A DNA stretch of 42,556 nucleotides from a virus (taxonomy: Duplodnaviria; Caudoviricetes): the IMG/VR virus record IMGVR_UViG_3300020045_003090, positions 1-42,556 of that record; one strand, written 5' to 3'. A program made the translations under genes and the position numbers. Positions 1 to 42,556 of this stretch are shown here, piece after piece (within the stretch, counting starts at the first letter, position 1; the number at the start of each line of letters is the position of its first letter). A model generated the notes under the pieces. It did no database searches. It had not been told where the DNA came from and saw nothing but the letters and a program-made list of their open reading frames with translations.

Positions 1-121
1 AGGGTAAATATCTTGTTGCCGTTAACGAAGATGATGATTATAAAAAGTACTACTTCATTACTAATGAAGAAATAATAATATACGGTGAGCGAAAACAGCA
101 TGAATATACTGAAGAATTGCG
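1..121. repeat. Terminal direct repeat, copy 1 (circular assembly overlap)
   Basis: Bases 1-121 are identical to 42436-42556, and the portal reading frame continues across the join. Confidence 0.95.
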
Positions 122-1190
122 CGTTGTAAATCCGCTTGGTTATTTGCCGGCTTTCAGGCTTGGCGGCAAGTACATAAAAGTAATGGATGGGAATGTGATA
201 TGGGATTCAATACTTAATGCAATGGTTCCTTACCTTGATGAAGCGGTCCGCGAATACTCTGATTTGCAGGCATCGGTTGTAACTTCAATCTTCATGGAAA
301 AATGGGCATGGAGTTCGCAAAATTGCAAAACGTGCAACGGCTTAGGCATGGTGCAGCGTGGCGATAAATCAATTAAGTGTTCGGCATGTAAGGGAGAAGG
401 CGCAACGGCCACACCTTACAGCAGCATTATTGTAAAACCATCGTTACCGGGCAGCGCACCCGCACCTATACCGCCTGCGGGTTATATTTCTAAACCGGTT
501 GAGATTGTAACCATACAGAATGACCGCGTTAAAGAACACAAGTACAACGCACTTGCAGCCGTTAATCATCAGTTTTTAGATGCCATACCTTTAAATAATT
601 CAGGTGTTGCAAAGTCAGTTGACCGCGATGAACTAAACACCTTTGCAAATTGGGTTGCTGAATTGATGGTTCAGGCAATGGGTAATATTTATAAGTATAT
701 ATGCGATTGGCGATACATGGCAGTTATACCTAATGCCTATGACCGCCATGAAATGTTGCCAGAAATAAACGTGCCTACCCGATTTGAATTATTATCATCA
801 GATTATTTAATTAACGAAATAAAAACCGCACGTGATGCCGGTGTTTCACCTGTGCTACTTAATTCGATGGAGTTGGAATATGCAAGCAAAAAAACAAACA
901 TGCCTGAAGATGTTGTAAATGCAATGTATCAATCAATGTTGCTTGATCCGCTTGTTAATATGACTAACGATGAAAAGTTAACGGCCTTGCAAAATAAAGG
1001 CATAACAGAAATTGACTATGTGATGAGTTGCAACATTAACCAGTTTGTAAAAGAAGCAATGATGCAGATAAATAATTTTGCAGATATGAATTACGATGCA
1101 AAGGTTAAAATAATGACTGACAAAGCACTTGCAAAAATAAAGCAGAACAGCACATCGGCTAATATTATGAATGATGCAAACGCTGTGTGA
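1..1190 (+). CDS. Portal protein, 3' part (full gene 41922..42435 joined to 1..1190, about 567 aa), with a DnaJ-type Zn-finger insert
   Basis: The ATG at 41922 is in frame with the 117..1190 ORF across the circular join. Size and position before a head morphogenesis gene fit a portal. Contains CKTCNGLG and CSACKGEG. Confidence 0.75.
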   Translation, partial: GKYLVAVNEDDDYKKYYFITNEEIIIYGERKQHEYTEELRVVNPLGYLPAFRLGGKYIKVMDGNVIWDSILNAMVPYLDEAVREYSDLQASVVTSIFMEKWAWSSQNCKTCNGLGMVQRGDKSIKCSACKGEGATATPYSSIIVKPSLPGSAPAPIPPAGYISKPVEIVTIQNDRVKEHKYNALAAVNHQFLDAIPLNNSGVAKSVDRDELNTFANWVAELMVQAMGNIYKYICDWRYMAVIPNAYDRHEMLPEINVPTRFELLSSDYLINEIKTARDAGVSPVLLNSMELEYASKKTNMPEDVVNAMYQSMLLDPLVNMTNDEKLTALQNKGITEIDYVMSCNINQFVKEAMMQINNFADMNYDAKVKIMTDKALAKIKQNSTSANIMNDANAV

Positions 1191-1353
1191 TATTAACGTA
1201 TGGATGTTTTTAGAATCATTTGAATCGTTTGTTGAATGCGTGATGCCGTTGTATAATGATGAAAGAATAAAAAACGGCAAACCTCCGCTAAATGAAGATG
1301 AAACAATCAATTTATTTTTAGAATTAAGAAAAGAATACGATGGCAGATATTGA
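1171..1353 (+). CDS. Small hypothetical protein
   Basis: Short ORF overlapping both neighbours in the head operon. Start codon uncertain. Confidence 0.4.
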   Translation: MMQTLCDINVWMFLESFESFVECVMPLYNDERIKNGKPPLNEDETINLFLELRKEYDGRY

Positions 1354-2242
1354 CAAACTTATTAAGCTGATAGACGATGCCGTTGTAAACTTTGTTGATG
1401 GCATACCGGGAGCGCAACAGGCATTATATAAAGAGTTGTTGCTTGTTTTAAAAGACTTAGAAATTGAAAATGGTAAATTATTAAATACTGTTCACAATAT
1501 TAAAGGACTTGGCCGGTTAAAAACCAAAATCAATGAGGTTATAGTAAACGATAAATACAAAAAGCAGGTAGCACAATATTTAGAACAATTTAATGCAGTA
1601 ACAGCTTGGCAAAACAACTACTTTTCATCAGCAGTTAAAAACTATTCACCGCCAAAAGTACTCGAAGCAATCAAAACCGAATCAGTAGATGCTACTGTAA
1701 CGGCAATGACTGAATCAGGAATTGATGCAAATGTGGGCGAAGCAATTAGAAGCGTTTTAAGGACTGCAATTACATCGGGCGGTAGTTATGCCGAACTTAC
1801 TGAAAACCTGAGAAATTTGATACAAGGTACGCCTGAAACAGCAGGAATAATGGATAGGTATTTGCGCACCATTGCAACGGATTCTATAAATACATATTCG
1901 GCAACGTATAACGAAGTAGTTGCATCTGATTTGGGTTTAAATTGGTTCCGCTATACCGGTTCATTAATGGAAACTTCGCGCCCATTTTGTATTGAGTGCG
2001 AAAAGTTTGAATACTTCCATCGGAATCAGATTCCTGATTTATTAAAAGGTAAAATATATACCGAAACGGTTGAGTTATATAAAAAGACGGGCCTACCCGA
2101 AGGGATGAAGGCTAATACTAATACGGCTAATTTTGCGCAATTGCGCGGAGGTTGGAATTGCGGGCATCAGGTAATATGGATAACAGAAGGCCAAGTGCCT
2201 GAAGCTATCAAAAACAAGGCAAAAACACTATATGCACTCTAA
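1340..2242 (+). CDS. Minor capsid / head morphogenesis protein (SPP1 gp7 / Mu F-like)
   Basis: Follows the portal. C-terminal RYTGS...SRPFC...RGGWNCGH Cys/His motif is typical of this family. Confidence 0.7.
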   Translation: MADIDKLIKLIDDAVVNFVDGIPGAQQALYKELLLVLKDLEIENGKLLNTVHNIKGLGRLKTKINEVIVNDKYKKQVAQYLEQFNAVTAWQNNYFSSAVKNYSPPKVLEAIKTESVDATVTAMTESGIDANVGEAIRSVLRTAITSGGSYAELTENLRNLIQGTPETAGIMDRYLRTIATDSINTYSATYNEVVASDLGLNWFRYTGSLMETSRPFCIECEKFEYFHRNQIPDLLKGKIYTETVELYKKTGLPEGMKANTNTANFAQLRGGWNCGHQVIWITEGQVPEAIKNKAKTLYAL

Positions 2243-2279
2243 ATTGGGTGAAAAAATCATGCTGAAAAATATATTTAAT

Positions 2280-2287
2280 TATTTTTG
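2280..2287 (+). promoter_or_regulatory. Bacteroidota-type -7 promoter element
   Basis: TATTTTTG matches TAnnTTTG, just upstream of the ATG at 2315. Confidence 0.45.
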
Positions 2288-2314
2288 CGATATAACATTT
2301 AACCCTTACTATTT

Positions 2315-2620
2315 ATGCATGACCTTTCACCACAATCTATTTTTACTTTGATAACCGTTGTGTTATCTTTGGGCATCCAATACGGAGTGTATTTGGCTTT
2401 TAAAACTAAAACAGAATTGGAACTTAGAAAATTTGAAGAACGGATGCTACTAATCGAAACGAAAGTTCAGCAATCTGATTTAAAATTGCAGCAAGTACTC
2501 GATGAAGTACGGCACATTAACGGCCACTTTGAGCGGATATTTAAAAAGTTAGATACCTACGATGAAAATATTAAAAACTTTTATCGCGATTATCAGTTAA
2601 CCCCAAAGGGGAACGGTTAA
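2315..2620 (+). CDS. Membrane protein with coiled coil (possible holin or lysis accessory)
   Basis: N-terminal hydrophobic segment (IFTLITVVLSLGIQYGVYL) followed by a coiled-coil-like region. Confidence 0.45.
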   Translation: MHDLSPQSIFTLITVVLSLGIQYGVYLAFKTKTELELRKFEERMLLIETKVQQSDLKLQQVLDEVRHINGHFERIFKKLDTYDENIKNFYRDYQLTPKGNG

Positions 2621-3243
2621 TGCAATCGTTTATGTAATTCTTTCATTGCTTTTATGTCATCATCAGGCCGGTTAACTCCCTTGCACCGGTAGTTATACGT
2701 TACCTTAAACGGTTCTTCGTAATAACAACACCTGCTATCATCATGCACTAATTCGATGCCGTGTTGATGCAATACGCGGCCTATTTCAACATCTTCTACC
2801 AAGTCAGATTGTTCGTCAATATTTTCGACTAATATCTTAGCAACATCTGGAGTTATGATAAAGCATGCACCTGATGCGAAGTTGCCGCCACTATAACCGG
2901 AATAGTATTTTTCGCGCGGTAAGTCCTGCAACCTGATTTTCAATTGCTCAATATCAATGTACGTTGAGGCATTTATGCGAATGATGTAATCGTAAAAATC
3001 AATATGCGCGCCTATAAATTGCAGGCACTCTTTAAACTTTATGTGCATGCGCATGTAAGTATCTTCGCACTTAGTGTAAATAGTATCGCTGTTGTAATCG
3101 GTTGACAAGTGGTTTGAAGTGTAAAAAACAGCACTACACCAGTTAGTTAATTTGCAATCACTTACAAATGTTTCGCGTTGCACCTGCCGCAATTCAGGGT
3201 AGAAATCGTTATTCGATGAGAGTATTAGAATTAGTGCTTTCAT
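2617..3243 (-). CDS. Glycosyltransferase, GT31/galactosyltransferase-like
   Basis: FASGACFII and VEDVEIG resemble the GT31 motifs (xSGxGY; EDVxxG). Confidence 0.6.
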   Translation of the reverse strand: MKALILILSSNNDFYPELRQVQRETFVSDCKLTNWCSAVFYTSNHLSTDYNSDTIYTKCEDTYMRMHIKFKECLQFIGAHIDFYDYIIRINASTYIDIEQLKIRLQDLPREKYYSGYSGGNFASGACFIITPDVAKILVENIDEQSDLVEDVEIGRVLHQHGIELVHDDSRCCYYEEPFKVTYNYRCKGVNRPDDDIKAMKELHKRLH

Positions 3244-3452
3244 GATTCTAATTCTAACATTTCTATTTTCTCATTATAACGGTCATTCATTTTTTTATAC
3301 TCAATTTCTAATTTAGCTGAGTTAAGAATAGTTTGGGCAACCGATGCTATTGATTTAGCTTGGCTATCAGAAATAGAACCGTTCTTTAATTTTTCAAGGG
3401 TTTCAAATAAATGAACCCTAACTGTTTTAATGTTGTACTCTGTTTTTTCCAT
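3240..3452 (-). CDS. Phage hypothetical protein
   Basis: Intact ORF overlapping neighbours; helical AKSIASVAQTILNSAKLE segment. Confidence 0.6.
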   Translation of the reverse strand: MEKTEYNIKTVRVHLFETLEKLKNGSISDSQAKSIASVAQTILNSAKLEIEYKKMNDRYNEKIEMLELES

Positions 3453-3789
3453 GTCTATGTATTTTTATTAATAACCGTTTAGATTCAATAAGTTCACTAA
3501 AATCTTCACCCCACTTTTTCCCGTTAGTTATTCTGTTTTTAATGTAAGAATCTTTTAATTCTGAAATAGCTTTTTTATTGGATTTGTTATTTATCGTATT
3601 GTTATGTTTTTTAAAATCATCGTTCAATCTTTTATCAGCAATATAATTATTTATGTAATCTGAAAAGTATTTTAAATGATTTATCCTATTAATCCTGCAA
3701 TATTTATTCCAACAGTCTTTACATCTCGTCCGAAGCCTACCATCGCCCCTATTTGCATTTCGTTGATTATCACATTCAATGCATTTCAT
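3427..3789 (-). CDS. Zn-finger hypothetical protein
   Basis: CxxC...CxxC at the N-terminus; basic protein. Confidence 0.55.
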   Translation of the reverse strand: MKCIECDNQRNANRGDGRLRTRCKDCWNKYCRINRINHLKYFSDYINNYIADKRLNDDFKKHNNTINNKSNKKAISELKDSYIKNRITNGKKWGEDFSELIESKRLLIKIHRHGKNRVQH

Positions 3790-3794
3790 ATTTA

Positions 3795-4145
3795 TTATAA
3801 TCGTTTGTCGTGTGGCAATAATCGCCTGTTGTTTTTAATCAGTCCTCTTACTGTTGTCGGGCTAATATTATATTTCTTTGCTAAATCACATTGCCTTATT
3901 CCGTTACACCAATCAGTTAAAAGGTTTTTATTGCGTTCAGATAATTTTTTCATTTGCTCCATAGCTTCTACGCTTGCTAATTTGTGGTCGCCAAAGCCTG
4001 TTGTAGGGAGATGAAAATTAATTATCGGCATTGTATTATGCGAACTTGCGCTTGTAAATGTTAGTGGTGGGCAATCACAAGTTAATGAAAACGGTGAATG
4101 TATTTTAAAGCATCGCGGGCATTCCCAACCTATATTATTTGTCAT
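3795..4145 (-). CDS. Zn-ribbon plus C-terminal HTH protein
   Basis: GWECPRC...CDC at the N-terminus; QCDLAKKYNISPTTVRGLI is HTH-like. Confidence 0.55.
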   Translation of the reverse strand: MTNNIGWECPRCFKIHSPFSLTCDCPPLTFTSASSHNTMPIINFHLPTTGFGDHKLASVEAMEQMKKLSERNKNLLTDWCNGIRQCDLAKKYNISPTTVRGLIKNNRRLLPHDKRL

Positions 4146-4912
4146 AATGCTAAATATTTATTTCTGTAATCATGCATCCAAAGTATTTCGTTATCCGGGT
4201 ACTTTGCCGAAAACAAATCTACTACTTTCTCAAAGTTAATTGCAGCGGTTAAAGGTCGCGGCAGGTGTGCATCAATTATGTTGTCGAATCTTCGCGGCCA
4301 ACCATCGCGGTCAGCGCGGTTTGTTGCGGTGCCGCCTTCGTTGCGCCTTGAAACCTTATTGAAGTAAATACCGGAACTGTTAATTGCCTCAGTCAGTAAT
4401 TCCTGATCCAAACTCCAATAATCACCGCGCACGTTATTTGAAGGCAAATCATTGATAAATGATAATGATGATTGAACGGAATCTTTATCAGTAATATTCA
4501 TTATCCTCTTCCATTTATAAGCACTCATTTGAGTGTAACACATTGGAATTTGACCATCCGCTAAATCGTATCCTATAATAATTGGCGATTGATTAAATAA
4601 CTTAGAATCGAATACGCACATATCAACGTCAGCAGTAATTAATACAGTATCAATATTTTCGCCAATAGCCCCGAATAACCGGCTTACCTGAGAATAGGTA
4701 GGCTTTAAATGTTCGGCACATTCGTAGGTAACAAATTCCACATCCATATTGGCGCAAAATTCGCGCACCAGTTTAAACTTTGGCGAAATGTAGTCATCAG
4801 ATGCGCACATGCATTTTACATTGTAGCCGATTTTATTCCAACTGAAAACCGCGAATGGTAAGTTGAATAAATAGTTATCATCGGTAGTAGTTGATATGAT
4901 TGCTTTTTTCAT
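4142..4912 (-). CDS. Glycosyltransferase-like protein (GT-A fold)
   Basis: DxD motif (LITADVDM) after a hydrophobic strand, a later WSLDQ motif, and location in a GT cluster. Confidence 0.5.
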   Translation of the reverse strand: MKKAIISTTTDDNYLFNLPFAVFSWNKIGYNVKCMCASDDYISPKFKLVREFCANMDVEFVTYECAEHLKPTYSQVSRLFGAIGENIDTVLITADVDMCVFDSKLFNQSPIIIGYDLADGQIPMCYTQMSAYKWKRIMNITDKDSVQSSLSFINDLPSNNVRGDYWSLDQELLTEAINSSGIYFNKVSRRNEGGTATNRADRDGWPRRFDNIIDAHLPRPLTAAINFEKVVDLFSAKYPDNEILWMHDYRNKYLAL

Positions 4913-4914
4913 TT

Positions 4915-5157
4915 TTAAAATGGTAATTGTTCTATTATTATTTCTGATTTATAAGCTAATTTGCGTAATGATATAATTCCTTTTTTCGATTTGCCAACCA
5001 TTACTGAAACAGTGCCGTTGTTATAGACTTTCCGGGCAGGTTTGTTATTGAAAAAGAAATTACCATTCATATCGCAATATAAATTTTCTATTCCTCTGAA
5101 TCTAAATATTTGTTTGGTAATCATTGATTTAATTAGAACATAATTGCGCCAATCCAT
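4915..5157 (-). CDS. Small basic protein adjoining the left end of the cassette array (NUMOD4-like resemblance)
   Basis: ATG lies 3 bp from the first G|TT crossover; alternative start MITKQ at 5124. FRGIENLY...GNFF...VYNNGTVSV loosely resembles NUMOD4. Confidence 0.5.
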   Translation of the reverse strand: MDWRNYVLIKSMITKQIFRFRGIENLYCDMNGNFFFNNKPARKVYNNGTVSVMVGKSKKGIISLRKLAYKSEIIIEQLPF

Positions 5158-5160
5158 AAG

Positions 5161-5406
5161 TTATGAGCAATAAATAAAGAACTCCACGTCCCAATCTTTT
5201 TGCTCTTCATTTTCCTTTGTTTGAACTATTTTCAATAACGGATTTTCTGATTTCTCAAAACCCCATTCAGTCATAATTTCAGGCTTACCACTCGAAAAAT
5301 GATAACCGTTCCCAGTGCTATCTGTAAAAGATGAATGGGGTTTTAATTGCTTTCTGTGTTTCGCAAAAATAACAGCGTACACTTCATTTGATGTTTCTAT
5401 CCACAT
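5161..5406 (-). CDS. Cassette 1 hypothetical protein
   Basis: 81-aa ORF; its stop codon is the TTA of the G|TTA crossover. Confidence 0.7.
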   Translation of the reverse strand: MWIETSNEVYAVIFAKHRKQLKPHSSFTDSTGNGYHFSSGKPEIMTEWGFEKSENPLLKIVQTKENEEQKDWDVEFFIYCS

Positions 5407-5424
5407 TTTAGTAAAATTTACTAC

Positions 5425-5520
5425 TCATAACAGCGTATATACAAGATACGCCTACAAGCATTTGTTTATAATTTGAAATTTTCGTTAAGGCGTACCTCGT
5501 ATATACGCAAAACGTTACCA
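5425..5520 (+). repeat. attC-like hairpin 1 (96 bp)
   Basis: TAAC-A-GCGTATATACAAGATACGCCT ... AGGCGTACCTCGTATATACGC-AAAAC-GTTACCA. Confidence 0.85.
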
Positions 5521-5526
5521 GCAATT

Positions 5527-5817
5527 TTAGCCAGTAGTCGCTTTGACAATATCTCGCTCATCATCAATCTCAATTCCATAGTGCCAAGTTTCAGTTGTTC
5601 CGAAAGCCAAACAGTATGTTACGCTTCGGTTTGGTCTTAAACTTATTCCTGTTACCATTCGCCCGTGTTGTTCATTGTCCATTTTTAGATATACTGTTTG
5701 ACCTATCTCAAACTCAATCTTATGTCCTGTCGAAAGAAAAACTGCTGGTAACACGGGTTTTGCGTCAGCAGGGGTTTCGTTTTTCAAATCAACTTTTGTG
5801 CTTTTATTTTGCTTCAT
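5527..5817 (-). CDS. Cassette 2 hypothetical protein (SH3/KOW-like small beta protein)
   Basis: FEIGQTVYLK...GRMVTGI motif. The ATG lies inside the loop of hairpin 2. Confidence 0.65.
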   Translation of the reverse strand: MKQNKSTKVDLKNETPADAKPVLPAVFLSTGHKIEFEIGQTVYLKMDNEQHGRMVTGISLRPNRSVTYCLAFGTTETWHYGIEIDDERDIVKATTG

Positions 5818-5878
5818 CTTTCAAATTTACTTTAGTGGTTAAATGCCCTGCCGAACGCAAAGCCCGAAAACGTTAGTG
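5746..5878 (+). repeat. attC-like hairpin 2 (133 bp)
   Basis: TAAC-A-CGGGTTTTGCGTCAGCAGGG ... CCCTGCCGAACGCAAAGCCCG-AAAAC-GTTAGTG. Confidence 0.85.
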
Positions 5879-5884
5879 GCAAGG

Positions 5885-6055
5885 CTAAGAAAGCTCCCAC
5901 TTATCACAAACCAAGTCGTTTAAAGTTATTATTTCAGTGTGTCTTTCAGATTTTGGATTTGTGCAAGTATGCTTTTTCTTTTTACCATCGTAAAAACTTT
6001 TGCAAAATTTACAATCTTTGCATTTAGCGGGTCTTGTGTATGTTGTTACTCCCAT
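5885..6055 (-). CDS. Cassette 3 small Cys-rich (Zn-binding) protein
   Basis: Probable start MGVTTY (ATG 6055); CKDCKFC...HTC...VCDKW. Confidence 0.65.
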   Translation of the reverse strand: MGVTTYTRPAKCKDCKFCKSFYDGKKKKHTCTNPKSERHTEIITLNDLVCDKWELS

Positions 6056-6082
6056 TTTATTTAAGTTTGTGAAAAGCCCAGC

Positions 6083-6213
6083 CACTAACAGCGTGTATAA
6101 AAAATGGCGGGTTCTCGGTTAATTTAAAGTTTTGTAATTCTAATTAAGTTCTGCGTTTGCTGAAAGTTTTGGTTTAAAAATCCGCCACTTCTTATACACG
6201 CAAACCGTTAGGT
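6083..6213 (+). repeat. attC-like hairpin 3 (131 bp)
   Basis: TAAC-A-GCGTGTATAAAAAATGGCGG ... CCGCCACTTCTTATACACGC-AAACC-GTTAGGT. Confidence 0.85.
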
Positions 6214-6250
6214 GCAATAAAAAATAAATTTACCACCGCACCTATACTAA

Positions 6251-6520
6251 TCAATATCTGTATCCTATTTCAAAATATAATTTCCAAAATCCGAACATCA
6301 CCGATTTTTGGCAGTTGTTTCCAGTTAGCCAAATCGGGAATAGTTGCCACATATCACTTCTTCTAATTCCAAGCGATATGAATACGTGCCTCCAACTCTT
6401 TTCTTTGTTTGAAGTTTGCCAAACTGTAAAGTAGTTATGACACCAAAAATCGCCTAATCTGGCTTTGTTTTTCCAAGGATTGATTTCATTCGTTGGAGAT
6501 GCTTTTAATGTAAGTCCCAT
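6251..6520 (-). CDS. Cassette 4 hypothetical protein (Trp-rich)
   Basis: 89-aa ORF filling the cassette. Confidence 0.6.
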   Translation of the reverse strand: MGLTLKASPTNEINPWKNKARLGDFWCHNYFTVWQTSNKEKSWRHVFISLGIRRSDMWQLFPIWLTGNNCQKSVMFGFWKLYFEIGYRY

Positions 6521-6568
6521 TTTGTAAATTGTTTTTTAAAACCCACGCTAAATTTATTTTTTACAGAC

Positions 6569-6667
6569 ACCTAACAGCAGGTAGGCAAAATGCCGCTATG
6601 AGCCTGAGTGCTTTGATATTTACATTTGTGGTAAGCGGCACTATCGCCTACCTGCTACACGTTAGGC
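6569..6667 (+). repeat. attC-like hairpin 4 (99 bp)
   Basis: TAAC-AGCAGGTAGGCAAAATGCCGCT ... AGCGGCACTATCGCCTACCTGCT-ACAC-GTTAGGC. Confidence 0.85.
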
Positions 6668-6793
6668 GTAATTTTAGCGAACACCCGAAGGTGGCAGTCT
6701 TTCCTTGCTGTCATAAGTTATCTGATACTTAAAACCGTTCCCTTTTATTTCAGAGACCAATCACCGCTTATGTTTAAGTGCTTTGCGGTAACA

Positions 6794-7129
6794 CTATTTT
6801 TTGTAAACATACTTTTTCTTAAAATCTTCCGTTGTAGTAATAATTATTTTTTCACCTTTATTTAAGGCTTCCCAAGCATCTTTACTCATAATTAAATCGG
6901 CAGTATGGTCGTTGCCAATTCCAATCACCACATTAACAGTTTCTACAAAGAACTCTGTTTTAAACCCTGCTTTGTTTACAGTAATGTTAGCCTTCGGGCT
7001 TATCTTAATTTCTTTCCCAAGTCTTGTGAAGTGGTCAATTTCATACTGATAAGTTCTTGTAGCTTTTTTGCCTTTAGGTGTTACCATTTCTACACCTATC
7101 GTTTCGTTTGTTTTTCTAATTTTAGACAT
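6794..7129 (-). CDS. Cassette 5 hypothetical protein (111 aa, start MSKIRK)
   Basis: ATG at 7129 follows an A-rich leader and a TAnnTTTG element. The longer track ORF simply reads through hairpin 5. Confidence 0.65.
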   Translation of the reverse strand: MSKIRKTNETIGVEMVTPKGKKATRTYQYEIDHFTRLGKEIKISPKANITVNKAGFKTEFFVETVNVVIGIGNDHTADLIMSKDAWEALNKGEKIIITTTEDFKKKYVYKK

Positions 7130-7148
7130 ATTTTTATAATTTAAGACA

Positions 7149-7156
7149 CAAATATA
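7149..7156 (-). promoter_or_regulatory. Cassette-internal Bacteroidota -7 promoter element
   Basis: TATATTTG on the minus strand, about 20 bp upstream of ATG 7129. Confidence 0.55.
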
Positions 7157-7186
7157 CAAAAATAAACTTAAAACCAAAAAAACTAC

Positions 7187-7287
7187 GCCTAACAGTGGCT
7201 TTGCGTCATTTTTTGCCTTTAACATTTGTGCTAACTTTGAACATTCGAGTAGGCAAAAAACGAACGCAAAGCCCCAAACCGTTACCA
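7187..7287 (+). repeat. attC-like hairpin 5 (101 bp)
   Basis: TAAC-A-GTGGCTTTGCGTCATTTTTTGCCT ... AGGCAAAAAACGAACGCAAAGCCCC-AAACC-GTTACCA. Confidence 0.85.
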
Positions 7288-7294
7288 GCAATAG

Positions 7295-7636
7295 CTAAAA
7301 CTCGTTCCATAAGAACGGATGTCCTTTTTTAGTTGCCAGCCGATAATCTTCCAACTTGAAATCTTCGCCATGTGCATCTTTAAGTGTTTCCAAATCACCA
7401 CAATCTTCGTCATCATCATTGTTCACATAAACGTCTGCCTGTATTGTTTCAAGTCCAGCCACTTTTCTGAAGGTGCTTTCATCATCAATGTTAATGTGAA
7501 CTTGCTTTGTTCTCTCCTCGGCTGGCAACTTGCTGATTGCTTCTAATAAATCATTCCATGTAAACCCGCTACTGCTGGTAACATCGGCTTTGTGCAATGC
7601 CTTACTTTCGTCTTGGTTTGAAGTTTTGTTTTCCAT
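7295..7636 (-). CDS. Cassette 6 acidic hypothetical protein
   Basis: 113 aa, D/E-rich. The ATG lies inside the loop of hairpin 6. Confidence 0.65.
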   Translation of the reverse strand: MENKTSNQDESKALHKADVTSSSGFTWNDLLEAISKLPAEERTKQVHINIDDESTFRKVAGLETIQADVYVNNDDDEDCGDLETLKDAHGEDFKLEDYRLATKKGHPFLWNEF

Positions 7637-7707
7637 TTTAAAATTTGTTTTTTAATGATGTATCAGTTTTAAAATCGGCACTGACACAAAGCCGTTTACC
7701 GTTACCT
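7576..7707 (+). repeat. attC-like hairpin 6 (132 bp)
   Basis: TAAC-AT-CGGCTTTGTGCAATGCC ... GGCACTGACACAAAGCCG-TTTACC-GTTACCT. Confidence 0.8.
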
Positions 7708-7713
7708 GCAAGG

Positions 7714-8034
7714 CTACGATACAGCTTCCAAATAGAATATTGGTTTACCAATTGACTGTGCATACTCAATTTCGCTTCGTGTTGACTGACCTATGTAACC
7801 ACCTACATTTAAAACGAATACTTCATCAGCAATATCAATTTTACGTTTGTGCAAATCATCGGCTTTTTGCTTGTAGTCACTTTCTGCACCATATTCACGT
7901 TCAATATCTACGAACATGCAACACGGCAACAAAGCGATTTCACCTTTCAAAACAGCTTCGTATTCTGCTTTTTTAAATGCTTCTAATGCAACACGGAGCG
8001 AACCGCAATAGCATACTTTTTTTGTACTTTCCAT
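7714..8034 (-). CDS. Cassette 7 nucleoside 2-deoxyribosyltransferase-like / DUF4406-like protein
   Basis: CGSLR...HKRKIDIADEVFVLNVGGYIGQSTRSEIEYA is characteristic of this flavodoxin-like fold family. Confidence 0.65.
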   Translation of the reverse strand: MESTKKVCYCGSLRVALEAFKKAEYEAVLKGEIALLPCCMFVDIEREYGAESDYKQKADDLHKRKIDIADEVFVLNVGGYIGQSTRSEIEYAQSIGKPIFYLEAVS

Positions 8035-8075
8035 TTTTGTTGTTAATTAAATTCCTGCTAATAATACCGCCCAGC

Positions 8076-8173
8076 AGGTAACAAGCGGTTTGGCAATATG
8101 CAGCCAATGACATTTGTGCTTTAATTGAACTGACTGCAAGGCTGCACATCGCCAAGCCGCCAGACCGTTACAG
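8076..8173 (+). repeat. attC-like hairpin 7 (98 bp)
   Basis: TAAC-AA-GCGGTTTGGCAATATGCAGCC ... GGCTGCACATCGCCAAGCCGC-CAGACC-GTTACAG. Confidence 0.85.
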
Positions 8174-8191
8174 GCAAGTGTTAGCACCCTA

Positions 8192-8803
8192 CTAATCAAT
8201 GCCGACAAAGAACGCTAAATCATCGCCACTTGACTTTTCATCTTCATTTTGACTTTGTTCTTCGTTTTTTGATTCAGGCTTTGGCATATCTTGTATAGAT
8301 TCAACAAGTTTCTTCATTTCGCCTAAACACATTGAAAATCCTTTTTTGTAGTAGCGAAAAGCTCGGCTCATAGTTGAAGCAGGATAAGTAATCTTGTTTA
8401 TCATTAATTGCCTTTTTGCCAAGTCCATAAATGTAGTTTCGCCATAATAAACATTTTCAGTATCTACTGCAAACATTGATACAGTAAAATCAAAGGCGTC
8501 AATAGTTTCTTTTGGAGTTGCAAAAAACTTTTTAACCAAGTCAAATGTTTTGCCATTATAAACTATTTTCATTCCATTATCACTTTCCCATTTAACCGTA
8601 CATTCTTTTGCTTTGAAATATACTTTTGCTTTTTCGTATTCTATTTCATTAGGAAAAAACAAATCATAGTCGGTTTTTACTTTTACGCCAGCGAAATAAT
8701 CACGTAAAGCACCGCCAGCAAGCCAACAGTTAATATTAGCTTCTTTTAATTCGTTAAGAATAAGTTTGCCGTATCTTTCAACAGCGTTTGTAATTTGTAT
8801 CAT
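8192..8803 (-). CDS. Cassette 8 nucleotidyltransferase (CCA-adding / poly(A) polymerase head domain-like)
   Basis: WLAGGALRD...DYDLFF and FDFTVSMFA match class II NTase head motifs (GGxVRD, DxD, RDFT). Confidence 0.75.
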   Translation of the reverse strand: MIQITNAVERYGKLILNELKEANINCWLAGGALRDYFAGVKVKTDYDLFFPNEIEYEKAKVYFKAKECTVKWESDNGMKIVYNGKTFDLVKKFFATPKETIDAFDFTVSMFAVDTENVYYGETTFMDLAKRQLMINKITYPASTMSRAFRYYKKGFSMCLGEMKKLVESIQDMPKPESKNEEQSQNEDEKSSGDDLAFFVGID

Positions 8804-8836
8804 TTTGACATTCGTTTTAAATTAACCCAAACCTGC

Positions 8837-8968
8837 CTGTAACATCGGTTTGCCAAAAGCTGGGCAGAAGTGGTAAATTCAGCTTTTGTACCTTTAATCG
8901 GCTTTAGTGCAAGGGTTTAGCATTTGTACTTCTAATCCCAGCCTTCGGCAATCTGCAAAATGTTATAA
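8837..8968 (+). repeat. attC-like hairpin 8 (132 bp, outer stem partly degenerate)
   Basis: TAAC-ATCGGTTTGCCAAAAGCTGGG ... CCCAGCCTTCGGCAATCTGC-AAAAT-GTTATAA. Confidence 0.75.
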
Positions 8969-9634
8969 CCCCTTAATAAAAAAAATCTGTTCATCGCTTA
9001 TTTTATTCGGATAGTACGAAATAATATCCTGATAATGCGGCATGATTATCTGTTGCTGATGCAGCGACAAACTAAACGCTGACTGGTCTTGCCGGTGGAA
9101 TAAGAATCTTTTATCTTCACTTTGATTATCATGCAACCGCGAACCTTTAAACATGCCTGCATGCATGTGTTCAGACCAACGGCCAAACAGATTGCGCGCA
9201 TCAGGATTATTAAAGTTAAGACCTACGCAACCGGTAGCATATTCAATAATATTTTCAGCTTCATCGCGGGTGATGCCGCAATGCTGCAATATACGGTCAT
9301 TGCAAGATTGAGCGCAATTGTAGCCGGTGCGGAAAGCGAAGATGCCGTTATCATTAATGTAATCGAATAACCGCATTACATCGTTAATTGCATACACAGA
9401 TGAATCAAGCCATACTATATGCGTATAGCTTTGCATCAATGCTTCTTCGAATGCGTAAATCTTAAATGCATACGGATTTTCTGAATGCATCGGCCAATTA
9501 TACGGATGTGTGGTGTGCGATATAATTTCACCTGCATAGCCGTGATATATCAATGACCGCTCTAACCGGAATTGCCCGCGATTGTACCAACCGCCAACAC
9601 CGTATGAGATTATGCATGTTTTATTTGAATCCAT
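8963..9634 (-). CDS. Glycosyltransferase-like protein
   Basis: PYAFK, IVWLDSS and HRQDQSAFS motifs of GT-A-like (DUF1647-type) proteins. Its stop codon forms the last GTTA of the array. Confidence 0.65.
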   Translation of the reverse strand: MDSNKTCIISYGVGGWYNRGQFRLERSLIYHGYAGEIISHTTHPYNWPMHSENPYAFKIYAFEEALMQSYTHIVWLDSSVYAINDVMRLFDYINDNGIFAFRTGYNCAQSCNDRILQHCGITRDEAENIIEYATGCVGLNFNNPDARNLFGRWSEHMHAGMFKGSRLHDNQSEDKRFLFHRQDQSAFSLSLHQQQIIMPHYQDIISYYPNKISDEQIFFIKGL

Positions 9635-9644
9635 TGTTATTTAA

Positions 9645-9809
9645 TTAGCTACCTATAAAGTATTCAGCAATCTTGCAACGTATTATCCATATTACTGTGC
9701 AGAGCCAACCAGTCATTGATTGATAGTTATGGTCTATGCCTGAAACAATTACGCATCCTATGGCTAACACGAATGCGATTACATCAGCAACATTCCTTAA
9801 TTTTTTCAT
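9645..9809 (-). CDS. Small two-TM membrane protein
   Basis: Probable start MKKLRN; two hydrophobic segments. Confidence 0.45.
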   Translation of the reverse strand: MKKLRNVADVIAFVLAIGCVIVSGIDHNYQSMTGWLCTVIWIIRCKIAEYFIGS

Positions 9810-9827
9810 GTTAATTTTATTTAAATG

Positions 9828-9835
9828 CAAATGTA
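9828..9835 (-). promoter_or_regulatory. Bacteroidota -7 promoter element facing the cassette array
   Basis: TACATTTG on the minus strand in the AT-rich gap upstream of the 9645-9809 gene. Confidence 0.6.
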
Positions 9836-9874
9836 TAATAAAATATTATACGATTTACAAAATGATGAAAATAT

Positions 9875-10462
9875 TTATTTTATGCCGTATCTTTCGTTAT
9901 GAGGCGTTGAAGTATGCCGGTAGATATACATAAATTCGTCAATGTGTACTTCAGTTTTTAGTATCGGTTTTATCCGCTTTGCAAAGTCATGATCTTCGCC
10001 AAATCGCATATCATTAACACCAGTCCGCAAACATAAATCAGTTTTGATAGGTGTTTTAAAAAACGGTGTGCGGGCGTGTTTTATGCGGCCTGTTTTGAAT
10101 GATGCCCAATCGGAATAGTTTAAAGAGAAATTAGATAACTCAATTCGGCCATCAATAAAGCAATGTTCTTTATAAGTGATGCAGTCCGGGTAAGCGTGTA
10201 TTGCAAATAATACCTTTTTAACGTATTGATTATGCAACCAGTCATCATCATCTACCTGAACGCTAAACTTTGCATCAGCCATTTCATAAAGTCTTTGACG
10301 CTTGGCTCCTATGCTCAATTGCTTGTTATCCTTGCATGCGATAACTTCAACCACATCTTTAAACCGGTCGCGGTTAATCTGATGAGTAATGAAAGAATAC
10401 AACTCATTAAATAACTTTTCGCGGCCTAATATTGTAGGGATTTGGATAGATAACAACTTCAT
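9875..10462 (-). CDS. Glycosyltransferase family 2
   Basis: LLSIQIPT, SIGAKRQRL, VQVDDDDW and FGEDHDF motifs. Confidence 0.8.
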   Translation of the reverse strand: MKLLSIQIPTILGREKLFNELYSFITHQINRDRFKDVVEVIACKDNKQLSIGAKRQRLYEMADAKFSVQVDDDDWLHNQYVKKVLFAIHAYPDCITYKEHCFIDGRIELSNFSLNYSDWASFKTGRIKHARTPFFKTPIKTDLCLRTGVNDMRFGEDHDFAKRIKPILKTEVHIDEFMYIYRHTSTPHNERYGIK

Positions 10463-11172
10463 AAATACAAATTTTTAGTATCTTTTTTTAGCCCGAAATT
10501 AATTAATTTTCTACGTTCAAATGTGTTTTTATCGTATGCGAAAAATGAATCAGTTTTGCGGTACTGCGCATCCATTACCCCGCGTTTATTGTGCATCGGG
10601 TGCAGGTGGTTAAAAAGCACGTTACCATCACCCATGTATTTATACTTACCGCGCAATTTAGCCACTTCCATCGCTTCGTTATCGCACCAAAGCGAAATAT
10701 AATCAGGATGGTATATGTAGTTATCGCGGTTGTAGTATTCGCGGCCAATGATGCTCAATGTCATTAATTCTGACTTGTAGCTGTTGCCATCATCGTAATG
10801 TAACACCGTATCTAACCGGCCATGCAAATCATCGCAATGAATCATATCTGAAATAATAATCTCATCGAATCCTTGCTTTACAAAAATCATATCATCGCTC
10901 ATATTAACAAGTATATCCCACTTGTATGATATAAATTCCATGTCGCGGTTTATGGCATGCACTTTAGAATCGCTAAAATCGAAGCGGTATGTTAAATGAT
11001 CAATGTCATCCATTGCATTCATAACGCTATCATTATTCATGCTTACATCGTCAAAGTCTAACGTGGCATGTATGTGATACTCATCGCGTGTGGAAAGCGA
11101 TTGAATGCTGTTTATTGCCCGAAAGAAATTGACCGGGCGCGACCTGCTTGTTAATTTATAAAGGATATTCAT
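10459..11172 (-). CDS. Glycosyltransferase family 2-like
   Basis: SRSRP, AINR, ILVNMSDDM, WCDNE and HLHP motifs. Confidence 0.7.
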   Translation of the reverse strand: MNILYKLTSRSRPVNFFRAINSIQSLSTRDEYHIHATLDFDDVSMNNDSVMNAMDDIDHLTYRFDFSDSKVHAINRDMEFISYKWDILVNMSDDMIFVKQGFDEIIISDMIHCDDLHGRLDTVLHYDDGNSYKSELMTLSIIGREYYNRDNYIYHPDYISLWCDNEAMEVAKLRGKYKYMGDGNVLFNHLHPMHNKRGVMDAQYRKTDSFFAYDKNTFERRKLINFGLKKDTKNLYL

Positions 11173-11420
11173 ATGTCATTAATGCCGTTTAATACATTTC
11201 GCCAATATTCTACTCGTAATTTAATTACAGCTTCATCTATCCCATTGAAGCGCGATATATACTTATAATCATCAATAATATTATTAACGGTAATTAATGC
11301 GGATTCTTTAGCCAACATCTTAACTTCAACACCATCCCCTGTATCGCTTAATTCGCCATAACACACATCTAAGTGTTCATTAAATAATTGTATTTCCTTT
11401 TCTTTAGCATCCATATTCAT
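11169..11420 (-). CDS. Phage hypothetical protein
   Basis: Probable start MNMDAKE; AKESALITV...EYWRNV motif. Confidence 0.55.
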   Translation of the reverse strand: MNMDAKEKEIQLFNEHLDVCYGELSDTGDGVEVKMLAKESALITVNNIIDDYKYISRFNGIDEAVIKLRVEYWRNVLNGINDI

Positions 11421-11553
11421 CGCTGTTAGGGAATAATCTACTGTTATACACAATATAAATAGTGAACCTGAACAAAGTAACACGCTCAATGCGGTTATCT
11501 GATTTCTTTACCAGTTCGGCAAAGGCTTTTCTGATGTCGCGGGTGATTGTCAT
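11404..11553 (-). CDS. Small hypothetical protein (49 aa, MTITRDIRKAF...), not in the ORF track
   Basis: ATG immediately after the stop of 11554..11856; open frame to TAA at 11404. Confidence 0.4.
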   Translation of the reverse strand: MTITRDIRKAFAELVKKSDNRIERVTLFRFTIYIVYNSRLFPNSDEYGC

Positions 11554-11856
11554 TTAAAATGGAATTTTTATGCAAATGTGGCTTTCTAAATGTCTGCGAT
11601 GATCCTCTTTTAACTTAAATATAGTTGACACATAATCATTATTCTGCTTATGAAAATCATCTATTCTTTTAGCCATATTTTCAATAACATCAGATTCGTT
11701 AACAATAGAATAAGTAACTACCGGTGTGCAAGAATAGTATTCAACGCTGGTATGCATTATCATTTTCTTTTCATTAAAAGCCGTAACGAATTTATTCTTT
11801 ATTTCAATGAGTTCCTGATATTCAGACAATGGAACTTGTACTAATGGCTCGCTCAT
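11554..11856 (-). CDS. Hypothetical protein
   Basis: Intact ORF in the leftward operon. Confidence 0.55.
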   Translation of the reverse strand: MSEPLVQVPLSEYQELIEIKNKFVTAFNEKKMIMHTSVEYYSCTPVVTYSIVNESDVIENMAKRIDDFHKQNNDYVSTIFKLKEDHRRHLESHICIKIPF

Positions 11857-12026
11857 ATTGATTCCCTGATTATTTTGTAAATAGTATTCTCCATACTGAA
11901 TTGTTTAAGCGATTCCGCTTTCACTTCCGATTGTTTTTGAATCACAATCTTATACACATCTGCGGGCATGTGTTTTTTGCAAATCAATAACCCGAATTTA
12001 CGCTTTGCCGTTCTAATTTTTGCCAT
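11853..12026 (-). CDS. Small basic protein, possible ribbon-helix-helix regulator (57 aa, MAKIRTAKRKFG...), not in the ORF track
   Basis: First gene after the leftward promoter; ATGA overlap with the next gene; strand-helix-helix pattern. Confidence 0.45.
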   Translation of the reverse strand: MAKIRTAKRKFGLLICKKHMPADVYKIVIQKQSEVKAESLKQFSMENTIYKIIRESI

Positions 12027-12171
12027 ATATTTTTTTAATTAATGCATGAACTTGTTTTATATGATATGAAAGCAATAGTTGGCTATAATTCGTACTGCAT
12101 AAGCAATCGTAATTAACATTTAACAGCCACTACCAACTAAAACTCTCATAAATATTATAATAAAATATGCG

Positions 12172-12231
12172 CAAATATAATACAATAATGTTACAAAATG
12201 CACTTTGTCGAAAATTATTTATTTACATTTG
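12172..12231. promoter_or_regulatory. Divergent Bacteroidota promoter pair
   Basis: TATATTTG on the minus strand (12172-12179) and TACATTTG on the plus strand (12224-12231), at the strand switch. Confidence 0.65.
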
Positions 12232-12258
12232 CAATTACTGAACAAAAACTTAAATAAA

Positions 12259-12531
12259 ATGAACCAATTAAAAATCACCTCACCCGATGGCAGAGTATCA
12301 TTCGCACCATTAAACAATCTCGATTATTTTGAAGTGTATAACAGCCGCGTGAAAGAGGCTGATAAGTACGCAGTTGAAGAAGTTGATAAGGATGGTAATG
12401 TTATTGCCACTCATCAAGCAACTGCAAAGGCAGCGCAAATGGATGTTATCAAATTGCAAGCCGACAAGATTAAAGAACTTGAAAGCAAGCTAAAAAAGGC
12501 CACTAAAACTGAACCATTAACTACAAAATAA
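12259..12531 (+). CDS. Hypothetical protein preceding the scaffold
   Basis: Probable start MNQLKI downstream of the promoter. Confidence 0.55.
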   Translation: MNQLKITSPDGRVSFAPLNNLDYFEVYNSRVKEADKYAVEEVDKDGNVIATHQATAKAAQMDVIKLQADKIKELESKLKKATKTEPLTTK

Positions 12532-12533
12532 TC

Positions 12534-13409
12534 ATGAAAAAATTAGGTGATATTCTCGATAACTTATTTAAGAAAGCCGGTGTTGATGAAAACAACCCGA
12601 CAATAATTGCATTACTTCAAAATGATGCAATCTTTAAAGCCGAAATTGACGAAGCCGCAGCAGACCAAATTCAGGGCAACCTGCACACAATTGACAGCGC
12701 AAAAGCGCGAATACGCAAAGAAGTATTAGCCGAAACATATAACGGCATTGATGCAAAGTTGGTTGCTACGATGGATGAATTACAAGTTCCTGATGATGTT
12801 CGCGCTTCGATATTAGCCGAAAGGTCAACACCTGAACGCGCTTCATTACTCGTTAAGAAAATAAAGGAACTCGAAGCAAGCAAATCATCAGCCAACACGA
12901 AAGGCGAAAAAAGCGAATTGCAGGCCGAAATAAACCAACTGAAAGCACTCAATGCTCAGGTGGCAAATGATTACAAAAAACAGATTGAGCAATTGCAGCA
13001 ATCGCACGAAAACGAAGCTATTGATTGGCAACTTACTTCATCATTGTCCGGTTACAATTATGCACTTGGCGATATTGACCCAGCTTTGAAGATTCAAACC
13101 GCTAAATCAGCAATCACTAATGCCATGCAATCGGATGGCGTTAAGGTTGTCAAAGAAGGCAACCAACTGAAATTAGTAACTGCGAAAGATGGTACTGATT
13201 ACTTTAATAAACAAAACAACAAGGTAGATTTAAAACAATACGTTGAGCAACAACTGGCTCAAAATAAATTGATCGCTGTTTCAACCGGGCAACCCGCAGC
13301 ACCTGCCAACAACAACGGCCAAACGATTACAAAAGCCAAACAGTCATCACAAGAGTTAGCATTCATGCAAAAATTGAATGCAGACTTGCAGGCTGAAATG
13401 GCTCAGTAA
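12534..13409 (+). CDS. Capsid scaffolding protein
   Basis: Coiled-coil, A/Q/K-rich protein immediately upstream of the major capsid gene. Confidence 0.65.
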   Translation: MKKLGDILDNLFKKAGVDENNPTIIALLQNDAIFKAEIDEAAADQIQGNLHTIDSAKARIRKEVLAETYNGIDAKLVATMDELQVPDDVRASILAERSTPERASLLVKKIKELEASKSSANTKGEKSELQAEINQLKALNAQVANDYKKQIEQLQQSHENEAIDWQLTSSLSGYNYALGDIDPALKIQTAKSAITNAMQSDGVKVVKEGNQLKLVTAKDGTDYFNKQNNKVDLKQYVEQQLAQNKLIAVSTGQPAAPANNNGQTITKAKQSSQELAFMQKLNADLQAEMAQ

Positions 13410-13456
13410 TTCGGCAATACGAATTAACTTTCGTAACAATTTAATTTACTAAACAC

Positions 13457-14572
13457 ATGGCAAGTAATATCGGTGTTAGGCAAGCTATTTTAGTTGCCCA
13501 ACAAGCCGCATTTAACGCGGCTGCCCCTATGTCAAAATTGACACCTGCGGGCTATTTAGATTCATTATTAAATAACACATCACCTAAAGTTATCAGCATG
13601 AATGTTGATGATGGTTCAGGCTACATTAAAGATGTAAACGTACGTTATCGCAAACGTGCCGCAACCGGTGAATCAGTAACATCTGATGACTGCTCTATTC
13701 AGGCAGAACCAGTATTCTACAATCAAACAATTCCGGCTTTATCATTCCGCAAAAAATCGCTTTACTTCGATTGGGATTTTATTGAAACTTTCCAAGAAGA
13801 TGCACTTAAAGTTATGAATGTGGGCAACCCTTCAACTCCAATTATGGAAGAGGCGTTGTATGCTATCATAAATGAGTGCAACGGATTAATCGGTGATATA
13901 AACAACGATTTGCTAACTGCTCAGGTTGCCGCATTCGGGGTTAACGTGGAATCTGCAAGCAATGCAGCACGCACAGTTAACTTTGAGTTGACTACCACCA
14001 CAAATGACCTGACTGAAGGCATCACAAAACTATTGAACGATGCTATGCAAAATGAAATGCGGTTAAGCAATGCATACATTGTTGGTGCCGGGTTGGTAAA
14101 TCAATACTACCTGCAACAAGCATTCAAAGGCCTTGACGGTAATGGCGTAAACACAGCTGCGGCAACAATGCCAAAGATGTATTATGACCCTTACACAGCT
14201 TCAAAGTGGGGAACAAACCAGTTCGGATTGTTTGAAAAGGATTCAGTTTCGTTCCTGAATGTATGCAAGTTTCGCGGGCCAAAAACACGCAGATTAGGTA
14301 CATCGCAATTCTTCACAATGACTTTGCCTTTGGCTGATTCATTGGGTGGTACAGGTTACCGCACTCTTGAATTTGACGTGCAAATCAAAGAGGTGGATTG
14401 CCCAAATGCATCAATGACTATCTACGGTCAATCAACATCGGTTGGTCGCGGTTATTCGATGGATATTATGTGCCACTTTGCGCAGGTTAACATACCGGCA
14501 ACTGCTTACAAAGCAACTGATCGCATGTATCAAAATAACGGTACTTTGCGCTACGTTGCTACCAACTCATAA
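13457..14572 (+). CDS. Major capsid protein
   Basis: 371 aa, follows the scaffold and is followed by a strong terminator. Confidence 0.7.
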   Translation: MASNIGVRQAILVAQQAAFNAAAPMSKLTPAGYLDSLLNNTSPKVISMNVDDGSGYIKDVNVRYRKRAATGESVTSDDCSIQAEPVFYNQTIPALSFRKKSLYFDWDFIETFQEDALKVMNVGNPSTPIMEEALYAIINECNGLIGDINNDLLTAQVAAFGVNVESASNAARTVNFELTTTTNDLTEGITKLLNDAMQNEMRLSNAYIVGAGLVNQYYLQQAFKGLDGNGVNTAAATMPKMYYDPYTASKWGTNQFGLFEKDSVSFLNVCKFRGPKTRRLGTSQFFTMTLPLADSLGGTGYRTLEFDVQIKEVDCPNASMTIYGQSTSVGRGYSMDIMCHFAQVNIPATAYKATDRMYQNNGTLRYVATNS

Positions 14573-14600
14573 AAATGGGTTCAGTTTTCTTTCCATTGCG

Positions 14601-14627
14601 GGGCGGGTTCAATGCCCGCCCTTTTTT
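14601..14627 (+). terminator. Rho-independent terminator
   Basis: GGGCGGGT-TCAAT-GCCCGCCC followed by T6. Confidence 0.85.
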
Positions 14628-14648
14628 AAATAAATAAACCAAAATAAC

Positions 14649-15674
14649 ATGACACCATACGAATGTTTCAGGGACTTTATAGGGTTACGGGGCTGCAACT
14701 TAGCCGCACCTGAAAGCGGGTTGTATATCAATTCGCTTGCAGGAATAAGCATGCAAAGCATTGATTCAATAGCTAAGCCCGATCAAGTAACCTACATTAA
14801 TGTGTGGAGTGATGTTCAGGAACGCGCATTGCGAAAGTTTGGATTAGACGTTATAAATGCATTCAAAGAAAAGTTTAAAATCAAAACAATTCAACGTAGT
14901 GTTGATTTAGGTCGGGTGATTGACACAACGGCTACAACGGCATCAAATGCAGATTGGCGCGGGGTTTATTTCAACATTGATAACACGAATGACAACTACA
15001 ATTACTATTCATCAATGCAGGTAATGTATGTTGAATCGGTAAGTGTTTATTTATCAGCGGTTCCTGCCGGTAATTTGATTTTGAAAGTGGTTGATATTGC
15101 AACAGGCGAATTACTTGACACAATAACAACAGCGCATGCATCATTAACTACCGGTTGGAATGTGGTAACGGTTAACGAAAAATATGAAACTAAGCAATTA
15201 TTTATAGGCTACGATGCAACTCAAATAACATCGGTTGAATTGTTGGTTAACGAATTAGCATCGGATAACTTTTGCGGATGCTGCCAAGCGGTTTATGGTT
15301 GTGATTGTTGCGGGGCTTATTATGGTGCAATAAGCGATGATTTAACAAGCGTAACAACAGGAAATAATACTTTCGGTCTTACGGCTAAAATAAGCGTACA
15401 ATGTAGCTACGAATCGCTTATATGTCAAAACAGACAGCTGTTCGCTACCTGCTTATGGTATTTGATGGGTTCGGAAATTTGTACTGAAAGGATTTATTCG
15501 CAACGCAATAATTACTTCACCTTTACAAATGAAGAGGCCGAAAAAATGCGCACAGAATACTTTGCCATTTATGAAAATGAACTTAAAACGGCAGTAGGGG
15601 CTATTCAACTGGACCTGAATGACTGTTGTTTAGAGTGCAATCAGGAAGTAACTTATAAGGAAATAGCATTGTGA
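14649..15674 (+). CDS. Virion structural protein (head-tail adaptor candidate), Cys-rich
   Basis: Position after the capsid gene; Cys clusters. Confidence 0.5.
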   Translation: MTPYECFRDFIGLRGCNLAAPESGLYINSLAGISMQSIDSIAKPDQVTYINVWSDVQERALRKFGLDVINAFKEKFKIKTIQRSVDLGRVIDTTATTASNADWRGVYFNIDNTNDNYNYYSSMQVMYVESVSVYLSAVPAGNLILKVVDIATGELLDTITTAHASLTTGWNVVTVNEKYETKQLFIGYDATQITSVELLVNELASDNFCGCCQAVYGCDCCGAYYGAISDDLTSVTTGNNTFGLTAKISVQCSYESLICQNRQLFATCLWYLMGSEICTERIYSQRNNYFTFTNEEAEKMRTEYFAIYENELKTAVGAIQLDLNDCCLECNQEVTYKEIAL

Positions 15675-16117
15675 TTGAAATAAAAACAAATATCACCAAA
15701 GCCTTTGAGCGTATCATTGACCGATTGCCACAACCGGCAAACACGGATAAAATGCTTCGCACCATTGCTCAAAATGTATTTGCCGAAATGAAGCAACGTA
15801 TTCATAAATCAGGATTAGATTCATCGGGCGCGCCAATTGGTGATTATTCGCGCGGGTATATGTACACGCGGGTTAAAAATAATCGCGGCACTTCGACTAA
15901 GGTAATAATTAGTTTGACCCGGCAAATGGAAAATGACATGAAAGTTATTGCAACCGATAAAGGTTACGGCATAGGGTACTCAAACCCTGATGACTTCGAT
16001 AAGGTTGCATACGTTGAAAATACTTATGGAAAAAAGATTTTCGATTTAACACAAAAGGAAAAAGAAATTGTAAAAAATACTGCAACGGAATTTATAAAAA
16101 ACCTGCAAAATGGCTAA
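15671..16117 (+). CDS. Neck / tail completion protein
   Basis: Basic 148-aa protein between head and tail genes; SLTRQMEND...GYGIGY resembles virion morphogenesis proteins. Confidence 0.5.
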   Translation: MIEIKTNITKAFERIIDRLPQPANTDKMLRTIAQNVFAEMKQRIHKSGLDSSGAPIGDYSRGYMYTRVKNNRGTSTKVIISLTRQMENDMKVIATDKGYGIGYSNPDDFDKVAYVENTYGKKIFDLTQKEKEIVKNTATEFIKNLQNG

Positions 16118-16694
16118 GCTGAAAGACATCATTGACATAATTAATACCGGCATCGAAGCTGAATTAGCTGACAAACGATTTGCAGGTAGCGTATTTCATG
16201 CCATTGCAACACAATCAGATGACAGCAATGCAACTACATCGCCTTACATAATTGATTCGTTTGGTGAAGCTACAAATGTGCTGTACGATGATAATAAACC
16301 TGTTGTGCTTTATCATAAGTACAACGGCAGTAATACATACAGGAGTGAAAGCATTAGTCAGTTTGGCGATGATAACGAAAAAGTATCAACGGCATATAAT
16401 ATAACGCTAATCGTTTTCGGTTCGCGTAATTTAACGCAATTGCAGCCTGATGACTTAGAAACATTGATAGTATCGGGTATGCCAACGGCATTAACAAATG
16501 CACAATTAAACACATTGAATCTACTTGGTTGTAATATTATTGTGAGTGGTTCGGATCACAATAGTATAAATATCTTTAAAAGAGAGTTTACCGGACAACA
16601 AAAGAAGTTTGACCCGCGCATTTATATGTTCGCGTTAAATTACACAATCGAATGTAGTTACGATAAGGGCTGCATTAATACTTTATGTTGTTAA
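16110..16694 (+). CDS. Tail terminator-like protein
   Basis: Size and position just before the tail tube candidate. Confidence 0.45.
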   Translation: MAKLKDIIDIINTGIEAELADKRFAGSVFHAIATQSDDSNATTSPYIIDSFGEATNVLYDDNKPVVLYHKYNGSNTYRSESISQFGDDNEKVSTAYNITLIVFGSRNLTQLQPDDLETLIVSGMPTALTNAQLNTLNLLGCNIIVSGSDHNSINIFKREFTGQQKKFDPRIYMFALNYTIECSYDKGCINTLCC

Positions 16695-16714
16695 TTAATT
16701 AATACTTAAATATC

Positions 16715-17260
16715 ATGGCAATTACTTATCCAACGGGTTGCGACACGCTATTAGATAGCCACGTCTGCGACCCATGTCAAGCGGATGAACATGGTCGGGT
16801 TAGGGGCGTAGCCTTTTATGATTCTGACTATACGTTTGTAGATTTGGGAAGTTCTGCTGAATGGGATGCTTTGCTACTTGCAGGGCGAGCGTGGGTTATC
16901 CAACAAACCAACGGTGAATACGATGGAGGCACTCCAACATTTACTGAAGGCTTTGGTGATGCACCGCAATCGTACTCATCATCAGAATTTAAACTGGTTT
17001 ACAATGACCCGACATTTATCGGGAACCGCGACTTTTACAATGCGCTAACCAAAACACGCGACAAAAAGGTAGCGTGGAGGTCAGAAACGATAATTCAAAC
17101 ATCTGACGTAGCTGTTACGGTGTTCGCAAAATCGGCAATCGAAAATGACGTAAAATCGAAGCGGGTGTGGAATGTTGAAGTAACATTCAGCCAAGCGGAT
17201 GAACCGGTGCAAGATACCGTTCCTGCGGGCATCTTCGACTTATGTTATAACGTAACGTAA
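16715..17260 (+). CDS. Major tail (tube) protein candidate
   Basis: Acidic beta-rich 181-aa protein, last in the operon and followed by a terminator. Confidence 0.55.
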   Translation: MAITYPTGCDTLLDSHVCDPCQADEHGRVRGVAFYDSDYTFVDLGSSAEWDALLLAGRAWVIQQTNGEYDGGTPTFTEGFGDAPQSYSSSEFKLVYNDPTFIGNRDFYNALTKTRDKKVAWRSETIIQTSDVAVTVFAKSAIENDVKSKRVWNVEVTFSQADEPVQDTVPAGIFDLCYNVT

Positions 17261-17292
17261 TAGAGGTTATTCATAGGTTTATTTTTGGGGAA

Positions 17293-17319
17293 GTGCGGTC
17301 AGTTTTGGCCGCATTTTTT
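17293..17319 (+). terminator. Rho-independent terminator
   Basis: GTGCGGTCA-GTTT-TGGCCGCAT followed by a T run. Confidence 0.8.
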
Positions 17320-17500
17320 ATTTTTATACCAATCAATTTTTAAAAGGCGATTGGTAATCCCCGTTTGAATCCCCTTTTAAATTGCCTGTCAAAATAGTTT
17401 TAAAACATATAATTGATTAATTTATGCAACTTTATTGTTAAAGTTTTAAGCTACATTATCAATCACTTACGTTAATTATAGAAAATTATTTTGCTTCAAA

Positions 17501-17580
17501 TGTCGGGTGTATTATAAAATGTTATACTATTGCAAAGTCAAATCAAAACAAACACTAACAATTTAAAGTCAAACAAAATG
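17501..17580 (+). promoter_or_regulatory. Promoter plus translation leader module, copy 1
   Basis: TGTCGGGTGTATTATAAAATGTTATAC is identical at 25989-26015; CTAACAATTTAAAGTCAAA(A)CAAAATG is also shared. Confidence 0.7.
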
Positions 17581-17820
17581 AAAATTCAAATCGAAAAAGT
17601 TATCGAGGTAAAAACAGACAGAAATTATGAAAGTCTTAATTCAATAATAAGACATGCATTAGCAGCTCATGGTTTTGAAGAATTTAAAATCAATATGATG
17701 TATAAGAAAAATGTCATAGATGCAGATTTCTTTATCTATTACGGTTCAGCACATATAGCTGTTCATGAGATACTTCCAACAGGCGAAAAATCAGAAAGAC
17801 TATTATTAATATCAAAATAA
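17578..17820 (+). CDS. Hypothetical (early) protein
   Basis: ATG at the end of the duplicated leader (MKIQIEK). Confidence 0.6.
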   Translation: MKIQIEKVIEVKTDRNYESLNSIIRHALAAHGFEEFKINMMYKKNVIDADFFIYYGSAHIAVHEILPTGEKSERLLLISK

Positions 17821-17900
17821 AAGAGGTTTTGGTTCGGTTGCCTATTTTCCGCGAAATGGGCGCAGGGTAACCGCTTTTTCAAAACATTAAATTCAAAGCA

Positions 17901-18113
17901 ATGACAACAAGACGAGTAACTGAAATCAAAAGACCCGGCCAATTCTTATACAATGGTTGGTCTTATAAATGTGAATCATGCGGCATCTGTACGCAGGATT
18001 ATAGCATGCCAATGTTTTGGCGCATTAACAAGGGTGTTACATTTGAATGGCTGCAATGCCCAAACCCTAAATGTTTACGCAAAGGGAATATCTACATTAA
18101 TAAACATAAATAA
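17901..18113 (+). CDS. Zn-ribbon protein
   Basis: CESCG...CPNPKC. Confidence 0.55.
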   Translation: MTTRRVTEIKRPGQFLYNGWSYKCESCGICTQDYSMPMFWRINKGVTFEWLQCPNPKCLRKGNIYINKHK

Positions 18114-18135
18114 TCACAATTAAATTCAAAAGAAA

Positions 18136-18411
18136 ATGAACCAAAAAGAAAACCTCGAAAAGTTGGTTGCCGAATTTATAGAATCGGCATCAATCTTAAT
18201 GCCCGGTGTGCATGTATCGATTGACTTAAAACAAATTGACCCGCATGACCTTAGCCAAGTCAATAATGAATGCAGCCGCAGTTACATTGCTGATAGCCAT
18301 ACAGGCGAAGTAACTTATAAGTTATCTTCATTCAAATGGTTAGATTCAGAAATGAAGCATGCATTACATCTGTCATCTAAAAAAATAAACGTAACCCCGA
18401 TAAACTCATGA
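18136..18411 (+). CDS. Hypothetical protein
   Basis: Intact ORF overlapping the ERF start. Confidence 0.55.
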   Translation: MNQKENLEKLVAEFIESASILMPGVHVSIDLKQIDPHDLSQVNNECSRSYIADSHTGEVTYKLSSFKWLDSEMKHALHLSSKKINVTPINS

Positions 18412-19070
18412 GCATCTACAACAAACTGCTTGCAATTCAGCACCGTATAATCGGACTTGGCAAGGATAAAAAAGGGAACAACTACGATTACGTTACCGGT
18501 AACAAACTTTTGAATGAAGTTAAACCTATGATGAATGATTTGAAGCTGATTCTGAAGCAAGAAATCATTAGTATTGACAACGAAAGAATTGACTACCGCA
18601 CCGGAATAGGTACGCAATACGAAAAACCTAAATCAGAAATATTATCAAAAGTAATGATGAGGTTTACTTGGGTTGATTGCGAAACTGGTGAAAGTGATGT
18701 TAATATGTTTGGCGCAAATGGTCAAAATGATTGGGATAAAGGAGTTGGCAGCGCGTTAACTTATGGTGAAAGGTACTTCCTGCTTAAATACTTTCACATT
18801 GCAACGGATGAAGATGATATTGATAATCCTGACCGAAAGAAAGAAGAACCGCAACCACAGGCACCGCAGCCGCCAAAAAAGGAATTTAAACCGGCCACAA
18901 CTGAACTGACTACAGCGCAAAAAGAAAGCGTGTATAAGTTACTCAGCACTTCATCGCTTACTATACCTGAACGTGCGAAAATATCTGAAAGCATGAATAA
19001 CGAAAAATGGGACTCGGCTAAATTTGAAAAGTGTGTTGAATATTTAAAAACTAAACAGGTACAGGCATGA
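18408..19070 (+). CDS. ERF-family single-strand annealing recombinase
   Basis: DKGVGSALTYGERYFLLKYFHIATDEDDID is the ERF signature. Confidence 0.85.
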   Translation: MSIYNKLLAIQHRIIGLGKDKKGNNYDYVTGNKLLNEVKPMMNDLKLILKQEIISIDNERIDYRTGIGTQYEKPKSEILSKVMMRFTWVDCETGESDVNMFGANGQNDWDKGVGSALTYGERYFLLKYFHIATDEDDIDNPDRKKEEPQPQAPQPPKKEFKPATTELTTAQKESVYKLLSTSSLTIPERAKISESMNNEKWDSAKFEKCVEYLKTKQVQA

Positions 19071-20308
19071 AAGAAAATCTAAAATGGGAAACGAAGAAGG
19101 TAAAAGTTAAAGACCTTATTCAACTGGATATAAACCCGCGAAAAATATCCGATGAGAAAAAACAGAAACTTGTTGCAAGTTTAGAAAAGTTTAACTTGGT
19201 AGAAATACCTGCGGTTAATACCGACATGCAAATTATAGGCGGGAACCAACGAGTAACAGCGTTAATGATGGCAGGCAGGGGCGAAGAGGAGATTGATGTA
19301 AGATTCCCGAATCGTAAACTTACCAAAAAGGAAGTAAAAGAATACGCCATAATAAGCAACACGCACGCAGGTGAGTTTGACTTTGATATGTTGGATTTAG
19401 AGTTTGGCGACATTGACCTTGCTGACATCGGATTTAATATTGAAGGGTTGGATGCGTGGCAAAAACAAAATGAAGCAGCAATTGTAGCCGAAGAAGATGA
19501 TTTCGATGTTCCCGAAGGTGGAATTGAAACAGATATAGTGCTTGGCGATTTGTTTGAGATAGGCGAGCATCGTTTGCTTTGCGGTGATAGCACTGATTCA
19601 GATTCGGTTGCTAAACTTATGAATGGTCAGAAGGCAAATATGTTATTTACAGACCCTCCGTACTTAATGGGATTCACAGGTAATGTTCATGCAGACGGAA
19701 GTAAAAGCCATAACGCAAAACATGGTGCGATACTTAACGATAAAATGAGCAAGGATGATGGCAAAAGGTTTATAAATGATTTAATTGTTAATGCATCCAT
19801 ATTTACAGAAGGCGCATTTTATATTTGTTTTTATAGGTTGGGTATGCATTATATTTTTAATGCCTTACACGATAATAAAATAGAATATAAAGCTGTAATT
19901 ATATGGGATAAAGGAAACCACACTTTAAGCAACAGCGATTACATGAGCAAATACGAGCCTATTATTTATGGATGGTTCAATAAGCATAAATTTTATGGCA
20001 GTCGTTCAAGCTTTGATATATGGCAAATCGACAGAACTACGAAAAATGATTTGCCCCCGACAATGAAACCAATTGCATTGTGCGAAAAGGCTATTAATAA
20101 CAGTTCGGAGCATAACGCGATAGTATTAGACCTTTTCTTAGGAAGCGGCAGCACAATGGTAGCCGCACATCAACTTAAACGCAAATGCTACGGAATGGAA
20201 CTCGACCCGAAATATTGCGAAGTTATTGTACAGCGTATGCGAAAACTTGACCCAACAATCAAAATAACCAAAAACGGCAAAGAATGGAATACAACGAAGA
20301 TTTCTTAA
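19067..20308 (+). CDS. ParB-like domain fused to a DNA N6-adenine/N4-cytosine methyltransferase
   Basis: NPRKI...IIGGNQR (ParB-like), HRLLCGDS, FTDPPY and LDLFLGSGST. Confidence 0.9.
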   Translation: MKENLKWETKKVKVKDLIQLDINPRKISDEKKQKLVASLEKFNLVEIPAVNTDMQIIGGNQRVTALMMAGRGEEEIDVRFPNRKLTKKEVKEYAIISNTHAGEFDFDMLDLEFGDIDLADIGFNIEGLDAWQKQNEAAIVAEEDDFDVPEGGIETDIVLGDLFEIGEHRLLCGDSTDSDSVAKLMNGQKANMLFTDPPYLMGFTGNVHADGSKSHNAKHGAILNDKMSKDDGKRFINDLIVNASIFTEGAFYICFYRLGMHYIFNALHDNKIEYKAVIIWDKGNHTLSNSDYMSKYEPIIYGWFNKHKFYGSRSSFDIWQIDRTTKNDLPPTMKPIALCEKAINNSSEHNAIVLDLFLGSGSTMVAAHQLKRKCYGMELDPKYCEVIVQRMRKLDPTIKITKNGKEWNTTKIS

Positions 20309-20586
20309 AAAAGATGGTGCAGGTGGGAACGCTCGGCTACCCACTATCAAAGATTGTTAATGTGCTTGATATTGACAACGAAAAGCAATTTACAAAAGAC
20401 TTTGATAATAAAAATCATCCTATTGCAAAAGCGTATCAAAAAGGCATTGATAAAGCAGATTTTGTGATAGATTCTAAACTGTTTGATATGGCTAAAAATG
20501 GCGATTTAAAAGCATTGAAAGAATATGATGAGCGCAAAAGAAAAAACATTTATAAATCAAATAAGCAAAATAACGAAAGGCTATGA
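20284..20586 (+). CDS. HTH-like phage protein
   Basis: GYPLSKIVNVLDI helix-turn-helix-like segment; follows the MTase. Confidence 0.5.
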   Translation: MEYNEDFLKKMVQVGTLGYPLSKIVNVLDIDNEKQFTKDFDNKNHPIAKAYQKGIDKADFVIDSKLFDMAKNGDLKALKEYDERKRKNIYKSNKQNNERL

Positions 20587-20936
20587 TAACCATCCCCGCA
20601 CAACTCGAATCAATAGCAACGCGCAAAGACAACACAATGCGCGTTGCATTTGGCACTCAGGAATTACCGCCATCGGTAGCCGGTGATTTGTTCAGCATGC
20701 AGAATCGCTACTGTTATTTATCCATCAAAGCTGAACCGTTCCGCGATGAAGAAATAAAAGCCATATCGCAATTAGAAGCCAATAGTGATGATGGTTTTAA
20801 ATCGCCATCGCAAAGGATGCGCGGTGTATTGTTCAGGTTATTCGAGCAAAATAACGAAGGCTACAAAACATTCACGCTTTATTACGATTCCAAAATGGAG
20901 CAATTTATTAATCATTTAAAAGCAAAAATACTATGA
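20583..20936 (+). CDS. Phage hypothetical protein
   Basis: KSPSQRMRGVLFRLF motif; ATGA-coupled to neighbours. Confidence 0.6.
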   Translation: MITIPAQLESIATRKDNTMRVAFGTQELPPSVAGDLFSMQNRYCYLSIKAEPFRDEEIKAISQLEANSDDGFKSPSQRMRGVLFRLFEQNNEGYKTFTLYYDSKMEQFINHLKAKIL

Positions 20937-21319
20937 CATTAGAAACTATCATCCAAAACATTGAGCGTAACAGTTACCGCGAATTAACGCTTACAAAGGA
21001 ATTTGTGCGCATTTGCGAAGTGGTGCGCAATTACTTTCAGGTTGAAGAAAGCCTGTTTTACAATGCCGAAAAAACACGAAAACGTGATGTTGTAGATGCG
21101 CGGGCGGTTGCCATATTTTTCGGGCATAAGCATTACGAATCATTCGGGTTGTTCGGTTGGAGCCGGATGGCATCGGTACCGAATATGGATCATGCATCAA
21201 TGATTCACAACAACACAAAGATTAATTCATTGCTGAAGTACGACAGGCCTATACAATTAGTTGTTACTCGGATTGCAGAATTACTTAACAAAGAAGTGGA
21301 GGTTGAAAATGCTTCTTAG
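20933..21319 (+). CDS. DnaA C-terminal HTH-like DNA-binding protein
   Basis: RKRDVVDARAVAIF...MDHASMIH matches the DnaA domain IV pattern. Confidence 0.7.
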   Translation: MTLETIIQNIERNSYRELTLTKEFVRICEVVRNYFQVEESLFYNAEKTRKRDVVDARAVAIFFGHKHYESFGLFGWSRMASVPNMDHASMIHNNTKINSLLKYDRPIQLVVTRIAELLNKEVEVENAS

Positions 21320-21461
21320 ATTCATTTTAGCATTATTCCTGCTAATCGGATTTTTTACATTCATTTTTGAAATGATTGGTAATTCTATTATATGGATATT
21401 TACCGGAAAATTTAACGAGCCTTTAATAATATTTGTACTTAAAGAAATAAAGGAACTATGA
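21308..21461 (+). CDS. Small membrane protein
   Basis: Hydrophobic MLLRFILALFLLIGFF; start approximate. Confidence 0.4.
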
Positions 21462-21742
21462 AAACAATAATCATCATCCTATCACTACTTACATTTGCAA
21501 GCTGCAAAAAGTGCGTAACCTGCAACAGCGAAGTTACTACAACAACGTATTACTACATGATGAGTAACCCTGACAAACATTATTTAACGCAAACCGATGT
21601 AGCTTCGATTTCAGAAGATTTATGCGAAATGTCGAATAAGGATATAAAAGCCAAAGAAGGTTACACCGGCAGCGTTACTGAGGTTGTTATTGGCACAAAG
21701 CACTACGTTACCGATGTAAAAATTGATTGCAATTGTAAATGA
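21458..21742 (+). CDS. Lipoprotein
   Basis: Signal peptide ending in the lipobox TFAS-C. Confidence 0.65.
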   Translation: MKTIIIILSLLTFASCKKCVTCNSEVTTTTYYYMMSNPDKHYLTQTDVASISEDLCEMSNKDIKAKEGYTGSVTEVVIGTKHYVTDVKIDCNCK

Positions 21743-21757
21743 TATTGAAATAGTTTT

Positions 21758-21765
21758 TATATTTG
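21758..21765 (+). promoter_or_regulatory. Bacteroidota -7 promoter element for the replication genes
   Basis: TATATTTG in the intergenic gap. Confidence 0.55.
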
Positions 21766-21924
21766 CGATGCTGAAGTGATAAATCAGTTATAATAAAACG
21801 GTATAATGAAAAAAGTAATCAAACATTTTAGCCCCAAGTGGGATTGTGTAGTAGGCGAGTACCGTTGCCTGCATTGCCTTATCAGCAGCACAATTTCGCT
21901 TGGGGCAATTATATTTTAATAGCT

Positions 21925-22125
21925 ATGATATACAAATGCTACGTTTTTAACGAACAGGAAATGAAGGCATATATTAATGCTGACAACCAACTATTCATTG
22001 AAATTTCAACATCAGATAGTGATAATATGCTTAATCAATCCATTGTTTTAGATGTTGATGAGGCAAAAGATTTAATTAGTTATCTTAATGAGTTAATTAA
22101 GCAAATCGAAACTGAAAATGGCTGA
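21925..22125 (+). CDS. Small acidic hypothetical protein
   Basis: Probable start MIYKCY; the longer track ORF reads through a leader hairpin. Confidence 0.5.
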   Translation: MIYKCYVFNEQEMKAYINADNQLFIEISTSDSDNMLNQSIVLDVDEAKDLISYLNELIKQIETENG

Positions 22126-22927
22126 ATTTAACACATACAAAATAAGCCGCAGGTGGTTTGACTTTTGCTTTGAAAATCCTGATTTAATAAGCACATCTCA
22201 CACAGCTATTTTATTTTTTGCCATTGAACATTGCAACCGGTTAGGCCAAAAAGAAAAATTCGGGTTCCCTTCACAAATGGCATGTGATGCAGTTGGTATA
22301 AAAAGAGTTCAAACATTCATTAAATATTTAGATGATTTGATTGAGTGGGGATTTATAAAAATGATTCAAAAATCAAAAAATCAATGGAGTTCAAATGTCA
22401 TTTCTATAAATTTTGCCATGCCAAAAAACGTTGGAGCAACTGTTGAAGCAAGTGTTAAAGCACTTGATAAAGCAATGTTAGAGCATAGGGATAAGCAAGT
22501 GTTAAAGCAAATGTCCTATAATAAAACAACTAAACAACTAAACAACTTAACAACTAAACAACTTAATAATACAGCATCTCAAAATTTTGAATCTGAAAAT
22601 GAAGTTGAAACTGAAAAAAATATTGAACAGCGAAAAATTGATTTTTTTAATCAGGTCGGGTTGCAGTTTTCAACTCAATACGCCAATTCGATGCTAAATG
22701 AATTTTGCGAATATTGGGCTGAACATAATCCGAACGGTAAAAAGATGCGGTTTGAAATGGAAAAGGTATTCGACATTTCGCGCAGGTTGAAAACTTGGAG
22801 CAATAATAATTTTAAATCTAACAAAAATGGAACTTCAACAAAATCAAAACTCGAACAAACTCAGGACGCATTGCAACGAGCTTATGCTGACATTGATGCA
22901 AAATACGCAAGCAAAGACGTTCGCTGA
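22118..22927 (+). CDS. Replication initiator protein
   Basis: N-terminal wHTH-like region, central repeat linker and C-terminal FCEYW...KMRFEMEKVFDISRRLKTW domain. Confidence 0.7.
   Translation: MAEFNTYKISRRWFDFCFENPDLISTSHTAILFFAIEHCNRLGQKEKFGFPSQMACDAVGIKRVQTFIKYLDDLIEWGFIKMIQKSKNQWSSNVISINFAMPKNVGATVEASVKALDKAMLEHRDKQVLKQMSYNKTTKQLNNLTTKQLNNTASQNFESENEVETEKNIEQRKIDFFNQVGLQFSTQYANSMLNEFCEYWAEHNPNGKKMRFEMEKVFDISRRLKTWSNNNFKSNKNGTSTKSKLEQTQDALQRAYADIDAKYASKDVR
22430..22563 (+). repeat. Iteron-like repeats (putative origin) inside the initiator gene
   Basis: About seven ~12-bp GTTRAAGCA-like units, then five tandem (A/T)AACAACT 8-mers at 22524-22563. Confidence 0.65.
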
Positions 22928-23552
22928 TTGTTTAAACTCTAAATATCCGGTTATCAGTAATCAGTACTGGGATGTTAAATTGCTTGAAAAAAATATTGTT
23001 GACCGGTGTATGTTATTCCTGCAAATCAATTGCGAAAATTCAACCGAAATGAACATTGCAATATCAAAACAATTTGCTGAAGATATTATTGAAACCCGCT
23101 TAGACTGGCGCATTGAGGATATTGATTACTTCTTTAAATTCTTTCGCAGGCGCAAAGATATTCCGGAGTGCTGCATTATGGGTAACAAAATAACTCTTGA
23201 TAAGCTGATGCAGGTTGTAGGGGCTTATGAAATGGAACGCGCAAATGAAAAGGTTATAGCACTAAAAGCGAAATATCAGGAACCTAACGAACCTATATTG
23301 CCGGTTCCGGTTGGAAGCAATGAGATAATAAAAGAAATTTACGAAAGGCTAAAACCGAAAGAAATTGAGTATTCGCAGCGCGAAAAATCAGATGCCGAAT
23401 TACTGATTCAGGACTATATGCGCGAATTTGATGAGTTATTCATGCGCAATCCGGTTGAGGTGCGCGGCAAGCGATTTGTTGAAATTGAAAATATAATGAT
23501 GGAAATAAATGATTTCCTTACTTACAGATTAAGTCAAAATAATTTGGATTAA
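22827..23552 (+). CDS. Replication-associated protein (helicase loader-like position)
   Basis: Overlaps the initiator; function inferred from gene order only. Confidence 0.45.
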   Translation: MELQQNQNSNKLRTHCNELMLTLMQNTQAKTFADCLNSKYPVISNQYWDVKLLEKNIVDRCMLFLQINCENSTEMNIAISKQFAEDIIETRLDWRIEDIDYFFKFFRRRKDIPECCIMGNKITLDKLMQVVGAYEMERANEKVIALKAKYQEPNEPILPVPVGSNEIIKEIYERLKPKEIEYSQREKSDAELLIQDYMREFDELFMRNPVEVRGKRFVEIENIMMEINDFLTYRLSQNNLD

Positions 23553-23576
23553 TAAAAATATTATTATACTTGCAAA

Positions 23577-24689
23577 ATGAAAACTAAACTAACACTACTA
23601 TTTTTTGCGCTGATTGCCTTTGCATCAGCCACGTTTGCCGATGATTGGCAATACCTCGATTCTACTTTCAGGGCAATGGAAACCAAAAAAGAATGCGGTG
23701 GAGTGTTCGATGGTAAACAACGAACATTCAACATCACTAAGCCGGTTAACCTGCCGAAAATAGGCAAGGATAACAAAACAAAAACATTTTACATTAGTAA
23801 CATTGTTGTAAAAGGCGCGGGGTTAATAGCACCTGCATCTGATTGGAAAGACATGCACAATTTCCAAACTAACAGGACTTTTATTTTTGATAACGTGAAT
23901 ATTTACAATGCCGATATAGGCATGCTGATTCAAGGTTCACACCGATCAACATTTAAAAATATATCTTTTTGGAGTTGCCGCACCGGTGCAAGATTTGAAT
24001 TATGCCTCGAAGGTTATGCCGAACAAATGCAGGAGCATCAATGCCGCGATACTGGTGTATATGTCGGAATCAGTAAACTATCAGGATGCACCGAATCAAA
24101 CAGTCAAAGTAACAATTTCAGGATAAACGGATTTAGAAGTTACGGTGCCGGAAATTCGATTGCATTGATTTATCACGGTGTTTCAGGCGGGGTAGTTACA
24201 AACCTAACTAACGAAGGTGGCGGGTGTAAGTGGTTCCTGCTGATTAATTCCAACGGTGGCCGGTTCATGAAGGATTTCCGCGCGGAAAACTTTCATGTGG
24301 AATGTGCAAATAAAGAAGCAGTAGTTAAAATCATTGGCGGTGGTTATGCGAATTACTACATCAGCGATATATTCCCGCAGGTGGGTAATTACCTGATTGA
24401 TGCCGAAGGAAACGGATTTACGGTAAACGTAAGCAACTTACTTTATCAGCCATACAATACAGGTTGGGTAGTTCCTTACATCAAATTTGCCCACAAATCT
24501 CAGCCTAATGGCGAGATATGGTGGAATATTGTAGATTGCGTTACATTGGATAATATCCGAACTTACTACGATGCTCAATACTGGAAAGTTGCATCAGGCT
24601 ACTCAATGCCAAATCCATTTAGTGCCGGGCAAGAAACAAACAACAGAGGCAGCAACAGACTTCGCGAAACACCTTACATACTTAAATAA
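23577..24689 (+). CDS. Secreted parallel beta-helix (pectin lyase-like) protein
   Basis: Sec signal MKTKLTLLFFALIAFASATFA; repeated FDNVNIYN / FKNISFWS / VTNLTNEG rungs. Confidence 0.6.
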   Translation: MKTKLTLLFFALIAFASATFADDWQYLDSTFRAMETKKECGGVFDGKQRTFNITKPVNLPKIGKDNKTKTFYISNIVVKGAGLIAPASDWKDMHNFQTNRTFIFDNVNIYNADIGMLIQGSHRSTFKNISFWSCRTGARFELCLEGYAEQMQEHQCRDTGVYVGISKLSGCTESNSQSNNFRINGFRSYGAGNSIALIYHGVSGGVVTNLTNEGGGCKWFLLINSNGGRFMKDFRAENFHVECANKEAVVKIIGGGYANYYISDIFPQVGNYLIDAEGNGFTVNVSNLLYQPYNTGWVVPYIKFAHKSQPNGEIWWNIVDCVTLDNIRTYYDAQYWKVASGYSMPNPFSAGQETNNRGSNRLRETPYILK

Positions 24690-24700
24690 ACCAAATAGCC

Positions 24701-24796
24701 ATGACAGTAAACAAAGACGAAATGAAAGGTTTAGGCCTGCTGATTGTAGTAGTCATTCTTGCAATTACATTCGTTGCCTTAGTAGTAAATTTATGA
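24701..24796 (+). CDS. 31-aa single-TM peptide (MTVNKDEMKGLGLLIVVVILAITFVALVVNL), not in the ORF track
   Basis: ATG 24701; its TGA overlaps the next ATG. Confidence 0.5.
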   Translation: MTVNKDEMKGLGLLIVVVILAITFVALVVNL

Positions 24797-25146
24797 AGCA
24801 TACCGAATCATCACTTCAGGCCGAATGCGTTAAATGGTTCCGTTACCGTTACCCGCGCGAAATATTATTCGCTATTCCCAATGGTGGCAAGCGTAACGCG
24901 ATAACCGGTGCAATAATGAAACGTGAAGGCGTATTGGCCGGTGTGGCTGATTTATTCCTGATGAAAGGTAGTTGCGGTAACGAAGCATCGCACGGGTTGT
25001 TTTTAGAAACGAAAATAGGCAAAAACAAACAACAGGAATCACAGGAACTATTCATGGAAAAAGCTATTGCCAAAGGTTACGATTACAAAGTTTATTATAC
25101 ATTTGCAGAGTTTCAATCAATCATTTCAAATTATCTAAAATATTAA
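24793..25146 (+). CDS. VRR-NUC domain nuclease
   Basis: ESSLQ...AIPNGGKR...EGVLAGVADL...FLETK...Q motifs; true start MKHTES. Confidence 0.85.
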   Translation: MKHTESSLQAECVKWFRYRYPREILFAIPNGGKRNAITGAIMKREGVLAGVADLFLMKGSCGNEASHGLFLETKIGKNKQQESQELFMEKAIAKGYDYKVYYTFAEFQSIISNYLKY

Positions 25147-25150
25147 AATC

Positions 25151-25423
25151 ATGTCAAATCAAAATCAAACAGTAAAAGTTTATCCGAAAGGCTTAATAGC
25201 TTTCGCCAAAAATGAAAAAGCACCGGACTGGGTTATCGGTTCAATGGTGATTAACCCGAATCAGTTATTTGACTGGCTAAGTGGAGAAGGGGCGCAGTAC
25301 TTAACCGACTACAAAGGTCAGCCGCAATTACGCCTCCACATGGCACACACAAAAGATGGCAAGTTATCAATAAGCGTTGATACTTGGAAGCCTGCCGCTA
25401 CTAAACCTGCTGAACCGTTTTAA
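25151..25423 (+). CDS. Small ssDNA-binding protein-like
   Basis: KAPDW...G, ISVDTWKP and a C-terminal PF tail typical of SSBs. Confidence 0.55.
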   Translation: MSNQNQTVKVYPKGLIAFAKNEKAPDWVIGSMVINPNQLFDWLSGEGAQYLTDYKGQPQLRLHMAHTKDGKLSISVDTWKPAATKPAEPF

Positions 25424-25434
25424 TAATCAAAATC

Positions 25435-25635
25435 ATGACGTCAGTAAAATTTGAATGCGAAGAAAATGACCCTAATTATTTAGAGGTTTATCCTGCACAA
25501 AGAAATCTTATAGGATTTAAAATGATATTCGATGGCGAACCATCGGTTGTTTCAATAAACGAATTTGATGCACTCAGACTAATACGGGTATTATCTGAAT
25601 TAGTGCATGATATAACTTACAATAAACCTGAATAA
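25435..25635 (+). CDS. Hypothetical protein
   Basis: Short intact ORF. Confidence 0.5.
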   Translation: MTSVKFECEENDPNYLEVYPAQRNLIGFKMIFDGEPSVVSINEFDALRLIRVLSELVHDITYNKPE

Positions 25636-25683
25636 CCGTTTTTAATCGTTTAAATGCGCAATTTGCGCAAAGGTGCGCATACA

Positions 25684-25968
25684 ATGGCGAACAAAACAAA
25701 TCATCCAAAGGGAGTTATTTATGGCGGGGCATCTCGAAAGGGAAAGCCTAACAAGCGCACCGTTGAATCAGTCAAGCGCGTTGAATGGGTGCTGTCTATA
25801 CTAGAAAAAACACTTGAAGATGATATTGAATCCGTTAATCCAAACGAGCGGGTTAAATTGTGGAATGACTTACAAGAGTATATCAGGCCGAAATTAGCAC
25901 GAACTGAAATTGATACCGGGAATAGTAAGGTTGAAATAAATATCGATTACAAGCCGCCAACGCATTAA
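25684..25968 (+). CDS. terS: Terminase small subunit
   Basis: GGASRKGKPNKRT motif and YIRPKLARTEI; lies upstream of TerL. Confidence 0.6.
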   Translation: MANKTNHPKGVIYGGASRKGKPNKRTVESVKRVEWVLSILEKTLEDDIESVNPNERVKLWNDLQEYIRPKLARTEIDTGNSKVEINIDYKPPTH

Positions 25969-25988
25969 AAAAAATATTTTCTTCATTT

Positions 25989-26065
25989 TGTCGGGTGTAT
26001 TATAAAATGTTATACATTTGCTGCATCAAATTAAAAATCTAACAATTTAAAGTCAAAACAAAATG
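25989..26065 (+). promoter_or_regulatory. Promoter plus translation leader module, copy 2
   Basis: 27-bp identity with 17501-17527; TACATTTG at 26013-26020. Confidence 0.7.
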
Positions 26066-26338
26066 GAAAATCAATTTAGAACATTAAAAAATGGCAAGGT
26101 AGCCGTTACAGTTTGGGCAAATCAAACAACAAAAGAAATTTATCCTGCACACCGAAACTCTTTCGGTTACAATGCACTTCAGGCAGGTTATGATTCAGAA
26201 TTTTACAAAAAGTATGGCTGTAATATGAAATTGAATGCTCCAAATACTCGACATGGCTCATATAGCTATTCGGCACGTCAGATGGAATCAATCGGATTTC
26301 AATTAGTAATGCGTGGTGATATGCCGCTATGGTCATGA
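26063..26338 (+). CDS. Hypothetical protein
   Basis: ATG at the end of the duplicated leader. Confidence 0.6.
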   Translation: MENQFRTLKNGKVAVTVWANQTTKEIYPAHRNSFGYNALQAGYDSEFYKKYGCNMKLNAPNTRHGSYSYSARQMESIGFQLVMRGDMPLWS

Positions 26339-26742
26339 GCAATGAAGAAACAGTAGTGCTGAACCTACTGAAACAAGCATCAGGGAAATTAACACAAAGG
26401 CAAATTGCACTATCTGAACCGTTTTTAGGTTGCAACATTCACGAACGCGAAAGCGTACCTAAATCGCGGCAATTTGAAACTACTTTGAGGCGTGTCAGGC
26501 AAATAATCCGCGACTTACGAATTAATCATAAGCAACCGATACTAAGCGATGCGCATGGTTACTGGTATTCGACTATCATTGACGAAGTAAATGAAGTGTT
26601 GCAACGGATGGAATCTATGGCGTATGCTCAGGCGGCAGCGTGGTACGAAACATACCGGGCAATGGTTGATATTTACAATGTAAAAAGTAATTATTTTGAC
26701 CGGCAATTAGATTTATTCGAACTTGGTGATATGCCATTTTAG
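26329..26742 (+). CDS. Winged-HTH protein
   Basis: LTQRQIA...RRVRQIIRDLR...PILSDAHGYW. Confidence 0.6.
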   Translation: MVMSNEETVVLNLLKQASGKLTQRQIALSEPFLGCNIHERESVPKSRQFETTLRRVRQIIRDLRINHKQPILSDAHGYWYSTIIDEVNEVLQRMESMAYAQAAAWYETYRAMVDIYNVKSNYFDRQLDLFELGDMPF

Positions 26743-28094
26743 TGAAGTACAACATCAACATAGACCCGCGTGTAATCTTACCAAAGTATCAGCATTTACT
26801 AAATGATGATAATGTTGATATTGACTTTCTTTATGGTTCGCGCGATAGTTCAAAATCGCACACAACAGCACAATTATTAATTCTCAAATGCCTGACTGAA
26901 AAGTATTTCCGGTGTGTGTTGGTGCGTAAAGTGTACGCCACAATAAAGGATTCTCAATTTCAGCTTATAAAGGATATTGTAAACGATTGGAACCTGAGTA
27001 ATATGTTTACTTTCAATGTTTCGCCACTTGAAATTAAGTGCATCAATGGTAACCGTTTTATTTGCAGGGGATTCGATGATGCTCAAAAGATTAAGTCAAT
27101 TCAGAATCCAAACTTTACATGGGTTGAAGAAGCATCTGAATTAACTGCCGATGATTGGATAGTGCTTGAAACATCATTACGGACAAATCAAGGCCGGGTA
27201 AAAACATTCGCCACATTTAATCCTGAAGCGCAAGGTGATTACCGCGACTTTTGGCTTTACAAAGATTATTTCAGCCATACCGAATTGTTATCATTCAAAA
27301 ACACTAAGACCGTTCAAATTGGCGATATTGAAATAAATATTGTTTACCGGGCAACGCATAGCACATACAAAGATAACCCTTATTGCAGCCCGCAAAGGAT
27401 AGCTATCTATGAAGGTTTGCGCGACACTTCACCATACTACTACAAAATTTACTGTTTAGGACTTTGGCAAAACCGCGAAAATAAATCACCATTTATTTTA
27501 ACTTTCAAACGTGAAAAGCATTTAGGCGAAACAAAGTATAATCCTGAAATGCCGTTATATTTATCATTCGACTTCAACCGGAACCCGATGTGCTGCAATG
27601 TTATTCAATGGGATAACGCTAATAAAGTTGATGTGATTGAGGTTATAAAGCTACCTAATTCATCTACTTGGCAGGTGTGTGAATTGATAAAAATGAAGTA
27701 CGAAAGCGAATCGCATAAACCACTTTATATTGTATGCGGTGATTATTCGGGTGTTGGGCAATCGGCTATGGTGCGCGAAGATGATCTGAACAACCATTAC
27801 AAAATTATCATGCAGGTGTTGGAGTTATCGCAAAATCAGCTTCAATATATCCTTAACCCGCCTATTGAAAAGAATCAGGTTCTTTGCAACTGGGCATTTC
27901 AAAACCTCGAAATTACTATTAACACCGACACATGCCAACCGCTTATATTTGACATTGAAAATGCTGAAATGCTTGCCGATGGTAGCCTTAAAAAACGCGA
28001 CCGAAATGATCCATCACAACAATTAGATGCATTGGATGGTTTCAGGTATTTTATAAACAGATATTTCAGGGGTGCAAAAACAGGTATTGAATAA
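26742..28094 (+). CDS. terL: Terminase large subunit (PBSX/SPP1-like)
   Basis: Walker A-like GSRDSSKS, Walker B WVEEASE, TFNP, nuclease motifs SFDFN and DALDGFRY. Confidence 0.9.
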   Translation: MKYNINIDPRVILPKYQHLLNDDNVDIDFLYGSRDSSKSHTTAQLLILKCLTEKYFRCVLVRKVYATIKDSQFQLIKDIVNDWNLSNMFTFNVSPLEIKCINGNRFICRGFDDAQKIKSIQNPNFTWVEEASELTADDWIVLETSLRTNQGRVKTFATFNPEAQGDYRDFWLYKDYFSHTELLSFKNTKTVQIGDIEINIVYRATHSTYKDNPYCSPQRIAIYEGLRDTSPYYYKIYCLGLWQNRENKSPFILTFKREKHLGETKYNPEMPLYLSFDFNRNPMCCNVIQWDNANKVDVIEVIKLPNSSTWQVCELIKMKYESESHKPLYIVCGDYSGVGQSAMVREDDLNNHYKIIMQVLELSQNQLQYILNPPIEKNQVLCNWAFQNLEITINTDTCQPLIFDIENAEMLADGSLKKRDRNDPSQQLDALDGFRYFINRYFRGAKTGIE

Positions 28095-28105
28095 TAAAAT
28101 ATTTT

Positions 28106-28113
28106 TATATTTG
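28106..28113 (+). promoter_or_regulatory. Bacteroidota -7 promoter element
   Basis: TATATTTG before ATG 28130. Confidence 0.55.
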
Positions 28114-28129
28114 CAAAAATAAAATACCA

Positions 28130-28951
28130 ATGTCCTGCACAACTTGTTACAAGATAAAAATTGAAGATTGCGCTGAATCGGTTACCGTTGCAGGCGCGTT
28201 ACTACCCAATACTACTTACACATGGGTTATAGCTGATAAATTCGGGCATGAGTGGAGCGATACCGTAACTACTGATGCTGATGGATCATTTACTATTGAT
28301 TTGACAGATGCCATGTTCCCGGCAGGGTTGTTCAATCAATTCAGCAATTTAACTCTTGAAGTATTTTTGTATGCCACACAATGCGAAGCCGCTACTATGA
28401 CGTTTTGCGATGTGGCTTATACATGCGTAAATTTTTCGGTTAATCCGGGCAACTACGTTTACACGAATCCGGCACCGCGTCCTGCTGGCTGCGATGTGTG
28501 TGTTAAATATGCATCAGTAGAAATGACTATTGATGAGTTTATGGATACGGCAGATGGGCAAGGTATAGCGGTTGTTTCACCAACAACAGGAAGTTCTTAT
28601 ATCATCATTGGCGGGTTCATCAAATTTAAAGAGTTGAGTGATTATGGTGCGCCATTGTCAAATGGATATGCATTAATATCTAACGGAACTGATTTAACAT
28701 CATTCAGGACAAATGTGCCTGACTTAGTTAATGTTTATAATCATGTATTAGGTGAAGATTATTCGCAGCAATTTGTGCCATATACAGTTGCATCAAGTAA
28801 TCTTTCAGATACGCAGCAATCACAAAATATTGATGATTCAGGCATATATATTGCATCAATTGTAGATTATAGGCCGGTTCCAATCGTAGCATCATCAGTA
28901 ATTGTTGGCGTGTACTATTATGAAATAAATACATCAGGCGAAAATATCTAA
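28130..28951 (+). CDS. Virion structural protein (tail/fibre-associated)
   Basis: Beta-rich, Cys-containing; directly precedes the fibre gene. Confidence 0.45.
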   Translation: MSCTTCYKIKIEDCAESVTVAGALLPNTTYTWVIADKFGHEWSDTVTTDADGSFTIDLTDAMFPAGLFNQFSNLTLEVFLYATQCEAATMTFCDVAYTCVNFSVNPGNYVYTNPAPRPAGCDVCVKYASVEMTIDEFMDTADGQGIAVVSPTTGSSYIIIGGFIKFKELSDYGAPLSNGYALISNGTDLTSFRTNVPDLVNVYNHVLGEDYSQQFVPYTVASSNLSDTQQSQNIDDSGIYIASIVDYRPVPIVASSVIVGVYYYEINTSGENI

Positions 28952-30558
28952 TGTCAACCAAGCGAAGATTAGTCAAAGTAAACAACCGCATCAAAGAAGT
29001 AATTGATACGGTAGTACCGGGTGCGGCAGTTTGGGGCAGCATTACAGGTACGTTATCTTCGCAAAGTGATTTACAAACGGCATTAAACGCAAAACAGGCC
29101 GCATACGCAATACTTACCACGTTAGGAAGTTTGGCGAATGCAACAGGTGTACTTACAAATAACGGTGCAGGGGTTTTAAGTTGGGCAACACCGGCCACAG
29201 GAACAGTTACATCCGTTGCCGTATCTTCAACTGATTTAAGCGTTGTAGGTTCGCCAATAACCACATCAGGCACATTCACATTAGACATCAATACGAATGC
29301 AGTTACATACGCTAAGTTTCAGCAGGTAACAGGATTGAGTGTTGTAGGTGTTACAGGCACGTCAACGGCAAACGTAGCAGCCATAACAGGCACGGCAAAC
29401 CAAGTGTTGAGAGTAAACGGAGCAGGAACAGCGTTAGAGTTCGGACAGGTAAATCTTGCATCGCCCAATGCTGTTACAGGCACTTTGGCAGAGGGTAAAG
29501 GAGGCACAGGCAACAACAGTTATGCAATAGGTGATTTGCTTTATGCATCAGGTGCAACAACGCTTTCTAAATTAGCTGATGTTTCAGCAGGTTCTTATTT
29601 ACGTTCAGGCGGTGTAACAACTGCGCCTTTATGGAGTACGTTAAAATTACCAAACACCGCAACAGTTAACTACATACCACACGCAACATCTGCCAACACT
29701 ATTGGCGAAAGCGGGAATCTTCAATTTGACGGCATTAATTTTGGGGTAGGTGGCGCATCAGCAGGAAGCAGAGTACAAATAACAGCAGGCACGTTAACGG
29801 ACGGGGCTACAATAAATGCGCTTCGTGTTACAGCCACAATGCCGACTACAATATCGCAAACTAGCAATGGTGTAGATTTTCAAATTACATCAGCAGGAAG
29901 CAGTGCATTCGCCCAAAGGGCAATGAATATAAATTATTTGGCAGGATATACGGGTGCTTCAACTACTGTTGCACTTGGCGCGACTTGTGCCGTAGCAGGA
30001 ACAAATGGTTTCGCGTCAAGTCTTGGAGCAGGTAATTTTGGAATGTCTGGAGCTGCAAGCGCAACGTGTACAGGTACGAATGTCGGAGTATTCGGCAGCG
30101 GCACTAATGGCGATATAAGTGTTGGTGTATTGGGTAGGGCTAACACAGCAAAAAATTCAGCTACAAATATCGGAGTTATCGGTATTGCACGTAACACAGG
30201 CACATCACCAATTCAAACAGGTGGTTATTTTGGTTTACATGCGGCTTACCCCACTATGGCAAGCGCTGCATTGATGTGTGATAACGGAAGTGAAACTTCT
30301 GACATATTTGTTGCTCGTGATAACGGAACGGCCAAATTTAAAGTGGCTGATGCAGGTAATGTTGTTTGTTCCGATGCAGCATTAGCCACTAATGCAACGA
30401 ATGGATTTCTTTATATACCTACATGCGCGGGTACTCCAACAGGCGTACCAACAGCGTTTACAGGTACGGTTGCAATGGTATTTGACACAACAAATAATAA
30501 GTTATACATTTACGATGGCGGTTGGTTAGGTGGAACGACACCGGGCGCATTCGTATAA
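28951..30558 (+). CDS. Tail fibre protein
   Basis: G/T/A/S-rich with the fibre motifs WGSITGTLSSQSDLQTALNAK, GKGGTG and GDLLYASG. Confidence 0.75.
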   Translation: MSTKRRLVKVNNRIKEVIDTVVPGAAVWGSITGTLSSQSDLQTALNAKQAAYAILTTLGSLANATGVLTNNGAGVLSWATPATGTVTSVAVSSTDLSVVGSPITTSGTFTLDINTNAVTYAKFQQVTGLSVVGVTGTSTANVAAITGTANQVLRVNGAGTALEFGQVNLASPNAVTGTLAEGKGGTGNNSYAIGDLLYASGATTLSKLADVSAGSYLRSGGVTTAPLWSTLKLPNTATVNYIPHATSANTIGESGNLQFDGINFGVGGASAGSRVQITAGTLTDGATINALRVTATMPTTISQTSNGVDFQITSAGSSAFAQRAMNINYLAGYTGASTTVALGATCAVAGTNGFASSLGAGNFGMSGAASATCTGTNVGVFGSGTNGDISVGVLGRANTAKNSATNIGVIGIARNTGTSPIQTGGYFGLHAAYPTMASAALMCDNGSETSDIFVARDNGTAKFKVADAGNVVCSDAALATNATNGFLYIPTCAGTPTGVPTAFTGTVAMVFDTTNNKLYIYDGGWLGGTTPGAFV

Positions 30559-30745
30559 AAATATTTGTCTGAAAGCATGTAAATGCAAGTAAGCAATGAG
30601 GGGATGAAGGGAGTGGCAAACCAAACGGTGTAAATTAACTCATGGCAAAGGGGGAAATAAACCGGATAACTGCCAAGTTAGAAGTCTGAAATGCTTCACC
30701 ACTCCCGACATTTTCAACTTAGTCAAATCTTAAAATCAAAATAAA

Positions 30746-30994
30746 ATGAGTTTATTAAATCAAAAAAAGAAGCCTGCAAAAGCTATTGTAAACAAAGAAA
30801 GTGCAAACAAAACAGTAACACTTCCTGCAACGGACTGGGCAATACTTACAGAAACATTAATATTGATGGCTGAAAAGGTAGGCCGGTTAGATATTGACCC
30901 TAAATTAGTTGGTAATGTGTATCAAAATTGTTTAATATTGGCAAACGAAATTAAATCTCAAACAAATGGCATCACGACTAACGCTAATTCGTAA
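30746..30994 (+). CDS. Hypothetical protein
   Basis: Intact ORF with an A-rich leader. Confidence 0.55.
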   Translation: MSLLNQKKKPAKAIVNKESANKTVTLPATDWAILTETLILMAEKVGRLDIDPKLVGNVYQNCLILANEIKSQTNGITTNANS

Positions 30995-31250
30995 AACATG
31001 GAAAGTAATTGCTGAACGTAGTAATTACACCGGAACAGAAATGATCGCGAAATCACCCGAAACAGGCGATTACTATTTCATGCGGTTCGCTTACAACGGT
31101 AACGAAGTATTATCAACATCAGAAGGTTATAAACGATTGCGCGGGGTTATAAATGCGCTAAAAGTTGATTATAATTTAGCGTTATCTTTCGCATCGAAAA
31201 AGAATCTAAATCACGCTTATGAGTACTTTAAAAACGTAAAGGCAAAATGA
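30966..31250 (+). CDS. YegP/DUF1508-like protein
   Basis: GDYYFMRFAYNGNEVLSTSEGYKR resembles the YegP motif (FxLKAxNGExIxxSEGY). Confidence 0.55.
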   Translation: MASRLTLIRKTWKVIAERSNYTGTEMIAKSPETGDYYFMRFAYNGNEVLSTSEGYKRLRGVINALKVDYNLALSFASKKNLNHAYEYFKNVKAK

Positions 31251-31534
31251 TAAAGGTAAAAAATGTAGTTAAGACACAAAATGGATGGACAACTGCATCG
31301 CATGATTATTTTTTAAATAAAGTAGTAAAGCGATTTAAGCATATAAGGGTTGGTGTAATTGGCGATAAAGAGCCTTTCGCCTATACTTACTTTAGAGTTT
31401 CAAAGAAAGAAGTAATTGAACTTGTAAAAATTAATCAATGTGAAGTAAGGTATTCAATTGAGTTATACTCAAAAGTTCAAATTGGTTTAGAAGATATACT
31501 TTTCATAAATAAAGTAACATCGATAATTAAATGA
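31247..31534 (+). CDS. Hypothetical protein
   Basis: ATGA-coupled ORF. Confidence 0.5.
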   Translation: MIKVKNVVKTQNGWTTASHDYFLNKVVKRFKHIRVGVIGDKEPFAYTYFRVSKKEVIELVKINQCEVRYSIELYSKVQIGLEDILFINKVTSIIK

Positions 31535-31818
31535 TAACAAACGCAATTATAACATCATTGGTATGTGTGGCCGTGCATAATGCATTGGTTGCCGATGGAA
31601 TGTTACTCAAATGGCTTGGTGATTATATTGACGAAATTGTAAAAGTTGAATTTATTAAAAAGCCTTTGTTTAAATGCCTGCCTTGTATGGCTTCAGTTTG
31701 GGGAACGGGCGCATATTTATTTGCATATCCGCAACATGACGTTATTCAATGGCTTATATTTGTGTTGATCGTTTCAGGAATAAATAAACTGATTCAAACT
31801 TTTATTTATGAACTATAA
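31531..31818 (+). CDS. Membrane protein with CxxC (DUF1360-like)
   Basis: KPLFKCLPCMASVWG plus hydrophobic helices. Confidence 0.55.
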   Translation: MITNAIITSLVCVAVHNALVADGMLLKWLGDYIDEIVKVEFIKKPLFKCLPCMASVWGTGAYLFAYPQHDVIQWLIFVLIVSGINKLIQTFIYEL

Positions 31819-32032
31819 ATCAATATTACAGTCATACGGTTGGGCATACACGCGCACGTTATGCTTAAAATGCAATGGCGGTAAGGTGATTGAAGTTTAT
31901 AAGCACACAGATAAACGGGGTTACGAAATTCATTGCCACTTTGCCGGAAATATTTTTCGCGTTAAGAAATTAGGAATTAGTAAATTTACCGGGCATTTAG
32001 AATCACTCGAAGTTCAATTACAGAAAATATGA
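31808..32032 (+). CDS. Hypothetical protein
   Basis: Coupled ORF. Confidence 0.5.
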   Translation: MNYKSILQSYGWAYTRTLCLKCNGGKVIEVYKHTDKRGYEIHCHFAGNIFRVKKLGISKFTGHLESLEVQLQKI

Positions 32033-32634
32033 ATTGGTTAAAAAAGATATTCAACAGAAAACCCGAATGGCAATCGCGCCCGGAACTTGAAATAGTGCCG
32101 GCATTCGATTGCGAATGGGTGCAGTATTATCAGTTCAAAGATTCGTTTAATATACCTTGCCTGCGGGCATTGTGTGCTTTAACTTACTATAATGAACTTT
32201 CAATGCGATGCGATAATGAATATTTAAAACTGCATTGCGACTTTGTTGAAAAGGTTATTGCCGACAAAAAAAGTATTGATGTAGGTAAGCTGGCAATCGT
32301 AAATAAGAATTTGAAGGACCGTTTGAACATGATAGTGCCTACTGATATGGTTCTGAAATTGGCATCGGTTGTGTATTTTGATAAAACAGAAAATCCTTAT
32401 GTATATGATTATGCCTACGGATTGAAGAAAATTGAATTGTGGCGAAAGCAAATTAAAAAGTATGGCTTTTTTTTTCATCAGCCGCTATCACAGTTGATTC
32501 CACAATTAAAGGACTCCAAAGAAGATTTCCTGATATACTCGGAAATAAGTCAGAAGGTGGTGAATCAAAGTTTGGAATATCTCACTTCACAAATATCAAT
32601 GAAGGACTTGAGCGGCAAGAGCGCGACAAACTGA
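32029..32634 (+). CDS. Tail assembly chaperone (gpG-like); -1 frameshift product extends to 32762
   Basis: Directly upstream of the tape measure gene. T9 slippery run at 32467-32475 with an open -1 frame. Confidence 0.65.
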   Translation: MNWLKKIFNRKPEWQSRPELEIVPAFDCEWVQYYQFKDSFNIPCLRALCALTYYNELSMRCDNEYLKLHCDFVEKVIADKKSIDVGKLAIVNKNLKDRLNMIVPTDMVLKLASVVYFDKTENPYVYDYAYGLKKIELWRKQIKKYGFFFHQPLSQLIPQLKDSKEDFLIYSEISQKVVNQSLEYLTSQISMKDLSGKSATN

Positions 32635-32751
32635 GTTTACAAAAATGGTTACCTGCTAACATAGATTTGCAACAGGTAACAATACAGATGTACTTTTTTT
32701 ATTGTAACGAACTTAACAAAGAGGTTCGTGCGCAATTAAAAGCCGCGAAAA

Positions 32752-35040
32752 ATGGCAAATGAAAATATAGTTATTGACTTTACGGTTAACAGTCAGCAAC
32801 TTGAATCAGCAATAGATTTATTAGAAAAGTTAGGGCAGGTTGACAAACGTACAGCCGATGAATTTCGTAATGCAACCAAAGCATACAATGAGCGCACACA
32901 ATCTATAAACGCGCAATCAGCCGCAATCGAAAACGAAGCCAAGTCATTAAACGACTTAAATCAGGTTGCCAAAAAATCAATGGAAGGCATCCTTAATGCT
33001 TCAAATGCGGAATTAGTTGAAGGGGCGTTGTTGGGAATACAGGATGCACTCGATGAAGTAGGAATGTCGGCTAAAGATTTAGCAGGCGCACCGGCACAAT
33101 CATTACGCGGAATAACCAAAGAAATAAAAGGCCTACAAGCAGAGGCGGCAAGGCTTGAATCGAAAGGTGATTTATTAGGGGCTGAAAAAGCCTTAAAACA
33201 AGCCGGTAAATTGCAGGATAAGATAGGTGATTTGAGGGCGGCCACTAAAGCCTATGCAAGCGACACGCGCAAATTAGATGCAGCGGTTCAATCTATAACA
33301 GCCGTTGCATCAGCATATCAGGCTGCGCAAGGTGCAGCGGTGTTACTTGGCGGATCATCGAAAGAGTTTGAAAAAACATTACTGAAACTGAATGCAGTAA
33401 TGGCAATCACTAACGGCCTGCAACAGATTCAAACTTTACTTCAAAAGGAATCAGCACTTTCGCAAGGTGTATTGATACCGTTACAAAAGGCATGGACTGC
33501 GGCACTTGGCGAAACAGCAGGTGCAGCGCGGTTACTTCGCGGTGCATTGATAGCAACCGGAATTGGGGCATTAGTTGTTTTGATAGGTACATTGGTTGCA
33601 AATTGGAAGGAGTTTGTAAAGACTATTGAAACAACTTTCCCGGCAATGACTAAGGTTTTTGACTTCTTTAAAAACTTCAAAGCCTATGTTTTGGGAACCG
33701 TTGCCGCCTCAATCGAATCATTTAAAGTGCTTGGCGAAATAATAAAAGACTTGTTTACTCTCGATTGGACTGAATTAGAAAAAGACTGGAAGGAAGGTTA
33801 TGCGCGTATTGGTAAAGCAGGCATGCAAGCATTTAATGACCAAGTTAAAAAATCAGCACTCGAAGCATCTATAAAGGAAAGAAAATTCAGATTAGATTTA
33901 CTTGAAGCGCAAGGTAAAGACGTGCTTCGCGCCCGCATTAAACTTGCAAAGGATGAATTAACATTAATTAAAGACAATGAAGATGAATATCGCGCCAAGC
34001 TGATTGAAATTGAACGTATGCGAACAGAACTACGCATGCGCGAAGTTAAGCGTGCGGCTTATGCTGAATTAATAGCACAACGAGAATTATCAGAAAAGAT
34101 AGATCAGGAAGAAAGAATAAGATTAAATAAAAAGAGAGATGCTTATATAGCTTCCGCACAATCTGACTTCGATATTGCGGCCAAGTCAGTACAGGATAGG
34201 TTAGATTTGGAAATGTATTTATATCAAAAAGAAAAAGACCTTGCAAAACAAAAGGCTGATGATGAAAAGCAAAAGCAGGAAATGCTTAAAAACTTTACCA
34301 TTGACACGGCATCGGAAATATCACAAGCAATCTTTCAAATAAATACACAACGCAGGCAGGCTGAATTAGAACTTGCACTTTCAACATTGGAAGCCGAAAA
34401 GGAAAAAGCACTTGCAAATAAGCGATTGACCGATAAAAAACGGGCGCAAATCGAAGAAGAGTTCAGAAAAAAAGAGGCCGCAATTAAAACAGATGCTTTC
34501 AAAAAAGACCAACAGGCAAGAGTTACAGAAGCCGTTATTGCGGGGGCGTTGGCAGTAGTAAAAGCATTACCTAATTATGTACTTGCGGCAGCGGCAGCGG
34601 TAACAACAGCCGCACAAATAGACGTTATCAAATCGCAACCGATTCCAAAGTTTGCAAAGGGTGTTGAAAGGTTATCTGGTGCGGGTACTGAAACATCAGA
34701 TTCGATTCCTGCAATGTTATCGAAAGGTGAAAGAGTTGTTCCGGCACGAATTAACTCGGATTATTTTCCTGCATTGTCGGCAATCCATAACGGCAAAGTA
34801 TCACCCGAATTTGCAAACGCTGTTATGACTATGCCTGAATATATCGGGTTGGATAACAAGTCAGCCACGTTATTAGCAGCATCAAAAAACACATTAGATT
34901 ATAAAGAGTTATCGCGCATGTTGGCAAGTGAATTGAAAGATACGAATGAAGATGTAGTTAACACTTTGCGCGATGGTATTTATGTAAAGAATATCCGCGA
35001 CTTAAAATCAAATATTAATCACGACATCAGACGAAAATAA
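32752..35040 (+). CDS. Tail tape measure protein
   Basis: 762 aa, Ala-rich helical; ALIATGIGALVVLIGTLVANW and FAKG...GTETSDSIPAMLSKGERV motifs. Confidence 0.85.
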   Translation: MANENIVIDFTVNSQQLESAIDLLEKLGQVDKRTADEFRNATKAYNERTQSINAQSAAIENEAKSLNDLNQVAKKSMEGILNASNAELVEGALLGIQDALDEVGMSAKDLAGAPAQSLRGITKEIKGLQAEAARLESKGDLLGAEKALKQAGKLQDKIGDLRAATKAYASDTRKLDAAVQSITAVASAYQAAQGAAVLLGGSSKEFEKTLLKLNAVMAITNGLQQIQTLLQKESALSQGVLIPLQKAWTAALGETAGAARLLRGALIATGIGALVVLIGTLVANWKEFVKTIETTFPAMTKVFDFFKNFKAYVLGTVAASIESFKVLGEIIKDLFTLDWTELEKDWKEGYARIGKAGMQAFNDQVKKSALEASIKERKFRLDLLEAQGKDVLRARIKLAKDELTLIKDNEDEYRAKLIEIERMRTELRMREVKRAAYAELIAQRELSEKIDQEERIRLNKKRDAYIASAQSDFDIAAKSVQDRLDLEMYLYQKEKDLAKQKADDEKQKQEMLKNFTIDTASEISQAIFQINTQRRQAELELALSTLEAEKEKALANKRLTDKKRAQIEEEFRKKEAAIKTDAFKKDQQARVTEAVIAGALAVVKALPNYVLAAAAAVTTAAQIDVIKSQPIPKFAKGVERLSGAGTETSDSIPAMLSKGERVVPARINSDYFPALSAIHNGKVSPEFANAVMTMPEYIGLDNKSATLLAASKNTLDYKELSRMLASELKDTNEDVVNTLRDGIYVKNIRDLKSNINHDIRRK

Positions 35041-36933
35041 ATGGCATCACGTTTTAAATTTTACTTCGATAATATACTTGTAAGCGAACCGCTTAATTGG
35101 TCGGATATGTCAGTTAGCATAACGCGGCAGGATAACGGTGTGTTGATTCAACAGGATGCCGATGTGCAATTCGCGGCTGATAGCTATCAATATTTATACG
35201 CAAAATCGCAGGCCGATGGTTTTTGTAGTCAGGTAATTTACACCATATACGAAGATTGCAGTCAGGATGGCAACTATGAGTTAACCGATACCGGAATAAT
35301 ATTTATATCCGATTGTGAATTTGATTTAGATATGTGCATTTGCCGGTGCAAATTGCAGGATGATGGCTTTTATTCTAAAATCAATAACAATAAATCAATC
35401 GAAACATCTGTTGCCGTTGGTAAATCGAAGTTAGGCAATGACATCACCCCAGTTACACGCTTTGCAGTAGAGTTCTTTGAGCCTTCAACAGGCATTTATT
35501 CATATAACTGTTACTGTTATACGGTATTCGATGCAATACGTTATTACATTGACTTTATGAGTGATGGTGAAATAGGTTTTGAATCATCGGCATTAGATAC
35601 CGGTGGCGAATTTGAAGGAATGTGCATGACCACAGGCGCGGAGTTATTTTATCAGGATAATTCAGAATTTAACTTTACAAATGTTCGCAGGCCGTTTTCA
35701 GAAATAATAGAAACCGTTTGCAGGTTGTTGAATTTGGGTTGGTGGTTGGAGCGCGATTCGGCAAATAACCCGGTATTCAGATTAGAAGATAAAGACTATT
35801 TCTATGCTTCAACTATTGCTTTCAATCTTGATAACGTAAAAGGCATCAGCAAGCGTTATGCAAAGGATAAACTTTATGCAACCGTTACACTTGGCAGCAG
35901 CGATACTAATGACGATGTGAATTACACATTCCCTGAAAATATATCCTTTAACGGATTTTTGCAGGAACAATATCAAATGTTGAGTAATTGCAATATTGAT
36001 GCAAACTTGGACTTAACAAGCAATATTATACTTTCATCGAATGTTATTGAGGCCGCAGTAACGGCAAATGATAATTCTTATAACGATGGTTTGTTTTTGG
36101 TAGATGTAGATATGGCTACTTTAAAAGCTGTTGCATCTGATTGGTTGGGAACGCCCGATGTGTATTACAATGAAAGGCTGAATAATGCAAATGTATTGCA
36201 GCGTTCACTTGGTTATGTGCCGAATGAAATTGCAAACTATTTAACCGGTGTTAGTCCGTTATTTCAGGCCGCAAAGACAAGTAATCAGAATATTGCAGGC
36301 GCGGGAACGGTACTTACCGAACCGATTGCATTTCAGAATGATTCAACAGGCGGCAACTTCGATACTGATGGAGTTTGGAATACAACTACTTACGAATTTA
36401 CCGCACCAATAGCAGGGCTATACACTATTGATGTAAGTTTGATTTTAGATAATTTATTAGCCGGTAGTTATTCAGGTTATATTAAATACCGCGTTTACGA
36501 TGCAGGTGGTTTTGCCGGTGGCAATTTATATGACACTTACGAAAATGCATCAATAACAGTAGTTTCAGGGGTGCAAACAAAAACAGATACCTACCAATGT
36601 TTTATTCCGCAAGGCTATAAATTAGTAATGGCATTAGAATTAACAGGGTTGTTAGTTTCATGTAATATCAACACACTTTCAACCGTTGCATGTACGGCCT
36701 CAGATGCAGGTAATAATATTTTAGAAACAAATGACCCTTCGCGATTCCCGATTGAGAATTATTCGTTTGAATATCCGCTTTCAAAAGACCAATATAACAC
36801 GCTTAAAGATGCGCCAAACCAACAGATAACAGTTAATGACGGCACTAATTATCTTAATGGTTGGATAGATAAGATTGAATACAGCCGTAACACAGGATTG
36901 ACTAAAATATCGTTAATAAATATCAACACATGA
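35041..36933 (+). CDS. Tail tip / distal tail structural protein
   Basis: Follows the tape measure gene; acidic and beta-rich, with a C1q-like FTAPIAGLYTI segment. Confidence 0.6.
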   Translation: MASRFKFYFDNILVSEPLNWSDMSVSITRQDNGVLIQQDADVQFAADSYQYLYAKSQADGFCSQVIYTIYEDCSQDGNYELTDTGIIFISDCEFDLDMCICRCKLQDDGFYSKINNNKSIETSVAVGKSKLGNDITPVTRFAVEFFEPSTGIYSYNCYCYTVFDAIRYYIDFMSDGEIGFESSALDTGGEFEGMCMTTGAELFYQDNSEFNFTNVRRPFSEIIETVCRLLNLGWWLERDSANNPVFRLEDKDYFYASTIAFNLDNVKGISKRYAKDKLYATVTLGSSDTNDDVNYTFPENISFNGFLQEQYQMLSNCNIDANLDLTSNIILSSNVIEAAVTANDNSYNDGLFLVDVDMATLKAVASDWLGTPDVYYNERLNNANVLQRSLGYVPNEIANYLTGVSPLFQAAKTSNQNIAGAGTVLTEPIAFQNDSTGGNFDTDGVWNTTTYEFTAPIAGLYTIDVSLILDNLLAGSYSGYIKYRVYDAGGFAGGNLYDTYENASITVVSGVQTKTDTYQCFIPQGYKLVMALELTGLLVSCNINTLSTVACTASDAGNNILETNDPSRFPIENYSFEYPLSKDQYNTLKDAPNQQITVNDGTNYLNGWIDKIEYSRNTGLTKISLININT

Positions 36934-38993
36934 TAACACCTATTCCGAATCAACCTTTAGTTTTCAATCAGGTTGCTGATGAGTGTAATGATTCGCTTGA
37001 AAAACAATATTGCGCAAAGTTCACCACTACCGATGAAATTTACGTTCAATTTAAAAACGAACCATGCGAAGAAAATGAGTTTTGCAAATTTAACCCGGAA
37101 TGGGGCGATGACTTAATTACTAACGGCACATTTATGACAGACCCTTCGCCAGAATGGACTATGTCATTAGCAACGTGGGATAATGTAAATAACCGTGTAG
37201 TATTGGCCGCTTCAGATTCGTTTTATCAGGATATTTCAACAATGGTAACCGCTCAAAAGTGGCGCGTTACGTTTACAATATCGCAATACTCGGCAGGAAC
37301 TTTAAATGTAGCTTTAACAGGTCAATTATCATCAATACAAGGCGATGATGTAACGGCTGATGGTACTTATGTGCAGGAAATAACACTTGCCGGTGATGAT
37401 AGCAATACACCAATTACACGAATATCATTTGTTACCGGTGTAGGTTGGGTTGGGAACTTGGATAGTGTAAGACTTGAACATATAGTTGATTCATGCTATG
37501 ATATTTTAAATGATTGGACTTTGAATGCAGATGGAACATTGCAGCATGATACAGGTGCAGATTCATCATTATTTAAAGGTGCAGGTGATTTGGTAGTAGG
37601 TAATTACTACCGCGTTACTATTGTTACCCAAAATAGTACAGCAGGTAGTCTTTATTTAAGAAGTTCGGCAGGCGGTAATATTTATTCTGAAATTATTGAA
37701 GGCCAATATAAATACTACTTCACAGCTTTAACTACTGATTTATATGTAAATGCTACATCTAACTGGGATGGGCAAATAGTTTCGATTGAAATTGATACTA
37801 TGAATAAGTTAGGTGTTGGTGATATTTACCTGCACTTAAATGATGATAATGACGATGCTGATTTAAGTAATTACCTGCATTATGAAGGTGATTGTATTAC
37901 ACTCAAATTCACATGGGAAGATGCCGTTGAAGTATTGGCGCGAACACCTGAGCCGCAATGTTGCACATTGAATTATATTGATGCCTGCAATTACGATGAA
38001 GTAATGGAATCAAATTGCATGGAGTTCAGAACTGAACACGACTGCACAAAGTTAATTGTAGCGAATAACAGTTGTTCAGCTTTCGGTTTTGACTTTTCAA
38101 TATTCCGGTTGTCGCAACGCATACCGTTTATCAAATTCAATCCGCTTTATCCTTTCAGAAATGAATACATAACCGGCAGCGATGGAGTGCTTAAAAGGTA
38201 CTATGCCGAGCGCGAAAAGAAATACACCGCAAAGGTTGATTATGTAGATGAGCCGGTGCATGATTGTTTATCTATTCAATTATTGTCAGATGAATTAATG
38301 ATTGATGGAACTGAATACTTTTGCATCAGCAAAGATTACTCACCGGATTGGGCAACTGATGGAAAGATGAATGTAGCACAATCTAAATTTGAAATTGAGA
38401 AAGTTGATAACGTAGTATTTAATAACTCATGCTGCAATGATAGCAATTGCGTTATGGCTAAGGCAGGCGGTGCATGGGGTTATGAAAGCTGGACTGAAGT
38501 AGAAAGGTGGAACTACTTCCGTGAGTATTTGGCATTTAACGGTAACGGATTTGATGAAGAATGGCGATTCGTTTTAAAATCAGTAAAAGTAAATGGCATC
38601 GAGTACATAAATGGTTATTATCCAACACTTACAATAACTTGGGATGTGGCCGGTGTATTTTCGCCTGCATTGATAATCGAAAAGCGGCACGATAACAGGA
38701 ATATTCCTTATCATGTAATGAATAACCTGAATGACTATACTACATTTATCCAAAATGTAAATCAGTTTGTAAATCGTTATACAGTTCCGCATGGCATTGA
38801 ATTTTTTGATAACATGACTATTGCTCAATGGTGTGGAAATCCTACATTTGAAATCATTATGGATAAATATTATGATACATTTTCAACGGTTGATCCATCA
38901 AACGAATGGCATTGGAGAAATGACGGAATCAGTATTTATAACGGACTTAATCAGGTTGAACATGAAGAAACATGGCTGATAGAGAACATATAA
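36930..38993 (+). CDS. Tail structural protein with carbohydrate-binding-like modules
   Basis: DLITNGTF...W jelly-roll-like start; tail region context. Confidence 0.55.
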   Translation: MITPIPNQPLVFNQVADECNDSLEKQYCAKFTTTDEIYVQFKNEPCEENEFCKFNPEWGDDLITNGTFMTDPSPEWTMSLATWDNVNNRVVLAASDSFYQDISTMVTAQKWRVTFTISQYSAGTLNVALTGQLSSIQGDDVTADGTYVQEITLAGDDSNTPITRISFVTGVGWVGNLDSVRLEHIVDSCYDILNDWTLNADGTLQHDTGADSSLFKGAGDLVVGNYYRVTIVTQNSTAGSLYLRSSAGGNIYSEIIEGQYKYYFTALTTDLYVNATSNWDGQIVSIEIDTMNKLGVGDIYLHLNDDNDDADLSNYLHYEGDCITLKFTWEDAVEVLARTPEPQCCTLNYIDACNYDEVMESNCMEFRTEHDCTKLIVANNSCSAFGFDFSIFRLSQRIPFIKFNPLYPFRNEYITGSDGVLKRYYAEREKKYTAKVDYVDEPVHDCLSIQLLSDELMIDGTEYFCISKDYSPDWATDGKMNVAQSKFEIEKVDNVVFNNSCCNDSNCVMAKAGGAWGYESWTEVERWNYFREYLAFNGNGFDEEWRFVLKSVKVNGIEYINGYYPTLTITWDVAGVFSPALIIEKRHDNRNIPYHVMNNLNDYTTFIQNVNQFVNRYTVPHGIEFFDNMTIAQWCGNPTFEIIMDKYYDTFSTVDPSNEWHWRNDGISIYNGLNQVEHEETWLIENI

Positions 38994-39280
38994 TGCAGCA
39001 TACAAAGCCAGCTGAGTTTTGGGGGCAATTGACCGATGAAAACAAACGTGCTTTCACCACTATTGCCCACATTATACGCAGTCAGGTTGATGTTGCATTG
39101 CGTGTATATTGTTACGGTTCGCGTGTTGGCGGATATTGGCGCGAAGATTCAGATTATGATATAGTAGTTGGAAGTTGTAAATCGTATCATAAAGAAAAAT
39201 TATATAAATTGAAATTCCCTTACAAGGTGGATTTAAAAATATCAGTTAGTAAAAACATAAATTATATCGAAATACCATGA
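38972..39280 (+). CDS. Minimal nucleotidyltransferase (MNT, Pol-beta family)
   Basis: VYCYGSRVGG...DSDYDIVV...KVDL. Confidence 0.75.
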   Translation: MADREHIMQHTKPAEFWGQLTDENKRAFTTIAHIIRSQVDVALRVYCYGSRVGGYWREDSDYDIVVGSCKSYHKEKLYKLKFPYKVDLKISVSKNINYIEIP

Positions 39281-40353
39281 CATCGCAACAAATAGTAGAT
39301 GCATTAGAAGCAGGTACGCTGATTATACCGCCTCAGCAGCGCGAAATATTACAGGCATTAGCGGCAGTAGTAAACGGTTCGGCTGATGCCGGGTACGTTA
39401 CAATAGTTGATGAACTTGAAGCCGGCACTTTAGTAATCGAACCAACCTACCGCGAAATACTTGAAGCACTTGCAGCGGTTCAAAATGGTTCAGTTGATGC
39501 GGGTTATGTAGCTATTGTAGATGAATTGCAGGCAGGAACTATCAACGTGCCGCGCGATTACCGCGTAATTTATCAGGCAATAGCTGATATTATCAATAGT
39601 GCGGTTCCCGCAACACCCGACATCGAATTTATTGCCGATGGCGCAACCTTTACAGGGTTCGGCCTAAACGCACCTGTCGGAGTTGATAACATTTCTGTGG
39701 ATTGGGGCGATGGTAACACGGAACTGTTTAGCGGGGATGGAAACACAAATGAATTAGCACACACCTATGCTGATTCTGACCCTTATACGGTTTCAGTAAC
39801 TGTTACAGGGGCAACTGAATTTATAGTTAATTATGATGATGGCGTAGGGGCTGATAGTTTGTTGACAGTATTAACAATGCCTGCAAGTATTTTAGATTTT
39901 AATGTTGGGTTTAATTCTAACTTAACAAGTATTGATACAACAGGGTTAATAGGTTGTACTTCTTTTCAATGTAGTGCTTGCACATCATTAACAATACTTG
40001 ACACGACAGCATTAACAAGCTGTAGCTATTTTGTTTTTAATGGCTGCACATCATTGAGTACTATTGACACAATAGGGCTAACAAGTTGTACTAATTTTGC
40101 TGGTTATAACTGCACATCATTATCTACCATTGACACGACAGGGTTAATAAGTTGTACTACGTTTGATTGTAGAAATTGCACATTAGACGTTACAAACGTA
40201 AACAACGCCTTAATAAACATAGAAGCAAACGGACTATCAAACGGAAGTTTCGATTCAAGCGGCCAAACACCCGCAGCCGTACCAACAGGAGCAGGTGCAA
40301 CGGCATCAGAAGATTTAGTTAGTAATGGCTGGACTGTGTCGGTAGATGCTTAA
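39277..40353 (+). CDS. Repeat protein: three 37-aa repeats, a PKD-like domain and leucine-rich repeats
   Basis: IVDxLxAGT three times at a 111-bp period; VDWGDG; about four 22-aa CTSLxxIDTxGL repeats. Confidence 0.65.
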   Translation: MTSQQIVDALEAGTLIIPPQQREILQALAAVVNGSADAGYVTIVDELEAGTLVIEPTYREILEALAAVQNGSVDAGYVAIVDELQAGTINVPRDYRVIYQAIADIINSAVPATPDIEFIADGATFTGFGLNAPVGVDNISVDWGDGNTELFSGDGNTNELAHTYADSDPYTVSVTVTGATEFIVNYDDGVGADSLLTVLTMPASILDFNVGFNSNLTSIDTTGLIGCTSFQCSACTSLTILDTTALTSCSYFVFNGCTSLSTIDTIGLTSCTNFAGYNCTSLSTIDTTGLISCTTFDCRNCTLDVTNVNNALINIEANGLSNGSFDSSGQTPAAVPTGAGATASEDLVSNGWTVSVDA

Positions 40354-40366
40354 AAACTAAAAAAAC

Positions 40367-41083
40367 ATGAAAACACTACTATTCATACTACTATCACTAT
40401 CCGTAAGTGGTCAACAAATCATCAGTTGCGATGATTTTGAAAATGGCTTGAATGGATGGCAATTCACCTATCCTACTAACCATGTAAATTCATGGAAGGT
40501 ATCAACGGCAGCGGGCAATGGTAATAGTATGTTTGTTACATGCGATAACACAAACTTCAATTACTGCAACGCAACATCAGGAACTGAAAGGATAGTTGTG
40601 TGGAAGTCTTTTAACACGGCTCAATGCAACGGTGATTTATTGATTACTTATAATTGGAAAGGTTTTGGAAACGGTACATTCGATTATGGTTCGTGGGGTT
40701 TAAGCAATAACCCTACATCGGTTAACAGTTGGAATATTTACACAACTGCACACAGCGGCACTAATACATGGGTAAGTGCATCACTGTTGCTAACATCAAA
40801 TTGGACTATGTTTTATAATGCAAGTCTTAAATTCGGATTTACGTTTGATTACAATAGTAACACAATAGGCAGTTCATCATTCGCATTCGATAATTTCTGC
40901 ATCAAATGTTTTCAAGCACCGCTATCACTCGATACCACAACAGCACAAAGTCAAACTTACATCATTGAAGATAATCCGATAATTAAATTAATTGACATCG
41001 CAGGCCGCGAAATAACCGAACCTAAAGGACTTTATTTTATTGTGCGTAAATTTGGCAAGCCGCAAAAAGCATTTAAATTATGA
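40367..41083 (+). CDS. Secreted protein with a T9SS C-terminal-domain-like tail
   Basis: Signal peptide ending SVSG-Q, DDFENG...W module and C-terminal IKLIDIAGREI...GLYFIV...K. Confidence 0.55.
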   Translation: MKTLLFILLSLSVSGQQIISCDDFENGLNGWQFTYPTNHVNSWKVSTAAGNGNSMFVTCDNTNFNYCNATSGTERIVVWKSFNTAQCNGDLLITYNWKGFGNGTFDYGSWGLSNNPTSVNSWNIYTTAHSGTNTWVSASLLLTSNWTMFYNASLKFGFTFDYNSNTIGSSSFAFDNFCIKCFQAPLSLDTTTAQSQTYIIEDNPIIKLIDIAGREITEPKGLYFIVRKFGKPQKAFKL

Positions 41084-41919
41084 AAGACAAATCAACAGGA
41101 ATAGTATTCATTGCAACAGGCGCGCCAGAATATGGTTGCATGGCTGCTGCATTAGCCGCGTCTATTCTTGCAACTGAATATATTAGCATATCATTATACT
41201 ATCATGGTAATGCTATTGCCCGGTTATCCGATGCAGAAAAGAATCTATTTGCATCAGTAGAATTATTGCCCGATAAATACATAATGAATGGGGTTAAAAA
41301 GTTGCCATTTAAGCCAAAGGTATATTTGCATAAAATCACACCTTACAAACAAACATTATATCTCGATGTAGATATGGGGTGGAACCCGGCAAAGAAAGTA
41401 AGCGAATTAATTAAATCATTTGGCGAACGCGAATTTGTTACTATTTGCGAAGGGTACAACAACGCAAATAAGCGTTATCAAACATGGGCTAATATTGATG
41501 ATATTAAACGTGCGTATAATGTTACTGATATTCCGCAAACACGAACCGAATTAATTTACTTTGAAAAAAATGAAGTAAGCAATGCAATATTTAGCAAAGC
41601 TGCTGAAGTGTTTTTAAAGCCATTAGTAAACTTTTCAACCTACGGCAGTCATACGCCTGATGAGTTGGCTTTTAATATTTCATGCGCTTTAAATGGCTAT
41701 AAATTAGATAAATTCTCACCTATCTATTGGCACTATTTGCACAAAGGCGTTAAATGGAATAGTAACTATGCCTATTCAATGGGTGGGGCAGTTACTTCAA
41801 CAGAACAGAAACGAATTTACAACGGCATCATTCAGAATGCTTATTATAAATTAGGACTACAACGGTCGTACAAGTACATCGACAAAAAATATTTTGCCAA
41901 AAATTACAAAGTACTGTAA
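41080..41919 (+). CDS. Glycosyltransferase (GT8-like)
   Basis: TPYKQTLYLDVD (DxD) and PDELAFN motifs. Confidence 0.65.
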   Translation: MKDKSTGIVFIATGAPEYGCMAAALAASILATEYISISLYYHGNAIARLSDAEKNLFASVELLPDKYIMNGVKKLPFKPKVYLHKITPYKQTLYLDVDMGWNPAKKVSELIKSFGEREFVTICEGYNNANKRYQTWANIDDIKRAYNVTDIPQTRTELIYFEKNEVSNAIFSKAAEVFLKPLVNFSTYGSHTPDELAFNISCALNGYKLDKFSPIYWHYLHKGVKWNSNYAYSMGGAVTSTEQKRIYNGIIQNAYYKLGLQRSYKYIDKKYFAKNYKVL

Positions 41920-41921
41920 TT

Positions 41922-42556
41922 ATGAAATTCACACCACAACAGATACAAGAGTATCTTACCGACAAAACAAAAGTTTACCGCCAAAAAGAATACACCGTTA
42001 AAAGTGCGGCAAAGGTCGAAGTACATATCGATGGAATCTATCCCGAAAAACTGATTGAAGAACGCAGGCCTAACGAATCGGAATCAGTAAAGGCATACCG
42101 CGAAAAAATATATGTACCTATTACAAAAGATGCACCTGCCCGCGTGTTATCATCGCTTCAAAAGATTCGCAAGTCAGATGACTGGATAATTCAATATCCG
42201 AATGACGAAAATTCGATAATTGCTGAAGAAGAAACATTAAAGGAATATTGCGAAGAGTATTTTCCGGGATTCACATCAGTTACCAATTATATGTTTAGTG
42301 TTTACCTGCAAGCAATGGCAGGTGATGCTAATGCCGTTTGCGTTGTTGCGCCATTGACATTCGATGTTGAAGAAACCGAATACTATAAACCAATTCCAAA
42401 CATATTCAAATCAAAAAACATAATTGATTACCGGCAGGGTAAATATCTTGTTGCCGTTAACGAAGATGATGATTATAAAAAGTACTACTTCATTACTAAT
42501 GAAGAAATAATAATATACGGTGAGCGAAAACAGCATGAATATACTGAAGAATTGCG
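41922..42556 (+). CDS. Portal protein, 5' part (continues at position 1)
   Basis: MKFTPQQIQEY...RRPNESESVKAYR; open to the window end and in frame with 117..1190. Confidence 0.75.
   Translation, partial: MKFTPQQIQEYLTDKTKVYRQKEYTVKSAAKVEVHIDGIYPEKLIEERRPNESESVKAYREKIYVPITKDAPARVLSSLQKIRKSDDWIIQYPNDENSIIAEEETLKEYCEEYFPGFTSVTNYMFSVYLQAMAGDANAVCVVAPLTFDVEETEYYKPIPNIFKSKNIIDYRQGKYLVAVNEDDDYKKYYFITNEEIIIYGERKQHEYTEEL
42436..42556. repeat. Terminal direct repeat, copy 2
   Basis: Identical to 1-121. Confidence 0.95.

What the first reader, a model, noticed from the sequence alone, without database searches (positions are those of the whole stretch)
5160..8968. The recombination sites are a non-canonical attC class with extended GTTA-N3-GCAA ends
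Seen: cassette starts read GTTATGAGCAA, GTTACCAGCAA, GTTAGTGGCAA, GTTAGGTGCAA, GTTAGGCGTAA, GTTACCAGCAA, GTTACCTGCAA and GTTACAGGCAA. Pairing with the other cassette end extends about 15 bp, usually with an A/C mismatch at position 11 (for example GTTACCAGCAATAGC versus the reverse complement GTTACCAGCAGTAGC). The spacer is asymmetric: 0-2 nt after AAC and 4-6 nt before GTT. Where an unpaired base exists (sites 2, 4, 5, 6) it is on the right arm. Sizes fall in two classes (96-101 and 131-133 bp), and most loops share CATTTGT. Established: classical attC sites have 7-bp R boxes and extrahelical bases on the R''-L'' arm. Inference: a distinct recombinase family recognises these sites.
Basis: partly seen in the sequence, partly recalled or inferred. 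Interest (0 to 1): 0.8.

Follow-up and report, generated by a model that had tools for sequence, protein, structure and literature searches.

The report
Integron-like cassettes lacking IntI hallmarks
This phage carries a row of eight swappable one-gene cassettes joined by hairpin-forming DNA sites that lack the flipped-out bases integron integrases need, and related phages place such rows next to a shorter recombinase that likely shuffles them by a route not found in the papers searched.

Summary
Eight cassettes (5161-8962) end in 96-133-bp hairpin sites whose left arm matches the cassette's own start. None arose in 100 simulations. Cassettes 1, 2 and 8 recur elsewhere with other neighbours.

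The sites differ from attC. They have no left-arm extrahelical base (137 of 145). They have two mirror-image boxes, each with a conserved A at position 11 facing C, which is a T·G wobble on the better-folding bottom strand.

Correction: the asymmetric spacer and pairing to about 10 bp are not diagnostic. IntI-linked attC sites from the same phylum have both.

This phage encodes no recombinase. In other phages, 32 of 39 non-redundant ~275-aa tyrosine recombinases lacking the IntI insertion have such an array upstream, against 3 of 54 downstream. An attI-like site lies at 5143-5162. One family member (phage P12002L) gave no verified IntI1 recombinant in a published test. Catalysis is untested.

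The scan noted this system before on at least 17 other genomes. Ten paper searches found no description of it.

The parts
5143..5162 (+). attI-like primary site (no hairpin): left box ATTGC-N3-AAT-C, 5 nt, then GTT of cassette 1
   Evidence: Distal-box score 7.3, reached by 0.47% of window positions. Same register as recombinase-adjacent host junctions L151 and L156, and similar first junctions in L010, L014, L016, L031 and L160. It does not fit the commoner phage ACATAT-type junction (score -1.5). Function inferred.
5161..5514 (+). Cassette 1; ORF 5161-5406 on - strand (81 aa, no family); site 1 at 5425-5520 (96 bp; outer arm from 5416)
   Evidence: Found as 5141-5517 inside a 1052-nt wastewater contig with other flanks on both sides.
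5515..5872 (+). Cassette 2; ORF 5527-5817 on - strand starts inside the hairpin loop; site 2 at 5746-5878 (133 bp)
   Evidence: 5514-5874 recovered with 0 differences in two contigs of run X13.
5873..6207 (+). Cassette 3; ORF within 5885-6085 on - strand (phrog_38227, unknown function); site 3 at 6083-6213 (131 bp)
6208..6661 (+). Cassette 4; ORF 6251-6520 on - strand; site 4 at 6569-6667 (99 bp)
6662..7281 (+). Cassette 5; ORF frame 6794-7291 on - strand (likely start 7129); site 5 at 7187-7287 (101 bp)
7282..7701 (+). Cassette 6; ORF 7295-7636 on - strand starts inside the hairpin loop; site 6 at 7576-7707 (132 bp)
7702..8167 (+). Cassette 7; ORF 7714-8034 on - strand; site 7 at 8076-8173 (98 bp)
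8168..8962 (+). Cassette 8; ORF 8192-8803 on - strand (nucleotidyltransferase-like, phrog_4400/phrog_1614); site 8 at 8837-8968 (132 bp)
   Evidence: 94.9% identical copy in a 77.7-kb phage (L160) whose homology begins exactly at G8167. 8166-8951 also lies inside a 1417-nt contig with other flanks.
9828..9861 (-). Bacteroidota sigma-A-type promoter-like repeat (TTTG...TAnnTTTG) pointing into the array from its distal end; related copy at 25987-26020
   Evidence: -7 consensus from PMC9723704 passages. 8 matches in the window against 3.65 expected, so weak on its own. Activity untested.

Best explanation
The region is an array of eight mobile one-gene cassettes in a phage with no recombinase of its own, and a short (~275 aa) IntI-related tyrosine recombinase from the host or a co-infecting phage likely moves them by recombining the folded bottom strand of each site. 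Shown: each folded site presents two mirror-image boxes (G-N-T-W-N3-R-M-A-A-T). They sit 4 nt apart on one arm and 7-8 nt apart on the other. Each box has an A at position 11 opposite C, which is a T·G wobble on the bottom strand and an A·C mismatch on the top strand. The hairpin travels with the gene on its left, and neighbours change at the right-hand GTT. Inferred: two recombinase monomers read the two wobble-marked boxes. This would replace the extrahelical-base/I2 contact that IntI uses to choose the strand. The cut would fall in the AAC on the bottom strand. The 3-4-nt loop and non-matching spacers would block a second exchange, and replication would resolve the junction. New cassettes would enter at the attI-like site (5143-5162). 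The genes read towards that site, likely from a phage promoter at the far end, the reverse of integron Pc logic.
For: Own-start specificity and null model. Unselected hairpin pairs: positions 12-15 match the own start at 0.66-0.72 against 0.21-0.41 for the next start, and A11 is present in 98% of 140. Inner box: T 94%, A11 94%, A·C 88% of 145 non-redundant sites. Compensatory pairing in the inner stem. Bottom strand folds better in 8 of 8 and 203 of 208. Mobility of this window's cassettes and of others. Recombinase adjacency in both directions, with catalytic motifs intact in 55 of 56. The segment holding the IntI insertion is 60-71 aa in these enzymes against 107-108 aa in IntI. All 4 tested score below the TIGR02249 cut-off. 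P12002L attC1, a family member, was the only one of six phage sites without a verified IntI1 recombinant (PMC9892861).
Against: There is no biochemical test, and no recombinase in this genome. True IntI is as common as the short enzyme in the sampled phylum (50 and 51 of 151 genomes), so IntI in trans is available. In hosts the link is looser: 11 of 20 short-recombinase loci had a family site within about 7 kb, and only 3 showed a multi-site array. IntI can recombine some attC sites without extrahelical bases (PMC5027507 passages). The P12002L negative is one short, slightly aberrant site tested with its genomic, mismatched R box. The second P12002L fragment, which spans that array's first junction, was recombined by IntI1. 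G·T-favoured bottom strands are also a known property of classical attC.
Confidence: 0.66

Rival explanations
1. The sites are a lineage variant of ordinary attC and are recombined in trans by true IntI integrases of the host; the short recombinase is a bystander.
For: They share the AAC/GTT core, AAC-A / C-GTT flanks, asymmetric spacer and roughly 90/125-130 size classes with IntI-linked sites of the same phylum. IntI is present in 50 of 151 genomes. Extrahelical bases are dispensable for some attC (PMC5027507).
Against: 30 of 30 IntI-linked sites have a left-arm extra base and 0 of 30 have the inner A·C, against 8 of 145 and 88% for this family. A family site was near 1 of 11 IntI loci, at the 7-kb edge. 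The family model hit none of 5 IntI arrays. The short enzyme sits at the array head. P12002L attC1 was negative with IntI1.
Confidence: 0.12
2. The short recombinase acts on double-stranded DNA. The left arm alone forms an 11-6-11 Xer-like core, mismatched spacers are tolerated as in some conjugative transposons, and the hairpin is kept as an RNA element (terminator or translation control) for the antisense gene.
For: The left arm holds both boxes with a 6-bp gap, like dif (PMC5357621 passages). The enzyme lacks I2, which is held to be needed for single-strand recombination (PMC7790495). 70 of 114 long sites contain the gene's start codon.
Against: The exchange point is at the right-hand GTT, 80-120 nt from the left arm. 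The outer arm co-varies with the far end of the cassette, which pairs only in the excised circle. Host arrays with sense genes keep the same geometry.
Confidence: 0.12
3. Host XerC/XerD are hijacked on the folded strand, as by phage CTX, and the dedicated enzyme is not required.
For: CTX is a precedent for an I2-less recombinase acting on folded ssDNA (PMC5357621). Most array-bearing phages have no recombinase (24 of 28).
Against: The enzyme at the array head falls outside the XerD-like clade and is tied to a conserved attI-like junction about 50 nt from its start codon.
Confidence: 0.06
4. The array is a dead relic that now changes only by homologous recombination or decay.
For: No recombinase in the genome. 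No close relative with a different cassette order was found.
Against: All 8 sites are intact, and cassette 2 is identical to a copy in another sample. This concerns current activity, not origin.
Confidence: 0.04

Closest known systems
Integrons (IntI, attI, attC cassettes) and integrase-less CALINs, including phage CALINs (PMC9892861)
   Same: Tandem one-gene cassettes; AAC...GTT core; left arm complementary to the own cassette start; more stable bottom-strand hairpin; neighbours change at GTT; tyrosine recombinase divergent from a hairpin-less first junction in phages; this phage is a CALIN-like orphan.
   Different: No extrahelical bases on the R''-L'' arm; twin position-11 mismatches; outer pairing resumes to position 15; linked enzyme lacks the ~40-aa IntI insertion; phage genes lie on the bottom strand (182 of 182 viral cassettes plus 8 of 8 here), while IntI-linked genes lie on the top strand (22 of 23).
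Polaribacter phage P12002L 'CALIN' (NC_028924; PMC9892861)
   Same: Same site family in a short form (T7, inner A·C, A11 starts, antisense methyltransferase genes).
   Different: Published as ordinary attC with 'divergent' sites; its family-type site gave no verified IntI1 product; the class and its enzyme were not recognised.
Xer/dif and CTX-type IMEX (folded ssDNA recombined by XerC; PMC5357621)
   Same: Two ~11-bp dyad arms around a 6-bp gap; enzyme of XerA size (best NCBIfam hit NF040815, below cut-off); I2-less recombination on folded ssDNA.
   Different: A dedicated single enzyme; arrays of many exchangeable cassettes; target is not dif; outside the XerD-like clade.
'Integron-like' subgroup of simple tyrosine recombinases (PMC8138268)
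   Same: That subgroup is described as having an insertion 'not fully conserved'; these enzymes may be its insertion-less members (not tested against those profiles).
   Different: In the passages read, no sites, arrays or function are assigned to insertion-less members.

Membership tests
Classical attC | AAC in R'' complementary to GTT in R' of the same cassette | tested here: met
   8 of 8
Classical attC | Bottom strand folds into the more stable hairpin | tested here: met
   8 of 8; 203 of 208
Classical attC | Two or three extrahelical bases on the R''-L'' arm (G16, T23/24; PMC5027507) | tested here: not met
   None at G16 in the 8 sites (one extra at inner position 20 in site 6); 8 of 145 family sites against 30 of 30 IntI-linked controls
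Classical attC | Unpaired central spacer of 5-6 nt on each arm | tested here: not met
   4 nt against 8 nt; but IntI-linked sites of the same phylum are also asymmetric, so this is not diagnostic
Classical attC | Length 57-141 bp | tested here: met
   96-133 bp
Classical attC | Scores with the IntegronFinder/HattCI attC models | not testable with these tools
   Models not available. A sequence-only proxy from 29 IntI-linked sites hit nothing in the window, but also nothing in 4 held-out IntI loci. No Rfam family matched.
Classical attC | Recombined by IntI1 | not testable with these tools
   Published negative for one relative, P12002L attC1 (PMC9892861)
Integron (complete) | intI gene next to the array | tested here: not met
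   No PF00589 match in the genome
Integron (complete) | attI at the array head | tested here: inconclusive
   attI-like junction at 5143-5162 by pattern only
IntI integrase (linked enzyme) | I2-bearing insertion in the catalytic domain; TIGR02249 cut-off 265 | tested here: not met
   Segment 60-71 aa against 107-108 aa; 60-155 bits
IntI integrase (linked enzyme) | Tyrosine-recombinase catalytic residues and fold | tested here: met
   55 of 56 motifs intact; model pLDDT 89.8, best matches 2A3V and 5HXY
XerC/XerD | TIGR02224/TIGR02225 cut-offs; clade membership | tested here: not met
   66-171 bits against about 330; outside the XerD-like clade

The most novel reading that the evidence does not exclude
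These short recombinases preserve the pre-I2 state from which integron integrases arose. Single-strand cassette shuffling would then predate the I2 helix and have used twin T·G wobbles for strand choice. Phage arrays, whose recombining strand is the mRNA-like strand, would be where new cassettes are built from ordinary phage genes.
Probability: 0.2. Interest if true: 0.92.

Novelty: new variant of a known kind. Interest (0 to 1): 0.74.

Why it matters
The current model holds that the I2 helix and single-strand recombination occur only in IntI, and that gaining I2 made integrons possible; direct proof is stated to be lacking (PMC7790495 passages). A widespread I2-less relative that appears to shuffle hairpin-bounded cassettes makes that question testable with natural enzymes and sites. 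It would also mean that Bacteroidota, where IntegronFinder reports very few integrons (PMC9024848 passages), and their phages have a large cassette pool that current tools largely miss. Related phage arrays are rich in DNA methyltransferase-like genes. The twin position-11 mismatch gives a simple rule for telling these sites from attC.

Tried and rejected
Rfam scan of 4000-10000 at E<=10: only chance hits.

A first fold-based detector found only 1 of the 8 sites because it used top-strand genomic ends. A first classical-control detector picked wrong sites and was replaced by 12 hand-kept sites out of 22 candidates. The strict classical detector found almost nothing near IntI genes and was replaced.

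RNAalifold gave no consensus pairs for either alignment, so both models are sequence-only. The classical proxy had no positive control and is inconclusive. The family model includes a close relative of site 4 (L081), so that one hit is not independent.

Search for a close relative with an empty or reordered array via the flanking gene: 3 loci at 42-45% identity, no cassettes.

CATTTGT as a start codon or promoter: not consistent across sites; TAnnTTTG is in only 28 of 208 loops against 15 expected.

Joints in run contigs (table 5) have short sides and unknown middles and were not used. Runs labelled RNA were probably DNA, so no expression claim is made.

Trees do not resolve whether IntI is nested in or sister to the short enzymes. 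Long rows were dropped (L044, L145, L117), along with 6 near-duplicates.

MITE paper PMC11602168: the passages read do not describe these sites. PMC2095811 was not read. bioRxiv supplements were closed, and the second part of the PMC9892861 supplement and its Dryad annotation file were not seen.
Full report
CONTEXT. The window is a circular phage record: a 121-nt terminal repeat, with terminase, portal, tape-measure, ERF and methyltransferase genes. It encodes no tyrosine recombinase (PF00589, E<=10). The host is inferred to be Bacteroidota: 10 of 12 GTDB loci with the site pattern are titled Bacteroidota taxa, and the phage has TAnnTTTG promoter-like repeats.

OBSERVATION. All described features are present. 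The decisive point is that each site's left arm matches the start of its own cassette better than any of the other eight starts. This is the signature of units that were circles when they inserted. No such unit arose in 100 simulations or elsewhere in the genome.

THE CASSETTES MOVE. Cassette 8 is 94.9% identical to a segment of a 77.7-kb phage, with homology starting exactly at G8167; that copy has lost the right arm of its hairpin. Wastewater contigs hold cassette 1 and cassette 8 with other flanks and cassette 2 with no differences (4 runs from 4 studies; contigs only). Among 208 unique cassettes from 57 loci (the window's included), 4 pairs shared a cassette in different company. In all 4 the hairpin and right spacer stay with the gene on the left and the sequence changes after GTT; 3 also share the start. 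The exchange point is therefore in the right-hand GTT core. G|TT exactly, and a cut on the bottom strand, follow by analogy with integrons. None of 29 homologues of the cassette 7 and 8 proteins passed the cassette detector. One (L160) is a cassette by alignment, and 6 others checked by alignment share only the ORF. Cassette genes thus seem drawn from the ordinary phage gene pool.

WHAT DEFINES THE SITE. The 208 set was selected for at least 8 contiguous and 11 of 16 matches and a spacer surplus of 2-5; position 11 was not selected. Position 11 of the start is A in 208 of 208, facing C in 175. An unselected set of 140 hairpin pairs gives A11 in 98%, a match at 11 in 6%, and matches at 12-15 of 0.66-0.72 against 0.21-0.41 for the next cassette. 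New here: the inner stem carries a mirror copy of this box. In 145 non-redundant sites, inner positions 7, 8, 15 and 16 are T 94%, A/T 100%, A 94% and T 61%, and A15 faces C in 88% while its neighbours pair at 87-98%. The folded bottom strand thus shows two boxes in dyad, each with a T·G wobble at position 11, 4 nt apart on one arm and 7-8 on the other. The inner stem co-varies (91 double-change cells against 36 shuffled; slid controls 16-45). The bottom strand folds better by 4.7 kcal/mol on average (203 of 208). Extra single bases lie on the right arm in 52 and on the left in 8 of 145.

Vibrio and Shewanella attC sites have near-symmetric spacers and left-arm extra bases, and their outer match decays after position 7-8. 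However, true IntI genes occur in 50 of 151 genomes of the Pedobacter MAG's phylum. Hairpins near 11 of these genes have a 3-4-nt right-arm surplus in 48 of 52 and similar size classes. In 30 such cassettes from 6 loci, outer pairing reaches position 10 (0.70) but not 13-15 (0.13-0.23), A11 is 13%, a left-arm extra base is in 30 of 30 and the inner A·C in 0 of 30. Spacer asymmetry and modest extension are therefore lineage traits. The missing extrahelical base, twin A11 and pairing to 15 are diagnostic. A sequence model of the family found all 8 window sites and a host array, and nothing in 5 IntI arrays.

THE ENZYME. Array-first: 4 of 28 records have a tyrosine recombinase, all at the array head and divergent from the top strand. 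In three of them the start codon lies about 40-55 nt from the first GTT. Enzyme-first: of 80 loci picked by protein alone, 45 of 53 with at least 1.5 kb upstream have cassettes there, against 4 of 78 downstream. After collapsing near-identical proteins the counts are 32 of 39 and 3 of 54. The proteins are about 260-295 aa, score below the IntI, XerA, XerC and XerD cut-offs, lack the ~40-aa IntI insertion, and fold like VchIntIA and XerA. They fall outside both the IntI and XerD-like clades, with an unresolved base. Homologues, often N-terminally extended, occur in 51 of 151 sampled genomes. There the link is looser (11 of 20 loci with a site, 3 with arrays), arrays lie on either side of the gene, and genes are mostly on the top strand (10 of 13). 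Viral cassette genes are on the bottom strand in 182 of 182.

PRIMARY SITE. Recombinase-adjacent first junctions have no hairpin and mostly share ACATAT 4-5 nt before GTT. The window's first junction does not fit that pattern. It fits a second one seen in two host junctions and several enzyme-less phages, so it is likely an attI-like site served in trans. The right end at 8962 lacks A11 and coincides with the stop codon of ORF 8963-9634, consistent with the right half of the original target.

LITERATURE. PMC9892861 (parts 1-4 of 7 of the text, which cover the main text, and supplement part 1 of 2) reports a CALIN in Polaribacter phage P12002L. Its sites belong to this family. Its attC1 was the only one of six without a verified IntI1 junction, while attC2, which spans the array's first junction and is not a family hairpin, did recombine. 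Passages only were read of PMC5027507 (attC features), PMC4889954 (concludes that recombinases lacking intI_Cterm near attC are not IntI), PMC9024848 (few Bacteroidetes integrons), PMC8138268, PMC7790495, PMC5357621, PMC11602168 and PMC9723704. Ten searches (six aimed at a prior description) showed no description of this site class or enzyme link. The library lacks most subscription papers. Tolerance of mismatched spacers by conjugative-transposon integrases is recalled, not from a call.

VERDICT. The feature is real. It works like an integron but is not one by two defining tests. The enzyme assignment rests on strong co-occurrence, and the chemistry is inferred. The scan has noted the system on at least 17 other genomes; those notes gave the lead to a short enzyme, which was tested here independently.

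Noticed in passing
L160 (- strand), about 3830-2630: Three repeats of a unit made of a gene start (ORFs beginning MNKIKN) plus an attI-like junction, each followed by a cassette; the copy of cassette 8 lacks its right hairpin arm. This suggests several primary sites per phage or duplicated expression modules.
   Followed up: partly
   Followed up: partly
window 5746-5878 and 7576-7707: Long-class sites contain the start codon of the cassette gene, whose N-terminus is read through the left arm. Family-wide this holds for 70 of 114 long sites against 4 of 65 short ones.
   Followed up: partly
window 9827-9882, 17482-17548, 25970-26036, 28088-28118: Repeated AT-rich promoter-like element, in part with a TAnnTTTG box, heading gene blocks on both strands.
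   Followed up: partly
L045 (G006): Array of more than 20 cassettes, many annotated by eye as DNA methyltransferase-like, with near-duplicate cassettes, beside the recombinase in a 170-kb phage.
   Followed up: no
L150 (G036:C1 about 2,224,000): Host short recombinase broken by a stop codon, with its array downstream in tandem; a second intact copy (L151) has a divergent array.
   Followed up: partly
window 39922-40183: Four 66-nt tandem repeats encoding 22-aa leucine-rich-like repeats in ORF 39277-40353.
   Followed up: no
window 2617-4912, 8963-11172 and 41080-41919: Several glycosyltransferase-like genes flank the array (PHROG and Pfam hits for three), possibly for capsid or DNA modification.
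   Followed up: no
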